Assembly: GCA_048941285.1 (NCBI GenBank)
Contig: JBHLNS010000002.1
Span: 91,030-155,029, forward strand
Source: Promethearchaeota archaeon
GTDB lineage: Archaea; Asgardarchaeota; Lokiarchaeia; Sigyniarchaeales; SOKP01
DNA: 64,000 bases
Direction: 5' to 3'
In this document: positions 1 through 64,000 of the stretch, piece by piece
How the letters are laid out: each line of letters opens with the position of its first letter
Position numbering within the stretch: the first letter of the stretch is position 1
Program-made: the position numbers and the translations under genes
Notes under the pieces: generated by a model
Database searches by the model: none
The model's input: only the letters and a program-made list of their open reading frames with translations
Told to the model about the DNA's origin: nothing

Positions 1-143
1 TAAAAACTCCAAATTAAAAAAGTAAATTTTCCTTTGTTTAAATTTTCACCTCGAAATTCTTTAAATTTATTGTTCAAAACCTCTTTAACTTATAAGATCA
101 TATCATTAATTTTATCAAACTTCAACTATTTTTCAAATATAAG

Positions 144-1004
144 ATGGTTTTAGAAGATTGGCATACTCATAATGAACTATGTCGCCACGCAGTAGGCTCT
201 ATTGAGGATTATATTAAACAAGCTATCAAATTAAATTTGGATCTTATTGGAATTAGTGATCATTTCCCATATGAATATCTTAAGAACAGCAGTGTCTTAA
301 TAGAAGAAGTTCCTTATCAAGAATATGCCATGAAGTTAAGTGAGGTTGAATTATATTTTTCTACAATTCAAAAGTTGAAGAAGAAATATGATAATGATAT
401 TCAGATAAGAATAGCTTTTGAGATCGACTATTTTAGAAGTCAAGAAGAATTATTAATTAAATATTTGAAAAAAAGGGTTGATTTAATAGACTATATTTTA
501 GGATCTGTCCATATGTTACATGGAAAATCAAGATTATTTGCTTTTGATGATGAAAGATTCTTAAGCATGTATAAAGAATATGAGAATATTGATATCATCT
601 ATTTAGAATATTATCATAATTTACAGGATATGATCAATTCAGATAAATTTGAATTTGATATCTTATGCCATTTTGATTTACCAAAGAAATACAATAAAAG
701 AGCTATCAATAAGGATTTAGTTATGAATGAAGCGATTAAGACTCTAGAGCTGGCAAAGAAATTAGATTTAACTATAGAAATAAATACCGGAGGATTAAGA
801 AAGCAAGTGAAAGAACAATACCCCAGTTTTGAAATTATTGAACGAATGTATGAGTTAGATATCCCAATCCTTCTATCTTCTGATGCACACCATCCAGATG
901 ATCTAGGATATAAATTTAATAAAATGTTAAAACTATTAAGAAAAATTGGTTATAATCAATTAGCTCATTTTAAAAAAAGAAAAAGATCATTTATAGAGAT
1001 ATAA
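144..1004 (+). CDS. hisK: PHP-family histidinol-phosphatase (HisJ/HisK type)
   Basis: DWHTH, GISDH, GSVH, HFDLPKK, EINTGG and SSDAH metal-binding motifs of PHP HisPPase. Confidence 0.85.
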   Translation: MVLEDWHTHNELCRHAVGSIEDYIKQAIKLNLDLIGISDHFPYEYLKNSSVLIEEVPYQEYAMKLSEVELYFSTIQKLKKKYDNDIQIRIAFEIDYFRSQEELLIKYLKKRVDLIDYILGSVHMLHGKSRLFAFDDERFLSMYKEYENIDIIYLEYYHNLQDMINSDKFEFDILCHFDLPKKYNKRAINKDLVMNEAIKTLELAKKLDLTIEINTGGLRKQVKEQYPSFEIIERMYELDIPILLSSDAHHPDDLGYKFNKMLKLLRKIGYNQLAHFKKRKRSFIEI

Positions 1005-1025
1005 TAATTTACATTTAGGATTGAG

Positions 1026-1742
1026 ATGAAGGAAAAAAATAGTGATAAATGTGAAATTTGTGGCAAGAACTTAATTTATGCTACTAAATTTGAAGATTAT
1101 AAGGATCTAAAGTGTGAAATTTGTGGTAAAATTTTTAAATCGAATGTTTATTGTGAAATAGGTCATTATATGTGCGATACTTGTCATTCCAAAGGTCCAA
1201 TTGAAATTATTGAACAAATTTGTGCTGAAACAAGGCTTAAGGATCCATTTGAATTAGCAGATAAGATTATGAAGCATCCTAACTTTAAAATTTATGGCCC
1301 TGAACATCATGTGTTGACACCAACTGTTATTTTAACGGCACTTAGAAACAATAATATAAAAAAACCTAATGGAAATGAAATAACTTTGTTTGATATCAAA
1401 GAAGCAATACGGAGAGCCTCTAAGATCCCGGGTGGTTGGTGTGGGTATTATGGATCGTGTGGTGCGGGAATGGGTTCTGGTATAGCAATAAGTATTTTCA
1501 TGGATGCAACACCCTCAACAGATTATCCAAGAACATTAGCAAATCAAATTACGTCTAGATCATTAGAAAAAATAGCCGATAATTTGGAGCATTGCTGTAA
1601 AAGATCTGTTAGATTATCAATTATCGAAACTTTAGAACTCTTAAAAGAGAAGTTTAATATTGATTTAGGATATATTAACAAAAATTGTATATTCTCAAGA
1701 GTCAACAAAAAATGTGAAAGAGAAAAGTGTCCTGTTTTTTAA
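1026..1742 (+). CDS. Cys-rich DUF5714-like protein
   Basis: N-terminal CxxC knuckles, GPEHH, GGWCGYYGSCG and CCKR motifs. Confidence 0.7.
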   Translation: MKEKNSDKCEICGKNLIYATKFEDYKDLKCEICGKIFKSNVYCEIGHYMCDTCHSKGPIEIIEQICAETRLKDPFELADKIMKHPNFKIYGPEHHVLTPTVILTALRNNNIKKPNGNEITLFDIKEAIRRASKIPGGWCGYYGSCGAGMGSGIAISIFMDATPSTDYPRTLANQITSRSLEKIADNLEHCCKRSVRLSIIETLELLKEKFNIDLGYINKNCIFSRVNKKCEREKCPVF

Positions 1743-1750
1743 TTATAGAT

Positions 1751-2551
1751 TTAAACTTTTCTACTCTGTATCCACCCTTCAGTGGATATTGAATTAAGCA
1801 GTTTAATATGTTTGGAATCTTTTGTATGAATTACTAAATTATTATCATCAGAATTGCCAATTATAGCTAATAGTAGTTCTTCTCCATCTCTAGTTAAGAC
1901 GTATCTATCTGCTCTTTCATAATTTCTAAGAGCTATGTTATCTAGGCTTTCAAATTCCTCGAGAAGTTCATTATGTTCCTCAATTTCAGGACTAATTCTA
2001 CAAGCAATTTTCAAAGAGACAGACGATCTTAATTCATACAAATATAATTCCTGCAAATCTTCAATAGAAGGGACAACAATTGTAACATTAGCTATAGCCT
2101 TCTCTAGAATCTCTCTCATTTTTTCGATAATGGTGGGCTTAGAAATTTGCAATTTTGTAAAATCAATAATTTTAACATCATTAGAACTAGTTTGTGCCTC
2201 TTTAAGTTTCTCATTTTCTAATTCTAAGCTCTCTATATCTTCGTCAGCTTTAGATAATTCTTCATTTAATATTTTTATTTCTTTCTGAAGTTGATTGATA
2301 GTGGCATCTTTTTGTTTTAATATATTATGATCAACTGCTGAAGAAGTCAATTTTTTAATTTCTTCATCCTTTAGTGTTATAGTTTTTTCTAAGGTTTTGG
2401 CTCCCTTATCTTTAGTCTCTAAAGTCTTTTCAAGTATTTTGATTTGTTCGTCTTTTAATGAAAGAGAATTCTCAAGTGTCTTGATTTGTTCATCTTTTAA
2501 TTTAATGAGATTATCCTTTGTCTCTAACTGCTTTTTAATTTCATAATCCAT
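1751..2551 (-). CDS. Coiled-coil protein with C-terminal TrmB/PLD-like alpha/beta domain
   Basis: 14-aa repeated heptads (LKDEQIKxLE) followed by a globular domain; the fold call is tentative. Confidence 0.6.
   Translation of the reverse strand: MDYEIKKQLETKDNLIKLKDEQIKTLENSLSLKDEQIKILEKTLETKDKGAKTLEKTITLKDEEIKKLTSSAVDHNILKQKDATINQLQKEIKILNEELSKADEDIESLELENEKLKEAQTSSNDVKIIDFTKLQISKPTIIEKMREILEKAIANVTIVVPSIEDLQELYLYELRSSVSLKIACRISPEIEEHNELLEEFESLDNIALRNYERADRYVLTRDGEELLLAIIGNSDDNNLVIHTKDSKHIKLLNSISTEGWIQSRKV
2348..2500 (-). repeat. Intragenic ~42-bp (14-aa) imperfect tandem repeat, about 4 copies
   Basis: LKDEQIKTLENSLS / LKDEQIKILEKTLE / TKDKGAKTLEKTIT / LKDEEIKKL. Confidence 0.7.
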
Positions 2552-2772
2552 AATCTAACAAGATCACAATATTTTTTATTTATATTTTTAACTATAAAGA
2601 TTATAATTTTAAAATTTATTATTTCTAAATCCTTTTTATCATTTTTAACATTATATCAATCTGATTCAATTTCAGCCATCTAACAACTTTGAGTTATTAT
2701 CATATACATTTTTTTAAAATTATTATTAAATTATTAGAATATCTTTTTATTTTCAGTTATACAATATTCCCT

Positions 2773-3510
2773 ATGAATGATCAAGAAAAAATACTAGAAG
2801 AATTAAAATCAGATGTGTCTGAACGAATAGAAAAAGAGCTTGAATCCTCTTCAGCAATATTAGGTATTAATGTTGGAACACTAGAGGGTACTAAAATTGC
2901 AAGCATATTCAAAAAAGATATTAAAATGACAACGGGCGAAGTTACAGCAGCAAACAGCAGCCTAGTATTTCTTTCGTCTAAAATGTTAAAAGATTCACTA
3001 AATCAAGAAGTCTCTTATAACTTAATTTTTGGCAAGGAAAAAATAGTTTTATCAATTTTGACAGAAATTATTACTATGATTATCTATTTAAATCGAGAAA
3101 TTGCTGAACTCGAAGGTTTAGATTCTTATATAGAAAAATTACAAAAATTAAGTTTACAAATATCTGCTATAATTGAAACCTCAGATATTCTTAAGGAGGA
3201 AATTTTTAAAGGTCTTAAGAGGGCAATCCCAAATACTTTGGTTTTAGCAATTATTACAAAAGACGGATTACCCATTAAGGTTCAATCTACTATGCCCGAA
3301 CCAATTCTTTCTGCTATGGTTGCTGCTTTATATAATTTATCCGGGGTATTATTAGAAAGTCACATGGAATACTCGATTATCGGTGGAGAGAATGGCTCTG
3401 TAATTCTTCATGACTTAGATGAGAATAGAGTTTTAGCAATAGCAGTTCCAGAATCAGATGGAAGGAAGTTAGGAACATACATCGCAAAGATAAAGGCAAT
3501 CATTCAATAA
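2773..3510 (+). CDS. Tandem Roadblock/LC7 (LAMTOR-like) domain protein
   Basis: Two units, GINVGTLEGTKIAS and LAIITKDGLPIKVQ..LSAMVAAL; start moved to ATG 2773 because the upstream extension is AT-rich promoter-like sequence. Confidence 0.75.
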   Translation: MNDQEKILEELKSDVSERIEKELESSSAILGINVGTLEGTKIASIFKKDIKMTTGEVTAANSSLVFLSSKMLKDSLNQEVSYNLIFGKEKIVLSILTEIITMIIYLNREIAELEGLDSYIEKLQKLSLQISAIIETSDILKEEIFKGLKRAIPNTLVLAIITKDGLPIKVQSTMPEPILSAMVAALYNLSGVLLESHMEYSIIGGENGSVILHDLDENRVLAIAVPESDGRKLGTYIAKIKAIIQ

Positions 3511-4747
3511 TTCCATTAATTTTACTTACAACATCTTTAGCACCACTATAAGATTCAGAAAAAGTTTTCCCCTCATATAAAATAGTACATAAAGGTTCAC
3601 CTTTAGAAGTGTTCTTAATTGGTTCAGATTTATCATGAATGAACTTTAACATATTGATTTTTGGTATAATGTTTTTATTAATATCTTTTGGGGCAAAAAA
3701 GATTAATTTTGTTGCAAAACTTTTGGGTTTTGTGGATTTAATTAGAGTTGTAATACTTTTCCACTCTTCAGGGATGAAACTTTTAATATGTAGGTCTAAA
3801 AGATTTAAATTTAAAACTAATTCAGAGGCTCTAATTGAGCCTGGAATTCTTGGATTACATTCCATAAGATATGGATAATGTTCTTTTAATACAAAATCAA
3901 ATCCGTTAATTCCTTTTAAACCTAATTTTTTAGATAAAAATATTGATATTTCAGAGATAATTTTCATATCTTTTTTAATTAAACCCGCAGGTACAATATT
4001 GCCACAATAAACAAATTCTTTTGGAGGATAGAGGAATTTTTCACCAATAATTTGACGGTTTATAGAAATAACTTCACACTCTTTACCATTTGAAATCACA
4101 GTACAACTTACTGGAGTCCCTGTGATATATTCTTCAATTAACCATTCTGATTGCAAAAAAGATTTCTTTTCTAAAAGCTGCGTTTGATTATTTAAATTGA
4201 TTTCATCTTCAATTTTAAAAACATTCATACCCCCAGCGCTTCTCTTTTTCTTCAATATAAAAGGATATTTTAGATCACAATCATTTAAATTCAAATTTTC
4301 AAATGAATAATAAATCGGAACATTGTAGTTATTGGATTTAAGTAAATCAAAAACAAATTCAATATCTCTTGATTTTTTTATAACCTCTAAATCGTTATTA
4401 ACACTTTTCGTATTAAACTTTTGAAGATGATCTATAATAAGTGTTCTTTCTTCGTAAGCATCATCTAATCCACTTCCTATTAATAAATACTCTACGTCTG
4501 GATGTTTCTGGAGCAATTTAAGTGCAAACTCAGCTAGATATCTACTATATCTATCTTTCAGAGAGTTATATGTACTTTTTAATTCTTTCAGAACTATAAT
4601 ATAATCTTTTACAAAAGGGAAAAGATCTAAGTCTCCAAAAAAATCTACAGCATATACCTCATACCCTACTTTTTTTAGAGAATAGGCTAATGGCCGTGTA
4701 TTAAATCCAACAACTAAAATTGATTTCGAATTATTAACCATTATCAA
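3500..4747 (-). CDS. ATP-grasp carboligase (COG2232-like; relatives linked to C1-cofactor biosynthesis)
   Basis: YAVDFFGDLD, AGGMNV, EEYITG, GFDFV and ECNPR motifs; the true start may be the ATG a few codons downstream. Confidence 0.75.
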   Translation of the reverse strand: MIMVNNSKSILVVGFNTRPLAYSLKKVGYEVYAVDFFGDLDLFPFVKDYIIVLKELKSTYNSLKDRYSRYLAEFALKLLQKHPDVEYLLIGSGLDDAYEERTLIIDHLQKFNTKSVNNDLEVIKKSRDIEFVFDLLKSNNYNVPIYYSFENLNLNDCDLKYPFILKKKRSAGGMNVFKIEDEINLNNQTQLLEKKSFLQSEWLIEEYITGTPVSCTVISNGKECEVISINRQIIGEKFLYPPKEFVYCGNIVPAGLIKKDMKIISEISIFLSKKLGLKGINGFDFVLKEHYPYLMECNPRIPGSIRASELVLNLNLLDLHIKSFIPEEWKSITTLIKSTKPKSFATKLIFFAPKDINKNIIPKINMLKFIHDKSEPIKNTSKGEPLCTILYEGKTFSESYSGAKDVVSKINGIIE

Positions 4748-4783
4748 AGTTAATGATATAAAAATTAATGAAATTTTGCTTCA

Positions 4784-6988
4784 TTACAGAATCTTCTTTA
4801 ATTCTAATACTAAAGAGGAAGGATTGTATTTATCGAATTTATAAATGGTAGCGTTACCATATTTTTTAAAATTCCTCTTAATTTGATCAGCAGAATAAGT
4901 ATGAACTCCTAATGCGTGAGTTGCATAAGATTTTTTCGGTTCAAGTACAACTAGGTGGATATTTTGTTTTGACAATTTTTTTGTTAATTCTTTTAATTCT
5001 TTTGTAATCAAGGTATAATCTGTTTCTACCTGCGCAATTAAATCGGGATATTTAACAGAGATATTTGCTCCGCAATCACTACAAATAAACACAATGGGGA
5101 TAATATTTCTATCCTTTAACTTTTCTGTTTTTATTAATTCTGAAACTTTTTTTAATGCTGAGGCCATAGGTGTATAACTTTTTCCTTGTAACTTCTTTAA
5201 TTTCCTAATAGCCATTTGAAAATTAACCGTTGGTTTTTGTAGAACCACTGCTTCTTTACCTCGAAAAATTATTAAAGAAATTTTATCTCTTTTTCTATAT
5301 CCTTCTCTATGAAGCGATAAAATTACATCTGTCATTTGTTTTATAACATAAAACATAGATGCTGAACTATCCAAAACAAAAAAGAGAGCTAAAGGTGCGC
5401 GATATTCATAAATTTTATCCATTAAATCATATTTATTAAAATGGATAGGAAAATCAACTTCAGTCTGATTATATACAGCGTTTTTCAGATAATTTCTAAT
5501 CGTCGCGTCTAACGCAATGCTTTTCGGCTCATCACGTATTGGGGTCCTGTATGATATATATCTTCCTTTCTGAGATGAAGAGATTTTAATTCTTCTACCA
5601 ATTCCTCTTCCCCCATAATCAGATATTTTTCTATCTTTTCTAATATTATCTAAAATCGAAGTCATCTTTTTTTCAATTTTGTATACAAATGGTAATGATC
5701 CATTTTTAGCATCAAAAAATTTAATATCATCATCAAGAGGTATATTCTTTACTTTCCATCCTCCTGCTGGTCTCGGATTTCGTTTTTGGTTATCTGGATA
5801 TTTAGGAGGAGGTAATTTTTGTTCTTTAGATTCTGGAATATCAACCTTTTCTGGATCAACAGATTGACGTTTAAATTCATTTTGTGGCTCATCAGTATGT
5901 TTTAACGGGCCCTCTGTTTCTTTGTTGGGTAATAAGATCTGTGTGTTTTCGTATGCTTCTTTTATTTTGCCATAGACTTCAGCAATCTTAGCTTTAATTT
6001 CTTTAGGTGTTAATTCATAATGGAGTGATTGAATTCTGTGTTCAAATACTAAATCCATGGCAACGTTTAAATCACCTTCTGCTATGGTTCTTCTGTTATT
6101 TAAGGCAGCATGAGCTCTAGCGCATCTTATAAAAGTGATATCTGCTCTTTGTGAAAAAATTTCTAGCTCATTTACAATTTTAGATACAAATTCATAAACA
6201 GAACTAGGGATCTGAACTTCTTTAAGGACTTTACGTGCATTGATTATTTTACTTCTTAATTCTTGCTGTTCAGAGTCATACTTTTTAATAAAATCTTTAG
6301 GATTATCATCAAATTCTATTACTCTTTTAGTTATTTCTGCTCTTAATTCTGAATCTCGAGGTGCTTTTATTGTGACCTCTAATCCAAGACGATCTGCAAT
6401 TTGTGGTCTCAAATCACCTTCTTCAGGATTCATTGACCCCACCAACACAAATCTTGAAGGATGAGAAATTGAAATACCTTCTCTTTCTATAATGTTAACT
6501 CCTGAAGCAGCAGAATCTAATAAAACATCAACAATATGATCTTGAAGTAGATTTATCTCATCTACGTATAAAATACCACGATTTGCTTTTGCCAATAAAC
6601 CAGGATGTAAAGCTCTAATCCCTTCAGTTAGTACCTTGTCTATTGATAAACTTCCACAAACCATGTCTTCTGTGACCCCTAAGGGGAGATTAACCAATAA
6701 CATATCCCGAAATTCAGTATCAATTTTACTTTTATCCTTTTTTTCAATACAATTTTGACATAAATTATCAATATCAGAATTAGGATCACATGAAAATTCA
6801 CAATCTTTAATCACTTCAATTTTTGGCATTAATTCAACGAGTGATCTCACAGCAGTACTTTTTCCAGTTCCTTGTTGACCTGTTAACAAGATTCCCCCAA
6901 TTTGAGGGTCAATTACATTTAAAACTAAGCCCATTTTCATTTTGTCTTGCCCAAGTATTGCTGTAAATGGAAAGTTTATTTTTTTCAT
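4784..6988 (-). CDS. ChlI/ChlD-like AAA+ ATPase fused to a vWA (MIDAS) domain
   Basis: FPFTAILGQ, Walker A GQQGTGKS, Walker B ILYVDE, MNPEEG, Pro-rich linker, VLDSSASM. Confidence 0.9.
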   Translation of the reverse strand: MKKINFPFTAILGQDKMKMGLVLNVIDPQIGGILLTGQQGTGKSTAVRSLVELMPKIEVIKDCEFSCDPNSDIDNLCQNCIEKKDKSKIDTEFRDMLLVNLPLGVTEDMVCGSLSIDKVLTEGIRALHPGLLAKANRGILYVDEINLLQDHIVDVLLDSAASGVNIIEREGISISHPSRFVLVGSMNPEEGDLRPQIADRLGLEVTIKAPRDSELRAEITKRVIEFDDNPKDFIKKYDSEQQELRSKIINARKVLKEVQIPSSVYEFVSKIVNELEIFSQRADITFIRCARAHAALNNRRTIAEGDLNVAMDLVFEHRIQSLHYELTPKEIKAKIAEVYGKIKEAYENTQILLPNKETEGPLKHTDEPQNEFKRQSVDPEKVDIPESKEQKLPPPKYPDNQKRNPRPAGGWKVKNIPLDDDIKFFDAKNGSLPFVYKIEKKMTSILDNIRKDRKISDYGGRGIGRRIKISSSQKGRYISYRTPIRDEPKSIALDATIRNYLKNAVYNQTEVDFPIHFNKYDLMDKIYEYRAPLALFFVLDSSASMFYVIKQMTDVILSLHREGYRKRDKISLIIFRGKEAVVLQKPTVNFQMAIRKLKKLQGKSYTPMASALKKVSELIKTEKLKDRNIIPIVFICSDCGANISVKYPDLIAQVETDYTLITKELKELTKKLSKQNIHLVVLEPKKSYATHALGVHTYSADQIKRNFKKYGNATIYKFDKYNPSSLVLELKKIL

Positions 6989-7115
6989 CTTTATTACCCC
7001 AATCTAAAAATTATATATGATCTATATTTTCAATAATCGTTTAATTAAACAAAAAAAAGCGTAATCAAATAAAAATTTATCAAAATTAAAAATAAGATGA
7101 AAATTATTATAAAAA

Positions 7116-8072
7116 TTAAAATTTCTTCGATAAAGTTTTTAATTTTTTATCCAATCCAGTTACTTCTTCGTCCCATTTGTGTAGAATGATCTCAATTTTT
7201 GGAATAATAGGTTCTTTTTCTTTATATTCCAAATAATCCATAAAATCTTTAATATTCTCAATCCTAACATAAGTTTCCGCAACAAATTTTCGAATTTCTT
7301 GAGCTTGCGATTTAAGAACTTCAGGAATCCTTTTCTTTTCGCCACGATGAGTTAGTGTGGTCAAATATTCTTCTGTTCCCATTAATAAAGAATTAAATTC
7401 GTTTATTTTATCATTAACAAATTTTTCATAAGTTTCTGGAATATTACTTCTTGGAAAAAAACTTGTAATATCTATAATAAATTTCTGAGTTGAACTAATC
7501 AATTGTTCCATACTCTCGTATCCCTCTATTTTATAATCCACTGAGTGATAGGAGGCTTCGAGACCTCGATTAATATCGTCCAGTCTAAATATTTTAAAAC
7601 CTGGATCGTTTTTCAGTTGTTTATCTGGATCTCCCTTTTTATCTGCTACTTCAATCTGGCGTACTAACCTAGTTGGGTTAAAAACAAGTGAAATTGCCAG
7701 AGGATTATTCTGTTGGTAAGAAAGTGTAGTACGGATGTCAATATGACTCATCATTACTTTAAAACCTGGATGTGAATGCCACCATCCGATAACAAATTCA
7801 GGAGGATCCTTCGAAAATGCTAAATCATCTATTATATACAAGGCTTCATAATCTTCGTCTGCCCATTTATATTGATCAATTACAGCGTCTTTATCTAACT
7901 CTTGATGCATGATTGGGAAAGCTTCAGAAATAAAAACATCTTCACCATCATTTCGGCCTGTGAAAATTCCACTAACTTCTAACCATTCATCCTTCGGAAT
8001 ACGTGCGTTAGCATATCTAACAGCCGCAGCTACTATCGTTAAATAAACTTTTTTAGGGATTATAACAGTCAT
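7116..8072 (-). CDS. MPN+/JAMM metalloprotease with helical C-terminal extension
   Basis: LEVSG ... GWWHSHPGFKVMMSHID (E-HxH-x7-S-x2-D intact). Confidence 0.9.
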   Translation of the reverse strand: MTVIIPKKVYLTIVAAAVRYANARIPKDEWLEVSGIFTGRNDGEDVFISEAFPIMHQELDKDAVIDQYKWADEDYEALYIIDDLAFSKDPPEFVIGWWHSHPGFKVMMSHIDIRTTLSYQQNNPLAISLVFNPTRLVRQIEVADKKGDPDKQLKNDPGFKIFRLDDINRGLEASYHSVDYKIEGYESMEQLISSTQKFIIDITSFFPRSNIPETYEKFVNDKINEFNSLLMGTEEYLTTLTHRGEKKRIPEVLKSQAQEIRKFVAETYVRIENIKDFMDYLEYKEKEPIIPKIEIILHKWDEEVTGLDKKLKTLSKKF

Positions 8073-8324
8073 TTTATACTCTCCATTTATTTAAAGAAAA
8101 GCTTTTTACAAATTAATACAAATTTTGCTATTTATGTGTTTTTAATCACAAAACAGAAATTAGAGAATTCACCATTTTATTAATCGTTCAAGTGTCATTT
8201 TATCGAAAAAGATTTTTTAATTCTAAAACTAAATTTTGCCATAAATAGGAAATAATTTAAATTCATAATTTTTCATTATAATATTACTCAAATCATAAAA
8301 TAACTATTAAAGAAGTGAATTAAG

Positions 8325-8972
8325 TTGGCCGAGATTGGCTTTGTGCCCCTTTCTTCTCAGCTTGGTGTCGCTGGAACAAGTTATAGAATTCAATTGGGAG
8401 AAATTAATGAGAAATGGGCAGTGCGCTTATTAAAAGGAAAAGAAGTAATTGATTCATATGTTTTTAAAGAGGAAGATGTCCAAGGAGATTTTCCAAACCA
8501 AAATATTATCGTAGGATGGGTTCTTAGAACTGTGGCAATTCCTAATATTAATCCACATCAAATAATGAAGACAACTCAAGCGCTAGTTAAACAAGCAATG
8601 AAGAATAAAGAAGAAAAAAAGCTGAAACCTCCCGTTTCAGAAGCTCAAGAAATTGAATTAACAGCTGTTCCTGAAAGAGAATTAAAAAGACCTCAAGTTC
8701 AAGGATGGTTAAAAAGTGAAGATGCAAAATCACAAACAGAAATTGAAGAGGAGCGACGACAAGCCTTTAAAGCAAGTGTAATGGCAAAAAAGGCAGAAGC
8801 CCAAGAATCAGCTTCAACTATTAAAACAACCAGACAATTGCCTTCAATACCTAAAGAGGGGGCACAAGTAACAGAGACTGAGGAGAAAGAAGGAGAATTT
8901 TGTCCATATTGTGGTAAAGATTTAGGATTTATATTTTGTCCCTTCTGTGGAAAACGCCTTCCGCATGAATAA
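8325..8972 (+). CDS. Hypothetical protein with C-terminal double zinc ribbon
   Basis: FCPYCG...FCPFCG; AAGTGA SD 6 nt before TTG. Confidence 0.8.
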   Translation: MAEIGFVPLSSQLGVAGTSYRIQLGEINEKWAVRLLKGKEVIDSYVFKEEDVQGDFPNQNIIVGWVLRTVAIPNINPHQIMKTTQALVKQAMKNKEEKKLKPPVSEAQEIELTAVPERELKRPQVQGWLKSEDAKSQTEIEEERRQAFKASVMAKKAEAQESASTIKTTRQLPSIPKEGAQVTETEEKEGEFCPYCGKDLGFIFCPFCGKRLPHE

Positions 8973-9155
8973 AAAGAAAAGTTTCTATTTCTGCTTATAT
9001 ATTATGATTTTATTATCATTAAATTAACAGGATTTATGAGCTAATATAAAAATTAGATTTAAATTCTATTCTATTATTCAAATATTTAAAGTCAAATAAA
9101 CTATATATATATCATTAATTAATTATATCTAAATCTAATAAATTTGTGAGTAACT

Positions 9156-10631
9156 TTGACCTCTGAGAAAAGTGTAATTATTAAACCCGACGCTTACTAT
9201 AAGATGCTCCTTCACGTTCTTCGGTTTGGTAATAAAGCAAGAGACCGTAGGCAATTTAGAGAATGTATGGGCATTCTCATAGGGCATTTAGAGGGTGAAC
9301 CAGATAAGAAAGGAATAAGGGACGTAATAATTGAGGAAGTCGTCCCGATTTCCCATGGCGGAGCAATAGAAGTCGCTTTTGCTCCAGAGGATTACGTTAC
9401 GTTTTCTATGGTTGATGCAAATTATGCAGAAAAAGGATGGTTTAGCTGTGGATGGTACCATAGCCACCCCGGTCTTGAAATATTTTTTTCTAGCACAGAT
9501 ATAAGAAACCAACTTGGTTGGCAAACTCCGAATCCGAGTGCAATTGGTATTGTTTTTGATCACACGTATTTGGAAAAACCTGGAGATCTTGGATTTCGCA
9601 CTTTTAGATTAGATAATCCTAATAAAGGTCAAATGTCAGGTTATCATGAGGTAAAATCGACAGTAGAGCCCCCCGATAGTATTGAATATTATCTAAAATT
9701 AATAGAATTGATAAATTATGTACATTCTCAAGAGCCACCTATATTAGAAATTAATGAAATGCCTGATATATTCGGAGATATAGCATTTCCAAGTGAAAGC
9801 CAAATTATGGCAAAAAAAGTGGGTTTAAACACAAATTTAATAATTGATACTCTTAAAAATGGTATATCAGAATTTTTTGAAATATCTCTCAGACCTTTAA
9901 TTACTATACTTAACTCTTGGAGTGGGAATATGACAAGATCTATAGTAGAGAATAATCTGCAAATGAGAAAAGATCTTATTAAAATAAAGGATGTTCTCAG
10001 TGAGGGAATTTCAAGTTTACAAAAGGATTTTAAATTTTCATTAAGAGAAAAATTAAATGAACTTGATATGTATATTGATGATAAATTTGAAGAATTTGAT
10101 TCAAATCAAGAATTTTTCAAAACAACCTTTAATCAAATTATAATAGAAATCAACCAACAATTTGATATTTTATTTGAACAAGAATTAAAAAGCAGTATAA
10201 ATAAAATACTAGATTCCATTAATAATTACGCCAATAAATTGGGAGAAATTAATAGCAAAACGTTAGAAACTTCTGAAAACTTACATTCAATTATGGAACT
10301 AGTTGAAAATTTAACAAAAGGCATTAATTTGATGGAAAATTCGTCTTGGGATGTTTTAGAAAGGAAGATTGGACAATTATCTGAATTATATACAAAAAAT
10401 TCTAACAGGCTTATAGGTAATTTTATTAATCTCAGTAAAGACTCAAAAAGTTTTCTTTCAGATTTAAAAGCAGCCATAATATTATTAGAAAGCTCAAAAA
10501 CCCCAATACAAAATAAAATTGATACACTTGAAATTGAAAATAAGACACTTCAAAAAAGTTTAGCAGAATTAAAAAAACAAAATGAGGAATTATCAGGTAA
10601 GATTAAAAACTATGAAAAGGGAGGAGAATAG
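9156..10631 (+). CDS. MPN+/JAMM metalloprotease with long coiled coil
   Basis: RECMG ... GWYHSHPGLEIFFSSTD intact JAMM motif; about 280-aa helical tail. Confidence 0.9.
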   Translation: MTSEKSVIIKPDAYYKMLLHVLRFGNKARDRRQFRECMGILIGHLEGEPDKKGIRDVIIEEVVPISHGGAIEVAFAPEDYVTFSMVDANYAEKGWFSCGWYHSHPGLEIFFSSTDIRNQLGWQTPNPSAIGIVFDHTYLEKPGDLGFRTFRLDNPNKGQMSGYHEVKSTVEPPDSIEYYLKLIELINYVHSQEPPILEINEMPDIFGDIAFPSESQIMAKKVGLNTNLIIDTLKNGISEFFEISLRPLITILNSWSGNMTRSIVENNLQMRKDLIKIKDVLSEGISSLQKDFKFSLREKLNELDMYIDDKFEEFDSNQEFFKTTFNQIIIEINQQFDILFEQELKSSINKILDSINNYANKLGEINSKTLETSENLHSIMELVENLTKGINLMENSSWDVLERKIGQLSELYTKNSNRLIGNFINLSKDSKSFLSDLKAAIILLESSKTPIQNKIDTLEIENKTLQKSLAELKKQNEELSGKIKNYEKGGE

Positions 10632-10636
10632 TTGAA

Positions 10637-12004
10637 ATGAATGAAAAGAACCCGAATAATAAATCTAGCAACGTAAACGTCTTTATAAAAAAAGAAGCTT
10701 TTAGGAATATGCTAACTCATGTTTTGCGTTTTGGGAGTGAAGTATTAGAAAATAGTGTTGAAGTAATGGGTATGTGTTTAGGGAAATTCGACTTAACAGA
10801 TAACAAAATAATTGTAGATAATGCCATTCCTATAATGCATGGTACACCAGTATCAATAGGATTTTCTAAAAAAGAAGTTGATTTAATCCAACAAATTGAG
10901 AATCAATATAAAAAAACAATTGTAGGTTGGTACCTTTCAAGACCAGGATGGGGACTGGATTTTACAGAAATCACGATTGCAAATCATCAATATTTCCAAA
11001 ATGAGAAATTTCCTCAAGGATTCTGTATAATTTTTGATCATACTTTAATCGGATTAGATGGTAATTTTGGTTTTGAAATCTTTCAATTGAATAATTATAC
11101 TAAAACAGAAAAATATACTAGTTTATCATGTGAAATTGAAATTCCCTCTACATTAGAGTATTTTAAGTGGATTCAGAAGTTTATGGAAGATTTTAATAAG
11201 AAAAACCCTATTCTAATTAAAGAAGTAAATGAAATTGTTGATCAGGTGCCGGGAGATCTTCAGGAGATTCCAAATACTGAAATAACAGAACAAATTGTGG
11301 AGGAATTAGGAAAACATACTGAGCTAACTTCCATTATTTCTGGATTTAAACAGGGTTCTGACAAATTTTCTCAGATTTTTATGGAAACTTTTCAGCATCA
11401 ATTAGGGGATTGGATTAACGATATTGAGCAAGGTAATACACGAGGTATAGAATATATTACTAAATCAGTTGATAAGATGAAGCAGGCAGTAGTAGCAGGA
11501 CTTTTAAAGGGAAGTGGATGGTTTAAGAAGACCTTAAATGAATCTTTATATGAATTTAAGAATTCTATATATAAATATGTGGAAAAAAGAATAGAGGAAC
11601 AACAGCAAATCACAGAAGAAATTTCAAATGGTAAAGAAAATCTCGTAAATAATCTAAAAAATCTCATTGGAGGAAAAATAGAGAATATAGATTCTGAAAT
11701 AGTAAATTTAACTACCTCTCTAGATCAAAAGTTTGACGAAACTTCCCAGATCAATATTAAAATGGAAGATCTAATAAAGAAATTGGAAAATAATTTACTC
11801 ACGATTAATAACCAGACAAATTTATTCACTCAAGAGATTGAAAAGAAAGTAGAATCATCATTAGAACCTTTACAGACTAATATTAATGAAAAAACAGAAA
11901 AACTGAGTGGAGAATTGGATCCTTTCAGGAATAACTACTCAGAAATACGGACTTTTCTCGATAAACTCCAAAAAATAATAACTGAATTTCGGAATTTAAC
12001 TTAA
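10637..12004 (+). CDS. MPN- (degenerate JAMM) protein with long coiled coil
   Basis: Paralog of 9156 (HVLRFG, EVMG, IIFDHT) but GWYLSRPGWGLDFTEIT lacks both His, the Ser and the Asp. Confidence 0.85.
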   Translation: MNEKNPNNKSSNVNVFIKKEAFRNMLTHVLRFGSEVLENSVEVMGMCLGKFDLTDNKIIVDNAIPIMHGTPVSIGFSKKEVDLIQQIENQYKKTIVGWYLSRPGWGLDFTEITIANHQYFQNEKFPQGFCIIFDHTLIGLDGNFGFEIFQLNNYTKTEKYTSLSCEIEIPSTLEYFKWIQKFMEDFNKKNPILIKEVNEIVDQVPGDLQEIPNTEITEQIVEELGKHTELTSIISGFKQGSDKFSQIFMETFQHQLGDWINDIEQGNTRGIEYITKSVDKMKQAVVAGLLKGSGWFKKTLNESLYEFKNSIYKYVEKRIEEQQQITEEISNGKENLVNNLKNLIGGKIENIDSEIVNLTTSLDQKFDETSQINIKMEDLIKKLENNLLTINNQTNLFTQEIEKKVESSLEPLQTNINEKTEKLSGELDPFRNNYSEIRTFLDKLQKIITEFRNLT

Positions 12005-12012
12005 AATTTAAT

Positions 12013-12291
12013 TTAAACAAATTCTAATTTAGAAACTTTAGAAATATGTAATTTATATTTAGGAATATTGGTATTTAATCTCTTTAATTCATTTAACTTG
12101 GCTATTTTACTTAGAATTCGCCCTATTTTATCAACCTTTATATCGACACCAAAAGATTCCTTCAAAACGCTATTAATTTTATAAGAAGAGAGGATTACAA
12201 CACTTGAGATATTTTTTTCACAGAGTAACTCAATTGCTCTCCTAACTAACTGAATAAGTGTTTCTCTGCTTTGGTTTTGATTTATATCCAT
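12013..12291 (-). CDS. Small basic protein, possible winged-helix
   Basis: 92-aa ORF; KIGRILSKIA helix followed by a YKL strand. Confidence 0.55.
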   Translation of the reverse strand: MDINQNQSRETLIQLVRRAIELLCEKNISSVVILSSYKINSVLKESFGVDIKVDKIGRILSKIAKLNELKRLNTNIPKYKLHISKVSKLEFV

Positions 12292-12677
12292 TTTTATAAT
12301 AAAGTAATGATATAACTATACTTAATTGTTATATTTGAAAGTTTTTAAAATTTACAATATAAAAATAAACTATCATTATTATTGTATCAGTCAATTTCAT
12401 TTATGTCTACAATTTGATAACCCTGTACTAAAAAAATTTTATCAATTAGTGCTTGAAATCGTTGATCAAATATCAACCTTTATGAATAAAAACTGTCGTT
12501 AAGTCTCCTTTCTTCTCTAAAATAGGAGATTTTGGAAAGGGAAGTATTTTTTCAGTTCTATATACTGGGCAAATCATTTTAATTTCAATAAGATCCATTA
12601 ATACACCCTCCCCTTTTATGAAATTTTAAATGTTCTCACATACAACATATAATTATAATAACTTTTTAATTTTAAAT

Positions 12678-15149
12678 ATGTCTGGTAAGCAATCGAATTC
12701 TAATTCTTCAAAAAAGTCAAATACATCTGAGCATAAAGCAGAAGCTAAAAGAAAAAAACAGCAATTTAAACCAGTAAAATTACGCAAGATTTCAAAACCG
12801 GGAAAATTAGGAGTAAGATATAAGCTTAAAGATTACATTACACAACAAAGGATAAAGATAGGAAATTTAAAATCTAGAGTTAAAACTCGATTTTATGATA
12901 AAATAATACATCAAGAAGTTTATATAGGCGGTAAGGAGCCAAAATCCTATTGTTATGAAAAGAAATTTTGGGGACTATATGGAATATTTATTTTTTATTC
13001 TCTAATCTTAATTATAGCAATTAATATTCCAGAAAGCACATGGATTCAATTTTTAATGTTTGGGAATCCGTTTGCTTTTTCAAATACAATTATAGCATTC
13101 CTACTAGTATTATCCTTCTTATTCAGTATAGATAAAGTGAGAATTTTTATTTTCGAGGAAAAATCTGCTCTTAAGCAGTTTATATTATATGTAACTCTTA
13201 TTGGCATATTGTACGTTCTTTTTCTATATATTGGTACGAGTATCAACTTTCTAACATATTTGCTTACATTGGCAATGATTTGGTTAATTTTGTTAAGTAG
13301 TCGGTTTTATATTTATTCGAGGAAGTTTGCAACGAAAATTGAAGCAAGGTTTATTAAAAAATATTCAATTCCTAGACGTTTTTTTGCCATGATAATTCCC
13401 TTTTTTATACTAGGAGTGCTTGTAGTAATATCATTGTTTTATCGGAGTTTTTTGGTATGGTTATCTTTAGATATTTTTGGAGCTGCTGATCCCAGTAATG
13501 CAGTGAAAGTGTATAATCTTCAAATGCGGCAGGTGATGCCCTTAATATACTTTAGTTTAGTAATGACACTAATGTTCATTATTTTCGAATTTGTTTTTTC
13601 AAGAAAACGAGCAGAAACTAAAAGAGCAGGTACCTTTGATAATTTTACTTTTTCATTAATAGTCTTTTTCATTTTTTTCTTTCAAATTCTGCAAATAAGT
13701 ATTTACATGATGCTTCAAGACTCTACTATTGATGCTTTTAAATCAACAATTGGAGCGACAGGCTCAGCTGTTTCCTATATTTTTATATTCGAGTTTATAA
13801 TTTCTATGTACTTCTTATATCGAATTGTACGGAAACTTGGTAGAAGTTTAGGATGGAGAATTTTTTTCTTTAAGAAAGATGGGTTGATATTATTAAGCTT
13901 AGCTTGCGTATTCGCTCAAACATTAACACGTTTTACTCTTTCTCCCGATGTTCAAATATCTAATCAGATAATATCTGATGTTGGTACATTTTTAATGGCT
14001 GATAAGTATATTATTTCTGTGTTAATGATTTTTTTCCTAGGTAGCACATTATTAATCTATTATCTCAAACCTCAAGAAACCTCAATGTTTATGAGATTAC
14101 AAAAAGAAACCGTAATGGAAGAAGAAAGAAGCATGGACCGGGTTTATAAAATAATAAGGGGAGAATACATTAGAAGAGGTGAAGCATACCCGATTGAAAT
14201 CATTGAAAGAGAATTAATCAAAGCAACTCAATTATCAAAAACCAATATATATGCAGTCTTGGAAGAATTAGCTAAAAAAGATATGGATATTCTTTTAACA
14301 GAAAAAAAAAATGAGTTTGGAAAACCTATTAAAATGATTGATTTTGTATCTGTAACTGAGCGTTTCGAAAAAAAAGGGCTTGCTCAACAAAAAGCTAGAA
14401 GATATTTAAGTGAAAGATTATATGAAACAGCAATAGAGAAGAAAAGTAGAACTAGCAGGTTAAGTACTGATAACGAAGTTGATGAGCCTTCAGATACTTT
14501 TATCTCATCACTTACCACTCATTATGAAAAGAAAGAAAGAGATAAGGAATTACGTCAAAAAAAATTAAGAAGCACACAAATTAGGTTCACAGAATTCGAC
14601 ATTTCTTTAAAAGATAAAATTAAAGAGATTATAAGAAAAGAATATATTTATCGAATTGAAAACCCAGAAAAAATAGAAGAAATATCCATTCCTATCTCTG
14701 AAATTTCTAGTCAAATTGAAAGAAGATTAAAAATTAATCCCGGTGAATTTTATCTTCTTTTAGAAGATTTAAGTAATAACGATATAGAATTATCATTAAT
14801 TGATAATCCTGAAGAACCTGAAGATAAAAAGATTTTATTCTTACCATTCCTAGATAAGGGTATGAGTTATTCCTTAGCTAATTTTAGACCTGAGGAATAT
14901 TCCAATTTTAGAATCTCTATTATTAAAAACTTTTTAAAAGCTCTTAAAACAAAGAAAGAAAAAAGAATACTCTATCAATTAAAGAAAGAGATCAATGAGC
15001 AAACCGAGACTCAAAAATCTTGGAATTACTTATTAAATACTTTATATAAATATTATCCACTATACACGGAACAAATTTTTCAAGTTCCAAATACACAAAA
15101 GCTATTAGACCAGTTAGAAAAATGGAAAAGGGTATTTAATGAGAATTAG
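12678..15149 (+). CDS. Polytopic membrane protein (about 10 TM) with large cytoplasmic C-terminus containing two putative winged-helix repeats
   Basis: Hydrophobic segments in the N-terminal 60%; repeats KIIRGEYIRR..PIEII and EIIRKEYIYR..PISEI; start placed at the MSGK ATG. Confidence 0.7.
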   Translation: MSGKQSNSNSSKKSNTSEHKAEAKRKKQQFKPVKLRKISKPGKLGVRYKLKDYITQQRIKIGNLKSRVKTRFYDKIIHQEVYIGGKEPKSYCYEKKFWGLYGIFIFYSLILIIAINIPESTWIQFLMFGNPFAFSNTIIAFLLVLSFLFSIDKVRIFIFEEKSALKQFILYVTLIGILYVLFLYIGTSINFLTYLLTLAMIWLILLSSRFYIYSRKFATKIEARFIKKYSIPRRFFAMIIPFFILGVLVVISLFYRSFLVWLSLDIFGAADPSNAVKVYNLQMRQVMPLIYFSLVMTLMFIIFEFVFSRKRAETKRAGTFDNFTFSLIVFFIFFFQILQISIYMMLQDSTIDAFKSTIGATGSAVSYIFIFEFIISMYFLYRIVRKLGRSLGWRIFFFKKDGLILLSLACVFAQTLTRFTLSPDVQISNQIISDVGTFLMADKYIISVLMIFFLGSTLLIYYLKPQETSMFMRLQKETVMEEERSMDRVYKIIRGEYIRRGEAYPIEIIERELIKATQLSKTNIYAVLEELAKKDMDILLTEKKNEFGKPIKMIDFVSVTERFEKKGLAQQKARRYLSERLYETAIEKKSRTSRLSTDNEVDEPSDTFISSLTTHYEKKERDKELRQKKLRSTQIRFTEFDISLKDKIKEIIRKEYIYRIENPEKIEEISIPISEISSQIERRLKINPGEFYLLLEDLSNNDIELSLIDNPEEPEDKKILFLPFLDKGMSYSLANFRPEEYSNFRISIIKNFLKALKTKKEKRILYQLKKEINEQTETQKSWNYLLNTLYKYYPLYTEQIFQVPNTQKLLDQLEKWKRVFNEN

Positions 15150-15299
15150 GAATTATTAAAAATCTTCAATACGTCTGAATTTTAATCTTATATAAAATAT
15201 TTAGAGCGTTTTTCTTATTATAAAATTCGATCATTAAGGATTAGATAATTTTAGAAAAGAAATTACTTTCATTTAATTAAAGAATTTTATGTTTTAAAT

Positions 15300-16649
15300 A
15301 TGACAAGATTGTCTACTATAAAACTCACAAAAACACCTCTAAAGGTATTTTCAGGTTTATCCTCTTTCCAAATAATCGCAATGTTTAGGAGGGGTCTTTT
15401 TTATACTTATTTATCTTTATATATGAGATATTTCTTGTTTTTATCGGTTTTTGAAACCACATTATATGCTACACTCCCAATGATAATGAGTATTGTTTTC
15501 CAAAATTTCGTGTGGGGGCCATTAAGTGATAAAATTCAACGTCGTAGGACATTAATAGTACTAGGGGAGATTTTAGCAGGAATAGGGACTTTAGTTGTTT
15601 GGGGTATTCATTTTCTATTAGTAAGTGCTGACACATTAGGTTATTCTATTAGTATTTTAGGAATTACTTATAGCAGTTTATATATTTCTGGATATGTTAT
15701 TATTATAGGGCTCAGTTTCGTAGAAATGTTTTGGTCAATGTCAAATATTGGTTGGAGTGCTTTAATTAGTGATTTGTATCCTTCGGAAAAAAGAAGTAAA
15801 ATAATGGGCCAATTAACTGGTCTTGGAGGATTGGGTCGTATTTTTGGAATATTTATTGGTGGAATTTTATATGATAATGGATATGGCTTTAGAAATGGAA
15901 TATTATTTATTGTAGCTTCTTCATTTATGTTTATATCTACAATTCCGATGCTAGTTTTAAGTCCTGAAGGAGGTATTTGCATTGAAAATAAGGAAGATGC
16001 TGGAATCTCAGAAATAAATTATAATAATAATCAAAAGAGTATCATACTTTTTGTTATATTTATAATTGCACTTGCGGCAATAAATTTTGGGAGAAATTCA
16101 ATTGCAATTCCTTATTCACAGTACCTTTATTTGAAAGATGGGTTTAATGTAGATACTATAACACTCAGTTTTATTACAAATTCCCGTTCGATAGCAACAT
16201 TAATAATTGGCTTTACAGCTGGAACCTTGAGTAATAAGTTTGGCCATTCAAGAACTTTAATTATAGGTACAACAATAGGGATTATTGCTTTAATAATTAC
16301 AGCAATGACCTCAAATTTATCTATTATTTTTGTAGGAAGCTTTTTGATTGGAGCTGCCGAGGTGCTAATTTATGCATCTTCATATGCCATTGCCTCATTT
16401 TTAATACCATCAAGAATGCGTGCTAAATTGTTTGCGGTATACAATGCTACATTCTTTCTATCATGGGGTATAGCTGGTACATTATTTTTAGCACCTATAA
16501 TAGATTTTTTAATTAGTGAAGGAACAAATAAAGTATTTGCTTATCAAATGGGATTCTATATAGCAGCAATTGTCTGTTTAATTGGACTTTTGATCTTTAT
16601 AGGTTTAGAAATATGGACAAAAATCCAAAAATCAAAAAGTGTAAAATAA
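15300..16649 (+). CDS. MFS transporter
   Basis: About 12 TM; motif A GPLSDKIQRR; GTLSNKFGH. Confidence 0.9.
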   Translation: MTRLSTIKLTKTPLKVFSGLSSFQIIAMFRRGLFYTYLSLYMRYFLFLSVFETTLYATLPMIMSIVFQNFVWGPLSDKIQRRRTLIVLGEILAGIGTLVVWGIHFLLVSADTLGYSISILGITYSSLYISGYVIIIGLSFVEMFWSMSNIGWSALISDLYPSEKRSKIMGQLTGLGGLGRIFGIFIGGILYDNGYGFRNGILFIVASSFMFISTIPMLVLSPEGGICIENKEDAGISEINYNNNQKSIILFVIFIIALAAINFGRNSIAIPYSQYLYLKDGFNVDTITLSFITNSRSIATLIIGFTAGTLSNKFGHSRTLIIGTTIGIIALIITAMTSNLSIIFVGSFLIGAAEVLIYASSYAIASFLIPSRMRAKLFAVYNATFFLSWGIAGTLFLAPIIDFLISEGTNKVFAYQMGFYIAAIVCLIGLLIFIGLEIWTKIQKSKSVK

Positions 16650-16659
16650 AAATTAAAAT

Positions 16660-16842
16660 TTAAAGATTAGTATCCCTACAACAATCTTCACATTTTAGCT
16701 CATCTAAGGGAAGATATCCACAATTTGGTCCCATGTTACACTCAAATCGGTTCTTTTCTTCATTATAAATCATATCTTCTGAACAACATTTAGGGATAGT
16801 ATCCATTACTTTACCGCATCCCGCACATTTGTATAAACCCAT
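16660..16842 (-). CDS. Small Cys-rich metal-binding protein (desulforedoxin-like)
   Basis: YKCAGCG..PKCC..CNMGPNCG..CEDCC; AAGTGA SD before the ATG at 16842. Confidence 0.75.
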   Translation of the reverse strand: MGLYKCAGCGKVMDTIPKCCSEDMIYNEEKNRFECNMGPNCGYLPLDELKCEDCCRDTNL

Positions 16843-16869
16843 TTTTAAATTCACTTTTGCAAAATATTA

Positions 16870-19767
16870 TTATTCAATTATTTCCATAGGTTTACCGTGA
16901 TGCTCTGGTAAGGGTTGAACTCCACAGGAGGCCCCCATCCAACAGACAAGTTCGTTTCCTTCTTTATGCATTGGTTTTCCACAATGCATTGGAAGTTCTT
17001 GTTCCATTCCACATTCTGAACATTTCAATTTTCCCATTTTTTTATCATCCTCTTTTTTTTGTATAATTTGATTTTCTTTTTCTTTTATCTTATTATTTGA
17101 AGAACTTTTCATTTGCATTAATTTTGGATCCATAGCATCATAATTCTTATATCTTTCAGGATCCGTTTTGAAGTGCGCTTCACAATTAGAACTACAAAAA
17201 TGATAAATAATATTTTTATATTCGTATTCAATAGCCCGTCTTGGGTCAATTTCCATACCACATACCGGATCTCTTACTTTTTTTTGAGAAAGTAATAATC
17301 TTTCTTCTTCAATTTGCTGCGGTGTTTTTGGTTCATATCTTTTCAAGAACAAAGCATTTGTAACTACTGAAACTGAACTTGTAGCCATAAAAACAGCTGC
17401 TAAGTAAGGGGGTAAAAATAATCCGGTTACAGCGTATAAAAGCCCAGCAGCGATTGGGATTCCAATAAGATTATAAATAAAAGCCCAGAATAGATTTGTT
17501 ATCATTTTTTTATAAGTTTTTTTAGATAAATTTATTGCAGATACAACATTTCTCACATCTCCTCTCATAAGGACAATGTCTGCAGTTTCAATAGCAACAT
17601 CAGTCCCAGAACCTATTGCAATTCCTACGTCAGCTTGAGCTAATGCTGGCGCATCGTTTATTCCATCACCTACCATTCCAACAATTTTATGGTCTCCAGA
17701 TTCTTGCAATTTTTGTATAGTCAAAGCTTTTTCATTTGGTAACACTTCTGCTAAAATGTGTTGATCATCTATTTTTAATTGTTTTCCAATAGTAAGTGCA
17801 GTTTGCTTATTATCACCTGTTAACATGAAAATATCTAATCCCATCTCTCGTAATTTATCTAAAGCATAAGGAGTCTGTTCTTTTATTTTATCAGAAATAC
17901 CTATTATTCCCCTGATTTCATTATCAATGGCTATTAAAACTGTTGTAATACCTTGTTTTTGATATTCATTAAATTTGATCTCATAATCTCCAATCTCTAT
18001 ATTTTGATCAAACATTAATTTATCGTTCCCTATCAAAACTGTTTTTCGCTTAATAATAGTTTTGATACCTTTACCTGGAATTGCATCAAATTCAGTGGGG
18101 GATTCAAGAGATAATCCTCTTTGATTTGCTTCCTCGATAATTGCTCTTCCAAGAGGGTGTTCAGAGCCCATTTCCGCACTACCTGCATAAATTAGTAATT
18201 CATTTTCATCATAGCCCGAATTGTTCATTTGTTGTTCAGTAAAAATTGCTGAAACTTTAGGTTTGCCTATAGTTAAAGTACCTGTTTTATCAAAGACGAT
18301 AGTATTAATAGTATTAATAGACTCCAGAGAATCACCTCCTTTTATAAGAAGCCCATTTTCTGCACCTTTTCCTGTACCAACCATTACAGCAGTTGGAATT
18401 GCTAATCCTAAAGCACAAGGACATGCTATGACTACTACAGATGTAAATACTAACAAGGATGTTTCAAGTCTAGCTGCTTGAAGTACTGGGAAAATCTGAG
18501 TTCCAATAAAGTACCAGTAAAGAAACGAGCTAATCGCAATGATAATCACTAATGGTACAAAATAATTACTTACTTTATCAGCTAACTGTTGCTTAGCCGC
18601 TTTCCGACTTTGAGCTTGCTTTACGAAATCTATTATTTGAAATAGTAATGTATCTTTACCTATTTTTTCAGTTTCCATATGAAACAATCCAGTTTGATTA
18701 ACTGTTGCTCCAATTACTTTACTATCAACTTCCTTCTTAACATATTTACTTTCTCCTGTTATCATTGCCTCATCTACTTTGGTTTTTCCTTTAATTACTC
18801 TTCCATCAACAGGAATTTTTTCACCAGGTCTTACTACCAATATATCTCCAACTTCAATTTCTTCGATTGGAATTTCTATTTCTTCACCATCTTTTAAGAT
18901 GGTTGCTGTTTTTGGTTGTAAACCTATTAACTTTTTTATGGCTTCAGATGTTTGACCTTTAGTTTTGTGTTCAAGATATTTTCCGACTAGTAGAAATGTA
19001 ATAATCATACTCATTGCTTCATAGAAGGTTTTCCCTGGAATAAAGAACGTAGTTAAAATAGAATAAATAAATGCTGTAGTAGTACCTAATGCAATTAAAA
19101 CATCCATATTTGTTGACTTATTTTTCAAAGATCGATAAGCTCCAATTAAGAAAAATGACCCTGAAATCAAATAATTAGCCGTTGCTAAAAAAAATAGAAT
19201 TAAATTCCTCTCAAAAGAATCTATTACAAACCAGCTTATAGGAGCAATAATTAATGAGAATATTAATGAAATAATCATTATTCGTAATCTGTATCTCATT
19301 TCTTTTTTATGTTTAATAATTTCCATATCCATTACTCCAGCAGATTTTTCAATATTATGCCCTAATTGCTTAATTTTTGAATAGAGCCCATTCTCATCAA
19401 TTAGCAATTCATTGAATTCAATAAACATCTTAGAAGCTTTATAATTACCTCTGATCTCATAAATTCCCTTAATGGTTTTTATTTTTGTAATGAAATCTTC
19501 AAATTCACTTTCCGAAAGCTCTTCTACAACTTTTATATCAATTTTTGCAAGTGATGCTTTATAGCCTAGATCTCGAATTGCTTCTTTAAATTTAGTAAAA
19601 TCGACTGTCTTTGGATTGTAGTCAACTGTTGCTTCTTCATTAGCAAAATTAACTACTGCTGTATTAACCCCCCCAAGACTATTTAATTTAGTTTCAATCT
19701 TTAATGCACAATTAGCACATGTCATTCCACCTAATTTTATATTCACCTTTTCTTTAGTTTCTGTCAC
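16870..19767 (-). CDS. copA: Cu(I)-translocating P1B ATPase with HMA, YHS/TRASH and an extra Cys/His C-terminal domain
   Basis: [38 protein letters not shown]; DPVCGM...FCSSNC. Confidence 0.95.
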
Positions 19768-19832
19768 AATATTTCACCTTTTTCTAATATTTCTACTACC
19801 AAATTTATTAATTATACCTTTTGATTATAATT

Positions 19833-19849
19833 TGTAAATTAAATTTACA
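19833..19849. promoter_or_regulatory. Perfect palindrome upstream of copA, candidate operator
   Basis: TGTAAATT-A-AATTTACA, about 65 nt upstream of the copA start. Confidence 0.4.
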
Positions 19850-19905
19850 TCCTATTTTTAAGAAGGCTCTATTTGAATCGTCTAATTTATAAAAATTCAA
19901 ATATA

Positions 19906-20208
19906 TCATATTCTTTCCCCACAATAAGGACAAAATTTCACATCTTTGTCATATAATTTTTGACCACAATTATGGCAAAAATTAGCTTTTATTGATTCTT
20001 TAAAATCAGGAATATATGGATTTCCTCTATCATTATTAATTATGTTATCTTTTAATTGATTTCTAGATTTAGAAATGTTAATATAATGATTATAAAGGTA
20101 AGCAAACGCAATTATTAATAATAGTATAGCTCCTGCACATAAAATCATAAAAATCCAACTTTCAAATCCTATATCCATCATGTGGCTAAAATAATCATGA
20201 TAAATCAT
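19906..20208 (-). CDS. Single-TM protein with C-terminal double zinc ribbon and His/Met-rich N-terminus
   Basis: HDYFSHMM, one TM helix, FCHNCG...FCPYCG. Confidence 0.75.
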   Translation of the reverse strand: MIYHDYFSHMMDIGFESWIFMILCAGAILLLIIAFAYLYNHYINISKSRNQLKDNIINNDRGNPYIPDFKESIKANFCHNCGQKLYDKDVKFCPYCGERI

Positions 20209-20243
20209 TTATCCACCTTGTTTAAAATAAATTTAATTCTATG

Positions 20244-20265
20244 ATATATACTGAATAGTATATAT
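20244..20265. promoter_or_regulatory. Perfect inverted repeat in the divergent promoter, candidate PadR-type operator
   Basis: ATATATACT-GAAT-AGTATATAT overlapping a minus-strand TTTAAATA TATA-like box. Confidence 0.5.
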
Positions 20266-20344
20266 TTAAACATAACTATTATAAAATATATACACTATTT
20301 TTTTATCATATTAATTCAATATTAACTTGATTGGTGAATTATAT

Positions 20345-20788
20345 TTGGGAGAAAATGAAGACATAAAGGTTCAAAGTTTATCAAGATTTTTTATCTTAAT
20401 GTTGTTAAAATCAGAAAATTCTATTACAGGTTATTCTATTCTGAAACGACTTGATAAAGATTTGCATATGACAGCTAGTCCTACCTATGTTTATGATTTT
20501 TTGAAAAAATTAAAGGAGGAAGGATATATTGAAGAACTTCCTACCCCAAAATCAAAAAGATCTAAGGGTTTTAGATTAACTACTTCTGGAAGTGCTTTTG
20601 TCGATAGAATTTTCTCAAGATTTGATAGCTTAATTGAAGTAACAATCCAATCAAAATTAAAAATATGTGCTAGTTGTGGAGTTAAACTTTATGAAGATTT
20701 TCATGTGGAAATAATTCATGGGAAGGAATTAAATTTTTGCTGCAAACATTGTGCAAAAGCATATAAAAACTCCTATAATAGCAAATGA
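20345..20788 (+). CDS. PadR-family wHTH regulator with C-terminal TRASH domain (probable copper regulator)
   Basis: ITGYSI..SPTYVYDFLKKL..FRLT; CASCG...FCCKHC; TGGTGA SD before TTG 20345. Confidence 0.85.
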   Translation: MGENEDIKVQSLSRFFILMLLKSENSITGYSILKRLDKDLHMTASPTYVYDFLKKLKEEGYIEELPTPKSKRSKGFRLTTSGSAFVDRIFSRFDSLIEVTIQSKLKICASCGVKLYEDFHVEIIHGKELNFCCKHCAKAYKNSYNSK

Positions 20789-20862
20789 ATCAATAATTAA
20801 GAATGCTGGAAATCTTATCCGGTTTTAAATTCAATTAATTTAATTATTAAATTAATCAATAA

Positions 20863-21729
20863 TTAATAATCTCCTTTCCAAGTTATTTTATATAATAAAT
20901 CTTCTGTTCCAGGAATTTGAGGATTTTCAAATACCCAATTCCCTTTAATATCTAATTCCTTTGTTGTGAGATCAAAATGACAAACAGCTATTCCAATATC
21001 TAAAGACCTAAATTTACTATATTGTATGAAACGCCTATCTCTAGGATTAATTGAATAAAAGTGAAAAATTCTTTTTTTAAATGCCTTAATAATTCTCCAA
21101 GGTTGTTTATTTCCCGCAGATGGCCCGATCTGAATCATTTCAAGTAATTTTGAATATTCTCCTATATGTTCCTTAATAATTGGATTCTTAAGATCACCTT
21201 CAAAAAACAATTGATCCCATGGTAATCGATTATCTGCTTTCGCAAATGATCGAACCAGCTTCTCTCTTACCGATCTTTGATTGTAATAACCAACTGGAGT
21301 AATAGCAGGTACAATTTCATTTGAAGTACAATGAATTTTCGCAGAAAATAGACTTCTATTGAAAAAGCCACCTAACCAGCAAGTACCTAAACCTAAATCT
21401 GTAGCAGCCAAAACAATAGTCTCCATAAGGTATCCATAATGTTCTCGATCGTATTGAGATCTTTCAACTGCTCCTACTATAAAATCTTGAGCGCCTTTAA
21501 TGAATCCATAAGTCCCTAACTTTTTCTTTTCATTTGGTTCAAAATCTGGAACACTAACAAGGCTAAACCTAATTCTTCCAGAATACTCACTGAAGGGGCT
21601 TTTTAATGGATGATTTTCTAATAATTTAATAAATTTTTCCCTCAAATCATTTTCAAGAGGTTTTCCTGAATAAGTCCTATGAGATGTTCGCTCTCTAATT
21701 ATATCAATAATTGGTTTAGAAAAATACAT
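20863..21729 (-). CDS. Nitroreductase family protein (two-domain type)
   Basis: RTSHRTY, LGLGTCWLG, PSAGNKQPW. Confidence 0.9.
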   Translation of the reverse strand: MYFSKPIIDIIRERTSHRTYSGKPLENDLREKFIKLLENHPLKSPFSEYSGRIRFSLVSVPDFEPNEKKKLGTYGFIKGAQDFIVGAVERSQYDREHYGYLMETIVLAATDLGLGTCWLGGFFNRSLFSAKIHCTSNEIVPAITPVGYYNQRSVREKLVRSFAKADNRLPWDQLFFEGDLKNPIIKEHIGEYSKLLEMIQIGPSAGNKQPWRIIKAFKKRIFHFYSINPRDRRFIQYSKFRSLDIGIAVCHFDLTTKELDIKGNWVFENPQIPGTEDLLYKITWKGDY

Positions 21730-21798
21730 ACTATTACATTGCTTATTTTATTTATATTATTAATTTAAAAATTCTAATTTTAATATACTGAAATTTGG

Positions 21799-22179
21799 TT
21801 ACTTCTTTTTTTCCTTATATTTTTTAATCGCATCTTGCAATCCATCAGCAGCTAGATTACTACAATGCAATTTTATGGGAGGTAGTCCATCTAAAGAATC
21901 AGCAACATCCTGTCGAGTGATTTTGAGAGCCTCATCTAATGTTTTACCTTTAGCTAATTCTGTTACCATTGATGATGTGGCAATAGCAGCTGCACATCCA
22001 AAAGTCTGAAAAGATATATCATCAATAATCTCTTTTCCATTCTTTTCTTTCACTTTAATATAGATATACATTAAATCTCCGCATACAGGATTTCCTACCT
22101 CTCCTACAGAATCTGCATCTTTCATTTCACCCATATTCCTCGGATTTCTAAAGTGTTCCATTACTTTTTCAGAGTATAC
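21799..22179 (-). CDS. iscU: Fe-S scaffold IscU/NifU-N (MisU)
   Basis: YSEKVMEHFRNPRN, NPVCGD, FGC, LPPIKLHCS; start extended to the putative GTA at 22179 (first ATG at 22161). Confidence 0.92.
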   Translation of the reverse strand, partial: VYSEKVMEHFRNPRNMGEMKDADSVGEVGNPVCGDLMYIYIKVKEKNGKEIIDDISFQTFGCAAAIATSSMVTELAKGKTLDEALKITRQDVADSLDGLPPIKLHCSNLAADGLQDAIKKYKEKKK

Positions 22180-22270
22180 TTGCCATCACCTAATTGTCCA
22201 TATAATTCTATGAAATATAATGATAATTTAACTTAAAGATTTATGTTTGATATATTATAAATGAGATTAA

Positions 22271-24574
22271 TCAATTCAATATTAAGAGCTTCCTTTTTTT
22301 AGGTAACGATACTTTTTCAACACCTAATTCTTTAACATACTCCACAACATCAGTTAAATTTTTAGCAGACTGGTGGAAAAAGCAAACTTGTTTTGGTTCT
22401 AAATTATTTATCATTTCTCTTAATTGATTTTTATCTGCATGGAGATTTATTTTGATGTGAGGTGCAAAAGTATTCAGTAAAAAAGCTCGAAACGGCATTT
22501 TCCATGTTTCAGAAAACTCGATTTCATCTGCACCTTCAAGCAGTTCTTCACCGGGCGATTCATGAATCGATCCTGCTAGATATACAAAATTGTGAGGACT
22601 TCGTCCTACAACATTTATTATGTTTCTTATTAGTCCATAAGAAAGATCTGGAGGATGTGAAATAATAATATTATTTTTTTTTCGTAAAAAGTTTAAATTT
22701 GAATGATCAAACCATCTAAATTTTATACTATTAAAGGGATTTGCTTTATCTTTAATTAATCTTGAAATTGGTCCATAAATATATTCATATCGATGGTTTA
22801 TAACTTGGATATTTTTCCGTACCATCATGTCTACATATATATTAGGTCGTTTTTTGAAACCACGCCTTAATTGAAGCTTCCTAAAATATCTCCAAAAGAT
22901 CAACATAAAACTAATTGCTAAACTAGAAGGATCTGCCCCAATTAAAGAATTATCTCCATATTCTGCTTTCTGTTCAAGAAATAATATTAAACTATGAAAT
23001 TGATCAGATATATTCCCAAAATCTTCTTGTGCTGCTGTACCATCGATTAATAAATAATCTACTGGCCGTGAGATTTGTTCCAAAAATCTTTTTGTTCCAG
23101 CAAATGGTGTAATATCAATAAAAGTATAGTCTCCTGTATATAAGAATTTAAAATCATTCACTTTTGCTTGCATCATCAATGCCCCAGGCATATGACCTGC
23201 ATGAAAAAAAGAGAGAAAACAATTGGGTTCTTCAAATTCTATTTTTGTGCCATTTTCCACATAGATTACATTTTTAATTATATTTCGATATTCTTCTTCC
23301 TCAATCTCATTATATTGTTCTTGTTTTAAATAATTTGAATCTCTTAATAGATATAGATCTAAAGTTATACGTGAAGATAAGACAGGAATATCTGGAAACA
23401 TTTTAATTAATTCTTTCAACCCAGAAACATGGTCATAATGACTGTGAGAGATAAAAATGGCATCAATCTTTGGATTCTTGGGAATATTATCATAAATATT
23501 TTCATCAGTATCTTCAGTTTTTGTTTCTTTTCTCTCTTTTTCTGCATCCACAATATTATTAGATAAGTTCTGTAGATACTCTTCAATATATTTAAAATCG
23601 CCTTCCAATTCCTTTTCTTCATCTTTTTCTGAAAGTCCACAATCCAACAATATATTTAATCTTCCTAATCCTAATATGTGACTATTGTGGTTCGGTTTTA
23701 ATATAATAGGATAAATAGTGACTCGGATATCATTCGAATTGCCATCCTTTTCAAGTAGAGATAGATTAGAAAAGTAATCAAGATCATATCTCTTCTCAAT
23801 TTTATCAATTGCAATAGAAATTTCACTTTTACCAACAGGAACACCGGTAATATAAAAGTACCAACCATATTTTTTTACAAGGTTCTCTAAATTTTCATAC
23901 ATCTCATCTCCTAAAAGAGATTTGATTACAATCAATTTATCTTCCTGATAATAAATGATTTTTCTCATACCCTTTTTCTCTTCTGTAGGAACTAATTCAT
24001 TTTTAAAAAATAAGTCATTAAGAACATCCATTATAGGGGTTTGTACTATATCCTCAAATTTAATTAATTTAAGATAGTGTCTATATTCTTTTGTATGATA
24101 AAGTGGACGCATATTTTTTTTTTGTTTTACTATTATTTTCAAATCTTCAAATTGGAATTCTTCTACGCTAATTGTTAATTCAAGTTTTCTTGCTTCTTTT
24201 TTTTTAATCTTATCTTTTTCAAATACGTTTTGTTCTAATTTGTTTTCAGATATAAAGAAAAACCAACCATAATCTCTAACCAACTTAGCACGATTTTTAA
24301 TTATATCTTTTCCACTTGGAGTAATTACGATAATTATTCTTTCAATTTCTGAGTAGATTATTTTAGAAATTGAATTTTTAGTTTTATTTGAGATGAGTTT
24401 ATCTTTAAAAAATAAATGACTAAGAACATTGTCGATTTGTTTTTGAGGAATTTTATTATCGATCATGAATTTAAGATTAATTTTATAAGACTTAATCTTA
24501 AAAGACGCATCCAATTTCTCTTTTTTTTCAATTGGGATAATCCTATCTGAAAATTTAAATTCCTCAGTAATCAT
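22271..24574 (-). CDS. Metallo-beta-lactamase/beta-CASP nuclease with duplicated N-terminal domain
   Basis: LLDCG, SHSHYDH, AGHMPG, YTGD, IDGT and LHAD motifs. Confidence 0.85.
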   Translation of the reverse strand: MITEEFKFSDRIIPIEKKEKLDASFKIKSYKINLKFMIDNKIPQKQIDNVLSHLFFKDKLISNKTKNSISKIIYSEIERIIIVITPSGKDIIKNRAKLVRDYGWFFFISENKLEQNVFEKDKIKKKEARKLELTISVEEFQFEDLKIIVKQKKNMRPLYHTKEYRHYLKLIKFEDIVQTPIMDVLNDLFFKNELVPTEEKKGMRKIIYYQEDKLIVIKSLLGDEMYENLENLVKKYGWYFYITGVPVGKSEISIAIDKIEKRYDLDYFSNLSLLEKDGNSNDIRVTIYPIILKPNHNSHILGLGRLNILLDCGLSEKDEEKELEGDFKYIEEYLQNLSNNIVDAEKERKETKTEDTDENIYDNIPKNPKIDAIFISHSHYDHVSGLKELIKMFPDIPVLSSRITLDLYLLRDSNYLKQEQYNEIEEEEYRNIIKNVIYVENGTKIEFEEPNCFLSFFHAGHMPGALMMQAKVNDFKFLYTGDYTFIDITPFAGTKRFLEQISRPVDYLLIDGTAAQEDFGNISDQFHSLILFLEQKAEYGDNSLIGADPSSLAISFMLIFWRYFRKLQLRRGFKKRPNIYVDMMVRKNIQVINHRYEYIYGPISRLIKDKANPFNSIKFRWFDHSNLNFLRKKNNIIISHPPDLSYGLIRNIINVVGRSPHNFVYLAGSIHESPGEELLEGADEIEFSETWKMPFRAFLLNTFAPHIKINLHADKNQLREMINNLEPKQVCFFHQSAKNLTDVVEYVKELGVEKVSLPKKRKLLILN

Positions 24575-24991
24575 TAAATTAGTGATATATGCCAAATAAA
24601 TTAACAATTATGATTTTCTTATTACGTCTTTAAGATAATTATTAAAATTTAATAATTTTAAAGGTAAAACTTCCTTCTTCAAATATACTACTTTATATAA
24701 TAAAGTAGAGTGAAAATATCCCCATTTACTGATTTAACGTTTTAATTTGAAGTAAATGTGTAATATTTCACATTTCTAACAACATCAAAAACTCTGTATT
24801 AGTTTTTATTCTAATAATAATAACTACTATTTTTATAATAATCTTAGTCAGTTCTATAATGAGTTAGTTGGACTAAATGCATTTTTTTTATGTTTTTAAA
24901 AGGATTAATGATTCAAATTAAAAAAAAGGATAAATAACCTTCAAAATTTTTTAATATATTTTTCTTCAATATATCATTTAAATGCTTAAGT

Positions 24992-25402
24992 TTACTTGTA
25001 TTTATTAAGTTTAACTTTTTTTAGTGCTGTATTTAAGTCTTCAATAGAATAACCTCTATCTTTTAAACCCTTCATAACAGTACCAAAATTGAGACCTTTA
25101 AGAATATCATTTAAATTTTCTTTCGAGATTTCAATTCCTAATTCAAGTGGTTGAGGTTTTAATGTGTAAATTATTCTTGTTATCTCTTCAAATCTAGGTA
25201 ATAAGAATGTTTCTATTCTATAACTAAATTTTGGAGATACCATTGGAGCTACCGATTGTAAATCTATGCATTCAGCAAGTGCATTAATTTGCTTTATACT
25301 CAATGTTACAATTCCGTATTCTTTTCCTTTTTTTTTAAAATTGTTTTTTATAAAAATCACATTATTTTCAAAAATAGCATATTCATATTCATTTCCATCC
25401 AT
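24992..25402 (-). CDS. Hypothetical protein
   Basis: 136-aa ORF with a G-rich SD-like upstream sequence. Confidence 0.6.
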   Translation of the reverse strand: MDGNEYEYAIFENNVIFIKNNFKKKGKEYGIVTLSIKQINALAECIDLQSVAPMVSPKFSYRIETFLLPRFEEITRIIYTLKPQPLELGIEISKENLNDILKGLNFGTVMKGLKDRGYSIEDLNTALKKVKLNKYK

Positions 25403-25444
25403 TATTTAATCCCCACTTTCATATTCATAATTTTATTTAGGCTT

Positions 25445-26104
25445 TTATTCAACTAATTTTATTAATTTAATAAGATCTATTGGCCCATTGACATTGATTA
25501 AGCTTACTAAATTTTTATCTAATTTTTGAATAGAGTTTTCTACAGAGACATAATTTACGTTCCAATTCTTATCTATAAAATTAATCAATCCATAATTTTC
25601 AGTAATTAAAATTTCTTTCGCTTTTTGAAACCCCTTTTCAACGGGATAAATCGCGAAAAAAGGTTCTAAGAAACCATTTTTCCATCTAGGAATACAGCAA
25701 TCAAATCCTATTGATTCTTTAATCATTAGATTAATTACTTCTGGATTAATTAAAGGCATATCACAGGATAATAAAAATATTTTTTCAAAACCCAAATTAT
25801 TGAGTTCTTTAAACCCAGAATAAATTCCTAACATAGGTTTATAGATTTTGGAATGACCAAAAATTTCTCTATCATCTACAATGAAATTAACATCTTTAGG
25901 AAAATCTATTTGTTTTTTATAATTAAAGATTTGTTCATCAGAATGAGCAACTAAATAGATATCTTGATCAAATTTTGATAAAATGTCTAATTGATGTAAA
26001 ATTAATGGTTTTCCATAAAATTCAATAATTGGTTTTTCAATACCAAAACGAGTACTTTTTCCACCAATTAAAATGAGAATTGCTAAATCTTTTTGACTAT
26101 TCAT
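25445..26104 (-). CDS. mobA: Molybdenum cofactor guanylyltransferase
   Basis: ILIGGKSTRFG, SCDMP, EPFFAIY, NVN. Confidence 0.88.
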   Translation of the reverse strand: MNSQKDLAILILIGGKSTRFGIEKPIIEFYGKPLILHQLDILSKFDQDIYLVAHSDEQIFNYKKQIDFPKDVNFIVDDREIFGHSKIYKPMLGIYSGFKELNNLGFEKIFLLSCDMPLINPEVINLMIKESIGFDCCIPRWKNGFLEPFFAIYPVEKGFQKAKEILITENYGLINFIDKNWNVNYVSVENSIQKLDKNLVSLINVNGPIDLIKLIKLVE

Positions 26105-26246
26105 TCTTCTATTTTCTGTTTTAATTAATCTGAAGATCTGTTTTTATTTTTCTATGCTTTTATGTGTTTTATATAAAAGATGAAAAGAATTTCTAAAAAA
26201 AACTATTTAGATTTTTGTACGAAAGCTCTGAATTTTTTATTCACAT

Positions 26247-26384
26247 TTAATATTCCTCGTCGTCTGCGTCCCAATCGTCGTCGTCATCTTCGTCCCATTC
26301 CTCGTCGTCATCTTCGTCCCAATCATCATCATCGTCAACATCCTCATCCCAATCCTCATCTTCATCTTTCTTTTTTCCAGTCAT
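26247..26384 (-). CDS. 45-aa hyperacidic Asp/Glu-Trp repeat micro-protein (absent from the ORF track)
   Basis: MTGKKKDEDEDWDEDVDDDDDWDEDDDEEWDEDDDDDWDADDEEY; GGAG SD; synonymous GAT/GAC variation between repeats. Confidence 0.75.
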   Translation of the reverse strand: MTGKKKDEDEDWDEDVDDDDDWDEDDDEEWDEDDDDDWDADDEEY

Positions 26385-27211
26385 TTTATATCTCCATTAT
26401 TTTTTATTTATTCTACATTAAAATAATCTTATGTTTTCAATTACGATTAAAAACTTATTATATATTTAAATGTTTCTAATTTTAATAACAATATTTAAAA
26501 TAAAAAAGCTTAATTGATATTTCAATATAATAAAACTTATTAATGGGTACTTATATTGCTTTTAACCATTGATTTTTATCATATTTAAAATTATGCTACT
26601 CATTTTAAATAAAAATAAGGTTTAATCCACGATAAAAATCTTATGGTTTATACCTTTTTTAAAACCTTTAATAAATCTGAGAATATTTTTACTATTAGTT
26701 AGAAAGCAAAACTCTATTTTTTTTTATATAAAATTCAATTCCTTTTAAAAATAATGGTAAAATTTTTAGCAGAAATCACTCAATATTGTAAAATAAGTTG
26801 AGAAAGAAGAAATTATGTTAAATCAAATTCACATTTATTTCCTTATGATTAAAACTTAAATTATGCCTAGGATTAATGGATTATATTTCTAATGAAAAGA
26901 GAATTAGTGATAATAAATTTAGTTTTACCAATCATTATTAGATAGAAATATTTTTAAATTAGCTTAATCTTATTTAACTTCAAATATAACCTTTTAATTA
27001 AATTATATATAATCAAATTTAAACAACATATCTCAAGGATCCGTTAAAACTGTAGATGATATATAATATTAACAGTAATATATTAAGAAATCTTAATCCT
27101 AATATTAATCTTTTCCGAGATTGTTTAAAAGTCTTTAGCTTTTTTTTAAGTTATTTAAGGTTTATTTTATTCATTTTTTATCAAAATTACAAACTTATTT
27201 AATTAATAATA

Positions 27212-29143
27212 ATGACAACCCAAAATAGAAGTACAAATATTAAAAAAAAAAATTTTGAAAGTAAAGAAAAAAATACACCAAAATGTTTAGGTCCTGTTCC
27301 AGACTTAGAGAACTATGTTAAGAAGGATTGGTGGAAAAGAATATTTAACGCTTATTATTTAAAAACAGATGGTGATGTTGTCGACGATCAAAAAATCACT
27401 CAATTTGAAGCAAAATATTTTACTAAAGTTATGAACTTTCAACAAGATCATCATATTCTTGACCTTTGCTGTGGTCAAGGAAGACATTCAATAGAATTAG
27501 CTAATAAAGGTTTTAAACATATATTTGGACTAGATCGTTCAAGGTTTTTGATTCAAAAAGCTAAATCAGATGCTAAAAAAAAAGGTGTGATTTGTAGATT
27601 TCGTGAGGGTGATGCAAGAAAACTACCGTATAGTCCTGATTCATTTGATTCTGTTATGATTTTAGGCAATAGTTTTGGATATTTTGAATCTATAAATGAT
27701 GATGTTATGGTTCTTAAAGAAGTTTTTCGTGTTTTAAAACCTTGGGGAAATATATTAATTGATATTACAGATGGAGAATATATTAAAAAAAACTTTCAGC
27801 AACGTTCATGGGAATGGATTGATAAGAATCTTTTCGTGTGTAGGGAAAGATCTTTATCTTTAGACAAACAAAAATTAATTTCAAGAGAGGTAATAACTCA
27901 TGTGAATAAAGGAGTATTAGTTGATCAATTTTATTCTGAAAGACTGTACTCTAAAAATGGCATTTCAAAATTATTAAAAAAAGCAGGTTTTAGTGATATA
28001 ACCTTTCATGACACAATCACTCCTGAATCTCAGAGGGATCAAGATTTAGGTATGATGGAAAAAAGAATTATTATTAGTGCTAAGGTTAAAAAAGAATGGA
28101 CATTGGTTAAAAAGAAGGATATAAAAGTCGGAAGAAACATAGTTGTAGTTTTTGGAGACCCTAATAAACCAGATTTACTTAAACCTTTAAAAAAATTTGA
28201 TGATGATGATTTCTATACAATAAATCAATTAAAAGCGGCATTAAAGGAATTAAATGAGTATAATTTTACATATATTGATAACCACACTACTCTTCTTCAA
28301 GATTTACGAAATTTAAAGGGAAAAACTGATTTTATATTTAATTTATGTGATGAAGGTTATTTAAATGATGCTAGAAAGGAATTACACATACCTGCATTAT
28401 TAGAAATTTTAAATATTCCTTTTACTGGATCCGGCCCTCAATGTCTCGCTTTTTGTTATGATAAATCGTTAGTAAGAGGTATTGCAAAAGAATTAGGCAT
28501 TCCGGTTCCTGAAGCTATTTATATTAAGCCTGAAGATAAAATTATTGATTTACCTTTATATTTTCCAGCAATTGTGAAGCCTAATTTTGGGGATTCAAGC
28601 TTTGGGATCACTCAGAATAGTGTAGTCTCCAATGGAGAAGAATTATTAAGTGCAATTTCAGAAATCCGTGAAAAATTTGGATATGATAAACCAATTTTAA
28701 TTGAACAATTTCTTACTGGAAAGGATCTAAGCCTTGGAATTATTGGAAATCCACCTGATAATTACTTTATTCTTCCTATAATTGAAGAAGACTACTCAAA
28801 TCTACCTCCAGAATTACCAAAAATATGTGGTTATGAAGCAAAATGGTTGCCAGATTCTCCATATTGGAATATTAAATCAATTCCAGCAAGTCTTCCGCAA
28901 AATATAATTGAAATAATAGAAACTTGTTCTGTTAAACTATTTGAAAGATTAGAGTGCCAAGATTATGCTCGTTTTGATTGGCGTTTGGATACTAATGGAA
29001 ATCCAAAGCTTCTAGAAGTTAATCCCAATCCCGGTTGGTGTTGGGATGGTCATCTCGCAAAAATGTGTAATTTTGCTGAGTTGCCATATAAAGATATGCT
29101 TAAAAAAATATTAGAAGTGGCAGCGAATAGAATTGGATTCTGA
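27212..29143 (+). CDS. Class I SAM methyltransferase fused to a Ddl-like ATP-grasp ligase
   Basis: ILDLCCGQGRH, GDAR; VKPNFGDSSFGI, EQFLTG, RFDWR, LEVNPNPG. Confidence 0.9.
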   Translation: MTTQNRSTNIKKKNFESKEKNTPKCLGPVPDLENYVKKDWWKRIFNAYYLKTDGDVVDDQKITQFEAKYFTKVMNFQQDHHILDLCCGQGRHSIELANKGFKHIFGLDRSRFLIQKAKSDAKKKGVICRFREGDARKLPYSPDSFDSVMILGNSFGYFESINDDVMVLKEVFRVLKPWGNILIDITDGEYIKKNFQQRSWEWIDKNLFVCRERSLSLDKQKLISREVITHVNKGVLVDQFYSERLYSKNGISKLLKKAGFSDITFHDTITPESQRDQDLGMMEKRIIISAKVKKEWTLVKKKDIKVGRNIVVVFGDPNKPDLLKPLKKFDDDDFYTINQLKAALKELNEYNFTYIDNHTTLLQDLRNLKGKTDFIFNLCDEGYLNDARKELHIPALLEILNIPFTGSGPQCLAFCYDKSLVRGIAKELGIPVPEAIYIKPEDKIIDLPLYFPAIVKPNFGDSSFGITQNSVVSNGEELLSAISEIREKFGYDKPILIEQFLTGKDLSLGIIGNPPDNYFILPIIEEDYSNLPPELPKICGYEAKWLPDSPYWNIKSIPASLPQNIIEIIETCSVKLFERLECQDYARFDWRLDTNGNPKLLEVNPNPGWCWDGHLAKMCNFAELPYKDMLKKILEVAANRIGF

Positions 29144-29210
29144 CATTAAGATTTTTAACAGTGAGTATTTTTATTCCAATTAATTTGAGCGTTAGAAAAT
29201 TCCATTAAGA

Positions 29211-30320
29211 TTATATGAAAAAATCTAACAAGAGTAGTATAAATTCCATAATAAAGACAACGCTAAGCAGAATTTCAACATAAAGTAAAAATTTTTCATT
29301 AATATTTGTTTGCGAGACATTATAAATGTTTTCTAACGTTTCAAGCCGATGTCTTATACTTTCGCTCCATTGCTTTAATTGAAATAATTCCGATAAATGA
29401 GTATATATTTCAGCTAAAAAGTAATCTCCAATTAGTTTTGACACATTTTCAATATTTTCTAGTAAAAATAACAAATCATATCTTAATCGAATTAGCCGTC
29501 CAACTTTTCTTTTGAATCGTCTTAATAAACTCCGACTTTTAAAATAAATTTTGCGTATATCTTCTTCTGCTATTGCTAATCTTCTATCTAGTAATTTGTC
29601 TAGTGTACGTAATTCGAGTAATTGGTAATTAGCAATCTCGACTACATATAAAATATCTTCATAATCATAATTAGGATCAATTATTAGCCCTCTATCAAAA
29701 TCAAATATTATTAGGTCATTTTTCAAATATGAAAAAGGCTTTTTAAGTGTTTTATTAATTTGTTCCTTACTGAGGTTTAGTTTTGGATTTTCTCCCATAA
29801 GTAGAGCTGAAAAGTAACCTTTTTCACTTTCAATCAATTCTTTGGGGTTAGTTAAACTATCAGTAATACAATATAACGTATATTTTTCATATTCAGACTC
29901 ACCAAATATGAATCCTTCTTCTCCTATATAATCTCTTATTTGGTTAAAGACTTTATTCTGATGGAATTTCAAAAAATTATTTATTTGAAATTCTCCATCA
30001 GAAGTCTTAAATTTAATTTTTCTAAGGGTGTGTAATTCATTAAATGAGAAATCTCGAAAAGGTAGTCTGGCAATTAAAGAGATCACACCATCTGAATATA
30101 ATTTAACATGTAGAGTTAAATCTTCAACATTTTTTATTTCACAGGATATTTTCTGAGTGACTTCTAATAGTAAAGGTACGGGAAAGTCTACATAGGAAGG
30201 GGTATCTCGAGTTTTAATAATCCTTTTATCTTGAATTGCAGGGATAATTTTCATTACATCTTGTAAATTAATGCTACGTCCTACATCAGTCATTCGGAAA
30301 AAAATTGCTTCGCCATTCAA
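29211..30320 (-). CDS. RMD1/DUF155-like protein with C-terminal TM
   Basis: QLLELRTLD, KLIGDYFLAEIY, W...I..RLE, hydrophobic C-terminal helix. Confidence 0.6.
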   Translation of the reverse strand: MNGEAIFFRMTDVGRSINLQDVMKIIPAIQDKRIIKTRDTPSYVDFPVPLLLEVTQKISCEIKNVEDLTLHVKLYSDGVISLIARLPFRDFSFNELHTLRKIKFKTSDGEFQINNFLKFHQNKVFNQIRDYIGEEGFIFGESEYEKYTLYCITDSLTNPKELIESEKGYFSALLMGENPKLNLSKEQINKTLKKPFSYLKNDLIIFDFDRGLIIDPNYDYEDILYVVEIANYQLLELRTLDKLLDRRLAIAEEDIRKIYFKSRSLLRRFKRKVGRLIRLRYDLLFLLENIENVSKLIGDYFLAEIYTHLSELFQLKQWSESIRHRLETLENIYNVSQTNINEKFLLYVEILLSVVFIMEFILLLLDFFI

Positions 30321-30476
30321 TTGGGAAATAACCTTATTATTATTGATGCAATGAAACTTAATTTCAGAATTTACTTTAAGACTAAATGATTAATTTTAAT
30401 TTAAATTTAATCAAGTTTAAATTTTTTTTTCACTTTTATAAGAATTATTTTATGATAAATATCTATAGAGCATAAA

Positions 30477-31796
30477 ATGTTGGAAGATCTTTGGCTTCTG
30501 ATTATAATATTTGGTATTTTTGCTATTGTTTTAGTAGGTTACTCATCAAAAAAATTAGATTTTGTAGTAATTTCTTTATTTTGTTGCTTTTTAGCGGGAA
30601 CTATAACTGGTATAGTCAAGAATTTAGATATAGTCGATTTTATATCATTTATTGAATTTGAAGCGATAATCGTTATTTTATGTATGAGTATTATTACTAA
30701 AATTGCGCAGGAATCAAATATTCTAGAATTCTTAGCAGTAAAACTTTTTAAAATCTCAAAGGGTAATAGAAAAATTTTTTTTTATTTAATCTGTTTTATT
30801 ACGACTCTTTTAGCGGCAATAATAAGTGATGTTGTCGTAGTATTAATATTAGCTCCAGTTGTAATACGTTTATGCCGTTTTTTAAAAATAAAAGCTGGAA
30901 CTTATTTGTTGGGTATGACAATTTGCATAAATATTGGCTCAATTATAACACCATTTTCTAGTGGAGAAAATATTATTATTGCTGCCGAATTTAACCTTAA
31001 TACTATTTATTTTATAACCTATTACTGGGGATTCTCTTTTTTCCTTTTATTTATAACCGCTTTTTTAATAGATAAAGTGCAATTAAGTAAAGAACCTGAA
31101 ATAGAAGATCTTCAAAAAAAATATGTTCTTGATCTAGTTGATGCTAAAGTAATGATATCAAATAAAAAAATGTTTTATTTCAATAGCATAGCAATTATAA
31201 TAACAATAGCATTATTCGCAATTCTACCGCTTCTTTACTTAACGGCAGCATTTTCAACATTTTTATTAGTTTTAATCAATAGGAAATTTACTAAAAAAAA
31301 GATGGGTGAATTTTTAAAAGACGTAGAATGGGAAATCATTTTCTTTTTTATTTCATTATATGTAATAGTTGGCTGTTTAGGAGTAGCAGGTTTTGAGGAT
31401 CTTTTTAAAGGAATCCCGTTTGAGACTTTAGATCCTTTCTTAGTCAGTTTAATTGTTTTAGTCCTTGTTAGTTTTGTGTCGGGATTTGTAGCTAATACAC
31501 CCACCGCTTTAGTATTTATTCCAATTATAAGATTGTTAGTGACTGGAATCTCTGATGGGGGATTTGGGTTTCCTTCAGTCCCATTATTTTATTCTTTAAT
31601 AATTGCGGTGAATATTGGAGGAAATTTAATTCCTCAAGGTGCAGCTTGTGATGTAATGACATTAAAAATTGCGCAAAATAATAATGTTGAGAATTTTAGT
31701 TTCAAAAGATTGTTGAAAGTTGGTGCGACCTTTGCCATAATCCATATAGTTTTATCTATTGGATATTTATTTATATTAACTCTATTTTATGGCTAA
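30477..31796 (+). CDS. ArsB/NhaD/SLC13-type (IT superfamily) anion permease
   Basis: NIGSIITP..ENIII, VEWEIIFFF, SGFVANTP, NIGGNLIP. Confidence 0.85.
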   Translation: MLEDLWLLIIIFGIFAIVLVGYSSKKLDFVVISLFCCFLAGTITGIVKNLDIVDFISFIEFEAIIVILCMSIITKIAQESNILEFLAVKLFKISKGNRKIFFYLICFITTLLAAIISDVVVVLILAPVVIRLCRFLKIKAGTYLLGMTICINIGSIITPFSSGENIIIAAEFNLNTIYFITYYWGFSFFLLFITAFLIDKVQLSKEPEIEDLQKKYVLDLVDAKVMISNKKMFYFNSIAIIITIALFAILPLLYLTAAFSTFLLVLINRKFTKKKMGEFLKDVEWEIIFFFISLYVIVGCLGVAGFEDLFKGIPFETLDPFLVSLIVLVLVSFVSGFVANTPTALVFIPIIRLLVTGISDGGFGFPSVPLFYSLIIAVNIGGNLIPQGAACDVMTLKIAQNNNVENFSFKRLLKVGATFAIIHIVLSIGYLFILTLFYG

Positions 31797-31802
31797 ATTT
31801 AT

Positions 31803-32549
31803 ATGACCCATAATAGAAAAATTCTTATTGTATTAGTATTAGGAATAGGATTAATTATAGCTTCGATTCCAATAATTTTTATAATTATTTCAAATACAAA
31901 ACAGGATCAAAAAATTAATATTAGTTTTACACCTAAACAAATGAAATCATGCCCTAATCATACTGCTTGGTTACTTCTAGATATATCAACTAAAACTAGC
32001 GATTTAATGTCTAATTTAACTTTTCAGATTAACTTCAATATTTTTATAAAAATGAAGTATGAAGTTTGGGAGAATTCTCCACAAAATAAGCTAATTGAGA
32101 TTTTTTTATTTCCCAATATTACTCATATCGACAATTTAATTGAAATTGAGGCCGCAGTACATAGTGAAGGAATTTCTAAAAAAGAGTATGCATTTGTTGA
32201 AGTCATAAATTGGACAATGTATATTTCTCCTGAAATTATTGCTATGAGAAATGCATTCGTAAATTATTTATCTAAAAATCAAACAAGGTTTAAAATAAAT
32301 GAGACAACACAGTGGGAATGGCTTGGAAATCCACCTCAGATTTTAGTTGTTGAACATTATCTTTTCAAATCAATATATTGGGAGATGGAATTAAATAGAC
32401 ATGTGATGATTGCACCCGATGATTGGGTGAAAGTCTATCTAAGGCCAAGGTCAAGTTTATTTCCAAACTGGTCTGGAAGAATTAATTCATGGAGTAGTGG
32501 AAATCACACAGTAATAGAAGAAGACCCTCCTAATGAAATTTTCCGTTAA
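31803..32549 (+). CDS. Membrane-anchored hypothetical protein
   Basis: N-terminal RK plus TM segment; Trp-rich soluble domain. Confidence 0.65.
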   Translation: MTHNRKILIVLVLGIGLIIASIPIIFIIISNTKQDQKINISFTPKQMKSCPNHTAWLLLDISTKTSDLMSNLTFQINFNIFIKMKYEVWENSPQNKLIEIFLFPNITHIDNLIEIEAAVHSEGISKKEYAFVEVINWTMYISPEIIAMRNAFVNYLSKNQTRFKINETTQWEWLGNPPQILVVEHYLFKSIYWEMELNRHVMIAPDDWVKVYLRPRSSLFPNWSGRINSWSSGNHTVIEEDPPNEIFR

Positions 32550-32562
32550 GAATCTAAAAAAA

Positions 32563-33801
32563 TTAATGGGTGTGGCTTTTACCATTCTCATCGAAAATGT
32601 ATTTAACACCTTTTTTGAGGGGGGATATCTTCCTCAATCTTTCAATTATAGTTGGTAACTTTGTCAAAAAATAATCGATATCATGTTCTGTAGTAAACCT
32701 TCCTAAAGTAACTCTTAAAGAACCATGAGCCTCTTCAGGCTTTAATCCGATCGCTAAAAGTACATGGCTAGGATCCAGCGATTTGGATGAACAAGCTGAA
32801 CCAGTTGATGTAGCAATTCCTTCTGCATCCAAATCCAATACAATGGATTCTCCTTCTATATACCTAAAACCTAAATTCACATTATTGGGAAGTCTTTGTG
32901 TAGGATGCCCGTTTAAGTAACTATCCTCAATATTTTCTGTTACCCATTTAATTATCCTATCTCTTAGTTTTATTTGTCTCAAAATTTCTTTCTCCATTTC
33001 ATCTTTAGCTAATTCTACGGCTTTAGCAAAACCTGCAATCCCTGGAACATTTACTGTGCTTGGCCTCATATCCCTTTCATGACCCCCACCATACATAATA
33101 GGTTCAATAAATTTACCCCAACCTTCTTTTACTCCTTTATTTCGAATGTACAGCATACCTACACCTTTCGGTCCATAAAGCTTATGAGCAGAGGCAGATA
33201 ACAGATCAATATTCATCTCTTTTACATCTATTGGAACTTTTCCAAAAGCTTGTACTGCATCTGTGTGAAAAATAACCCCATACTTTTTTGTAATCTCCCC
33301 AATTTCTTTTATTGGTTGAATAGTACCAATCTCATTATTAGCAAACATGACACTTATTAGAATAGTTTTTTTTGTAATTGCATTTTCTAAGTCGTTAATG
33401 CTAATAACACCATATTTATCAACCGGTAGGAAGGTAACCGTAAACCCTCTTTTTTCTAATTCCTTGAAGGGATTTTCTACAGCATGATGTTCAATTACAG
33501 TCGTAATAATATGGTTACCCTTCTCTTTGTTTTTTGATGTCACCCCAAAAATTGCTAGGTTATCAGCTTCTGTACCCGAGGAGGTAAAAAAAATATCATC
33601 TCTATTCGCATTAATTAAAGAGGCAATAGTTTCACGCGATTTTAATAATATTTGACCCGCTTTTTGTCCTATAGAATGTAAACTGGAGGAATTTCCATAG
33701 GTCTCTTTAAAATGCTTATTTACTTCTGCAATCACCTTAGGATCCATTGGAGTAGTCGCAGCGTTATCAAGGTAAACATATTTTATATCGTTCATAATCA
33801 A
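32563..33801 (-). CDS. iscS: Cysteine desulfurase (NifS/IscS type, MisS)
   Basis: YLDNAATT, HTDAVQ, SAHKLYGPKG, STGSACSS. Confidence 0.95.
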   Translation of the reverse strand: MIMNDIKYVYLDNAATTPMDPKVIAEVNKHFKETYGNSSSLHSIGQKAGQILLKSRETIASLINANRDDIFFTSSGTEADNLAIFGVTSKNKEKGNHIITTVIEHHAVENPFKELEKRGFTVTFLPVDKYGVISINDLENAITKKTILISVMFANNEIGTIQPIKEIGEITKKYGVIFHTDAVQAFGKVPIDVKEMNIDLLSASAHKLYGPKGVGMLYIRNKGVKEGWGKFIEPIMYGGGHERDMRPSTVNVPGIAGFAKAVELAKDEMEKEILRQIKLRDRIIKWVTENIEDSYLNGHPTQRLPNNVNLGFRYIEGESIVLDLDAEGIATSTGSACSSKSLDPSHVLLAIGLKPEEAHGSLRVTLGRFTTEHDIDYFLTKLPTIIERLRKISPLKKGVKYIFDENGKSHTH

Positions 33802-33910
33802 TCTAAACCCAATAATTTTGAGACTAATATCATTAAATATTTATTATGCTTAAATTATTAATTCTTCTTATTACAAAATATTAATAAAAAACAAATTCAA
33901 ACTTAGTAAA

Positions 33911-34477
33911 ATGCCGTTTAAATTAATGATTGGAATGACTGGAACAGGATATATGCTTGAAGAATCAATTATGTTAATGAAAGAATTACAAGATAATTAC
34001 GACATCGATATAACTGTAATTTTATCGAAAGAGGGTGCTGCGGTTATTAAATGGTATAAAAAGTGGCTTTCATTGACTGAAACTGTGAAAAAAGTAAAAG
34101 TAGAAATAACACCTAATATTCCCTTTTATGCTGGGCCATTACAACTAGGGAATTATGATATGTTTTTAGTTTGTCCTGTTTCTGCTAATTCTGTTGCTAA
34201 AATAGTTTATGGAATAGCAGATACAATTATCACTAATTGCATTGCTCAAGCTATCAAAGGAGGCCAAACTGTCTATATTTTTCCATCTGATCAAGATACT
34301 GAGCCTATTGTAACTTCTAGACCAGATGGTTCCCCATTAGTTTTAAAGATACGAGATATAGAACTTGAAAATATAAAGAAATTAAGAAATATGGAAGGGA
34401 TTGTTGTAATATCAGACTTTTCTAAAATAAAACCATTAATCTTGGAAAAGGTTAAAGAAAAGAGCAATAAATCCTAA
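33911..34477 (+). CDS. afpA: Archaeoflavoprotein AfpA / DmrX-like flavoprotein
   Basis: GMTGTG, PVSANSVAKIVYGIADT, PSD. Confidence 0.75.
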   Translation: MPFKLMIGMTGTGYMLEESIMLMKELQDNYDIDITVILSKEGAAVIKWYKKWLSLTETVKKVKVEITPNIPFYAGPLQLGNYDMFLVCPVSANSVAKIVYGIADTIITNCIAQAIKGGQTVYIFPSDQDTEPIVTSRPDGSPLVLKIRDIELENIKKLRNMEGIVVISDFSKIKPLILEKVKEKSNKS

Positions 34478-34484
34478 AATTATT

Positions 34485-34925
34485 TTAAGCTTCAAATTTT
34501 ACGGGTTTTATTGCACTCTCTGGACAAAGTAACTGGCATTTTAAACATCCTTGACATTTAGCAATTTCCCTATATTTGTATCTAATCCCTTCTTCTTCTC
34601 TTCCTACTTTCTTCACTATATCTTTATAGAATAAATTTTTAGGACAGAATTTACCATTTTCGTCAAGGCATTTTTCACATAGAGAGCATTTCTCATGATC
34701 TATTTTAATACTTACAATTTGTTCCGGACTTGTAATTGAAGTTACTTCTATAGAATTTCTCGGACAAACTTGAACACAATTCAAACAAGCTTTACATTTA
34801 ACATAATCTACTTTTCTGATTCCGTGTTCAAAATAAATTGCCTTAGCTTTGCAAGCTCTTAAGCATCGCTCACATCTTACACACAATTCTTGATCAATTT
34901 GAACTGGAATAAATTTTTCTCTAAT
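34485..34925 (-). CDS. Multi-[4Fe-4S] ferredoxin
   Basis: Four CxxCxxC motifs; N-terminus extended to a putative ATT start (IREKFIPVQIDQELC). Confidence 0.88.
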   Translation of the reverse strand: MREKFIPVQIDQELCVRCERCLRACKAKAIYFEHGIRKVDYVKCKACLNCVQVCPRNSIEVTSITSPEQIVSIKIDHEKCSLCEKCLDENGKFCPKNLFYKDIVKKVGREEEGIRYKYREIAKCQGCLKCQLLCPESAIKPVKFEA

Positions 34926-35119
34926 AAAAAATTACCTCAGAGATTCTTTTCAAATAAGTCATATATGTCTATTTAATCAAAAACAGTGTATATTTTAAAC
35001 TTATTTTTTATTAAAAAAAAGGATGGTTATTTTCGATAATAGGTTTTGAAATATTTTCAGAAAAACTATAATAAAATATAAGAGAAAAAAGTTGGAACTC
35101 ATTAAAAGAATTATTTCCC

Positions 35120-35911
35120 TTATTGGAAATAACCAGTATATTCTTTTCCAGTTCCAGGTAATTGTTGCTGTTGTTGATATTGTTGGGCTTTTTGCGCTAA
35201 TTCCAACATCTTAGCTTTTATTTCTTTTCCTTGTTCGATAAGAGAGGCAGTATCAATGGTCAAATTATACATTTTATTTAATACTTCTAAAATGCTTGCA
35301 GCACCCTCTGGAGTAGGAATTTCTAACACGGGAGTAAATAATGCAAAAGCATTGAGTCTATTTGTTAGCGCTTCATTTAAGACCGTCGCCTCAGGACCAA
35401 CGATGATTCCTTTCTCAACTTTTTTAATCCCAAATTTTTCAAGTTGTGCCATCATCCCTTCCTCAGCAGCATAATAAACTGGATAGTCATCAATGATACC
35501 TCTCTGTGGAATTCCTTGAAATATAATGATTTCTTTTGCTTTCACATCTTCAGATAAAGCCCAATTACAAATGGTTTTACTTAAATCATTATATGCAGTG
35601 GGAATCTGAAATGGAACTTCACAAATACCAACAATCAAATTATTTTTTGGAGAATAAAGTAATCTGAATGGATGTTTTAATACACCTTCATAAAACACTG
35701 AAATAGGTGGAAGATATTCAGATGTCACAAATCCGATTTCTTTTATATCTGGAAGCTGTTCGATTATTGTGTTAGCAACAATAGGGCCAATTAGCCCAAT
35801 TCCGGCAAAACCAAGAACGAATGTTGCACCTGGTTTAATTTCAACACTTACATCCTCAATTATAATGCTAGATCTCTTACCCTTTTCACAAATATATTCC
35901 TTCTTTACCAT
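35120..35911 (-). CDS. PAC2-family proteasome assembly chaperone
   Basis: GFAGIGLIGPIVA, PFRL, PTPEGAA; GGTGAG SD before ATG 35911. Confidence 0.85.
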   Translation of the reverse strand: MVKKEYICEKGKRSSIIIEDVSVEIKPGATFVLGFAGIGLIGPIVANTIIEQLPDIKEIGFVTSEYLPPISVFYEGVLKHPFRLLYSPKNNLIVGICEVPFQIPTAYNDLSKTICNWALSEDVKAKEIIIFQGIPQRGIIDDYPVYYAAEEGMMAQLEKFGIKKVEKGIIVGPEATVLNEALTNRLNAFALFTPVLEIPTPEGAASILEVLNKMYNLTIDTASLIEQGKEIKAKMLELAQKAQQYQQQQQLPGTGKEYTGYFQ

Positions 35912-36145
35912 AATTCTCACCAATTATGTAGATTTTTATTTTAAGTATATGTTTTGATTATATTGTAATTTCTTCTTATGTTATTTATTGAGCTTAAATT
36001 ATTAAAATTAACTTATTATAAATCATTAAAATGAAATTCATTCTTAGATTTGGATTTTTGATTTACATTTTTATTTTAGACAAGATTTATAACCTTAAGA
36101 AATATACAAAAGAAAATTAAATTGCTCAATATTAGGTGAATTATA

Positions 36146-36943
36146 TTGATTCTAGAAGTGAAAGATTTAAGTATACCCACAATTGATCAGCAATGTGTAA
36201 TTCTAAACAAGGTTTCATTTGGCGTAAAAGAAGGGTCAATTCATGCTATTATTGGCCCAAATGGTTCGGGTAAATCAACATTAGCATATACCATTATGGG
36301 ATTACAAAATTATAAACCCTCAGAAGGCAGAATATATTTCGATGGAATTGATATAACAAATATTGATATAACTGAACGTGCTAAGTTAGGGATAACTTTA
36401 GCGTGGCAAGAACCTGCTAGAATAGATGGATTATCTATTCCCAAATATATTTCTCTTGGGGTTAAGGATAAAAAAAACCTTAAAGAACGAATAACTGAAG
36501 CTTTAAAAATCGTAAATCTTGAGCCTGAACGATATATGAATCGAACTATAAATGAGTCTTTGAGTGGAGGAGAGAGGAAACGTATCGAGTTAGCCGCTGC
36601 TATAGCAATGCGACCCAGATTGATTATGTTAGATGAACCTGATTCCGGTTTAGATTTTATAGTAATTGAAGATTTTCTAAACATTTTTGGAAAGATTAAG
36701 GAATTAAATATGACGATTTTATTGATTACACATAGAGAAGATATTGGAATGGTTGCTGATTATGGAACTCTCATTTGGAGAGGAGAGGCAATATTAACTG
36801 ACGAATTTCCTAAGGTTATGTTAAGGTATTGTGCTAAAGCAGGGCTCAAAGATTTCTGTAAAAGAAAATTATTTAATGGGGAAGCTGTTTGTTTCGACGA
36901 AGATTATATTGATAAAATATTTCGAGAGGAAGAAGGATTGTGA
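36146..36943 (+). CDS. sufC: SufC/SmsC ABC ATPase
   Basis: GPNGSGKST, LSGGERKR, LDEPDSG, C-terminal Cys residues. Confidence 0.9.
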   Translation: MILEVKDLSIPTIDQQCVILNKVSFGVKEGSIHAIIGPNGSGKSTLAYTIMGLQNYKPSEGRIYFDGIDITNIDITERAKLGITLAWQEPARIDGLSIPKYISLGVKDKKNLKERITEALKIVNLEPERYMNRTINESLSGGERKRIELAAAIAMRPRLIMLDEPDSGLDFIVIEDFLNIFGKIKELNMTILLITHREDIGMVADYGTLIWRGEAILTDEFPKVMLRYCAKAGLKDFCKRKLFNGEAVCFDEDYIDKIFREEEGL

Positions 36944-37902
36944 ATGGTATTGAATATCCAAAAGAAATATTAGAAAGTCTTGAAGATTATAACATTGATA
37001 TCAGAGACTTCATACCAGGACATGGGAAGGGTGCTAAACTCCTATTAGATTTTAATAAGATCAGAGGAGTAGAACAATTTGATGGAGTGATTTTAAAGGG
37101 TAAAGAAATTGAAAATGGTATAGTTGCAGATGTAGTTATTAAAAAAGGGACAAAAATTGAATAACCAATCCATTTATGCTTCGGAGTTAATAAAGAAACC
37201 GGAATGCAAGAAATTTTTCCAAGAATTATTGCTGAAGATAATACAAAAGCGACTATACAAGCTCACTGTAGTTTTCCAAAAGCAGATGGTTTAATTCACA
37301 AAATGTTTGGGCATTTTTACATTGGAAATGATTGTAATTTCACTTATAATGAGACTCATTACCATGGTGAGAATTCAGGTGCCTTAGTTGCCCCAGTCAC
37401 ATATGTGTATGTTGGAAAGAATAGTGTTTTTGAAAATAACTTTAATCTTACAAGAGGAACGCCTGGTAAAGTGAAAATAATGGTAGATATTTATGCTATG
37501 GAAAATAGTGTAATAAAATCAAATATTAAGGCTTTTGGAAGATGCAAAAAAGACTCAGTAAGAATTAGAGATTCTGTGTTTCTTGAAGGAGAAAATTCTA
37601 GGAGTATTATTAAAATGAAAGCAGCGGCAAAAGATGGAGGAGAAGTTTTAATGTATGGAATCACTGAAGGAAATGCGCCAAATTGTAACGGTCATGTAGA
37701 ATGTAATGAAATTGTTTTAGGAAAAGGATCTATATGTAGGGCACGTCCATTTATCAGAGCAATAGATCCAACCTCAAGTGTTTCGCATGAAGCCTCTTTA
37801 GGAAGATTTCCACAAAAATGGCTTGATGAATTAAAAGCAAAAGGATTAACAGACGAAGAGGCAACTCAAGTTCTTATTGAGGCTATGCTTCAAGAAGAAT
37901 AA
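36940..37902 (+). pseudogene. sufB: SufBD/SmsB interrupted by an in-frame TAA at 37162-37164 (pseudogene or sequence error)
   Basis: ORFs 36940-37164 and 37204-37902 share one frame; reading through gives KKGTKIE*PIHLCFG, then GHVEC and HEASLG. Confidence 0.8.
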
Positions 37903-37941
37903 ATAAAAATATATTAATATATACTGAAATGGAAAAACAAA

Positions 37942-38586
37942 ATGAAAGAAAATACCAAATACCAAAATTATCGTTTTGTAGGAAAAATAAATATAGATGA
38001 AATCCAACCTTGGTTTGATTTTACTACAGCAAAACCATGGGATGATCCTGAAATTCCATGGATATTAGATAATAAGGTTAGACGTGAAATTTTAATAATA
38101 CTTGCTGAACATCCAAAAACATTTAAGGAGATTTATGAACTTGTTGCTTTTTCTCCCAAACCATTATTAATTAAAAAAGAAGAGTATAAGTGCCAAATTT
38201 CTTACCAATGGACAAAAGAATCTATTGAAAATCATCTTAAGACTCTAGAATGGTATAATTTAATTAAATTGAATAAAGAAATTTATAAATTGAATATACC
38301 AATATTCTCAACTAAAGATTTAGATAAATTAGAGAAATATATTATAGCTCTTACAGAAAATTGGATACGTATTATAAAAGACTTAAAATATAAGATTCAA
38401 GAAAAACCAGGAAAGTTTGATAGTATAACCCACTTACCTGCAATTTTAATAGAACTTGCTGTTGAAAAATTATATGAATTACTCAAAAAAGAAGATCTAC
38501 TTCCTAATACGCCTAATATAAAAACATTATGGGCTGAACAACTCAGAAAAATTAATTTTGAAGAATGGGTTGGGATAAATTTTTAA
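37942..38586 (+). CDS. Winged-helix (ArsR-like) domain protein
   Basis: NKVRREILIILA..TFKEI..IENHLKTL...LI. Confidence 0.6.
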   Translation: MKENTKYQNYRFVGKINIDEIQPWFDFTTAKPWDDPEIPWILDNKVRREILIILAEHPKTFKEIYELVAFSPKPLLIKKEEYKCQISYQWTKESIENHLKTLEWYNLIKLNKEIYKLNIPIFSTKDLDKLEKYIIALTENWIRIIKDLKYKIQEKPGKFDSITHLPAILIELAVEKLYELLKKEDLLPNTPNIKTLWAEQLRKINFEEWVGINF

Positions 38587-38685
38587 AAATATTTAGTTTT
38601 TTAATTTAATACCTATTACTAAATAGTTAAATAAATTAATGTTCTAAATAATATATTAAAAAGAAGTTTTATAGATTTTTATAAA

Positions 38686-39180
38686 ATGAAATTAGCGCTA
38701 CTATATTTTAATACGATTACAGGCCCAGAAATTTACTATTCTCATCCAGGTTCAATTATTGAGAAAGTGGGTAAAAAAATTTTAGGCTTTTTTGATTTAG
38801 ATATGTCAGATCAATTTTTTGAAGTTTCTTTAATTGAAGAAGATCTAAGGTTAATTAACTTATATTTTGAAATTACTTCATGTTGGGCACGTGGAAACAA
38901 GGAGATGTTAATGCTTTCAATAATCGCTGATAAAAACCATAAAACTGAAGTATTTTATGATATTTTAAAAGAATATTCGTTAAAAATAATGTCAAGCGTG
39001 AATCTTTATAAAGCATTTTATTTAAAGGGTTATCTTAAACAGAATGATCCTGAGATTGATGCAAAAATAAAAGAATTACATGCAATACTGTTAGAATGTT
39101 ATGAACGATTAAGAGAAAGATTGCAAGCTAATATTGAAGGAGAGAAAATAATTAAAAAATTTAAGAGATTTGAATGGTGA
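38686..39180 (+). CDS. Longin/uDENN-like domain protein
   Basis: LLYFNTITGPEIYYS and WARGNKEMLMLSII resemble uDENN beta-strand motifs. Confidence 0.6.
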   Translation: MKLALLYFNTITGPEIYYSHPGSIIEKVGKKILGFFDLDMSDQFFEVSLIEEDLRLINLYFEITSCWARGNKEMLMLSIIADKNHKTEVFYDILKEYSLKIMSSVNLYKAFYLKGYLKQNDPEIDAKIKELHAILLECYERLRERLQANIEGEKIIKKFKRFEW

Positions 39181-39974
39181 TTAATTTGGAAAAGCCACAT
39201 TTAATTTATATAGTTGGGCTTATAATTATTTCGATTATTTCTACTTATGTTTTAATTGCGCTCCCCCATGGCGCACCAATAATCATCTTAGAATCAACAT
39301 TCTTTTTATTTGGTCTTGGTTTAAATAGCACAATTTTATTGTGGACTATCGCAGGTTATTTATTGATAAGATGGATTAGAACAAACAGAAAAAATACTAC
39401 GCTTCTCGTTTGGAGTATTTCTTTTTTAGTGTATAGTATCACATTTGTTGCTCATATTTTTAGAGCTTTGGGATTTTCTGATGCTAATGAGAATTTAACT
39501 GTAATTCATTTTTTTGCTTGGAGATGGGGAATGCCTTGTTTTTCTGCTGGAATATTATATGGTATTTTAAAGATTTTAACAGAAAATAAAAAATACCAAC
39601 AAATACCAAGTATTTCAGTCCTTTTCTTAGGGTTTTTTTGGCTAATATTAGGATTGTTTATAATTCCTTCTGAAAATCCCATTGAACTTACAATGTATCT
39701 TTTCCTTCATACAATTTGGATTCCAATTTGCTTTACTATGGCATATATTTTTGCATATTATGGGTATAAATCAAAAGAGATTGGCCCTAAATTAGTGGGA
39801 CTTGGATTTTTAATTCTGATGGTATCTTATCATGGATGGGCTCCATGGCATTTTCAAGATGTAGTATATCTTTATTTTATTTGGTATTTCTTATTTTTGC
39901 TCTCGCTTACCCCTATTTTACTTGGATTTGTCTTGATGTCAGTTGAGGAAAGACATAAACAACAATTTAGGTAG
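39174..39974 (+). CDS. 7-8 TM membrane protein
   Basis: Hydrophobic helices throughout; overlaps the upstream stop (ATGGTGA). Confidence 0.75.
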   Translation: MVINLEKPHLIYIVGLIIISIISTYVLIALPHGAPIIILESTFFLFGLGLNSTILLWTIAGYLLIRWIRTNRKNTTLLVWSISFLVYSITFVAHIFRALGFSDANENLTVIHFFAWRWGMPCFSAGILYGILKILTENKKYQQIPSISVLFLGFFWLILGLFIIPSENPIELTMYLFLHTIWIPICFTMAYIFAYYGYKSKEIGPKLVGLGFLILMVSYHGWAPWHFQDVVYLYFIWYFLFLLSLTPILLGFVLMSVEERHKQQFR

Positions 39975-40028
39975 TATTTAATTTTAAATTAAACAGTGAT
40001 TAGAATATAGGATATAAAAAGTTCAATT

Positions 40029-41894
40029 TTATATATAGTCTAATCCTAACGATGTCAATTTTTTTTTAGTAGGATATCCGGTACCCATATCAAAGGTTCT
40101 ATATTCATAGTATGCTTTCTTTAATCTTGAAAAATCTGGGGTTTTACCTGCAGCACCACCTTCATTAACAGGATTTAGTAATATTTGAGGTAATCTATCA
40201 TCCTCAGGAGTAATACCCATTTTAAGGTTAAACATTCGTTTCATCATATAAATCCGTTCTCCTAATTTTTTAAACTCTGATAGGTTAAAATTCAATCCAA
40301 TTCCTGCATGAATTATCTCTATAATTATTTCTGGTGGAAAACTTGTCATATTACATAGTATCATAGAATTATAAATAGCTCTATAATCTTGTGTCAGCGC
40401 GCTAACTATTGCCATTTCTTTATCATCTTGCTTCCATTCAATCATTTTAATTCCGTAGCTTTCAAGTTGAGAACCAAACATCAATAAGAACATATCACAA
40501 GACTCATGACATGGACCTCTTGGAGTCCCTAAGGCATATGCCACAGCCATTCCATAAATGTGCCGTAAATCATGATATGGTACTTCCATCCCATAAACTG
40601 TAGCGATTTCATCTCGAGAGATGTTAAAATGTTTCCCTACAATGTTGGAACCTTCTGCGAGTAAATTACCAATTCCTTCTCTATGGGCTATTTTTTTTAT
40701 CATCTTAAGTGCGGGATCTATATTACCCCATTTTGGCTCTAAACCATCAATATCTTCCGATTTAATCCATTGATTATTAAAGATATAGTATACAAAAGCA
40801 ATCGTACTACTTCCACTAATAGTATCAATTCCATATTCATTACATAAAAAGTTAGCTTGTTGTATTGATTCTAAGTTGTCATTTAGAATTAGGGAGCCAA
40901 AACCAACCACTGTCTCATATTCAGCAGCTTCAATCTCAGAATCTATTTTGTAATCTCCTTCTTTTATTATAGCTTTGTGGGCACAACCAATTGGACATGA
41001 ATGACAATGATATTGTTTTGTAAAGATTTTTTCGACTGCTGTTACTCCTGAGATTTTATATGCTTTATCCCATTTACCTAAAGTCCAATATTTTATAGGC
41101 AAATCTCCATAGGCATTACTAGTTTCAACACCTCCTGATGTACCGAAAACACTAAACATTTCCGTTATATATGAATCATTAATATGATCGATTGCTTTTT
41201 TTATAGCAAGCTTCAATTTTTCGGGATTATCAGAATTGTATGACATTTTAGCCCCTCTTACAGCAATTGCTTTCAATTTTTTCGAACCCATTACCGCCCC
41301 CATGCCCGTCCTTCCAGCTGCTTTATCCTCTGATCCAATTATAGCATATTTCACTAGATTTTCTCCCGCTTGCCCAATACAAGCAACTCGTGTAAGTTTT
41401 GACCCCATAATTGCTTTTATTTTTTTTGAAGTCTCAAAGATCCCCATTCCCCATAAATCAGTAGCATCTTTGATTTTAACATTATTATCAGTTATTTCTA
41501 AATAAACTGGTTTATTAGAGGCCCCTTTTATAATAATTCCATCATATCCAGCTTTTTTCAATTCCGAGCCGAAAAAACCTCCGCAATTTGATTCACCCCA
41601 GATCCCTGTTAATGGAGATTTCGCACACACCACAAATCTCCCACTAGTAGGAACATTAGACCCACAAAGGGGACCTGTCATAAACATTAGGATATTTTTT
41701 GGAGATAACGGGTCTGTATCTTTATCTAATTCATTATATAAATATCTGCAACAATATCCTGCTCCGCCAAGGAAATTTTCTGCAATTTCCTCATCCAAAG
41801 CTAGATACTGTATTTCATTGTTATTTAAATTAACATTTAAAAGTTTTCCTACAAATCCTTTCAATTCCTTGTCCACCAAAGAATTATAAACCAA
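40029..41894 (-). CDS. aor: Tungsten-type aldehyde:ferredoxin oxidoreductase family protein
   Basis: KSPLTG, AGRTGMGAVMGSKKLKA, CHSCPIGC, EYET, GIDTIS, DDRLP. Confidence 0.93.
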   Translation of the reverse strand: MVYNSLVDKELKGFVGKLLNVNLNNNEIQYLALDEEIAENFLGGAGYCCRYLYNELDKDTDPLSPKNILMFMTGPLCGSNVPTSGRFVVCAKSPLTGIWGESNCGGFFGSELKKAGYDGIIIKGASNKPVYLEITDNNVKIKDATDLWGMGIFETSKKIKAIMGSKLTRVACIGQAGENLVKYAIIGSEDKAAGRTGMGAVMGSKKLKAIAVRGAKMSYNSDNPEKLKLAIKKAIDHINDSYITEMFSVFGTSGGVETSNAYGDLPIKYWTLGKWDKAYKISGVTAVEKIFTKQYHCHSCPIGCAHKAIIKEGDYKIDSEIEAAEYETVVGFGSLILNDNLESIQQANFLCNEYGIDTISGSSTIAFVYYIFNNQWIKSEDIDGLEPKWGNIDPALKMIKKIAHREGIGNLLAEGSNIVGKHFNISRDEIATVYGMEVPYHDLRHIYGMAVAYALGTPRGPCHESCDMFLLMFGSQLESYGIKMIEWKQDDKEMAIVSALTQDYRAIYNSMILCNMTSFPPEIIIEIIHAGIGLNFNLSEFKKLGERIYMMKRMFNLKMGITPEDDRLPQILLNPVNEGGAAGKTPDFSRLKKAYYEYRTFDMGTGYPTKKKLTSLGLDYI

Positions 41895-42040
41895 TTTTTT
41901 AAATAAAATCTTATAATATTCTATTTTTGTTTTATGAATTTTAATAATTAATAATAAAGGATTATCATAATGAAAGATTTTAATAAATCTTTTATGAAAA
42001 ATTAAATTTTAAATCTAAAGAATTAGAAATGTGGGACACT

Positions 42041-42559
42041 ATGGAAAAAAAAGATTTAAAAGAAGGAGATACGGCCCCCTTATTTAAATTAGCGTCTTAT
42101 AATGCGGGTATTGTTGATTTGGCTGAATTAGTTCGGCAACAAAAAATAGTTCTGATTTTCTCTCGATACTTTGGTTGTCCTATTTGTTTAGTAGATCTTA
42201 ATGAGCTCATGAAGAGGAAATCTGAAATTGAAAATAAAGGAGCAAAAATATTATATATTACTCAATCGGGAGAAAATGTAGCTAAAGAGTATATTAAAAA
42301 AAAAGATATTAATTTTCCTGTTATTTCGAGTTCTAAGGATGACTTGTATGCAGATTATGGATTAGGTTTAATGACAGCGGGCGCTATGAGTAAAATTAGG
42401 GGAAAATTAAAGGACGCTAAAAATCTTGGTATTGAACATGGAGAATATGAGGGTTGGGAAAAACAAGGACCTGGACAATTTGTTATTAATAAAGATGGTA
42501 AGATAATACATCAACAAAAAGGATGGTTAGATATCGACAGTATTCTAGAAGTTTTGTAA
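42041..42559 (+). CDS. AhpC/TSA peroxiredoxin-like redoxin
   Basis: GDTAPLF, RYFGCPIC, GQFVINKDG. Confidence 0.85.
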   Translation: MEKKDLKEGDTAPLFKLASYNAGIVDLAELVRQQKIVLIFSRYFGCPICLVDLNELMKRKSEIENKGAKILYITQSGENVAKEYIKKKDINFPVISSSKDDLYADYGLGLMTAGAMSKIRGKLKDAKNLGIEHGEYEGWEKQGPGQFVINKDGKIIHQQKGWLDIDSILEVL

Positions 42560-42745
42560 AGTTGAAATTAAATTTTTTTATTTTTTTTAATATTTTTTTA
42601 TCGGAAGATATTACCTCGATATCACTTAGTTTCAAAAGATAAGTCCATATGTTTTAAATATATATCTAGATATCTCTTCGCTAATATTGAGGTATTTACA
42701 ATAATTTGAATGAATTATCACTAAGTCCAAAAACGAAGGATAAAT

Positions 42746-43015
42746 ATGCTTATTTCAAAAATAGAAGATTCTGAACCAGTCCTCAATCTTAAAGACTTAT
42801 TCTATGAAACTAAAGTTTTAAATGAAGGCAGCAAAAAGCTTGATGATATACCGCAAAAATCAAAATATGATAATTTCAAACTTCTTACAGATATTTCAAA
42901 TGTTCTTCAGAAGTGTAGACATTTGACTGATAAAGATAAACTTCTTTATTGTCAAAGCCAGCGTTATTTTATGAAGCTTTATTTAAGAGAAATTAATAGA
43001 GAAGATGTAGATTAA
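42746..43015 (+). CDS. Small hypothetical protein
   Basis: 89-aa ORF with AAGGA SD. Confidence 0.55.
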   Translation: MLISKIEDSEPVLNLKDLFYETKVLNEGSKKLDDIPQKSKYDNFKLLTDISNVLQKCRHLTDKDKLLYCQSQRYFMKLYLREINREDVD

Positions 43016-43959
43016 CTGATATATGCATATCCCTCCATAACATAATGACTAGGATTTAAAGTGGGTAATTGACCAATCATCCAACCCTGGGATGTAGTTT
43101 CACAAATCCAATACTCTTTGCTATTTATAGTAAAAGAATGACTAGGAGGATAACTATAATGCTGTATTGGAGTAAAATTTAAATAAACACCAACACAAGC
43201 ATGCCCAAACCATGCTTCATCAATTACATCATAGTAATTTATAATAACAAGAATTGCCTCATATCCTAATGAAACTACTAATGAACCAAATAAAATAGAT
43301 AGATCTTCACAATCTCCTTGCTTAAATATAGTTTCAATAGGAAATTTTGCTAAATCAATGAATTCAGCTTTATATCCAATTGCTTGTGTGAAACTTAACA
43401 AAGCATTTATTATTTCTTCTGAGTCATATTGATTATAACATTTCGACTTGATTGCTTCTGCAATTTCAATTATCTTTGAATAATAAGGGGTACAATAAGA
43501 TTCAATAACTGATGCTACATAATATGGATCCCAGTGAGTATGAGATGGATGTGGTTCACTCTCAAAAAAATCTAATATGGCTCTAGAGGTTGAGACTGTA
43601 TATGATGTCAAAGTTTGTCCATTATTCACATAAAAATGAATTTTTTTTTCTGGTGAATAATATTTATATATTAAAATACTCGTAACAGGAGTTATAATTA
43701 CTGCAGCTAATACTATTATACCTATAATTAAAGCTCTTTTCTGTAATTTAGTAAATCGTTTTTTTCCTTCTTTTTCGACATCAATTGTGTCCAATTCTTT
43801 TGATTGAATATCCAATTTATTAGAAGGCCCGTATTTTTGATTTTCCAAATTTCTATTAGATTCTTGATCTATAACATGATAAATGCGAATCGAGCAATAG
43901 GGACAAAATTGCCAATTTGGTTTTAAACGCTTGCCACAATTTATACAAAAATTAGCCAT
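43012..43959 (-). CDS. Zinc ribbon-TM-transglutaminase-like protein
   Basis: FCINCG..FCPYC, one TM, GDCED, GHACVG, CETT. Confidence 0.8.
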   Translation of the reverse strand: MANFCINCGKRLKPNWQFCPYCSIRIYHVIDQESNRNLENQKYGPSNKLDIQSKELDTIDVEKEGKKRFTKLQKRALIIGIIVLAAVIITPVTSILIYKYYSPEKKIHFYVNNGQTLTSYTVSTSRAILDFFESEPHPSHTHWDPYYVASVIESYCTPYYSKIIEIAEAIKSKCYNQYDSEEIINALLSFTQAIGYKAEFIDLAKFPIETIFKQGDCEDLSILFGSLVVSLGYEAILVIINYYDVIDEAWFGHACVGVYLNFTPIQHYSYPPSHSFTINSKEYWICETTSQGWMIGQLPTLNPSHYVMEGYAYIS

Positions 43960-44069
43960 AACTATTTTCTTTTCTAATATGGATTTTCAATTTAATAAAG
44001 ACAAGATGTTTTTATCTTTTAAATTTAAATATTATTTTTCCTAATTTTTTATATATCGAATAATATAAT

Positions 44070-45788
44070 CTATGAATAATAATTACGAACTTCTTTTATT
44101 ATTAGATTTATTAGATCTTTAGGATTTCCAATCCCATAGAATTTTACTTTATCCATTAATTTGCTAAATTTTTCTCTGGGAATTTTAGTTGCCCCAATAA
44201 AAAAGCCTACAATTTTATGGCCTTTTTGAGCAAGGCTAACCATTACATTTTTTGCTTTACTCCAATTATATATTCCAAAATCTGTGATAATAAACACAAG
44301 AACATTTTTTTCTGCTTTTTCACATTGATTTTCGATTTCTTTTATTGGTAGAAAAGTGCCTCCTCCTTGATAACTCAGTAGAATTTTTTCAGCTTTTTTA
44401 TAATCATAAGTCCATTTACAAATGTCAGCTCTATTGGAAAAATTAACTATGCTAAATTTAGCTCCTTTATTAGCTGCATAATGTAAAGAAGCAAACGCAG
44501 CTACTAACGCAGTATGATATAGCCCTTTTCCCCTAAGAGACTTAGATGTATAATTCCAACTCATTGATCCAGAAGAATCTAAAACAATTAATAGATCTGG
44601 AATTTGTTTTTCTATTAAGTGTCCTTGTCCTTCTTTATATGCCCATTTTCTTGTAGTAATATTAGGTATTATTATTGGACTATTCAATAAACTCTGGACT
44701 ACATCTAATTCTTCTATTCTATCTCCAATACGCCAAATTTCTGGATATACAGGTAATTGACTTCCTCTTTTTTCTTCAAAAACTTTTATTTCGATTAAGT
44801 TTTTGGCTAATCCTCGATACCAAGTAGCTAACGCATTTCCATCAATTAAAATTCCTGATTGGCGTGCAGGTGCACCAAATTCTGAGTAAGGGATACTTTT
44901 TGCAAATTCCTCTGATTTTTGCCTTAATTCGTCTTCATTACCCTCTTTAAGTTTATCAGAATTTTTATTTTCTAATGGATTATCCATTAACTCTAATACA
45001 TCTTTGGGTATTTCTATAAAAGCACCTCCCGGGCTTTTTCTTTTTTCCTTTCTTTTATCTACAACCACTCCAGTGCCTATTAGAGTAAAGGTATCTTGTA
45101 TTAAAGTTTTCAAAGATTTCGCAACTTGAGATACTTTTTTTTCCCATGTTAATTCATCTTCAAAATTTTTAAGTATTATTTTACTAATTTGTTCTGCTAA
45201 AGAGTCCATCTCCTTGAGTTTCTCATCATTGATTACATCAATATTCCACATTTTTTCATAGGTGCGAAATAAGAACTTGCTAAATTTACTAATAGCTCCT
45301 TTACTGGAAATAAATTTATAGGTTTCGAGAATTTCCCATTCAATAAGATTGCTATATTTCTGATATAATTTTGTATCAATAATTAAATCTGCAAAAATGT
45401 TTACAACTATAGGAGCATAATTTTGATTTACATGGTCCATAGCAGATCTTAATAATTTAGCATGCATAAGACCATCATAAGGGATAATTTGATAATGAGA
45501 AACTTCATGCATTAAAATGATGAAAAAATAGTCTATATATTCTTGATAATCTTTCAATAATGGAGTATTAGCAAGATTCATTGTTATTTGCCATCGGTGA
45601 TCAGGATCAATGTAAAAACCTTCTAGATGAGTATAATCAAATACATAATTAGGTTCATTTAAAGGGGGATAATAAAATTCTTTTAAGGTTTTACTCCATG
45701 CTATATTAGCTAATTCTATAATCTTTTTCTCCTTTTCTGTGAAATCTTTTTTAAAACGCTTCCCCTTTCTGTTTCTTGATATGACCAT
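44070..45788 (-). CDS. vWA (MIDAS) protein with N-terminal HExxH metallopeptidase-like domain
   Basis: MHEVSH, NIFAD; VLDSSGSM, GGT, ITD. Confidence 0.85.
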   Translation of the reverse strand: MVISRNRKGKRFKKDFTEKEKKIIELANIAWSKTLKEFYYPPLNEPNYVFDYTHLEGFYIDPDHRWQITMNLANTPLLKDYQEYIDYFFIILMHEVSHYQIIPYDGLMHAKLLRSAMDHVNQNYAPIVVNIFADLIIDTKLYQKYSNLIEWEILETYKFISSKGAISKFSKFLFRTYEKMWNIDVINDEKLKEMDSLAEQISKIILKNFEDELTWEKKVSQVAKSLKTLIQDTFTLIGTGVVVDKRKEKRKSPGGAFIEIPKDVLELMDNPLENKNSDKLKEGNEDELRQKSEEFAKSIPYSEFGAPARQSGILIDGNALATWYRGLAKNLIEIKVFEEKRGSQLPVYPEIWRIGDRIEELDVVQSLLNSPIIIPNITTRKWAYKEGQGHLIEKQIPDLLIVLDSSGSMSWNYTSKSLRGKGLYHTALVAAFASLHYAANKGAKFSIVNFSNRADICKWTYDYKKAEKILLSYQGGGTFLPIKEIENQCEKAEKNVLVFIITDFGIYNWSKAKNVMVSLAQKGHKIVGFFIGATKIPREKFSKLMDKVKFYGIGNPKDLINLIIKEVRNYYS

Positions 45789-45800
45789 TTTTTGGGTTTA

Positions 45801-47525
45801 TTATTCCTTTTTTATAAATTCAAAATTATCCAAAATTTTTCTTAATTTTAAAGCCTCAGATCCTCCAGAAATTTGGATATTTACTAATGAGTCGTCTTTA
45901 GTTCCAGTAACATTAATCTCAATTAGTAAATCTTCAGTGCGGATTTGTTTAGTTTGTCTTTCATCAAACGCTTCCTTTAATGGTTGATCCAAATTTGAGA
46001 ATTCAGTAGCGATATCCGCCCAAAGATCCTTCCAATAAACATATTTAATAACATAATCAGATACGGTTTGCTTAAATAGTTCTCGATTGCACCATTCAAT
46101 TAGGTCTCCTCTATTAGGAAAATCAATCTTCCCTAAAAGATTATTTCTAATTTCAGCTAATTTTGTAATCTCCCCTTTTTTTGCTACTTCTTGTATTTGT
46201 TGAGCAATCGGAAAATATTCCTCGTTATTAAGCGATTCTACAAACGGAATTAAATCGTATTTTACAATTAAATCATTCTTTTCAAATTTTTTCAACTCTA
46301 CTAAATCATTTTCTAGGGGATTTCCTGCTCGAAACCGATCAGCAATTTGATAACAGGTTTCACGATTTTTAAACCTTTTTTGGACTGCATTTAAAATATC
46401 CTTTGATAATTCATATTTATTCCCAAAATATGGTGATTTATCTAATTCCCTCTTCACGTATATTACTCGATGTGAAATTACATATGGCGTGACAGTATTT
46501 ACAATATTAACATCTATTTTATTTATTCCTAGTAACCATGCTAAGGCTTTAGAATATCTTAGTAGATCTTTGGAAACTCTAACACTTAGAATCGAATCAA
46601 TTTTATTACAAATATTTTGGGCAGTATTAAAATGACAACCAGAGCATAATCCAGTACTTGGTTTTAAATCTTCAGTATTACCCTTATCTACTCTTGAACA
46701 TAATGTATATTCTCTTATTATGGCGTTTATATAATTATTAACTTCAGGAGTAAACAAGATTCTATTCACATAATACCATATTTCCATTAATTCATCAATA
46801 GTTAAAATTTCAGGAACTTGAATTAATTCATCCATACCCGAGTATTTTTCATCTTTTCCAGTTAAAATTAGCTGTAAATCGTGAGTTCCTGGCATTGATA
46901 TTGGAACTGATATTCCAAATCTATCTAAAAAAGGCTGAGAGAGCTCAAAAGTACCAATATCATGAGGATTAATCGTTGCAAATAAGCAAAATTTATTAAT
47001 AGTTGCTACAGAGTCATAATATTTAACTTGTCCTTCGGCTAATAAGGATAAAAGAATATCTTGAGCATAGGGGGTTAAGCGATTCACTTCATCAATAATT
47101 TTCCAAAAATTTGTTACGAATTGTCTCCAAACTACTTCTTCTTTACCTTCTTTCATTAATTTTCCTAACTTTAAGGTCCCAATTAATTTCTCTTCTGTGA
47201 GTTGAGGATGTCCTCTAATAATTGAATTTTCTATTTCATTAAGAGAAGTAGCTGTAAACATCCTTCCTAAAGTCTTTGTGAGAGATGTTTTGCCTCCACC
47301 ATGTCCTCCGATCAAAAGCATTGCTGAATTAGGAACTATTGCATTAAGAATACACAGTGTTAAGATTTCGGGTAACATTTTTGTATTTATTTTTTTACTT
47401 TTTTCAGGGAGATATTTTATGGTTAAATTCTTATAGTGTACGAATAATTGATTAGCTTGAATTAAATTGATGATTTTCCACACTTTTTTCCTTAATGTAT
47501 CTTCTTCTCCTAATTTTGTCGACAT
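45801..47525 (-). CDS. MoxR-like AAA+ ATPase
   Basis: GGHGGGKT, IIDEVNR, ATINP, FLDRF; Cys cluster C..CSGC..C. Confidence 0.88.
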   Translation of the reverse strand: MSTKLGEEDTLRKKVWKIINLIQANQLFVHYKNLTIKYLPEKSKKINTKMLPEILTLCILNAIVPNSAMLLIGGHGGGKTSLTKTLGRMFTATSLNEIENSIIRGHPQLTEEKLIGTLKLGKLMKEGKEEVVWRQFVTNFWKIIDEVNRLTPYAQDILLSLLAEGQVKYYDSVATINKFCLFATINPHDIGTFELSQPFLDRFGISVPISMPGTHDLQLILTGKDEKYSGMDELIQVPEILTIDELMEIWYYVNRILFTPEVNNYINAIIREYTLCSRVDKGNTEDLKPSTGLCSGCHFNTAQNICNKIDSILSVRVSKDLLRYSKALAWLLGINKIDVNIVNTVTPYVISHRVIYVKRELDKSPYFGNKYELSKDILNAVQKRFKNRETCYQIADRFRAGNPLENDLVELKKFEKNDLIVKYDLIPFVESLNNEEYFPIAQQIQEVAKKGEITKLAEIRNNLLGKIDFPNRGDLIEWCNRELFKQTVSDYVIKYVYWKDLWADIATEFSNLDQPLKEAFDERQTKQIRTEDLLIEINVTGTKDDSLVNIQISGGSEALKLRKILDNFEFIKKE

Positions 47526-47651
47526 CTGGGTTATTCTCGTAAGATTTTCAATATTAAATAAAAGTTGGTTTGACTATTTAATATTGATCATTAATAAATT
47601 ATTTTTCAATAAAATTCAATCTTACAATAAAGAAATTGGGAATCTATAAAT

Positions 47652-48356
47652 TTATAAATAAATTAGTTCGTTTAAATTTTTAATAATATAAGTTGGTTGG
47701 ATTTTCCAATGCTTATACCTATCAAACTCGTTGTTCTTCCGGTGATTGATTAAGCATGAAGAAATTTTTGCTTCTTTAGCTGCTTTAATATCATGAATAG
47801 AATCGCCGACCATAATAGCTGAATTTGTTCTAGGATCAAACTTAAATCGCTTTAAAATTGTGAAAATACCTTTCGGAGAAGGTTTAGCAAAATCCTGATT
47901 ATTTACGCCCATACTAAAGATTTCATGAAAGAAATGATTGATTTTAAAGTGTTTCAAAAAAAAATCTACTATATAATCTGCTGTGTTTGTACAAATTGCT
48001 AACTTTTTAGTGATTTTATGATTGTAGATTAATTCCAACACAGTTTCGGCACCTTCAAATAATGATATCTTTTTATTAAGAAGAAGAATTTTCCTTTTCT
48101 CAAAATCAGTTTTATCATAAGCCTTCCAAAAAGCATCTGAATTTCTAATACCCCACTTTTTTAAGACTTGTTCAAAGTTATTTTCTATTCTCCAAAATTC
48201 ACTTCTTTCATTTCTATCGGGAATCTTTTCTATATTTAATCTTTGTAATGCCCCCAACATTACTTGATCGGCATAAGCTCCGATATTTCCAAGATCTAAT
48301 AATGTTCCGTCTAAATCAAACAAATAAAAATCATAATTCATATTAAAAATACCCAA
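47652..48356 (-). CDS. HAD-superfamily hydrolase (Gph-like)
   Basis: FDLDGTL, CTN, KPSP, VGDSIHD. Confidence 0.9.
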   Translation of the reverse strand: MGIFNMNYDFYLFDLDGTLLDLGNIGAYADQVMLGALQRLNIEKIPDRNERSEFWRIENNFEQVLKKWGIRNSDAFWKAYDKTDFEKRKILLLNKKISLFEGAETVLELIYNHKITKKLAICTNTADYIVDFFLKHFKINHFFHEIFSMGVNNQDFAKPSPKGIFTILKRFKFDPRTNSAIMVGDSIHDIKAAKEAKISSCLINHRKNNEFDRYKHWKIQPTYIIKNLNELIYL

Positions 48357-48690
48357 TATGACCTAAATTTTTTCCATTCTCATCTAGAGCATATACTAAA
48401 CCCATTGAAAGAGGTTTTTCTTTTTCATTTTTACTCGATTTTGCTACGTAATTTAAAGTTTCAAATTTTAAAATAAAAATGCGATTACATTTTTTACATT
48501 TTATGTGAATTTTCTCTATAATTTTATTTGTGTTCTTAATTACTTCTTTTTTAAAAGGTTCTAAAAGGTTGGAATCTTCATTATCGCAATTTTTAAGAAA
48601 ACATTGATCTAAGGAGATCTTTTCCATTCCCCGTCGTGCCAGTGCTATATATGCATAACTAGGGTAACTAATTTCTTCTTTATCATCCAT
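48343..48690 (-). CDS. Small putative Zn-binding protein
   Basis: CFLKNC and CKKC; overlaps the HAD gene. Confidence 0.65.
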   Translation of the reverse strand: MDDKEEISYPSYAYIALARRGMEKISLDQCFLKNCDNEDSNLLEPFKKEVIKNTNKIIEKIHIKCKKCNRIFILKFETLNYVAKSSKNEKEKPLSMGLVYALDENGKNLGHIGYF

Positions 48691-48779
48691 ATTAAAAATA
48701 AAATTAATATATCACTTAATTTTTATTATTATATTTTTAAATTTTTAAACAAGACCTAAGTTGCTCTAGGTGTAATTGT

Positions 48780-49751
48780 TTAATAGTATAGATTTGAGGG
48801 TTCGAGAATATCTGGATAAAATGGGCGGAGAAAACTTCTTATTGAGTAACACAGGTGGCATTTATCTGCATATCCCTTTAGAGGTTTATAGCCTTTTTCT
48901 ACAGCAATTTCAAGAAGATTTTGAGGACCTCCTTTAGCAGTTAGCTTACCTATTATTGGATGTTTTCTATAATTAAACTCCTCTATGATTTCTGATAATG
49001 ATTTTTCTTTTGCATTCCCTATACAAATCCCTTGACATGATTGATGAGAAACCCATCCGTTGGGATCAATCATAAACATCGGAACCTTGAAAATGAGACA
49101 TTTATCTGAGGGTATTTTTGTCATAGAAAAATATTCTGTAAGTTGGCTTGCTGCTCGACCTGTTATTAATAATTCACTACTTATTACCTCACAAAATGGA
49201 AATTCTTCTGAAAGTCTATCAGTAATTTCGTTAGTTCGATTATTATAATTGGTATTTTCATTTTCAAACCTTAAATTTTGTGCTAACAAACCTATCCATT
49301 CAATTCCGGCGTCATATGAGGCTTTTATTGCGGTCCTTACGACATCGAGTGAAATAAATTCTTGATGAAATGCATCAACACTAAAACTAATTCGATATAA
49401 TCCCGCTTCTTTTAATTTTAGGGCATAATCCTTAGCAATATTTTCATTTTTTCCCCAATAGCCATTAGTGGGTAATCCTATCGTTGTTATCCCATATTTT
49501 TTTATTACTTCAATAAGACGAACTAATAAATCAAAATGGAGCAATGGTTCACCCCCAAAAAATCCAATTTCATTGATTATATACTTGGATGTAATATCTT
49601 CCAAGTAACTTTTTACATCCCCTAATTTCATTAAAATATTATCTTGATTTGGAGAACCATGGAGCGCACAATGCCTGCATTCATTGGTGCATTTATAAGA
49701 TAAAAGAAACGTAAGAAACGATATTCGTTTTAAATTTATTTCATTGTTTAT
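48780..49751 (-). CDS. Radical SAM protein with C-terminal SPASM/twitch-like domain
   Basis: In-frame CTNECRHC upstream of the ATG at 49631; GGEP, TNG, SVD; putative ATA start. Confidence 0.88.
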   Translation of the reverse strand: MNNEINLKRISFLTFLLSYKCTNECRHCALHGSPNQDNILMKLGDVKSYLEDITSKYIINEIGFFGGEPLLHFDLLVRLIEVIKKYGITTIGLPTNGYWGKNENIAKDYALKLKEAGLYRISFSVDAFHQEFISLDVVRTAIKASYDAGIEWIGLLAQNLRFENENTNYNNRTNEITDRLSEEFPFCEVISSELLITGRAASQLTEYFSMTKIPSDKCLIFKVPMFMIDPNGWVSHQSCQGICIGNAKEKSLSEIIEEFNYRKHPIIGKLTAKGGPQNLLEIAVEKGYKPLKGYADKCHLCYSIRSFLRPFYPDILEPSNLYY

Positions 49752-49825
49752 TTTTATCCACTCTTCTAGTCAAATTTTTCTACTTTGTTTAATCAAGCTT
49801 AATTATTATATATCACTATAACTTC

Positions 49826-50143
49826 ATGAATAAAACTATGGATCAGAATAAAGAGATATCAAAAGAAACTATTGATCATATTTCAAAATTAGCGCTATTA
49901 GAATTATCTGAAGAGGAAAAAGGAAAATTATCAAAGGAATTGGGAAATATATTAAGCTATTTCAAGAAATTAGAAGATTTAGACACCAGTAAGATAAAAC
50001 CTACCACTCATCCAATAGATGGATTAAAAAATGTCTTCAGGGAAGATAAGCCTTGGGAATCTCTTACTAATGAAGAAGCATTAAGAAATGCAAAACATAA
50101 AAAAGATGGATATTTTAAAGCCCCTAGAATTCTAAAAGAATAA
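49826..50143 (+). CDS. gatC: Asp/Glu-tRNA amidotransferase subunit C
   Basis: HISKLALL, FRED, GYFKAPRI. Confidence 0.92.
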   Translation: MNKTMDQNKEISKETIDHISKLALLELSEEEKGKLSKELGNILSYFKKLEDLDTSKIKPTTHPIDGLKNVFREDKPWESLTNEEALRNAKHKKDGYFKAPRILKE

Positions 50144-50151
50144 CAAAAGCA

Positions 50152-51150
50152 TTACTTTTTATATTCATCAGTCAACTTTCTTATAGCTTCAGCCATGTCT
50201 CTTAATGCTTTTCTTCTTTCAGTAGGACTCATTTCATAAAAGTCTTCTTCAAAATCTGTTCCTATCTGATCTGTTGAAGCCATAAATTTAAACTTTTTAT
50301 AAACTAAACTTGTAATATATTTCTCATAACGTTCTAAAGCTTTCCTTAATTTCGCATTATTTTTGATTTTGTCCCAGAGTTCCAAAGTTTCTAATGATTT
50401 AATCCCTAAATCGATTCTAAACCAACTAATTGGAAACAATAACTCCCTTTGAATACCCATTTCAATTATTGCTAGATTTTCTTGATCAATATGAAGATCT
50501 GGGATTATATCCTCTTCAAAAACAATATTATCACTTAAAACATAGAGATTTGCCGCACCCCGAGAGGTACAGACAATTCCTGTAGCAAATCCATTAGCAA
50601 ATCTTAAAATATTCGCCAAATCTTCTAATTTATTTCCTTTAAGATGAAGATTCTTCTTTTTATTTCCTTGAAACTCTATTTTTATTCTATGTGCTCCTTT
50701 TGCATCGGATGTAAGTTTTGGAAATAAGTCTTTATCTCTTGTTTTTTTATGAGCTTCTAATAATTTGTTAATGATTTCATAATCTAATTTAAGCCCAGGA
50801 ATAACTGTATTTTGATTAAGAAATGCATCTACTTCAAAATCCACGATACCATAAAACAGTTTTTTGTTATTTATAATCTTGTAAATCGTCTCTACAATTG
50901 TTTTAACTAAAGCTTCAGGATCTTCTCGAACAGAATCAAATTCCTTTGTTTCGAAGGTATCAATTTGATCTTCCAAACCTTCTTCTTGATAAAAAGCCCC
51001 CCAACTAAGCTCACTAAAGATTACACCTTCTGAATATAAATTATGAAATGCATCGATGCTTAAAATGCTTTTACTTCCTCCAAGTTCAACTCCCAATTTA
51101 GATCCGGAAGCCAATATCGCTAAGGGGGGATTAATAAATTCTATGGACAA
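50152..51150 (-). CDS. Hypothetical protein
   Basis: 332-aa ORF with GTGAG SD; no family recognised. Confidence 0.7.
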   Translation of the reverse strand: MSIEFINPPLAILASGSKLGVELGGSKSILSIDAFHNLYSEGVIFSELSWGAFYQEEGLEDQIDTFETKEFDSVREDPEALVKTIVETIYKIINNKKLFYGIVDFEVDAFLNQNTVIPGLKLDYEIINKLLEAHKKTRDKDLFPKLTSDAKGAHRIKIEFQGNKKKNLHLKGNKLEDLANILRFANGFATGIVCTSRGAANLYVLSDNIVFEEDIIPDLHIDQENLAIIEMGIQRELLFPISWFRIDLGIKSLETLELWDKIKNNAKLRKALERYEKYITSLVYKKFKFMASTDQIGTDFEEDFYEMSPTERRKALRDMAEAIRKLTDEYKK

Positions 51151-51278
51151 GAGAAACTCACATCTATGTAATAATATTTGTACTTATCTAATATTACTTT
51201 TTGAAGTATTCTAATAATTATAGATAGAATATATATATATAATTAGTGAATTAATTAGAAATATTATAACTAAAAATT

Positions 51279-52793
51279 TCAGTTTTTAACTTTAAGATGT
51301 AATTTCTTAAGATAGTTAGAATATTTTGCCAAAATTGAGAAGCATTTTACCGGCATATCCCAAAGATCAAAAATAGGAATATTTGAGTTAATAAATTCTC
51401 GAACCCATGGATTGGAATATCCTTGTGGACCGATATATAAAACAGGAACCCTCTTTTTCTTCACTAATCTCTGTATAGGTTTTAAATAAAGCCCTTTCAT
51501 CATGTCGTTTGATATTTCAAATTCTTCGTAAGTTTTGCCGCCTGAATTTTTTATTATGTCTAAAATTTCCTCAAAACCAAATACGGCATAGATGATAATT
51601 CCATCAATTTCACCAGAATTAATCATTAGTTTTGGAATTTTAATATAGAGATTATATTGATTGAATTGAAAAGTTAAATCTAAGGGATTATCGATATTTG
51701 CGACCGGTGGGACATATTGTTTTAATTTTTCCTTTAATTCTTCTGAAAATTCTGGTACTTCTAAACCCAATTTTTCAGCTACCTTTGCCATCATAGCACC
51801 ACAACCCCCCGAATCTGTGATTATTCCTATTCTGCCACTCTTAGGAAATATTTTGTAAGAGAATGTTCGTAAGTAATAAAAAAAATCTTTAATAGAATCT
51901 GTAGAAATTATTCCTGTTTCTTTAAAGACAGCTTCAAAGATCTTATCTTTTCCAGCAATAGAACCTGTGTGTCCCATGATTGAACGTGAAGCTGCTTCTG
52001 TTCCTCCCGCATAAATAGCTACAATTGGCTTATTGGGGGATATTTCTTTTGCCTTTAGTATAAACTCTTTACCTCTCTTAATTTCTTCAATATAGAGTCC
52101 AATAACATCTGTTTGAGGATCATCTTTAAGATAATCTAAAAAATCAACTAAATCTATATTTTCTTCATTTCCTATTGACAAAGATTTCCCTATTTTTACT
52201 CCAATATTATTACAAAACCAAAATACATGGGATGCAACTGTTCCTGAATGAGCAATAATGGAGATATTCCCTCTTTCTGGAGTCTCGTAAATCCACATAG
52301 TATTAAAACATTTATCAACAAATTCCGGATAATTATAAAATGCGTTATAGACACCCAAGCAGTTTGGACCGATAAATCTAATGTTATACTTCTTGGCAAT
52401 ATCACAAACTTTTTGAGATAACTCAATGCCATCAGAACCGAATTCTCGAAATCCTCCAGATACAATGATTACGCGTTTTACGCCCTTTTCTCCACATTCC
52501 ACTAATACTTTTGGTACTTTAATTGGTCTTAATATAATAAAAGCTAAGTCTGGAACTTCAGGAAGATCTAATATTGATTTATATGCCTTTAATTCTTGAA
52601 TATTCTCTAATTTAGGATGTATTGGATATATTCTATTTTTTGGAAATCCACCAAAGATAATATTTCGAAGCATCATGGCTCCCATATTATCCAAAAACGA
52701 ATTAGATGCCCCAAAAACAGCGATGCTCTCTGGATTGAGAAACTTATGGAGAAAATTATTTTTTAAATGATTTAAATTACCTTCAGACATCAT
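51279..52793 (-). CDS. acdA: Acyl-CoA synthetase (ADP-forming) alpha subunit
   Basis: SIAVFGAS, GPNCLG, GHTGSIAG (phospho-His), SGG, NPLD. Confidence 0.88.
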   Translation of the reverse strand: MMSEGNLNHLKNNFLHKFLNPESIAVFGASNSFLDNMGAMMLRNIIFGGFPKNRIYPIHPKLENIQELKAYKSILDLPEVPDLAFIILRPIKVPKVLVECGEKGVKRVIIVSGGFREFGSDGIELSQKVCDIAKKYNIRFIGPNCLGVYNAFYNYPEFVDKCFNTMWIYETPERGNISIIAHSGTVASHVFWFCNNIGVKIGKSLSIGNEENIDLVDFLDYLKDDPQTDVIGLYIEEIKRGKEFILKAKEISPNKPIVAIYAGGTEAASRSIMGHTGSIAGKDKIFEAVFKETGIISTDSIKDFFYYLRTFSYKIFPKSGRIGIITDSGGCGAMMAKVAEKLGLEVPEFSEELKEKLKQYVPPVANIDNPLDLTFQFNQYNLYIKIPKLMINSGEIDGIIIYAVFGFEEILDIIKNSGGKTYEEFEISNDMMKGLYLKPIQRLVKKKRVPVLYIGPQGYSNPWVREFINSNIPIFDLWDMPVKCFSILAKYSNYLKKLHLKVKN

Positions 52794-52863
52794 ACTCAGG
52801 AATCAAATAATTAAAAAAGAAAATTAAAAAAACAATATGAGGTTTATGAATAGTTAATCTATG

Positions 52864-53079
52864 CTACGAATTTTCTTTTATGAGTTCAATTTCGGCGGAA
52901 AATCCAGGTATCATTCCTTCGTAATCAACAATGCCTTTATCTTTTAACTTTTTTAGAATTATTCTTACTCCTTCGAATTGATTCTCACATAGAATTTTTA
53001 ATTCCTTGTAATTCATCTTTCCACCTTTTTGTTTTAGTTTTTCGATTATAAATTTTTCTTCATCTGTTATATCTGGCAT
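52864..53079 (-). CDS. Small winged-helix protein
   Basis: EEKFIIEKL..GGKMNYKEL..ILKKLKDKGIV. Confidence 0.65.
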   Translation of the reverse strand: MPDITDEEKFIIEKLKQKGGKMNYKELKILCENQFEGVRIILKKLKDKGIVDYEGMIPGFSAEIELIKENS

Positions 53080-53120
53080 AATATATACCTTTTCTGAGAT
53101 TATTAAAATTTGATTGAAAA

Positions 53121-53636
53121 TTAATGCTTTCCTGTACTTCCAAATCCACCTTTTCCGCGCTCAGATTCGGGTAGTTCCGCTGTTTCAACAAATTTATATT
53201 TATACATTTTTGATAAAATAATCTGACAAATCCGCTCTCCCTTTTTTAGGGTGACTTCTTTGTTAGAAAGATTTACTATTATTACCATCCATTCATTTCT
53301 GTAGCCGGCATCAATTGTACCTGGAGAGTTTACAATCGATAAACCATCCCATAATGCTAATCCACTTCGAGGAACAACTTTAAAATAATACCCTTCTGGT
53401 ATTGCTGTTGAAAACCCTAATGGACAACCAATTCTTTCAAGTGGTTTCAATGTATATGTATCTTTATCAACATCAATTAATTCTTTTTTATCATTTTCAT
53501 GAATTATTTTCTTAAATCCAATAATTCTTGCGTCAGCACCTGCGTCCCCGGGTTTTGACGGATTTGGAATAATTGTTTCATCTTTTAACTTCATTAGAGG
53601 AATTGAGATAGTTTCATCAATATTCTTTCGGCTCAT
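53121..53636 (-). CDS. dut: dUTP diphosphatase
   Basis: AGAD, PRSGLA, GTIDAGY, RICQ, RGKGGFGSTG. Confidence 0.95.
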   Translation of the reverse strand: MSRKNIDETISIPLMKLKDETIIPNPSKPGDAGADARIIGFKKIIHENDKKELIDVDKDTYTLKPLERIGCPLGFSTAIPEGYYFKVVPRSGLALWDGLSIVNSPGTIDAGYRNEWMVIIVNLSNKEVTLKKGERICQIILSKMYKYKFVETAELPESERGKGGFGSTGKH

Positions 53637-53722
53637 ATTATATCAATCTAAATTATTTTTAGTTTTAAAAAATAATTTTTATTAAATAATAGATATTTTG
53701 TTAAGTATCAAGATTTCCTCCA

Positions 53723-54187
53723 GTGAAAAATTTGATTATAACTGATAGATATGATCCTAGAGTTGACAAAGAGGCATTAAAAGAGTTATTTAAAGACTTT
53801 ATTGCGATCAAGTCCTATTTCTTCTCTCATTGGGAGAGATTCGAAGAAGAATTGAATCGGAGGACATTGGACCTTCAATATCGAAATTCTATGGTTGTAG
53901 CAAAAGAGGATGGAAAAGTCGTAGGGTTTGGAACTTATACTTTATTCAGAGATTATTTAGGAAATGATAGAGTGCTGATTCATCAAGTAATGACTAAAAA
54001 AGAAGATTCTTTTAAAAAAGGAATTGAAGAAAAAATAATCCGTGAGCTTCAATTATACATTAAAAGATCTCTAAAAATTGATAAGGTATATTTTATTTGT
54101 CCCGATTCGGATGGTGCCACGAGAAGTCTTTTCCTAAAACTAGGAGTAAAAAAGTCTCCCAACTTCTGGTATGAGCATGAGATCTGA
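53723..54187 (+). CDS. GNAT-fold protein
   Basis: VVAKEDGKVVGF, KKGIEEKII, LFLKLG. Confidence 0.7.
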   Translation: MKNLIITDRYDPRVDKEALKELFKDFIAIKSYFFSHWERFEEELNRRTLDLQYRNSMVVAKEDGKVVGFGTYTLFRDYLGNDRVLIHQVMTKKEDSFKKGIEEKIIRELQLYIKRSLKIDKVYFICPDSDGATRSLFLKLGVKKSPNFWYEHEI

Positions 54188-54227
54188 TTAGAATAATAAA
54201 TTTTTTTTTAAATTATGAGTAATACAT

Positions 54228-54746
54228 ATGAGTAATTTAAATAACATAACTAATCTTTTAGAAAAGGTAAAAAGTTTAACAAATCAAGAAAAATTTCAAG
54301 AAGCTTTGGAAATTTTAGAGGAATTATATAAAATTTATCCCAATTCCGATGATGTTAAAAATATCTTAATTAAAACTCTATTCGATTATGGTGGATATCT
54401 TAACGATTATTATAATTTAGGATATGGAAAAGCTAAAAAACTTTTTAAGAGAATTATTAAATTGAGTCCAAATGATTATAGAGCATTTTATAATCTAGGA
54501 ATTGCTTACTTCAATTTAGGTCAATCAGAAAAAGCTATCCTTTATTTCGAAAGAGCGCTAAAAATTAAACCCGATTATAAATATTGTTTATATAACATAG
54601 GATTAGTTTATGAAGATATGGAAAAATATGAGGATGCCCTTAAATTCTATGAAAAAGCGTTAGAATTTGACCCTGATTTTGCTTATGCTTTAGCAGCAAG
54701 ATCAGAAATAAGGCGAAAATTAGATAATCTAAGGCAACGCATATAA
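54228..54746 (+). CDS. TPR-repeat protein
   Basis: AFYNLGIAY..A...ALKIKPD and YNIGLVY..A...ALEFDPD. Confidence 0.9.
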   Translation: MSNLNNITNLLEKVKSLTNQEKFQEALEILEELYKIYPNSDDVKNILIKTLFDYGGYLNDYYNLGYGKAKKLFKRIIKLSPNDYRAFYNLGIAYFNLGQSEKAILYFERALKIKPDYKYCLYNIGLVYEDMEKYEDALKFYEKALEFDPDFAYALAARSEIRRKLDNLRQRI

Positions 54747-54776
54747 GTCGATATTTATTAAAAATTAGATTTATTT

Positions 54777-54908
54777 TTAATCAGAAGTCAATTTCTTATG
54801 AAGAGCACAACATACAATAATTATCACCAGCGCTATAACACCACCAATTATATACTGCAATACCCTTGGATCTGATAAAAAATCTAAAACACCACTTGAC
54901 TGAAACAT
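54777..54908 (-). CDS. 43-aa single-TM micro-protein (absent from the ORF track)
   Basis: MFQSSGVLDFLSDPRVLQYIIGGVIALVIIIVCCALHKKLTSD; AGGGG SD. Confidence 0.7.
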   Translation of the reverse strand: MFQSSGVLDFLSDPRVLQYIIGGVIALVIIIVCCALHKKLTSD

Positions 54909-55063
54909 AATTACCCCTTGTTAAAACTAATAATTTCACAATAGAATTCGTCATATTAAAATTTGACCCTAAAATTAAATTTATTTTAACTTAAACGATA
55001 AAATAGCAATTAAATTGTCTATAGTTAAAAATTAAATAAAAAAATAAAAAATTATTTTAGAAA

Positions 55064-55270
55064 TTATCTCTCTAATTGAAAATTTACTTGGACCCTTACT
55101 CTATAGATTAATTTATCAATATCTTCTTTAACCTTTACATCTGATTCAACGATCTGAATATTTCGAATCCCACGTAAACTCTTTTTTGCTTCGTCATAGC
55201 AATTTTTGACCGCATCTGCCCAATTCTTATCACTTGTCCCAACTAATTGAATACTCTTATAAACTGTCAT
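55064..55270 (-). CDS. Dodecin family flavin-binding protein
   Basis: VYKSIQLVGTS..W.DA..A.KSLRGI..YRV..F.L. Confidence 0.9.
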   Translation of the reverse strand: MTVYKSIQLVGTSDKNWADAVKNCYDEAKKSLRGIRNIQIVESDVKVKEDIDKLIYRVRVQVNFQLER

Positions 55271-55465
55271 TTTGATTTCACTTCTATTTTAATTTTTTTG
55301 TAAGATAATTTGTTATCGGTTAATATTTAAATATTTCTAAGGGGATGACTACCTTTAATATTTCGTACTATTAATAAAAGAAAAGGGAGATGGTAAAAAT
55401 CTTTAAAATTGATCTTTAAAAAAACAAAAAAAAAATAATGAAATTATTCTTATTAGGGATTTCAA

Positions 55466-56806
55466 TTAGGCACTTAAATTTTCTAATAAAACCGCGATTC
55501 CTTGTCCGCCACCAACGCAAGCGTTGGCAATACCATATTTACCATTTTTCTGCTTCAAAATGCGTGCTAGGGTTCCAATTAAACGACACATAGTAGCACC
55601 TAAAGGATGACCAATTGCGGTGGAGCCCCCCATTACATTTACCTTTTCTTCGGGGATATTCAGTTTATCCATACAATTTAATGCAACAATACAAAATGCC
55701 TCATTAATTTCCCAGAAATCAATATCATCAGCTTGAAGTCCAGCATGTTTTAATGCCATTTTAGAAGCAGGAACAGGACCACGCCCCATTACTGTAGGAT
55801 CTACTCCTGCAAAGCCTATTGATACAATTTTCGCTAATGGATCAATGCCTCGTTTCTCAGCTTCTTTAGCATCCATCATTACACATGCAGTAGCCCCAGC
55901 ATTCAAAGGAGAAGCATTTCCCGCTGTAATTACTCCATCCTTAGAACCGACAAATTCTTCATATCCCTTTCGACCAAGTTCTTGTCCAGAAACTGTTTTT
56001 TTGACAAAATGAGGTTTCGAAACAGGTCTTAATCCCGCAACAGACTCAAGAGTTGATTTCCTAGCAGCCATATCCTTATCAATCATTAAAGATTCTTCTA
56101 CATTTCCTTCCACATGTCCTTGGATTGGAATAATTTCTCCTCCATTGACACCAGAAGTGAAGAAATTTTCTTCTTGGCTCTTAATAGTTAAATTATGCGC
56201 TCTTACCCCAAGCTTATCCATGTCTTCTTTTGTGAATCTTGGAATTTCCTCTTCGAATAATTTTTGAGCTGTAGATAACATATCTGTTGCTATTAATAAA
56301 TCATATTCACCTTTTCGTGCAAATTTTTCAACATAGAATTGTGAATCTTTACTAGCAATTGAGAGATTAGGTTTAATCCATTGGTTTGTAATACCCATAG
56401 GAACTCGCGTTAAATGTTCAAGTCCTGTCGATAACACACACTTACTATAACCCGTTGCTATCTCAAGAAAACCTAAGTGAAATCCTGCTCCTGCTGATCC
56501 ACATTGTTTGTCTAAAAATACACTAGAAGTGCGTATATCCATACCTGCAAACCAAGTAGGTAACTTTCCTCCATAAGTCCAATGTTCTCCTACTCCAAAA
56601 GCGCTTCCAATTGTAAATTCATCAATATCCTTCTTTTCGATGCCCTTATTTGCCAATTTGCTGTCAAACATCTTCTGTAGTAATAGAGCAAGAAGTTCAT
56701 CTCCCCGGATTTCACCAAAAACATCTCTTTCTGGCTGACCAGGTCTCGATCGTGAGAATGCAGTGCGTGCGTAATCAACCAACCATACTTCATTTAATTC
56801 TACCAT
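55466..56806 (-). CDS. Acetyl-CoA C-acyltransferase (thiolase)
   Basis: KQCGS, NEAF, GHPLGAT, CVGGGQG. Confidence 0.93.
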   Translation of the reverse strand: MVELNEVWLVDYARTAFSRSRPGQPERDVFGEIRGDELLALLLQKMFDSKLANKGIEKKDIDEFTIGSAFGVGEHWTYGGKLPTWFAGMDIRTSSVFLDKQCGSAGAGFHLGFLEIATGYSKCVLSTGLEHLTRVPMGITNQWIKPNLSIASKDSQFYVEKFARKGEYDLLIATDMLSTAQKLFEEEIPRFTKEDMDKLGVRAHNLTIKSQEENFFTSGVNGGEIIPIQGHVEGNVEESLMIDKDMAARKSTLESVAGLRPVSKPHFVKKTVSGQELGRKGYEEFVGSKDGVITAGNASPLNAGATACVMMDAKEAEKRGIDPLAKIVSIGFAGVDPTVMGRGPVPASKMALKHAGLQADDIDFWEINEAFCIVALNCMDKLNIPEEKVNVMGGSTAIGHPLGATMCRLIGTLARILKQKNGKYGIANACVGGGQGIAVLLENLSA

Positions 56807-56968
56807 TTTAATTTCCCTTTTAATTAATTTTTATATCATTAAATGTATACTAGGTTTTTGAATTTATAACTAAAATTAAACATTTTGATCAAGTGAAGAG
56901 AATTTTAGTATTTTTGTTAATTTAAAATTAATAAAATGCTTAATATTATGGAAAACCTTACTTTTATT

Positions 56969-57373
56969 ATGAGTGAAAAAGTTGATGTAGCTGTTATAGC
57001 TGGAAGTACAACTGATGAGGATGTTTATAACAAAACTATTAAAATTTTAAAAGACAATAGGATATCACATGAGCTAAAAATCCTCTCAGCTCATCGAGAT
57101 CCTGAAAAATTAGACGAGTATTTGAAATCATCTAAAGCATTAGTCTTTATTGCTATTGCGGGTCTCTCTGCTGCTTTACCGGGCGTAATAGCTTCAAAAA
57201 CTGACAGACCAGTTATTGGAGTCCCTGTAAGTGCAAAATTAGGAGGTTTAGATGCATTATTATCAATCGTCCAAATGCCTCCAGGAGTTCCTGTTGGGAG
57301 TGTTGGTATTGATAGAGGAGATAATGCTGCACTGCTAGCAATAAGAATTCTAAATTTAATCAAAAGAAAATAG
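56969..57373 (+). CDS. purE: N5-CAIR mutase / AIR carboxylase
   Basis: [27 protein letters not shown]. Confidence 0.95.
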
Positions 57374-57376
57374 TTC

Positions 57377-58111
57377 GTGGTTTATTTGACTCAAAATTTA
57401 ATCGAATTAGGAAAAAAGAAAGCTGCCATAAAAGCAGTAGAAGAAAATGTCAAAAAAGACATGATTGTAGGAATTGGTAGTGGATCAACCGTTGTATATG
57501 CTGTGCAAAAGTTAGGTGAAATAAATCAAGAAAAATCTCTCAATTTAAAATGCATTCCGAGTTCATTTCAAGCATATCAACTGATAATAGAGAATGGTTT
57601 AAATTTGGTTTCTTTAGAGCAATATCCAGAGATTGATTTAGATCTTGATGGTGCAGATGAAGTAGATAAAGATCTTAATTTAATTAAAGGTGGAGGAGGT
57701 TGTTTATTACAGGAGAAGATTCTTGCTTCAAACTCAAAAAATCTTATCATAATAGTAGACTTTAGAAAAAATTCTGGAAAACTAGGAAGAAATTGGAAAA
57801 AAGGAGTTCCCATAGAAGTAATTCCGATGGCTTATTTTCCTATCATGACGAAATTAAAAGTTTTAGGTGGAAATCCAATACTTCGAATGGCTCAAGCAAA
57901 AAGCGGTCCATTAATTACGGATAATGGGAATTTTATAATTGATGTGGATTTTGGTGAAATAGATAACCCCTCAGAGCTTGACCGTAATTTTAAGAGGATT
58001 CCTGGTGTTGTAGATACTGGATTGTTTCTTGGAATGGCTTCTAAAGTATATGTAGGAACTGAAGGTGGAGAAGTTATAATATTGAAAAAACAAAATAGAA
58101 AGAATATTTAA
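57377..58111 (+). CDS. rpiA: Ribose-5-phosphate isomerase A
   Basis: GIGSGST, DGADEVD, KGGGG, TDNGN. Confidence 0.95.
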   Translation: MVYLTQNLIELGKKKAAIKAVEENVKKDMIVGIGSGSTVVYAVQKLGEINQEKSLNLKCIPSSFQAYQLIIENGLNLVSLEQYPEIDLDLDGADEVDKDLNLIKGGGGCLLQEKILASNSKNLIIIVDFRKNSGKLGRNWKKGVPIEVIPMAYFPIMTKLKVLGGNPILRMAQAKSGPLITDNGNFIIDVDFGEIDNPSELDRNFKRIPGVVDTGLFLGMASKVYVGTEGGEVIILKKQNRKNI

Positions 58112-58118
58112 AATTAAT

Positions 58119-61100
58119 TCATTTTTCCTCATTTTGATGAAAAAACTCGAGAGACTCTCCACAAGATGGACAAAACTTTTTTGGAATTTTGATTGGATTT
58201 CCACAAAACGGACAATAAAATGAGGCGCTTACAGTGGATACAGAATCCGGTACTACATAAGATTTTTCCTCTGGTTCGTCATATGAAGGTCTGTAATGAT
58301 ATTCTTCATATCTAGGCTGAATATGAGTTGTTCTTGGATATTTCTTCTTTCTTGCATAATAAAGCATCATACTAACTATGCCCATAAGGGCTATGATTGA
58401 AAGAACTATTAAAATTATCATAGAAAAATCAAAAGGGCGTTCTGAGATAATCAAAACAATAATAAAATCATCCGTTGCACCTTCGCTATCATATACTTTA
58501 ATATAAAGTATTCCTAAATATCCTTCATTAGTTCTTAAATTGAAACCTGCCGCTGTAGGAATTGATTTTATACCTGATAATGTACTATATCGCATTGTAT
58601 CAGGGATTATAAAAGATCCTTCATATTTTCCAGATATAGAATCATAATATAGTTCAGATACCTCAATAGATTGTGGAAATATAAAAAAGATATAATTATC
58701 AGATACAGAACAGATAAATAAGTTTACAAATACTCTCATATCAGAATTAGCATCTTCATAATTTACTGAATCTCGTACATTTACCATAAAATTGAAGTTA
58801 TCACCCTGATTTGCATTATATGCATAAGAACCTTCATCAGATTCAGTTTCATCAAAATACAAATCAGCATAACCTTCTAAGTTGAATGCTGAACTTGATT
58901 TTAATATTTCAGGCGGGTTATTAACAATTCTAAAAAAGTGTCGGGGTGAACTTGGATTAACATAATTTGAATTTGTAGGAATAATGTAATAAATTCCAAA
59001 TCCAGAGGGATCAGTTGTATTTGGGTCAAAATTAGTACTATAGATGTTTGATCCTTGATGGTTAAATGAAAGCGTTCGGTTAACAGATTTTTTTAAATTA
59101 TAAAATGAATAAGAATAAATTGACATATATCCCTTAATATTCCCATAATTAGAACTATCTAATTCAGCTAATAAATCGGTAGAATCTCCAGGAGCCCTCG
59201 TTGTATTTGACTCAACACTTGATAAATCAAGTATCAGGGGTACTTCATTTTTATCAAAATAGAGGATCTTGGTTATTTTTCTATATTCATTTAAACCAAT
59301 TGTTAAATTTACCTCAATATTATAAGATGCGGACCTTGGATAAGGGATATTATAGGTGCTATTGAAATATATTCCATTATCTGAAAAGGTTGCATTTATT
59401 AAAATTACCTGTGAAAAAGTAGAATTTTTAATTATCACATTTAATGAGTCGAAGAATGTTATTGGAGATTCGGAAATTTGGTCTTTTAAATATAGATATA
59501 AATTAATTTTCGAATTAGAGGTACTTTCTCTCTTTAAATTGATATTAATAGATACTTCCTCTTTTGGTATAAAGAATTCCATAACATTGTTTAATAAATT
59601 ATAATGATCTTGAGTATAGGATTCGAATTTATAATTATAATAAATCCAATGTAAATCTCCAAAAGCTACTATATTTCCTTTTCCTAGAGAAGTTCCATTG
59701 TAGATTGCTACTACAGTGTTGTTATTTATTGTAGCAACAGACTCAGCATTACCTGAGACTGTAAAGCTATTCCCATATTGCCAATACACATTATTAACGT
59801 CATTAAAAAGTTTTTTATCATTAAAATCGCTTATATTTTGTGAACTCACACTCGTTCCAATCCCTAACCACCTATCATTCATTATATTTTCTTCATTAAC
59901 TTGGATATCTACGCCTAATTTTGAGAATAAATAGTTAATATTTTCAATAGCCAAATCTTGATAACGAGTCCCTAGAAAAAATAAATTCCCTCCATTTTCA
60001 AAATAGCTCTTTATATTATTTATTTCTATAGGACTATAAGGTAATATAGGGTTCTGCAGAAAAATTATATCATATTGAACTAAACGTTCCTCGGTTAAAA
60101 TTGAATTATTTAAATCCTTATTGTAACCTGGTGTCCAAAATTCCATATCATAGTCAATTGATATATTCAATTCAGAAAGGTCTGCCATAGCTTCATAAAA
60201 CCCTATTTGGTTAAATTTTGAAAGTTCTGGAAACCAATCATTTAATCCATGATATGATTCCATCAATATTTTAGATTCTGGTATTCTAATATCTAATAAA
60301 ATATTAACACTATCATACAATACCCCTCCAACTGTTAAATTAATTTGGAAATTTCTTATTCCAGGTAATGCATCTTGGATAATTTTCATCTCCAATTCCA
60401 AAAAACTTATTCCCGATTGAGAAGATAAGGGAAGGATCTTATTGAAAGAAATTAAGACTCCTTGGATAACATTAGGAATTTCAACATCATATACAGTATT
60501 ATTCCCTGATATTACTGTTAGATTGAATTTCTGGGAATCACCTGGGAAATTTAATAAATCATATGGTTTAACAGGAAGTTCATCAGGAAAGATTTTTAGT
60601 ATATCATTAATATCTTGAATCGTATTATTCAGATCATTCAAATAATCAAGAGAAGAACTGATATTTATAATTCCCGCACCAGATTTAAGCAAATCATCAT
60701 CGTTTTCATTATTGAGTTTTTTTGCACCTTCAATCAAAGCAATTCTAGCCGTCTCAGGTGAAATGGTGGGATAAGCCTCTATAAGAATTGCTAATGCCCC
60801 AGCAACTATAGGACAAGACATACTTGTTCCACTAAGAGGGATATAATCTGCATCACCAACAAAATTAAAAAAATCTCTTATATAACGTTGTTCCTTTGAA
60901 ATTATTGAATCTGGTGCATCTGTTGAAATAATATTGACTCCAGGAGCAACCACATCAGGATACCCTAAATATCTATAACTAGGACCCCAACTACTAAATG
61001 AAGCTAATTCCCCATTTTTATTTGTTGCACCAACCGCAATAACATCGATACCAGAGGCAGGAGTGGATCCTGAGAAATATTCTGGCCCTGAATTACCTGC

Positions 61101-62126
61101 TGATGATACAAAAATAACTCCATAAAGATCTCTTGCTGTTGATATTGCTTCTGTTATTAAATCCGAAATAATTGGATACCCTCCACCAAAACTCATTGAA
61201 ATTATATCAGCTCCCGCACCTCCCGAACTTATTGGTTGAGAACTCCATTCAATAGCGCTTACAATATCAAAATCACTTAAACCACTCGCATTTCCTGCTC
61301 TAGCATTGATTAAAAGAGCACCAGGGGCTATTCCCCGATACTTTCCTGACGATGCTCCACCATTACCTGCAATAATTCCTCCTACGTGTGTACCATGGCC
61401 AACATCATCATTATAATCTATTGGGGTTTCATCAGTTACAAAATTCCTATTATTTATAATATTCAAATCAGGATGATTGTATATTCCAGTATCAATTATA
61501 GCTACTTTCACACCTGAACCATCATAAGGTAGATTTTCTGCCCCAACAGCAGAAATCCACCAATTAGAATAATCTTCAGGGCTTAAAGTACTCACTTGAA
61601 GATTCTCATCTAAAATATAAGGATTTTGATATAATTTAGAAGTATAGATTTTTTTTATTGATTTTATACTATCTATTAAATGGCTATTAGTAGTTAATTG
61701 ATTAGGTTTAATTTTTATATAAATTGCAGGAATTATATCATAATTTTTTACTAATTTAAAATCATCAAAAATAGAATCTAAAATTTCGATTCGTTGTTCC
61801 TTACTAACAAAATCTTCAAAAAGTATGACAATTTGTATTTTTTTTAGATTTCTATTCTGATATAAAGCTAGGTTTGTTAAATATTCATTTAGATCATTAT
61901 CAAATTTAGAATAATCAGATTTGGAATTAATCTTTAAATTAAAATAATTTCTACTAGATTCTGAAGTTAAAGAAGAAGGCAGAGATTCTATATTAATTGT
62001 ATCAGTTTCTTTTTGTTTATAATTACTTGAGTAATTTAATTGTATTCCGGTAAACGGAATTACAAAATAACTGATAAAAATTAGTGTAACGATTAACACA
62101 TTAGACTTTCTTTTTAATTTTGTCAT
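58119..62126 (-). CDS. Membrane-anchored S8 subtilase with Site-1-protease-like architecture and cytoplasmic zinc ribbon
   Basis: Signal peptide; DTG, HGTH, AGNSG, SGTSM; GATase-like domain; C-terminal TM; YCPFCG..FCPSCG. Confidence 0.88.
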   Translation of the reverse strand: MTKLKRKSNVLIVTLIFISYFVIPFTGIQLNYSSNYKQKETDTINIESLPSSLTSESSRNYFNLKINSKSDYSKFDNDLNEYLTNLALYQNRNLKKIQIVILFEDFVSKEQRIEILDSIFDDFKLVKNYDIIPAIYIKIKPNQLTTNSHLIDSIKSIKKIYTSKLYQNPYILDENLQVSTLSPEDYSNWWISAVGAENLPYDGSGVKVAIIDTGIYNHPDLNIINNRNFVTDETPIDYNDDVGHGTHVGGIIAGNGGASSGKYRGIAPGALLINARAGNASGLSDFDIVSAIEWSSQPISSGGAGADIISMSFGGGYPIISDLITEAISTARDLYGVIFVSSAGNSGPEYFSGSTPASGIDVIAVGATNKNGELASFSSWGPSYRYLGYPDVVAPGVNIISTDAPDSIISKEQRYIRDFFNFVGDADYIPLSGTSMSCPIVAGALAILIEAYPTISPETARIALIEGAKKLNNENDDDLLKSGAGIINISSSLDYLNDLNNTIQDINDILKIFPDELPVKPYDLLNFPGDSQKFNLTVISGNNTVYDVEIPNVIQGVLISFNKILPLSSQSGISFLELEMKIIQDALPGIRNFQINLTVGGVLYDSVNILLDIRIPESKILMESYHGLNDWFPELSKFNQIGFYEAMADLSELNISIDYDMEFWTPGYNKDLNNSILTEERLVQYDIIFLQNPILPYSPIEINNIKSYFENGGNLFFLGTRYQDLAIENINYLFSKLGVDIQVNEENIMNDRWLGIGTSVSSQNISDFNDKKLFNDVNNVYWQYGNSFTVSGNAESVATINNNTVVAIYNGTSLGKGNIVAFGDLHWIYYNYKFESYTQDHYNLLNNVMEFFIPKEEVSININLKRESTSNSKINLYLYLKDQISESPITFFDSLNVIIKNSTFSQVILINATFSDNGIYFNSTYNIPYPRSASYNIEVNLTIGLNEYRKITKILYFDKNEVPLILDLSSVESNTTRAPGDSTDLLAELDSSNYGNIKGYMSIYSYSFYNLKKSVNRTLSFNHQGSNIYSTNFDPNTTDPSGFGIYYIIPTNSNYVNPSSPRHFFRIVNNPPEILKSSSAFNLEGYADLYFDETESDEGSYAYNANQGDNFNFMVNVRDSVNYEDANSDMRVFVNLFICSVSDNYIFFIFPQSIEVSELYYDSISGKYEGSFIIPDTMRYSTLSGIKSIPTAAGFNLRTNEGYLGILYIKVYDSEGATDDFIIVLIISERPFDFSMIILIVLSIIALMGIVSMMLYYARKKKYPRTTHIQPRYEEYHYRPSYDEPEEKSYVVPDSVSTVSASFYCPFCGNPIKIPKKFCPSCGESLEFFHQNEEK

Positions 62127-62453
62127 GATAGCTTAACCAAAAAAGTATACGTATTTAATCTTTCTTTTAATAATCTAAAATAATTATTTTTTAAAAAATT
62201 ATATATTCTATTAAGATAGAATATTCAATCTATTGTCTCGAATTATTAGATGAGAGCAATTAATTTAACTTGCCTTTTTAAAATATATAAAAACACAAGT
62301 TAGCAAGTTCTATATCTTATCAGACTAAACCTCATATGCTATAACCCTTGGAACCAAATAAAGAGAACCTTTCTAAGGAATGTGCCAAAATTGGGGATTA
62401 ATTAACTTTTTTTAATACAATTAACTTAATAAGATTAAAAAAATTGTAATTTG

Positions 62454-64000
62454 GTGTTTCTGGTTTTTAAAAGAGTCAGTTTTTATTATTTTATGATTAT
62501 ATTATTAAGTTTTCTCAATATCACCCACTTTTTTATTCTTAACGTGAAAGCTGATACTTCTGAACCTATGAGAGAAGTTAGGTCTGGTTGGGATGTATTG
62601 CCTATATATGAGATTCTTCATCCCCCTGGACCAAAATGTATAGGAGAAAACAATGATCTTTACTATGTTGATAACCTTAATCACATAGTATTGAAGATGG
62701 ATGAGTTTGGGGTTCATACTGAATATTGTAACCTATCAATGTCTCTTAGTGATATCATTTACCAGCCTAACTATAATCGTTTGTTAGGGTTGGATGATTT
62801 CGGATTTTATATTATAACAACAAGCGAAATCACTTTGTTGAAAAATTACTCTAATGGAGTGCCTTTGACAACTATGACTGTCGATCCGACAGATGACTCT
62901 TTCTATTGTGGTTCAAGGAAAGATGGGACAGATATTCTTAAGTTTGATGCAGATGGTAACTATATTACAACAGTCCTTTCAAATGTGCAAGGTTGTAGTC
63001 AAATTGTTTTAAATATCAATCAAGATATTCTTTATTATACTGAAACCTATCTAGGTTCATTTTCTATGATGAATTTAACATCTTCAGTGAAAAAAGTTTT
63101 GAGAACAGGAATTGGACTTCCAGGAACGGAAGAAGTAATTGGAATTGGCGTAGATGATAATGATGATTTATATTACATGACTGCAGATGGTAATAATAGA
63201 GGATTTTATAAATATGAAAATAGTAGTTTTTTATTTTTGATGGCTTCAAAGGTAGGGATGAGTACTTTAACTTGGTCAACTAAATTACAAACATTTATAG
63301 CAGCAGGGAGTTTTGGAGGATGCTTGATAGGTTATGATCCAGAGGAATCGGAAGCAGAATTGCTAACGCCAATTGTTAATTCTCACACAATAATAGAAAC
63401 AAATGATGGGAAGATCCTCTATATTGTAGAAGATACAATATACAAAATTAATGAATCAGGACCAACATATTTTAGTAAGAATCCATATAACAGTACTATT
63501 TCCAAACTAATATTGGATATTGATAATAATATCTATGCCTTGTTAGGAAATGATTCTGTAGCAATTGTTCGAGTTAATCATGATGGTTCCTTCGAGGATT
63601 GGTTCAATAATGAAATTCATGAATGGGCTAAATCTATTCATTATGACGTTAAAAATTATGAAATTATACTCTTTACAGAAGATTTTCTTCAAAATGAGTC
63701 CTGCGTTTATCGAATACCTATAAATGATCCGATGGCATACAATAAAATAGCTACTTTCAAACATTCTACTAGAATTGTTGGAGTTACAGACGTACATGGA
63801 AATATCTATGTATATGAAGCATACAACAACACTTTATTTAGAATACCGGATGGTTCTGTTGAAAAAGAAATAATTACTACAGACTTTGTTGATTTTTCTG
63901 ATATTTATGGAGGAGATGTTATAGTTGAACCATCATTGGGTTATTCCACTATTGAAAATGGTATTTTTATCGGAAGAAATGATGATTTGCAGATGTGGTT
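62454..64000 (+). CDS. Secreted beta-propeller (NHL/SMP-30-like) protein, truncated by the window end
   Basis: Open frame from TTG/GTG 62451/62454 (ATG at 62493); signal peptide ending VKA-D; blade-like motifs VDPTDDSFY, GVDDNDDLYY, DVHGNIYVY; missing from the track, apparently because no stop lies in the window. Confidence 0.75.
   Translation, partial: MFLVFKRVSFYYFMIILLSFLNITHFFILNVKADTSEPMREVRSGWDVLPIYEILHPPGPKCIGENNDLYYVDNLNHIVLKMDEFGVHTEYCNLSMSLSDIIYQPNYNRLLGLDDFGFYIITTSEITLLKNYSNGVPLTTMTVDPTDDSFYCGSRKDGTDILKFDADGNYITTVLSNVQGCSQIVLNINQDILYYTETYLGSFSMMNLTSSVKKVLRTGIGLPGTEEVIGIGVDDNDDLYYMTADGNNRGFYKYENSSFLFLMASKVGMSTLTWSTKLQTFIAAGSFGGCLIGYDPEESEAELLTPIVNSHTIIETNDGKILYIVEDTIYKINESGPTYFSKNPYNSTISKLILDIDNNIYALLGNDSVAIVRVNHDGSFEDWFNNEIHEWAKSIHYDVKNYEIILFTEDFLQNESCVYRIPINDPMAYNKIATFKHSTRIVGVTDVHGNIYVYEAYNNTLFRIPDGSVEKEIITTDFVDFSDIYGGDVIVEPSLGYSTIENGIFIGRNDDLQMW

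Follow-up and report, generated by a model that had tools for sequence, protein, structure and literature searches.

Several described proteins come close to the peptide considered here. DSS1/Sem1 is a disordered, acidic eukaryotic protein of 70–90 aa with conserved Trp residues that is known from the proteasome lid, BRCA2 and TREX-2; its binding sites are basic grooves, and it has been reported to act as a DNA mimic. The C-terminal region of the RNA polymerase delta subunit is likewise said to be a nucleic-acid mimic. SSB, T7 gp2.5, alpha-tubulin (ending EEY) and Hsp70 (ending EEVD) carry acidic tails whose terminal aromatic or hydrophobic residue docks in a pocket of the partner, and the Hsp70 tails of eukaryotes are read by TPR clamps. 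The small acidic proteins IscX and frataxin dock on a basic patch of cysteine desulfurase. Other small acidic proteins are handled by ligases: LysW combines the Cys pairs of a zinc ribbon with a Glu acceptor at its C-terminus and neighbours a RimK/LysX-type ligase, and Pup is characterised by a C-terminal GGQ or GGE and the PafA/Dop ligase.

Here we describe a hyperacidic Trp-repeat micro-protein of 45 aa from an Asgard archaeon, together with its orthologs. It belongs to an undescribed family but is of a known physico-chemical kind, that of small hyperacidic disordered proteins, and its likeness to DNA-mimic and acidic-tail proteins is one of composition, not of homology. Among the titles and abstracts listed in literature searches, none connected small proteins of DSS1-like or W-acidic type to Asgard archaea.

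A conserved, repeat-built gene under purifying selection

The gene lies on the minus strand at positions 26247..26384 of the window, by which we mean the whole stretch of 64,000 nucleotides that was analysed, and runs from an ATG at 26384..26382 to a TAA at 26249..26247. Its translation is MTGKKKDEDEDWDEDVDDDDDWDEDDDEEWDEDDDDDWDADDEEY. The preliminary description had read this frame exactly: 32 of the 45 residues are acidic (23 D and 9 E), there are four Trp, and the C-terminus is EEY. The Trp residues occupy positions 12, 22, 30 and 38, so that the spacing, earlier put at 8–10 aa, measures 10, 8 and 8. Net charge over the 45 residues is −29, and the D/E run begins at residue 7, preceded by six residues. 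The [D/E]n-W units are encoded by a 24-nt (8-codon) tandem repeat at 26257..26324 on the minus strand (period 24, 2.8 copies, 88% matches), and the number of units varies in frame, with 5.8 copies in one ortholog (L005). Within the host genome (3.55 Mb, 94% complete) such a sequence is exceptional. Only five stop-to-stop frames contain at least 17 D/E per 25 residues, and among 86,104 frames of at least 20 aa the window ORF is alone in having two or more [DE]W[DE][DE] motifs. G+C content at the locus reaches 0.44, compared with 29.7% genome-wide. A chance origin of the acidic frame is excluded.

The mixed use of GAT and GAC codons, which had been taken as a sign of selection on the protein, is borne out by the counts (GAT 12, GAC 11, GAA 5, GAG 4). 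The GAC share of 11/23 (48%) falls at the 99.7th percentile of 1,901 long ORFs, the genome mean being 13%, and GAG makes up 4/9 of the Glu codons compared with 21% in the genome. High-expression codon bias was considered as the source of this GAC and GAG use and rejected, because two thermosome genes use only 11–16% GAC. It is more likely that the mixing of GAT and GAC limits perfect repetition of the DNA.

Related genomes were searched with profiles and patterns and the loci then inspected, which yielded 34 syntenic orthologs from four genera of one Asgard (Promethearchaeota) family. The first genome profile search was insensitive to so low-complexity a peptide, giving no candidate in one genome (G006) that holds two copies; DNA patterns were therefore used, with chance matches among their output. 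All 34 orthologs keep the frame open over 33–69 codons, counted from the first start codon of the frame, and the true start may lie further downstream. In the subgroup of ten sequences that aligns without repeat ambiguity, to which the more repetitive subtype of the window does not belong, pN/pS in the acidic frame is 0.28. When all six frames were recomputed for nine of these sequences, the acidic frame gave a pN/pS of 0.26 with no stops over its whole length, while the other five gave 0.32–1.45 with 3–68 stops.

What is conserved is a composition and a layout. Across the 34 orthologs, D accounts for 46% of the core, E for 28%, W for 8.6%, Y for 4.9% and F for 3.4%, which leaves about 9% for the remaining amino acids. 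Codon mixing keeps these amino acids as the ortholog DNA diverges. Each ortholog has two to five Trp, most often three; the commonest aromatic spacing is 6 residues, and 201 of 224 spacings (aromatic to aromatic, or between successive Trp) are of 12 residues or fewer. At least two K/R residues stand within the eight residues ahead of the acidic core in 25/34. Of the two features that the preliminary description had singled out, recurrent Trp is found throughout the family; at the C-terminus it is an aromatic residue that is conserved, with 26 of the 34 ending in one (Tyr in 20, Phe in 6), and a literal EEY ends only six.

The sequence upstream of the gene is also conserved, the 150 nt 5' of it more so than the poorly conserved 3' flank in an alignment of seven orthologs. 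A Shine-Dalgarno-like GGAG (26392..26395, minus strand) stands 7 nt 5' of the ATG; its GAG core is invariant over the seven aligned orthologs and its first G variable, and the ortholog of G006 has a shifted purine-rich stretch in its place. About 86 nt 5' of the ATG, at 26461..26477 on the minus strand, lies a BRE/TATA-like element, AGAAACA + TTTAAATATA, that is near-invariant in the same seven sequences and, judged by its sequence, may be the promoter of the peptide gene. A T8 run 45 nt past the stop codon (26195..26202, minus strand) is a possible archaeal terminator. The leader had been said to resemble that of an MPN+ gene (7116..8072, minus strand); the resemblance is present and consists of the GGAG site and an A-rich spacer, a pattern expected 0.21 times per window and matched at least once in 19 of 100 shuffles. 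A structured RNA at the locus was rejected, since an Rfam search returned no match and the transcript folded no better than its shuffles (z = +0.92). Taken together with the orthologs and with a low pN/pS in a single frame, these two results lead us to conclude that the ORF is a genuine protein-coding gene, conserved, built from repeats and under purifying selection.

Relatives, neighbours and the wider acid-Trp class

Profile searches placed the peptide in no known family. The window peptide had no match in Pfam or NCBIfam, and 26 aligned members gave scattered weak Pfam matches with a best E of 0.32. Against the PDB, the profile of these 26 had a single neighbour, which at an E of 1.5 was not significant: the Lys tract and polyanionic tail of RNA polymerase delta. 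Membership of the DSS1/SEM1 family was rejected: model PF05160 matched neither the window peptide nor any of the 26 members, and in 54 genomes of the genus its matches (E up to 10, in 14/54) included none on the peptide locus and none reaching the cut-off. A word-indexed homolog search with the peptide gave 21 candidates, none at E ≤0.001. The same 26-member profile run against 1.84 billion protein representatives found nine proteins of 44–114 aa, all of this family; set against the 34 syntenic members now defined, these nine were the only representatives detectable there.

The gene had been called unannotated, and this needs qualification. The exact peptide is absent from a collection of 15 billion proteins, which lists a few relatives under the label 'hypothetical protein'. 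An identical sequence is, however, present in the ESM Atlas, which otherwise returned only unnamed clusters with scores of 0.83–0.86, below the threshold for a lead. A conserved Asgard micro-protein gene under selection had escaped a gene caller.

The MobA-like nucleotidyltransferase gene (219 aa; 25445..26104, minus strand) lies downstream on the same strand, with the peptide ORF 142 nt upstream of it, and provides syntenic context; it is followed by p136, encoding a 136-aa protein of no family, and then by a beta-CASP nuclease gene. The AlphaFold model of p136 is confident (pLDDT 90.7), and a Foldseek search with it found no match in the PDB at E ≤0.001; these results have no bearing on the peptide. 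On the other side, divergent from the peptide gene and 828 nt away, is the gene of a candidate partner, a class I SAM methyltransferase (PF13847/PF13649) fused to a Ddl-like ATP-grasp ligase (PF07478), of 643 aa (27212..29143, plus strand). Within 10 kb of the peptide there are also an IscU-like gene (21799..22161), NifS (32563..33801), a P-type metal ATPase gene (16870..19767) and a SufC-like gene (from 36146), the last named from its N-terminal sequence alone, without a family search. These surroundings, rich in Fe-S and metal genes, and the conserved ligase next door fit roles other than the preferred one, set out below, equally well.

The window peptide is one of a multi-paralog set of micro-proteins with a Lys head, [D/E]n-Trp units and an aromatic tail. 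Other acid-Trp micro-ORFs are found after NifS, between genes for a cyclophilin and a HEAT-repeat protein, beside a thioredoxin-like gene and beside an RHH-like gene. Several of the paralogs are convergent with the next gene, and an acidic paralogous ORF elsewhere in the same genome ends I-Y-S. Of 400 genomes of the phylum, 57 contained a match to a DNA pattern for DWDED[DE]; the control, the same pattern run backwards, gave five hits in four genomes. The motif is not confined to free peptides: the PCNA of another Asgard family has an acid-Trp stretch as its C-terminal tail, and the Hsp70 of a sister genus ends ...VDVDWDEDE(E). A scan of genomes of all species found WDED...WDED in at least 119 stretches, many of them tails of bacterial proteins; among the matches listed, Obg, ScpB, DUF6763 and PRiA4-like proteins could be identified, and a Micrarchaeota ORF of about 37–46 aa has the same layout of Lys head and acid-Trp units. 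The acid-Trp motif thus recurs as a disordered module in prokaryotes, archaeal and bacterial, probably by convergence, and is not a eukaryotic cytoskeletal signature.

Possible roles of the peptide

Our preferred reading, which we hold tentatively and at a probability of roughly 0.4, is a combined one: the peptide may be a free polyanion that resembles nucleic acid and binds basic protein surfaces as a ligand or decoy, with Lys and Trp residues that also aid its translation. Its repeat units of 8 residues, [D/E]n-Trp, follow a short head rich in Lys and lead to an aromatic residue at the C-terminus, and such a composition predicts an intrinsically disordered chain. From this we infer a binding mode and a class of partner. 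The peptide would act stoichiometrically as a soluble ligand resembling nucleic acid, its carboxylates pairing with Lys/Arg-rich surfaces and its regularly spaced Trp and Tyr anchoring the chain through cation-pi or hydrophobic contacts. Basic partners, typically DNA- or RNA-binding proteins, would thereby be shielded, competed off or chaperoned, and the peptide would be a free-standing, multivalent and trans-acting counterpart of the acid-Trp tails carried by PCNA and Hsp70 in related lineages. Ribosomes are destabilised by acidic nascent chains, and the Lys head and a bulky Trp every 6–10 residues probably serve a second purpose, that of allowing so extreme a D/E run to be translated. A study in E. 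coli (bioRxiv 10.1101/2021.02.02.429294) reports that N-terminal D/E-rich nascent chains abort translation and that tunnel occupancy and bulky residues counteract this abortion. Were the Trp residues to serve translatability solely, the anchoring part of the proposed mechanism would fall. Of the functions put forward in the preliminary description, those of a multivalent acidic-aromatic peptide, a nucleic-acid mimic or a cation binder remain live; the eukaryote-like cytoskeletal partners are not supported.

The ligase next door suggests another role, in which the methyltransferase/ATP-grasp enzyme uses the peptide as its substrate, carrier or tag. A carboxylate of the peptide, at the C-terminus or in a side chain, would be activated as an acyl-phosphate and the activated peptide joined to an amine, extended or attached to a target. 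Modification of the Lys head or of the carboxylates would fall to the fused methyltransferase, and the product might go to the proteasomal ATPase where a PAN paralog follows the ligase. LysW/LysX, RimK/S6, tubulin-tyrosine ligase and Pup/PafA/Mpa follow a comparable logic. An acid-Trp peptide is encoded upstream of the ligase in 22 of 30 ortholog loci, four of the eight misses having less than 700 bp of upstream sequence, and in two other genera it lies 92–128 bp upstream of the ligase on the same strand in a different arrangement. In 19/30 loci of the genus the ligase is followed, at a distance of at most about 40 nt, by a third PAN (proteasomal AAA) paralog, the methyltransferase part has a net charge of +11, and three near-complete genomes that lack the ligase have NifS, MobA and beta-CASP genes without the peptide and without p136. 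The adjacency is, however, partly inherited, because the whole block of p369, ligase, peptide, MobA, p136 and beta-CASP is syntenic across the family. Strict co-occurrence of peptide and ligase was not upheld: in G143 and G130, where the ligase and p136 are present, neither pattern nor profile found a peptide, in G119 the ligase is present with no p136 match and no peptide, G095 has the peptide beside MobA with the ligase on another contig, and in G079 no ligase was found, yet a peptide follows NifS. One of the two peptide copies of G015 is beside MobA and apart from the ligase, and paralogs at other loci have no ligase nearby. The ATP-grasp neighbour is moreover of Ddl type, not of RimK/LysX or TTL type, and the linked PAN is missing from the genome of the window itself. 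A complex prediction for ligase and peptide gave scores of 0.00 and 0.00 which, being without controls, count neither way. We regard the coupling as suggestive yet loose, and a substrate or tag role as unlikely. It would be a very long step further to see in the acid-Trp micro-proteins a modifier or adaptor that serves a hitherto undescribed module of Asgard archaea for protein tagging or proteasome delivery. There the ligase would couple the peptide carboxylate to client amines or remodel the peptide, the dedicated third PAN paralog would recognise the polyanionic tag, and the subclade of the window would have lost this dedicated PAN and its peptide would have become more repetitive. If true, such a module would be a functional parallel, made of unrelated parts, of Pup/PafA/Mpa and of DSS1 at the proteasome lid.

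The neighbourhood also allows a role in buffering cations or metals or in assisting Fe-S cluster assembly, with the 32 carboxylates of the peptide binding Fe, Mg, Ca or polyamines, or the peptide docking on the basic patch of cysteine desulfurase. IscU-like, NifS and SufC-like genes, the P-type metal ATPase and the MobA-like gene crowd the region, at four loci of relatives (L002, L040, L048 and L114) NifS is followed after 167–535 nt by a peptide encoded on the same strand, and some paralogs contain D-x-D-x-D-G-like stretches. A pure chelator would nevertheless have no need of conserved Trp and an aromatic end; the paralogs beside cyclophilin/HEAT, thioredoxin-like and RHH-like genes adjoin unrelated functions, searches with Pfam, NCBIfam and PDB profiles showed no homology to IscX or frataxin, and the window peptide itself is not adjacent to NifS, so that we consider this role rather improbable. 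Less probable still is a cis-acting regulatory leader in which a functionless peptide is a sensor of ribosome destabilisation, its cation-dependent abortion setting the expression of MobA-like and p136 genes. Its appeal is that the MobA-like gene follows 142 nt downstream on the same strand, that the sequence upstream of the ORF is conserved, and that a D/E run starting at residue 7 falls in the position class most abortive in E. coli, as reported in the same preprint (bioRxiv 10.1101/2021.02.02.429294). Against it stand the conserved Trp positions and aromatic C-terminus, a pN/pS of 0.26 over the whole length, the T8 run after the stop codon and a different downstream gene in other genera; the acid-Trp paralogs, several being convergent with the next gene, are not leader ORFs. 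That the open frame is a non-functional result of expansion of a GAY/GAR/TGG tandem repeat is scarcely credible, even though the 24-nt repeat is present and in the window antisense frames are open too: orthologs in four genera conserve the start, the GGAG site and the promoter-like element, purifying selection is confined to one frame, and codon mixing maintains the amino acids while the DNA changes.

The preliminary description had pointed to eukaryote-like short linear motifs, namely an Arp2/3-binding acidic-Trp motif, the W-acidic motif of kinesin light chain and an EEY tail for CAP-Gly or EB-type domains. The acid-Trp units and terminal EEY of the window peptide, its Asgard host and the acid-Trp tail on the Hsp70 of the sister genus speak for a multivalent array of this kind, but the partners do not. 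With CAP-Gly and Arp2/3 not found, the cytoskeletal reading is not supported: the 94%-complete genome has no CAP-Gly match at E up to 1, the best match to the Arp2/3 marker ARPC4 has an E of 0.2 and 12 bits, below the family cut-off, and a search for the TTL family gave weak generic ATP-grasp matches only. The W-acidic motif of kinesin light chain has Leu or Met two residues ahead of a Trp flanked by D/E, whereas the residue in that position is D or E, not hydrophobic, before each of the four Trp here. The EEY end is kept in 6/34 orthologs, and an aromatic last residue in 26/34. To the A motif of WASP/WAVE the window peptide bears a likeness of composition only, an acidic stretch with Trp near the C-terminus, and it has six residues ahead of the acidic run where WASP/WAVE have WH2 and connector elements. 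Repeats of the WDED...WDED kind are, among the matches listed, widespread in the disordered tails of bacteria, and those bacteria are not known to have such eukaryote-type cytoskeletal partners; being so common there, the acid-Trp motif alone is no pointer to cytoskeletal readers. We therefore hold this reading to be highly improbable.

Comparison with described acidic proteins

As with LysW/LysX, RimK/S6 and Pup/PafA/Mpa, the gene of a small acidic peptide stands beside that of an ATP-dependent, carboxylate-activating ligase, and in many relatives a proteasomal AAA ATPase paralog lies alongside. In its details the archaeal peptide departs from both models. Unlike LysW it has no Cys or zinc ribbon and no EDWGE and it ends in Tyr, and its neighbour gives no RimK-type match; unlike Pup it ends EEY rather than GGQ/GGE, and the neighbouring ligase is an ATP-grasp enzyme fused to a methyltransferase. 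An HbYX proteasome-docking tail consists of a hydrophobic residue, a penultimate Tyr and any C-terminal residue; the window peptide, with its E-E-Y end, has no such tail.

DSS1/Sem1 invites a further comparison. The archaeal peptide is similarly small, free-standing and acidic, is predicted here to be disordered and has a few conserved aromatic residues as candidate anchors, yet it is shorter and far more acidic, is built from repeats behind a Lys head and has no detectable homology to DSS1/Sem1. The C-terminal region of RNA polymerase delta (PDB 6zfb_D; E 1.5, non-significant) resembles it in having a Lys tract followed by a D/E polyanion, but delta is bacterial, has a folded N-terminal domain and is without periodic Trp. 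Should a partner be found, the family would offer a minimal model, tractable by experiment, of how basic surfaces are recognised by disordered polyanionic peptides that carry aromatic anchors, and also of how cells translate such peptides. SSB, T7 gp2.5, alpha-tubulin and Hsp70 each carry their acidic tail on a larger protein, whereas in the archaeal peptide the tail is the entire protein and is multivalent.

Leader of the peptide gene

The 5′ leader of the acidic peptide gene, running from a TATA-like box to the GGAG site (26396..26460, minus strand), is highly conserved among seven orthologs, to a degree exceeding that of the synonymous sites of the peptide ORF. This segment might contain a regulatory element; a search of the leader against Rfam returned no match. 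The preliminary description had pointed to a nearly identical leader in front of an MPN gene at 8072. That gene is indeed present, encoding a 318-aa protein with an intact JAMM/MPN+ motif (HSHP...S..D; 7116..8072, minus strand), while the likeness of the two leaders comes down to a GGAG site and an A-rich spacer, both common to the two genes, and extends no further.

Surrounding genes in the window and in relatives

A conserved 136-aa protein encoded nearby (24992..25402, minus strand) belongs to no Pfam family. AlphaFold produced a confident model (pLDDT 90.7, pTM 0.83), and because a Foldseek comparison of this model with the PDB gave no match at E 0.001 or better, the predicted fold may be undescribed. 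Many metal and Fe-S assembly genes lie at 16870..22161 and 32563..36943, among them those for a P-type metal ATPase, an IscU-like scaffold, a NifS cysteine desulfurase and a SufC-like ATPase. Relatives have a paralog of the acidic peptide just after NifS.

At 19 of the 30 loci of the genus (L075, L078-L084, L086, L087, L089, L090, L092, L095 and L097-L101, all from relatives' records), a third paralog of the proteasome-activating ATPase PAN lies immediately 3′ of the methyltransferase/ATP-grasp gene, and the C-terminus of this ligase-linked copy reads I-F-L or I-F-V. The third PAN is absent from the corresponding interval of the window (29143..29211), directly after the methyltransferase/ATP-grasp gene; the window's genome carries two other PAN copies only, on contigs C24 and C69. 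In one genus, the gene following the methyltransferase/ATP-grasp gene encodes a SET-domain protein (PF00856, E 9e-10; L036:2466-2939, minus strand), with the acidic peptide directly upstream.

Acidic stretches elsewhere in the genome and in other lineages

Outside the window, the same genome holds a second hyperacidic frame of 62 codons with one Trp (contig C64, about 56245..56431, minus strand), divergent from an RHH-like 190-aa gene. Its C-terminus is I-Y-S, which fits the definition of an HbYX-like proteasome-docking end, and orthologs in other genomes (L041 and L049) share such an end. Three further ORFs with acidic stretches occur on contigs C94 (55273..56049), C41 (6111..6566) and C68. 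In two of them the N-terminal stretch is long, acidic and Phe-rich; it precedes a putative TBP-like C-terminal sequence in one and, in the other, a C-terminal part that by eye is putatively ubiquitin-like, both labels being read from the sequence. The third encodes a small Cys-pair (zinc-ribbon-like) protein whose poly-D/E tail ends in DDYD.

In another Asgard family, a C-terminal acid-Trp tail is carried by PCNA (L018-L028; identity confirmed by Pfam for L019). A Micrarchaeota record, from a DPANN archaeon, contains a short ORF (about 37-46 codons; L149:4988-5128, plus strand) that is laid out like the acidic peptide: its Lys-rich head leads into D/E runs interrupted by Trp. An Hsp70-like protein of the sister genus (L037, L038) has the C-terminal end VDVDWDEDE(E) at the position where eukaryotic Hsp70 ends in EEVD.
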